Source: Bugula neritina
Taxonomy: Eukaryota > Animalia > Bryozoa
Direction: 5' to 3'
Length of the DNA: 11,983 nt
Assembly: GCA_964035545.1 (NCBI GenBank)
Contig: CAXIUT010000011.1
Location: 1-11,983, forward strand
The position numbers and the translations under genes were made by a program. The notes under the pieces are model-generated. The model was not told where the DNA came from. It made no database searches and saw only the letters and a program-made list of their open reading frames with translations. Positions within the stretch are counted from its first letter, which is position 1. Each line of letters starts with the position of its first letter. Below are positions 1-11,983 of the stretch, piece by piece.

Positions 1-83
1 CCCAACCCCAACCCCAACCCCAACCCCAACCCCAACCCCCAACCCCAACCCCAACCCCAACCCCAACCCCAACCCCAACCCCA
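1..83. repeat. Left telomere, (CCCCAA)n
   Basis: About 14 tandem CCCCAA units from base 1, with one C5 variant. This is the Tetrahymena-type ciliate telomere repeat. Confidence 0.98.
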
Positions 84-89
84 TATTCT

Positions 90-125
90 ATCTTTGTTTT
101 ATGAATATTAATCTTTGTTTTATGA
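90..125. repeat. Subtelomeric direct repeat ATCTTTGTTTTATGA x2
   Basis: Identical 15-mers at 90-104 and 111-125 (21-nt period), starting 7 nt inside the telomere. Confidence 0.8.
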
Positions 126-547
126 TATTTTATATTTAATATTCTTTCAATCAACAGTATTGTCTGATTTGAGTAGTATATTATCCTTTTAGAATGATAG
201 AGAAGATCAATATGAAATAACGGCTTTCTTCTAACTTAATCTCCAGCCATTTTCTATCATAGATCATTCTAACAGATTCAAAGTGGCATTTGTTTTTCAG
301 AAATGATCTCTGCTTGCTTTTTTCTATTCTATTTAAATTATTAAGTCTATCTTATTCTTCTTGATATTTTAAATTCAAAATATCTCCATCTCCATCTCCC
401 TACACTCCTCTACCAGTTGACAAAAACATTAAATAAGCTTTTTCCTCTTTTTTGTATTTTATTTTTTCAATGAAAAGGTTTCTCTGAAACAGTCAGGTAT
501 TAATCAGTCGTTTTTGAATAGTGGTTATAATATAAATCAGTTGAAGA

Positions 548-2507
548 ATGGGAACAAAAGACAACAAAGACGACGATAAAGAGCCAATCGACGTCTCAGA
601 ACTATAAAATGGACCTCTTACTGAAGCCAACAGGGAATGCCGTGATGTTTTATGCTGCCTTCTGTTCGTTGCAGGCATCATTGCTATGATTTATCTCTCA
701 GCCACAGCCTATTCGACTGGAGACCCTTACAAAATTTACAGAGGAATCGATCAAAACGGCAAAGAGTGTGGAAAGATGGATGATGCTATCTATTCACAAT
801 TTCCTTTTCTCTACTTCACCAATCCTTTTGAAAACATTTCCAAAAGAGCATGCGTCAAAACTTGTCCCGTTTATAATTCAGGCAGCAACTCTGTTTCTGC
901 TATCGAATGCGCCGTTCCTGCAGACTGCAACTCTGATACTTATCATGTTTAATACAAAGACGATGGTACGAGAACCGATGGCAGCAGTGCTGATCCAGCT
1001 TCTGGTAACGTACTGGGTTACGATACTACATTAGTTCTCGACAGAGTATGTATTCCCAATTCTAACATGTTTACAACGGTATTCAGTTCTTCAAGCGAGT
1101 CGATGAAAAATGCACTAGATGAAGGCTACCTTGCTGACTTCATCCAAGATATAAAAAATGTAAAATAGATGATATTTAGAATTGGGTGTGGATTCTAGCA
1201 GCGGTGGGAATGTGCGTGGTAATTTGCTTTATGTTCATGTTTTTATTGAAATGTTTGGCCGGATGTATCGTCTGGGTTTCACTCTTTGGAATTATGTTCT
1301 TGTTCATCGGGATGGGATTGATCTTCCTCTACAATGCAGGAAAGTTAGGGGATGTTAGTGAACAAGCTACCTACCTCGGAGTACCAGCTACCAACACTGG
1401 CAGTAACTAAGCCCTTGGATGGACCTGTATTGGTGTTGGCTGCTTCTTCTTTATTGTTATCCTATGCTGCTGCAATCGAATCAGATTGGCTGTTGCCATC
1501 TGTAAATCAGCAGGACAGTTCGTTGCTAGTGTATGTACAGTCATTCTGGTCCCAATCTTCCAGGCTCTCTTCGCTTTCGCATTATGGGGAGGAGCTCTGG
1601 TCGCTATGGTCTACTTGGTCTCAGCTGCAACTTTTGTAGTGGCTAGTAATACAGACTATTTTACTTCTCTTGAATCTTTTACAGACTAAAAGCTGATAAG
1701 ATTTTATGTTTTTATTTTTCTGACTTTGTGGTGTAATGCCTTCCTTGCAGCAATGACGATTTTCATCATAGCATCAGCTACTTGTATGTGGTATTATTCT
1801 CATGCTCCAGGAAGCGAGCTAGCATTTCCTATTTGGCGTTCTTACAAAATGGTTTTCCGGTACTGATGGTATAATATAGTTATCACTGGGGAAGTCTTGC
1901 TTTTGGGGCTCTTTTGCTGGCTATTGTTCAATTTTTGCAGCTAATGGTCTAGCTATTCAAGAGGACAGGCTGAGGCCCAGAATAACAAATGTATGTAATA
2001 TGTTTTAAAATGTATTCAATGTTGTTTAGCATGCGTGGAGTGTATAGTAAAATTTATAAACACTCAAGCTTATATTCAAATAGCTCTTCGAGGTAAAAAT
2101 TTTTGTTATGCTGCTAAAGATGGTTTCTAGCTAGCTTGGTCAAATCCTTTGAGATTCGCAATAGTTGGAGGTATTGGTTCAGTAATCATGTTTTTGGGCA
2201 AGATAATGATCGCCCTATCAACAGCTTTTCTTTTTTATTTGTTGGTTACCTATGTGAAATCAATTCGTTAAGGATATACTGAACCTATGTTACAAGTGGT
2301 GGTAAAATTTTATTAATTTAGTTGGTGGGGGTGATTGCCTATTTGATCGGTGCATTGTTTATGTCTGTGTATTCAGTTGCAATGGATGCTTTGCTGCAGT
2401 GTTTCATTGTTGATTAGATGAACTCGAAGGGAAAGAGAGCTAAATGGGCTCCAGCTGATCTAGCTGATCTTATGGATACTGAAAATTAAAATAAGATTGA
2501 TTTATGA
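548..2507 (+). CDS. Choline transporter-like protein (CTL/SLC44 family), ~632 aa; 3 introns; one +1 frameshift near 1960-1971
   Basis: With TAR=Glu the exons are 548-1159, 1180-1859, 1880-2301 and 2322-2507, ending at TGA 2505-2507. Family motifs: NRECRDVLCCLLF, GDPYKIYRGIDQNGKECG, KRACVKTCP, NRIRLAVAI, FRYHWGSLAFGA, CIQCCLACVECIVKFINTQAYIQIALRGKNFCYAAKDGF, AMDALLQCFIVDE, plus multiple hydrophobic TM segments. The exons sum to 1900 nt (3n+1), so one extra base is present. Confidence 0.93.
1160..1179 (+). other. Spliceosomal intron, 20 nt
   Basis: GTAAAATAGATGATATTTAG; removal joins DIKN|NWVWIL in frame. Confidence 0.9.
1860..1879 (+). other. Spliceosomal intron, 20 nt
   Basis: GTACTGATGGTATAATATAG; removal eliminates an in-frame TGA and restores the conserved FRYHWGSLAFG. 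Confidence 0.93.
2302..2321 (+). other. Spliceosomal intron, 20 nt
   Basis: GTAAAATTTTATTAATTTAG; removal joins QVV|LVGVIAY into the frame carrying LLQCFIVDE. Confidence 0.9.
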
Positions 2508-2610
2508 TCCAATTCCATTATTTTTATTAAGTTAAGTATTGATATCATTACTAGTTGAGTTTATTATTCTATTTATTTATCGAAATATTTGAGTATTATT
2601 TATTATTGGA

Positions 2611-2754
2611 AATAAACATATACTACTCTATCGATAATTAGAGATATATATACTACTCTATCAATGGTTTGAGATAAAAATAATACTCTATGATGATTAA
2701 TATATATTCAACTCTATGACGAGTAGAGATATATATACTACTCTATCAATGACT
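2611..2754. repeat. Degenerate ~30-bp minisatellite, about 5 copies
   Basis: Consensus approximately GAGATATATATACTACTCTATCAATG. Units start near 2611, 2641, 2671, 2700 and 2726, and the core ACTCTAT is in every copy. Confidence 0.85.
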
Positions 2755-2874
2755 TATCTGAAAAAAGTTGAAAATAAAAGCTAAATGTGAAATTCCTTAT
2801 ATAGGTAGTTATATGTATGACTAGTAATATGAGATGATAGCTAAGTTGATATAGATTTGTTTGATCGAGTAGAA

Positions 2875-3738
2875 TCAATTGGTTTTATTGTTTTATCCTA
2901 GCACTTCTCGATACCACTTCCTGGCGCTCAGATTGATTTTGCTTTCCATCAAATTGTTCTATACTTCAGTGCTGATTCTAATGTGGTGGTTTAGATTGAG
3001 ATGATGGTTGTGATTGTTGTTCTGGCTGTGATTTTGAGTGTCTTTATTTTATTTGAGATCTTTGGCCAATTTGGTTCTGGGACAAAAGTTCATGACTTTG
3101 CCTTTGTAATCGGTGGTGAAGTTGTTGACTATTTTATTTTATTTTTTGTGGTTGTTTTGTAGGTTGACAAAGTCTTAAGTAACAAATAATTTTAATGCTT
3201 CTTCTAATTTATATTTTTTTGATCTAAGTAAAGCGATATGTTAGTCATGCTACGTCTGTGCTTCTAAACTAGACAGTAGAGGTATAAGTTTGCTACTGCT
3301 TTATACTTGTTTGTTGTGGTTTTATATTTGTTTTTTGGATGCAGTCATTGTTCTTTTAATTTGATTTCTCTTCAAACTGAATCTTACGTTTTGTTTTGTT
3401 TTGTTGTTTTGAGGGGCAATAGTTTTAGTGGTATTTGGTTATGTTATTGGATGGATGTTTTATTAAGGTGGTTGTACGTGTTTTGGTTGGACTAGTGATT
3501 GGGTTTAGTTGGGCTATGTGAAGCAGTTGTTTATTTGTTGAGGTAAATATGGTGTTTTATGTTGGTTTATTTTACGGTTGACTTGTTTGAGGTATTTAAT
3601 GTGATAGTGAGGTAGTTTTTTTAGTGCGAGGGAGTGGAGGTGTTTGGTGCGGATGGTCGTGAAAGTTGAGGAGAGGAGATCGGAAACAAAAGAAGTGGCT
3701 GATGATTCAGAATTATAGCGGATTGAACGTTCTTCCAT
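2875..3738 (-). CDS. Hypothetical protein, 287 aa
   Basis: Uninterrupted ATG(3738)-to-TGA(2875-2877) frame under TAR=Glu: MEERSIRYNSESSATSFVSDLLS...HIALLRSKKYKLEEALKLF...FTTDYKGKVMNF...RKWYREVLGENNKTN. Rich in N, K, Q and H; no family recognised. Sits divergent to PME-1. Confidence 0.75.
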
Positions 3739-4034
3739 TTTAGTTGTATTTAATGATAGAATATATAAATGTCATAGTCAGAATTAAATACTACCAAATA
3801 TCAGTATTTTAAGTTGTTATTCTTTTTTTCTAGAACAATATGTAATTATTTCTAGTTTGATTACTAAAAGCTTTGATGTCAAGGACCTTATTGATTCTAA
3901 TTCATTCATTTGATTGCTGAGAATCCCTCACAGCTGGAGTTTCTTTAAAAGGATTACTATTATTATTTATTATTAGTAGTATAGACTCTATTAAATTTGA
4001 TTTGATTTGAATATAGATATAATAGTATCAAGAG
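3739..4034. promoter_or_regulatory. Putative bidirectional promoter region
   Basis: 296-bp AT-rich spacer between the divergent start codons at 3738 (-) and 4035 (+). Inferred from gene geometry only. Confidence 0.45.
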
Positions 4035-5137
4035 ATGAAAGGACCTGGTGGTAATGACCCCAATCATCCTGACAACTTCGACCCGTACTACCTCTTATAT
4101 CTAGTGTAACTAAGATGCCTCCCATGCACAAGGGCCAACATCATTAAACCGACCATCATCATAAGAACTTTGATCCTCTTCCCTGGTAGGGATATTTCGA
4201 CTAGCTTCTCTACTTATCTGATGTATTTTAGTTTTAATGTAAGGGTACGTCTGTTTTTCGAGCTGGTAGTGATGGAGCCATGTTTTTATGTATCCATGGA
4301 GCTGGGCATAGTGCTTTAAGTTTTGCTACTCTTGCCAGAGAAGTTAGACATTTTGGAACAGTGCTGGCTTATGACTTGAAAGGCCATGGACATTCTAAAA
4401 AATAGGTAGGAGATGGAGACTATTCTATTGAAACATTGAACGCTTAAGCTATATAAGTGATAAAGGAATTGATGCAGAGATATCCTGATAAGAATGTGGT
4501 GGTGGTTGGACATTCTTTGGGAGGGTCGATTGCTTGTAGAGTAGTAGATATCTTAACTAATGTCTAAAAGATTTAGAGAATAGTCGGATGTATTGTCATT
4601 GATGTAGTTGAAGGAACAGCTATTTAAGCTCTACCTTTTATGAACCAAATCATCATGGATAGACCCAATCATTTCGATACTTTACACAATGGTATAAAAT
4701 GGTGTTACAATTCTTGTACAGTACGTAAGTTGTAGTCAGCTAGGGTGTCGATGCCAGGTCAATTGGCTAAAATACAGGTGAATGGAAATGAGTGTTGGAG
4801 TTGGAGAGTGGACCTCAAAGCGACTGAAAAATATTGGATGGGGTGGTTCAAAGGACTATCACAGATATTTTTGAATATGCATGTTCCAAAAATACTAATA
4901 ACTGCTTAAAAGGAACGAATGGACAAGGAGCTGACGATAGCACAGATGCAGGGAAAGTTCAAGGTAGTAGTTATCCATAATGTTGGTCATAGTGTCCAGT
5001 AGGATGACTTTAGAGCTACAGCCAAGGAATGTTACAACTTTTTAAAAGATTTTAGAATTCCTATGACTTTAGGAGAGAAAGCTGAGAAGTAATTAGTTGG
5101 AATTGCTAATTTTCATCCAGGACTCAATAAATATTGA
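4035..5137 (+). CDS. PPME1: Protein phosphatase methylesterase 1 (PME-1, alpha/beta hydrolase), ~353 aa
   Basis: Exons 4035-4084, 4105-4222 and 4244-5137, ending at TGA 5135-5137. Motifs: FDPLPWEGYFD, CIHGAGHSALSF, YDLKGHG, nucleophile GHSLGG, IDVVEGTAIEAL, LESARVSMP, YWMGWFKGLS, RMDKELTIAQMQGKF, catalytic His in GHSVQED. Confidence 0.95.
4085..4104 (+). other. Spliceosomal intron, 20 nt
   Basis: GTACTACCTCTTATATCTAG; removal links the ATG at 4035 to the PME-1 frame. Confidence 0.85.
4223..4243 (+). other. Probable spliceosomal intron, 21 nt (in frame)
   Basis: GTATTTTAGTTTTAATGTAAG; AT-rich GTA...AG like the other introns. It is frame-preserving (would read VFEFECK), so splicing cannot be proven from frame. 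Confidence 0.7.
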
Positions 5138-5271
5138 TTGAATTGATAAATTTGTTATAATTTTCAAAAGATGGTTGCTTCTAACCACTCTGCTGCTGAT
5201 AACTAGCTATTTAGTCTGCTGCTTTTGACTAGCTATTGAATTGACAAAATATTATATAAATGATGACTATA

Positions 5272-6030
5272 TCATAAGACAGCTTTGAACTGAAGTACTT
5301 TTTGCACAATTAATTATCTTTTAGCTTCTCTTAATCTTACACTAGCAAATTATGGACTTAATATGGTTGTTTTATAACTTTAGTACCTAATTCTAACTAA
5401 TTTATGTAGTTATTCTAGTTCAGGCCATTGTTTGACTCCCCACAAATCTAACTCCTTCAATACAACAATAAATTTTTATATTATTTTGTATTAAATTAAG
5501 GTTTATAGTACTAGTCCTGATTTTTAGCTTAGAAGTTAGATTAATCTTTTTTATTGTTAAATTTTAAAGATCCTTTATGAAGATTTAGTGTTGGATGCTT
5601 CCATGGCTAGACTGTGTAGTAAGAGTCCTAGTTCTAGATGTGGATCTTAAGGTTGTTTGATTTGTACATATTTATTTTTTTTATGTTAGACGGGCTAGTG
5701 TTTTTTTGTCTAGAACTATTGATAGAGATCATCTTATTCACTTGAACTATTGAGTCCTTTTTTCCTTTTGTTGTGTCTTTTTATAGCAACAGCTAGTGAA
5801 AATTTGAGTCCTTTGTTTGTTTTAGCAGTATTTTCTGAGGAGAACTGTCTATAGGTATCTTAGGTGAAGGGGTAGATAAAGATTTAGTCGATGGTTGCTT
5901 ATGATTTTTATCCGTAGAAAAGTATTTTGTAGTTGTGTTGGTTGACAACAGATATGACTTTGCCTGGCCAATATGGGTAATTTTGACATTTGGCAAAGAC
6001 CATTTATCCTAATTTGTAGTTATTGGGCAT
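5272..6030 (-). CDS. PWWP-domain protein (putative chromatin reader), 252 aa
   Basis: Intronless ATG(6030)-to-TGA(5272-5274) frame under TAR=Glu. The N-terminus MPNNYKLGEMVFAKCQNYPYWPGKVISVVNQHNYKILFYGEKSEATI matches the PWWP consensus (GDLVWAK..GYPWWP...Y.V.FFG). It is followed by basic (KRHNKRK) and acidic (SSSEEDD) patches and a helical C-terminus. The supplied 5793..5996 ORF is the wrong frame. Confidence 0.9.
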
Positions 6031-6276
6031 TAAGTCAGAGGGATTATTATTATATGACTATCAATGGTTCTATCAAGAAAGCTACAAATTCAATACAATA
6101 TATTCATATTCATAATATCACTATGAATTTAACGATAATCGATGGATATAACTATGATCCAAAGGTATGAATATGATAGATATATACTATGAGATATATC
6201 TTCCTACAATATTTAATATATATTAATTTAAATTAAATTAATAGGACCTTTAATTGTAATTAATTCAAATTAAGTC
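6031..6276. promoter_or_regulatory. Putative bidirectional promoter region
   Basis: 246-bp very AT-rich spacer between the divergent starts at 6030 (-) and 6277 (+). Inferred from geometry only. Confidence 0.45.
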
Positions 6277-9144
6277 ATGGACTTGGATATATACACAACT
6301 ACCAAAAACTGGATCTTTACAGAGACTGATTAACTTGCTTAATAAAAGTTTTCACTCCTAGAATAAACCACCCGCTCCTCTGCACCTCAAAATTTCTACC
6401 ACAGTATCACAGCTCATATTCAGAACAAACCCTATTACATCTTGATTTTATTAAAAACAGTCAACTCTATCCCTTGCTCCAGACTCTCCCCAAAGCTGTT
6501 CTCCACCACGTGCACTTTGATTGCTGTGAAGATGAAGACTTTGTATTAATATGTTGATTCAGTATAGAGAGTGTGTGATAACTGATCCAAGAGTGTACTT
6601 GACGGCTGATAAGAAGGAGATGCGTATGGGGACTAAGGCCTAGGCTTAGAAAGAAGGATGGACATCTATGATAGAGGAGAGGAAGAAGTGGTAGAATGAA
6701 GAAGAGTTCGTGAAGATGGTGGCAGGGATAACAATGCTGAACAAGGCTGCATTGATGGAGATGTCATTTAAGCAGAAAGAGATGTGGGATAGATTTGAAG
6801 AGAAAATAACGAATTTTTTTGTTTTAGTTTTTTAATTGCATATGTTTAAAAAATATACTAAACATGTGCTGTTAAAATACATAAAAAACGGATATGACAG
6901 GATAGAGTTCCGAGCCTTTCCTGCTCGACTCAAATAATACGATTTAGATGGAAACTATGTGAAAGAACATGAGTAAAAAATGTACATGACTGCATTCGAT
7001 GAGGTTTATAATGAGGTAGTTATGCAGCATCCTAATTTTAGCTGTGGATTTGTCTTTTTTGGATTGAAAGTGTTTTCTCCTCAAATGAATGAGTAGCTAT
7101 TTACAAAGGTGTGTGAGTCAGAGTGGGACAAGACCATTGGACTTGATTTCGTTCAGCAGGAAGATTTGTATGGGTCACTCCTGGAGTATGATCCCATTAT
7201 CGACAAGGTGCTAGCTAAATTTCCTCATTTGGATTATAAGAAAGTCTACCATGCGGGTTAAACCAAAGACCATAGAACTCATAACTTAGAGATAGCTGTC
7301 AAAGCAGGGTCAGTAAGAATAGGTCATGGCTTCAATATCCTGCAGAGAATATAATTTTTGCCACATTGTAGAAATATTTGTTTCTAGAAGAATCCTTTAA
7401 GTAATTTGGTGTTAGGGTATAATTCTGATGCTCGATAGGCTTCTGCTCCTGTTTTGCTCGGCATGGGTTTCGCTGTAACTATCAATCCAGATGATCCTGG
7501 TAAATTTGGAGTAGACGATAGCACTGTTGACTACTTCTTGGCTGCCATTTCCTACAACTGGACACTAAGACATCTCAAGTTGATAGCCTATCACTCGATC
7601 AACCATGCTATTTGCTCAGAACATTTGAGGAATGGATTGCTAAAATCGTTTAATTTGAGATGGAACAAATGGGTAAAAGATTTTGTGGGAGGTGAACATA
7701 TTTAACCAGTACATCGATGGATTTAACCTGATATATTTAGAGGAGTTCGAGGATGGTCTTGGAGTTAAAAGTAAAGCAAAGCAATGGAAAAGTATTAAAT
7801 ATTTAGACAGGGAGCAGTTGATGCTCTTCCTGTTGATTTCTATCAAGGTAATTCTGATATAAAATAGAAAAGGTGTTAAGTCATTTGTAGTTTATGAAGA
7901 GCACTGAGTTATTTAAAAGGCTGTCAAGGATGCCAAAGGGAGTAATGCACCATGATCACTTCGATTGCAACTAAGACGTTTAATTTGTATTTTTTTATTA
8001 ATAATAGTACAAAAAATATGTGATAACTGATGGGAGAATTTATTTATCGAAAGATAGAAAGAGATTTAAGGTGGGAACAAGTAAGTAGGCAGAGAGTTAG
8101 GGATGGTGGTCTTGGAAAGTATTGAGATAATAAAATAAAACTTAATAAGAGCTAGCTACCCTTGCATATTCTTTGAGTTCATTTACAAAGTAAGAAATGA
8201 GTACAGTAGCCGGTAATTCTTCAAAATTTTGGCCTCCTTTCGAATAGAAAATAACTAATTTTAACAGAATATTATCAATGAGGGAAGTTTTTGAGAATTA
8301 TTCTGGACATGTCCTCAGGAAATTTATTCGAAATGGATATAGGAGGATAGAGTTTAGAGGTTTACTGATGGGATTGAAAGATTATGACAAAGAAGGTAAT
8401 TTAGTGAAAGAAAATGATTAAAAGTCATTTGTTTAAAGTTTCGATAAGGTTTATGAAGGAGTTAGAAAATAAAATCCTGGTTTTACTGTTGGATTTATTT
8501 TCTTTGGTTTAAAAGCATAGTCTGATGAATGGAACTAAGCCATGTTGAGAAAAGTATGTAATTTGGGATGGAAGTTAACTGTTGGCATTGATTTTGTCCA
8601 GGATTAAAACAAATACTCCAGTCTATCTCGCTACGACCAAATTGCAAATAAAGTTTTAGCTGACTACCCCGAACTATGGCTGCAAAAGTGTTATCACGCA
8701 GGTGATACTCGTGACCATCGCAACCATAACATCTAGCAGGCCTTGAAAGCTGGTTCTGTACGTATTGGTCATGGTTTGAACATAACTCAACATATTGAAA
8801 TCTAACCGTTATGTATGGGTAGGTGTTTTTAGTTATGTCCAGTATCTAATGTGGTGACTGCTAGTTCTGCCAGAGTGGACTTGAGGCTATCAACTGCTCC
8901 TATATTAATGGGCCTGGGAGTGCCAGTGTCTATTAATCCTGATGATCCTGGTAAATTCGGGTACTAGGATGGGAGTGTGGATTTCTTTTGTGCTGGAGTG
9001 TCGTTTAATTGGGGACTGAAGCATATGAAGTTGGTGGTTTTGCATTCGATTGGACATGCTATCTGCGGAGAGGGAGTACGAGTAGGGATGTATAAATGGT
9101 TTTAGGAAGAATGGGCAAAATGGGTGGATTCTTTGTTGGTCTGA
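6277..9144 (+). CDS. Tandem two-domain adenosine deaminase (ADA2/ADGF-like) protein, ~928 aa; 4 introns
   Basis: Exons 6277-6403, 6424-6542, 6563-7847, 7868-7986 and 8008-9144 total 2787 nt, with TGA at 9142-9144. Domain 1: LPKAVLHHVHFD, RIEFR, GLDFVQQED, YHAGET, RIGHG, FEKNPLSN, INPDDPG. Domain 2: MPKGVMHHDHFD, RIEFR, GIDFVQDEN, YHAGDT, RIGHG, FELCPVSN, INPDDPG. No in-frame TGA lies between the domains. Confidence 0.92.
6404..6423 (+). other. Spliceosomal intron, 20 nt
   Basis: GTATCACAGCTCATATTCAG; phase 1; needed to reach the LPKAVLHHVH frame. Confidence 0.9.
6543..6562 (+). other. Spliceosomal intron, 20 nt
   Basis: GTATTAATATGTTGATTCAG; phase 0; contains an in-frame TGA; joins EDEDF|YRECV. 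Confidence 0.92.
7848..7867 (+). other. Spliceosomal intron, 20 nt
   Basis: GTAATTCTGATATAAAATAG; phase 1; same position as 6404-6423 in the duplicated domain. Confidence 0.92.
7987..8007 (+). other. Spliceosomal intron, 21 nt (in frame)
   Basis: GTATTTTTTTATTAATAATAG; phase 0; same position as 6543-6562 in the duplicated domain. Confidence 0.85.
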
Positions 9145-9409
9145 TTAAGTCAATGTTAATTTGCTTTATTTATTATTATTAAATAAACTATCATAAGAAG
9201 GACAAATCTTTAGAGATAATAGTGATGGTTATTAATATTTGCAGCTTTATGGGAACAGTTAGTTGTTTTTGAAGAAAAGGAGCTAGTAGATAGATAATAA
9301 TGGATGATTTTATCGTTTTATTATTTTGGTATTATCCTGCCAGTTGTCCCAAAGACCTATTTACTTCAATTTAACATACCGAAATTATGATAATAAGTAT
9401 GGTGATTGA

Positions 9410-9865
9410 TTGACTGTCGACTATCAGTTGAAATTCCAATTAACTCCAAGATCAATATCATATGTATTTGAACAAATCCTTAATAAAGATAAATAAGCAG
9501 CAGATATCATTCATCAATATTTATTAGAATTATATTTTGAGCAAGATGAGAATAAGCAATTGGTAAAAGCAAACAAAAAATATCAATTAACGAATCTTAA
9601 ATTTGACAATATCATCTAAAATATCTATAATAATCCAATTAAATACACATAAAATATAACATCTAATCTTCCTCTTTACCAACTAACTAATATTGATCAG
9701 TATCTATTCAACTTCATAAAAAAATATTTAGAGTCAAATCATCCATCTACTAAAACAAGTTAAAATTCAAAAGACACTACATATAAAAAGCAGAGCTATA
9801 CAATACGAATTCGTTGCATGAGGTTAGAGAAAATAGCAATGTTCGGAAAAGATTGTCTTTAATGA
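9410..9865 (+). CDS. Possible ORF or gene remnant (~150 codons, start unresolved)
   Basis: TGA-free frame LTVDYQLKFQLTPRSISYVFEQILNKDKEAADIIHQYLLELYFEQ...MFGKDCLE-stop(9863-9865). There is no in-frame ATG near its 5' end and no family was recognised. Confidence 0.3.
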
Positions 9866-9923
9866 TAAAAAATATTGAGTATAATTACTTCTTCTAATAA
9901 AACATCATATAAATGAAAATAAA

Positions 9924-10019
9924 AAGACTGTCTAATGATATCAAATCCAATTAAGACTATCTAATTATATCAAATCCAATTAAGACTGTCTAATGATATC
10001 AAATAAAATTAAGACTATC
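9924..10019. repeat. 29-bp tandem repeat, ~3.3 copies
   Basis: Unit AAGACT(G/A)TCTAAT(G/T)ATATCAAATCCAATT at 9924, 9953 and 9982, with a partial copy at 10011. Confidence 0.92.
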
Positions 10020-10023
10020 ACCA

Positions 10024-11667
10024 TCATTATAAATGCAACTTTATTACTTCACACCACTATATTTTAATTTCTCCTTATAAGGCAATATGGCCATTATAAG
10101 AACCACCACTATTTGTACTTACTATTCCGCTTGAGAATTATAGAGTTAGTTAGTCATCGCCAAATATCAAATAGTCTTAGTCAGAACTCATCTGTCCTCT
10201 GTCAGATTTGGACTTCATCAAAATAAGACCATCTTTATTGGATTAAAACAAAAAAGAATTCTTCTTCTTATTTGTCTTTTCATCTTTTTGACCGCTAAAA
10301 CCTCCAAAAACTCTTTATCCTAGACTGCATATCACTAACACATCAGCTAAGTTACCAATTTGACGTTTGTGTTCTCTTGATAATATACTTTAAGTTCCAG
10401 GAAAACTCCAAAGCTGTGACAATTCTGATTGTTATCTTTTTGCACTTATTGCACTAAATATCTATTCAGAATGAGTGCAGTTGATTTTAGAAAAAAGACT
10501 ATCAATTGAGATTATATTTGGTTTTTGATTTTACTTGTTTTTGATTTTTCGTTCTAAAGAAGATAAGGGTTTTTATACTTTTAAAGATCTATATTATTAT
10601 TTTATCATTTACTAATGCTTTTTTATCTACCCTTTCTACTCCTAAGATTTTAATAATTTCTACCTTAATTGCTATAACTAAGTCTTTAGACATCTGTTTT
10701 TGTTTTACTACTTCTTTAACATAGATTATATCTTCTTTATTTAATTTTATTTCTTACACTTCATATCTCTTAACTCCAATATAGCATCATCTAACTCTTA
10801 TTACTTCTTTTTTATTTGACATATCATTTCATCATTCGACTTTTTTATTTTTTACATTTTTTTTTACATTTAATTTTTGATTTTCAGAGCTTATTGGATT
10901 TCTCTTTCTAAAAATTAAATTTTACTAATTAACTATATTTTTATTTTTTATTTTTATCTTCCTCCTTCCTTAATATGTTTCTGTACCTTTTTATATTCTT
11001 CTTAAAATTTCTTTTGAAACTCTTTAAACGACTTGAACTAGTCTTAATGCAGCTCTATCAATCCACTTTTATAAAATAAACCCATCGCATACATCTTTTA
11101 ATATATATTACCAAATCTTGCTACCATTCCTATTACTTCTTCTGGATGATTTTTATATTATTCAAGTTAGTTAAATTTTCCACTTTCCATTTTTGACAAA
11201 AATTTGCTGATAATCTAAGATAAACTGACTGTCTTTCGACTATCTTTCGTATTCTATTTTGTTAAAGTCTTTTTAAATACACTGCCTTCATTAAACTGAC
11301 TGTTTTTCATTTTATTTAAATCTTCAGAATGGATTTCAGAAAATAATTGTCCTGCTTTAACACCAGTTATCATTTGGTTATTACTGGGGACAGTTTGGGT
11401 AACTTTGATCTATTTACTTTTTAGTTGACCATCTCCGATTATAATATTGATTACTCCTTTAGTATCTTTTGGATTTTATAGACACTCAATTATTTTTTGT
11501 TCCTTTTTAAATCTTTTATTATTTTTTCCATAGATGGTGATATCACCTGTGTACTCCTATAGTAATTTTTTTTTTGTAAGGAGAGCGATTACTCGAGTAA
11601 AAGTGTGATGTTCCTAGAATTTAACTTAGCAACGATGACCACCATTAATTGACAAATGCAATTCCAT
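10024..11667 (-). CDS. Coiled-coil protein with C-terminal TLDc-like domain, 547 aa
   Basis: Intronless ATG(11667)-to-TGA(10024-10026) frame under TAR=Glu. It begins MELHLSINGGHRCEVKF and has a long E/K-rich coiled coil. The C-terminus VLVICSLGERVFGGFSG...NSFLFE...YLIFGDDELTL...IKIEWCEVIKL follows the TLDc pattern (FGGF, SFLF, FG..DL.I, EV). Confidence 0.85.
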
Positions 11668-11848
11668 TGGTTAATAAAGTATGACTTCTGATAAATAATA
11701 TTTGTATAGGTTTATAACTTTTGTAAGAATATATGATATAAAATTATTATTATTTTAGGATGATCATTCATTTTAAAAGTGATTTTACTTTATAAATTAA
11801 TTAATCATAAAATTAAATAATTTCAATTCATTTTAAAAAAATATCTTA

Positions 11849-11983
11849 TGGGGTTGGGGTTGGGGTTGGGGTTGGGGTTGGGGTTGGGGTTGGGGTTGGG
11901 GTTGGGGTTGGGGTTGGGGTTGGGGGTTGGGGTTGGGGTTGGGGTTGGGTTGGGGTTGGGGTTGGGTTGGGGTTGGGGTTGGG
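11849..11983. repeat. Right telomere, (TTGGGG)n
   Basis: About 22 tandem TTGGGG units to the end of the window, with a few G3/G5 variants. Confidence 0.98.

What the first reader, a model, noticed from the sequence alone, without database searches (positions are those of the whole stretch)
6277..9144. Head-to-tail fusion of two ADA2/ADGF-type deaminase domains in one polypeptide
Seen: two complete homologous deaminase barrels in one TGA-free spliced frame, joined by a short linker (...DFVGGEHIEPVHRWIEPDIFRGVRGW...). The N-terminus shows no obvious signal peptide. Established: ADA2/ADGF proteins are normally single-domain and animal ADA2 is a secreted homodimer. Inference: this is a covalently fixed, probably intracellular pseudo-heterodimer, an architecture I do not recognise as described. 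It is invisible with the standard code because TAA 7703-7705 looks like a stop.
Basis: partly seen in the sequence, partly recalled or inferred. Interest (0 to 1): 0.8.

Follow-up and report, generated by a model that had tools for sequence, protein, structure and literature searches.

The report
Two fused adenosine deaminase units
A ciliate that reads TAA and TAG as glutamate has one expressed gene that joins two complete ADA2/ADGF-type adenosine deaminase units into a single 928-residue, probably cytosolic protein; related ciliates keep the same layout, usually with one unit catalytically degraded.

Summary
Window 6277-9144 (+) is one gene: five exons, four GT..AG introns of 20-21 nt, 928 codons, and TGA 9142-9144 as the only stop.

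**Two units.** A profile built from eight ordinary ADGF proteins hits the product twice, at aa 14-457 (1e-60) and aa 481-926 (9e-62). The halves are 46% identical and colinear from end to end.

**Evidence that the fusion is real:**
- A cDNA-like public assembly (run X3) lacks exactly the four introns. One of its contigs runs unbroken from 7345 to 8308, across the junction.
- An orthologous metagenome contig (L001, 71% aa identity) carries the same junction. It has no Met and no TGA there.
- Synonymous sites between the two orthologs are saturated. The 32 junction codons still have pN 0.16, as low as in the catalytic core.

**Catalytic state.** Unit 1 has the full zinc and catalytic residue set. 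Unit 2 has Asp in place of the catalytic Glu (HAGD). The N-terminus has no signal peptide.

**Relatives.** Three further two-unit genes occur in organisms with the same code (L002, L003, L010). In each, one unit has lost catalytic residues, and it can be either the first or the second. A single-unit relative also exists (L006).

**Verdict.** This is a real, conserved and unannotated variant architecture of a known enzyme family. The idea that the two units form an ADA2-like dimer within one chain is an inference and was not tested.

The parts
6277..9144 (+). Whole gene, from start codon to stop codon; 5 exons; 928-aa product under the TAA/TAG=Glu code
6277..7687 (+). Unit 1 (aa 1-457): ADGF-type N-terminal segment plus deaminase barrel with a full catalytic set. 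HHVHFD 6504-6521; HAGE 7250-7261 with Glu315 = TAA 7259-7261; RIGHG 7316-7333; NPDDPG 7484-7513
   Evidence: PDB ADA2 3lgd hit with the 88-aa piece, E 4e-5
6404..6423 (+). Intron 1, 20 nt, GT..AG, phase 1
   Evidence: left out of X3 contig
6543..6562 (+). Intron 2, 20 nt, GT..AG
   Evidence: left out of X3 contig
7688..7720 (+). Junction peptide GGEHIEPVHRW (aa 458-468). It contains the sense codon TAA 7703-7705 (Glu463; Asp in the ortholog)
   Evidence: pN 0.135 against saturated pS between window and L001
7721..9141 (+). Unit 2 (aa 469-928): a complete second ADGF unit. HHDHFD 7948-7965; HAGD 8695-8706 with Asp783 = GAT 8704-8706; RIGHG 8761-8778; NPDDPG 8935-8964
7784..7786 (+). ATG = Met490, the only candidate internal start for a separate unit 2. 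The ortholog L001 has TTA (Leu) here
7848..7867 (+). Intron 3, 20 nt, at the position and phase homologous to intron 1 (..FYH|K.. versus ..FYQ|E..)
7987..8007 (+). Intron 4, 21 nt, at the position homologous to intron 2
9142..9144 (+). TGA, the only stop codon of the gene

Best explanation
Shown: 6277-9144 is a single spliced gene. Its mRNA runs across both units, and its 928-aa product carries two complete ADGF/ADA2-type adenosine deaminase units joined by a conserved 11-residue segment. It arose by tandem duplication of a whole ADGF gene, since intron positions and phases are shared by both units. The fusion existed before this species and the L001 organism diverged.

Inferred: the protein stays in the cytosol, because it has no signal peptide. 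Unit 1 (His71/His73, His312, Glu315, His337, Asp392/Asp393) is the working zinc-dependent hydrolytic deaminase, converting adenosine or a close 6-aminopurine nucleoside or nucleotide to the inosine form plus ammonia. Unit 2 keeps the metal ligands but has Asp783 in place of the proton-shuttling Glu, and evolves about twice as fast. Its main role is non-catalytic. The most likely role is as the permanently attached partner that replaces the second subunit of the ADA2-type homodimer, fixing 1:1 stoichiometry and freeing one unit to degenerate. That degeneration has gone to completion in the sister genes L002, L003 and L010.
For: - Splicing and a continuous cDNA-like contig 7345-8308 with no other differences. 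X3 covers 6318-9069 only, not the flanks.
- The junction sequence is identical in DNA-like contigs of a second study (X4, X5).
- Two full-length ADGF-profile hits. The halves are 46% identical and colinear, with pS about 0.8.
- Ortholog L001: 71% aa identity over 528 aa spanning unit 1, junction and unit 2; same introns; no Met or TGA in the junction.
- Between window and L001, aa 458-489 have pN 0.158 against saturated pS (unit 1: 0.136; unit 2: 0.295).
- Codon-position identity over the junction and the start of unit 2 is 0.58/0.85/0.43 for positions 1/2/3.
- Junction GC is 0.36, like the exons (0.37-0.38) and unlike the flanks (0.21-0.26).
- Catalytic-residue table: unit 1 intact, unit 2 Glu to Asp, L002/L003 unit B dead; L010 unit A degenerate, read from the translation.
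- No hydrophobic N-terminus in the ciliate clade.
- ADGF enzymes are dimers, and a dimer-interface mutation lowers kcat (PMC12273558).
Against: - No full-length transcript or protein was seen. Contigs cannot show transcript ends, and a contig across two genes does not by itself prove one mRNA.
- The ADA2 dimer-interface Trp (the W in GETxW) is Asp/His in both units, so an ADA2-like interface is not assured.
- I could not fold the read-through protein with the tools.
- Asp in place of Glu may retain some activity. That Glu to Asp in ADA1 greatly lowers kcat is my own recollection, not checked here.
- Unit 2's HAGD could not be checked in the ortholog, because L001 ends before it.
Confidence: 0.65

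Rival explanations
1. Two tandem genes rather than one: unit 1 ends in or near the junction, and unit 2 is transcribed or translated separately from ATG 7784.
For: An in-frame ATG exists at 7784. Contigs cannot show transcript ends. An open frame across about 30 codons is not improbable by chance.
Against: - TAA and TAG are sense codons here: they sit at invariant Glu columns, and 9 of 24 align to GAR in L001.
- There is no TGA in frame.
- The cDNA-like contig is continuous across the junction.
- The ortholog has Leu at the ATG position and no Met anywhere in the junction.
- The 21 residues upstream of Met490 are homologous to unit 1 aa 1-21 (fixed-register score 31, p<1e-5) and are under purifying selection.
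- Only about 95 nt would be available for a 3'UTR, promoter and 5'UTR, and they have exon-like GC.
Confidence: 0.04
2. A true fusion in which both units are active enzymes with different substrates or kinetics (a bifunctional deaminase), rather than one catalytic unit plus a structural partner.
For: Unit 2 keeps every metal ligand, the catalytic His and the Asp pair, with only Glu changed to Asp. It is under purifying selection (pN/pS 0.32). ADGF enzymes can shift substrate preference, for example the Helix AMP deaminase (PMC10358891, PMC12273558).
Against: In three sister two-unit genes, one unit has lost zinc ligands and catalytic residues outright. This shows that the conserved need for the second unit is not catalysis. 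Unit 2 also evolves twice as fast as unit 1.
Confidence: 0.2
3. The fusion is translated as one chain but cleaved in the junction into two polypeptides that associate as a heterodimer.
For: Nothing direct. The strongly conserved junction peptide could be a processing site.
Against: No protease motif was recognised. The junction is rich in aromatic and hydrophobic residues and is conserved like a folded segment. The junctions of L002, L003 and L010 are unrelated in sequence and longer.
Confidence: 0.08
4. Unit 2 is a decaying read-through extension with no function, created by loss of the stop codon.
For: TGA is the only stop in this code, so a lost stop gives a long extension. Unit 2 has a catalytic substitution and evolves faster.
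Against: Unit 2 is 460 codons without a TGA. Both of its introns are spliced. It is conserved in the ortholog with pN/pS 0.32 despite saturated pS, and the two-unit form persists in several lineages.
Confidence: 0.03

Closest known systems
Human ADA2 (CECR1), PDB 3LGD/3LGG, and the ADGF family in general (Pfam PF00962 + PF08451)
   Same: Same family by sequence. The 88-aa C-terminal piece of unit 1 hits 3lgd_A residues 402-482 at E 4e-5. Both units align to an ADGF profile over positions 53-516 of 522, including part of the ADGF-specific N-terminal region and the insertion after the first strand. The zinc and catalytic motifs HxH, HAGE, RIGHG and DDP are present.
   Different: ADA2 is a single-unit, secreted, glycosylated homodimer with a signal peptide. 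Here two units sit in one chain, there is no signal peptide, about 50 N-terminal profile positions are missing, and the interface Trp (W362) is absent. Unit 2 has HAGD.
Helix pomatia AMP deaminase / Aplysia ADGF chimera (PDB 9NTI-9NTK; PMC12273558)
   Same: ADGF fold and an ADA2-like dimer. This shows that the dimer is conserved across the family and that substrate preference can shift within it. There is a weak sequence hit (E 0.008).
   Different: Single-unit secreted proteins; non-covalent homodimers with two equal active sites.
Two-unit ADGF genes in metagenome contigs from organisms with the same code (L001, L002, L003/L004, L010)
   Same: Same clade (100/100 support), same TAA/TAG=Glu code, same roughly 20-nt introns at the same positions, same head-to-tail fusion without an intervening TGA. 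L001 is the ortholog.
   Different: In L002 and L003 the second unit has lost His, Glu, His and Asp (YQAG[VN], RI[AT]N, DY/EY). In L010 the first unit is the degenerate one. Their junctions are longer and unrelated in sequence. None is annotated as a double; the databases hold only fragments cut at TAA/TAG.
P0023, an unannotated 1366-aa protein from a Logan assembly
   Same: Two ADGF-like units in one chain (profile hits at aa 134-610 and 633-1221).
   Different: Only 34% identical in the best stretch. Hydrophobic N- and C-terminal segments. The catalytic motifs are replaced, and it probably arose independently.
ADAT2/ADAT3 (Tad2/Tad3) tRNA adenosine deaminase heterodimer (own knowledge, not tested here)
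   Same: The same logic of an active deaminase subunit paired with a paralogous subunit that has lost the catalytic Glu.
   Different: Unrelated fold (cytidine-deaminase type), separate polypeptides, RNA substrate.

Membership tests
ADGF/ADA2 subfamily of adenosine deaminases | Homology of the catalytic (beta/alpha)8 amidohydrolase domain (Pfam A_deaminase PF00962) | tested here: met
   Stop-free pieces give sub-threshold PF00962 hits (19.4 and 16.2 bits). A profile built from eight relatives gives 1e-60 and 9e-62 for the two units; the three of those eight that I scanned pass PF00962, and P0040 carries it in the precomputed list. ADA2 3lgd is hit at E 4e-5.
ADGF/ADA2 subfamily of adenosine deaminases | ADGF-specific N-terminal extension (A_deaminase_N, PF08451), which mediates dimerisation in ADA2 | tested here: inconclusive
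   Both units align to the ADGF profile from position 53/54, covering the ..LP..F...I..T.L(F/Y)..L..(M/L)PK(G/A) segment that lies within PF08451 in P0045 and P0024. The first roughly 50 profile positions are absent, and PF08451 itself could not be scanned on the read-through protein.
ADGF/ADA2 subfamily of adenosine deaminases | Zinc ligands and catalytic residues (HxH, HAGE, GHG, DD) | tested here: met
   Unit 1 has all of them. Unit 2 has all except Glu changed to Asp (GAT 8704-8706), which is confirmed in the cDNA-like and DNA contigs.
ADGF/ADA2 subfamily of adenosine deaminases | N-terminal signal peptide / secretion | tested here: not met
   Maximum 9-residue hydropathy in the first 35 aa is 0.48, against 2.6-3.4 in six ordinary ADGFs. 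The same holds for L002, L003 and L006. No dedicated signal-peptide predictor was available.
ADGF/ADA2 subfamily of adenosine deaminases | Homodimer with the ADA2-type interface | not testable with these tools
   The structure tools do not accept a protein read through TAA/TAG. The interface Trp of ADA2 is not conserved (PMC12273558).
ADGF/ADA2 subfamily of adenosine deaminases | Adenosine deaminase activity | not testable with these tools
   Needs an enzyme assay.

The most novel reading that the evidence does not exclude
Ciliates using the TAA/TAG=Glu code carry a whole family of cytosolic, covalently fused ADGF pseudo-dimers. One unit does the chemistry and the other, in either position, has become or is becoming a pseudoenzyme. 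This would be a natural demonstration that the ADGF dimer needs only one active site. Having TGA as the only stop may have favoured such stop-loss fusions of tandem duplicates.
Probability: 0.45. Interest if true: 0.55.

Novelty: new variant of a known kind. Interest (0 to 1): 0.45.

Why it matters
ADGF/ADA2 enzymes are known as single-unit, secreted homodimers. Why the dimer matters for catalysis is of medical interest, because dimer-interface mutations cause ADA2 deficiency. A naturally fused, signal-less, two-unit form, with sister genes in which one unit is catalytically dead, offers a ready-made system for asking what the second subunit contributes. It is also a clear case of how standard-code gene calling hides protein architectures in organisms with reassigned stop codons: public protein sets hold this family only as 60-190-aa fragments.

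Tried and rejected
- **Pfam on stop-free pieces** gave only sub-threshold A_deaminase hits. I replaced it with a profile built from eight full-length ADGF relatives, run in the sandbox.
- **Relic start and stop codons.** I considered that unit 2's ancestral start survives as ATGGATTTA at 7717, out of frame (compare ATGGACTTG at 6277), and that GGA 7688 is the mutated ancestral TGA. ATGGAYTTR occurs only three times in the window. However, the ortholog reads AGG TGG GTT GAA there, with no ATG, and the single-unit relative L006 stops two codons later. The idea stays speculative and is not used.
- **Origin of the two-unit genes.** The trees could not say whether all two-unit genes descend from one fusion. 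The backbone inside the ciliate clade is unresolved, with support 22-79.
- **Is HAGD conserved?** A word search with the 42-aa unit 2 piece around HAGD found nothing. The first related-loci query was too short.
- **How common are doubles?** A word search with a 581-aa ADGF, which admits candidates up to 1016 aa, returned 56 hits, none longer than 675 aa. This is weak evidence that doubles are rare among ordinary ADGFs.
- **Structure.** Prediction and fold search were not run. The tools take no protein read through a stop, and I did not type the sequence.
- **Earlier scan notes** hold no other deaminase finding for this genome.

Full report
**Setting**

The window is a complete macronuclear chromosome of 11,983 bp. 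It has C4A2 repeats at 1-83 and G4T2 repeats at 11850-11983.

TAA and TAG are sense codons and TGA is the only stop. TAA 7259-7261 is the Glu of the invariant HAGE motif, and TAG supplies the Glu of the conserved C-F-E-x-x-P-x-S-N motif. TAA/TAG codons of this gene fall on five columns where all seven ordinary ADGF relatives have Glu. Where they can be compared with the ortholog L001, 9 of 24 face GAA/GAG, 6 face TAA/TAG and 3 face Asp codons. This agrees with earlier scan notes s1-434102 and s1-434103.

**Gene model**

The model was first derived by reading the three frames. It was then fixed by public reads.

- Run X3 behaves like cDNA. Its contigs lack exactly 20 nt at 6404-6423, 20 nt at 6543-6562, 20 nt at 7848-7867 and 21 nt at 7987-8007. 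All four are GT..AG, and the contigs are otherwise colinear with no other differences.
- Runs X1, X4 and X5 keep these segments, so they are DNA.
- The spliced CDS is 2787 nt, giving 928 aa plus the TGA at 9142-9144.

**Two complete units**

The halves, aa 1-457 and aa 469-928, align from the first residue to the last at 46% identity. Synonymous sites between them are saturated (pS about 0.8; pN 0.37), so the duplication is old.

Introns 1 and 3, and introns 2 and 4, lie at homologous positions and phases. This means a whole gene was duplicated in tandem.

The tools take no protein read through a stop, so Pfam could only be run on stop-free pieces. That gave sub-threshold A_deaminase hits. Other evidence fills the gap:

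- The 88-aa piece 7439-7702 hits human ADA2 (3lgd_A residues 402-482, E 4e-5) and the Helix/Aplysia ADGF structures.
- I built a profile from eight full-length relatives returned by the representatives search. The three I scanned all hit PF00962, and two of them also hit PF08451.
- That profile matches the window protein twice: aa 14-457 (1.1e-60) and aa 481-926 (8.6e-62). Each match covers profile positions 53-516 of 522.

**Is the junction really translated?**

On its own, an open frame over about 30 codons is not significant. Four independent results settle it.

1. One X3 contig (923 nt) lies on 7345-8308 without a break and with both local introns removed. X3 covers 6318-9069 and nothing in the flanks. 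Contigs cannot show transcript ends, so this is supportive rather than conclusive.
2. The junction sequence is identical in DNA-like contigs of the second study (X4: 7541-8181; X5: 7578-7728), so it is not an assembly error.
3. The representatives search returned a 106-aa fragment, P0009, that reads straight through the junction.
   - Its contig L001 (1628 nt, from an ENA metagenome) is the ortholog: 71% aa identity over 528 ungapped residues, from unit 1 aa 156 through the junction to unit 2 aa 683.
   - The two local introns are at the same positions (20 and 22 nt), and the code is the same.
   - In L001 the junction has no TGA and no Met. The window's Met490 (ATG 7784) is Leu (TTA), TAA 7703 is GAT and TAA 7724 is GAA.
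4. Between window and L001, synonymous sites are saturated (pS 0.9-1.1), yet the 32 codons from the end of unit 1 to Met490 have pN 0.158. For comparison, pN is 0.136 in unit 1 and 0.295 in unit 2. Over the 60 codons spanning the junction and the start of unit 2, identity by codon position is 0.58/0.85/0.43.

Two smaller points agree. The 21 residues upstream of Met490 are homologous to unit 1 residues 1-21 (fixed-register BLOSUM62 score 31, p<1e-5). Junction GC is 0.36, like the exons and unlike the flanks at 0.21-0.26.

A separate unit 2 starting at ATG 7784 is therefore very unlikely.

**Catalytic state and location**

| Residue role | Unit 1 | Unit 2 |
|---|---|---|
| Zinc His pair (HxH) | His71, His73 | His539, His541 |
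| HAG(E/D) | His312, Glu315 | His780, **Asp783** (GAT 8704-8706) |
| GHG His | His337 | His805 |
| Asp pair (DD) | Asp392, Asp393 | Asp862, Asp863 |

Unit 1 has the full set. Unit 2 differs only by Asp in place of the catalytic Glu, and this is seen in the cDNA-like and DNA contigs alike. This agrees with note s1-434146.

The N-terminus is acidic with no hydrophobic stretch. Maximum hydropathy is 0.48, against 2.6-3.4 in six ordinary ADGFs, so the protein is probably cytosolic.

**Relatives**

The closest database entries are 60-190-aa fragments, because gene callers stopped at TAA/TAG. Fetching their contigs shows the following:

- **L003** is a complete two-unit gene of about 923 aa ending in TGA. 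**L002** is a two-unit gene cut by the contig end. In both, unit A is intact and unit B has lost the zinc His, the Glu, the catalytic His and the Asp pair.
- **L010** is a two-unit gene with the polarity reversed. Unit A is degenerate (LHNVF, INFGDSG) and unit B is intact.
- **L006** is a single-unit gene that ends with TGA just after ..WVKCFLDG. **L005** also ends with TGA after its unit.
- All use TAA/TAG as Glu and have roughly 20-nt introns at the same positions.

In trees, all these units form one clade (100/100) apart from ordinary ADGFs. Window unit 1 pairs with L001 unit 1 (100/97) and window unit 2 with L001 unit 2 (98/94). The deeper order is unresolved, so I cannot say whether there was one fusion or several.

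Outside this clade, one unannotated 1366-aa protein (P0023) has two degenerate ADGF-like units. A word search with a 581-aa ADGF found no other long relatives among 56 hits. Three literature searches found no description of a two-unit ADGF.

**How it most likely works**

Shown: one gene, spliced; a conserved two-unit open reading frame; unit 1 catalytically complete; unit 2 altered at the catalytic Glu; no signal peptide.

Inferred: unit 1 is the working deaminase. Unit 2 acts mainly as a built-in partner that replaces the second subunit of the ADGF dimer. The reasoning has four parts.

- ADA2 and molluscan ADGFs form the same homodimer, with about 80 N-terminal residues making the contact, and an interface mutation (W362G) lowers kcat (PMC12273558).
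- In three sister genes one unit is catalytically dead yet retained.
- The junction and unit 2's N-terminal segment are the best-conserved part of unit 2.
- Unit 2 evolves twice as fast as unit 1 but remains constrained.

Against this, the interface Trp is absent from both units, and I could not fold the protein. A bifunctional enzyme with two different active sites remains a fair rival.

**Verdict**

It is a new domain architecture of a known enzyme family. It is conserved and recurrent in one ciliate group, and hidden from databases by the genetic code. Fusion of a tandem duplicate of a homodimeric enzyme is a familiar evolutionary route, so the surprise is moderate.

Noticed in passing
window 1-83 and 11850-11983: C4A2 and G4T2 telomere repeats at both ends. 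The window is an entire 12-kb multi-gene macronuclear chromosome.
   Followed up: partly
window 545-2500 (+) and 4073-5134 (+): Neighbouring genes. Stop-free pieces hit Choline_transpo (PF04515; 33 and 28 bits) and alpha/beta-hydrolase or lipase families (GHSLGG motif). The ORFs at 5275-6060 (-) and 10027-11763 (-) gave no Pfam hit on their pieces.
   Followed up: partly
window 6029, 6269, 9144: The 9-mer ATTAAGTCA occurs three times on the + strand and never on the - strand. One copy ends directly before the start ATG 6277, and one overlaps the last base of the stop TGA 9142-9144. It could be chance, a regulatory motif or a duplication scar.
   Followed up: no
window 7717-7725: ATGGATTTA, out of frame with the fusion ORF, resembles the gene's own start ATGGACTTG at 6277. 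It may be a relic of unit 2's start codon, but the ortholog has no ATG there.
   Followed up: partly
window 7480-7512: Other contigs in runs X1 and X5 match only this 33-nt stretch, which codes INPDDPGKFG, and then diverge. This suggests at least one more ADGF paralog in the same organism.
   Followed up: no
L010 4820-4960: After the intact unit B, the ORF continues about 45 aa (..EWPKRSATIESSKIHQEASKRLQAVPSNF..) in a pattern like the N-terminal segment of another unit, up to the usual intron position, and then stops. P0013/L009 has a similar tail. It may be a remnant of a lost third unit or a retained docking helix.
   Followed up: no
P0023 (Logan assembly, 1366 aa): An unannotated protein with two degenerate ADGF-like units (aa 134-610 and 633-1221) and hydrophobic N- and C-terminal segments. 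It appears to be an independent tandem ADGF-like architecture.
   Followed up: partly
runs X1/X2 versus X3-X6: Runs filed under two different organism labels and two different studies carry this gene with no sequence differences. The labels probably refer to the same species or strain.
   Followed up: no
L005 662-1006: A relative 55% identical to unit 1 has RIGDG in place of RIGHG (catalytic His changed to Asp) and ends with TGA right after its unit. This is another catalytically altered family member.
   Followed up: no
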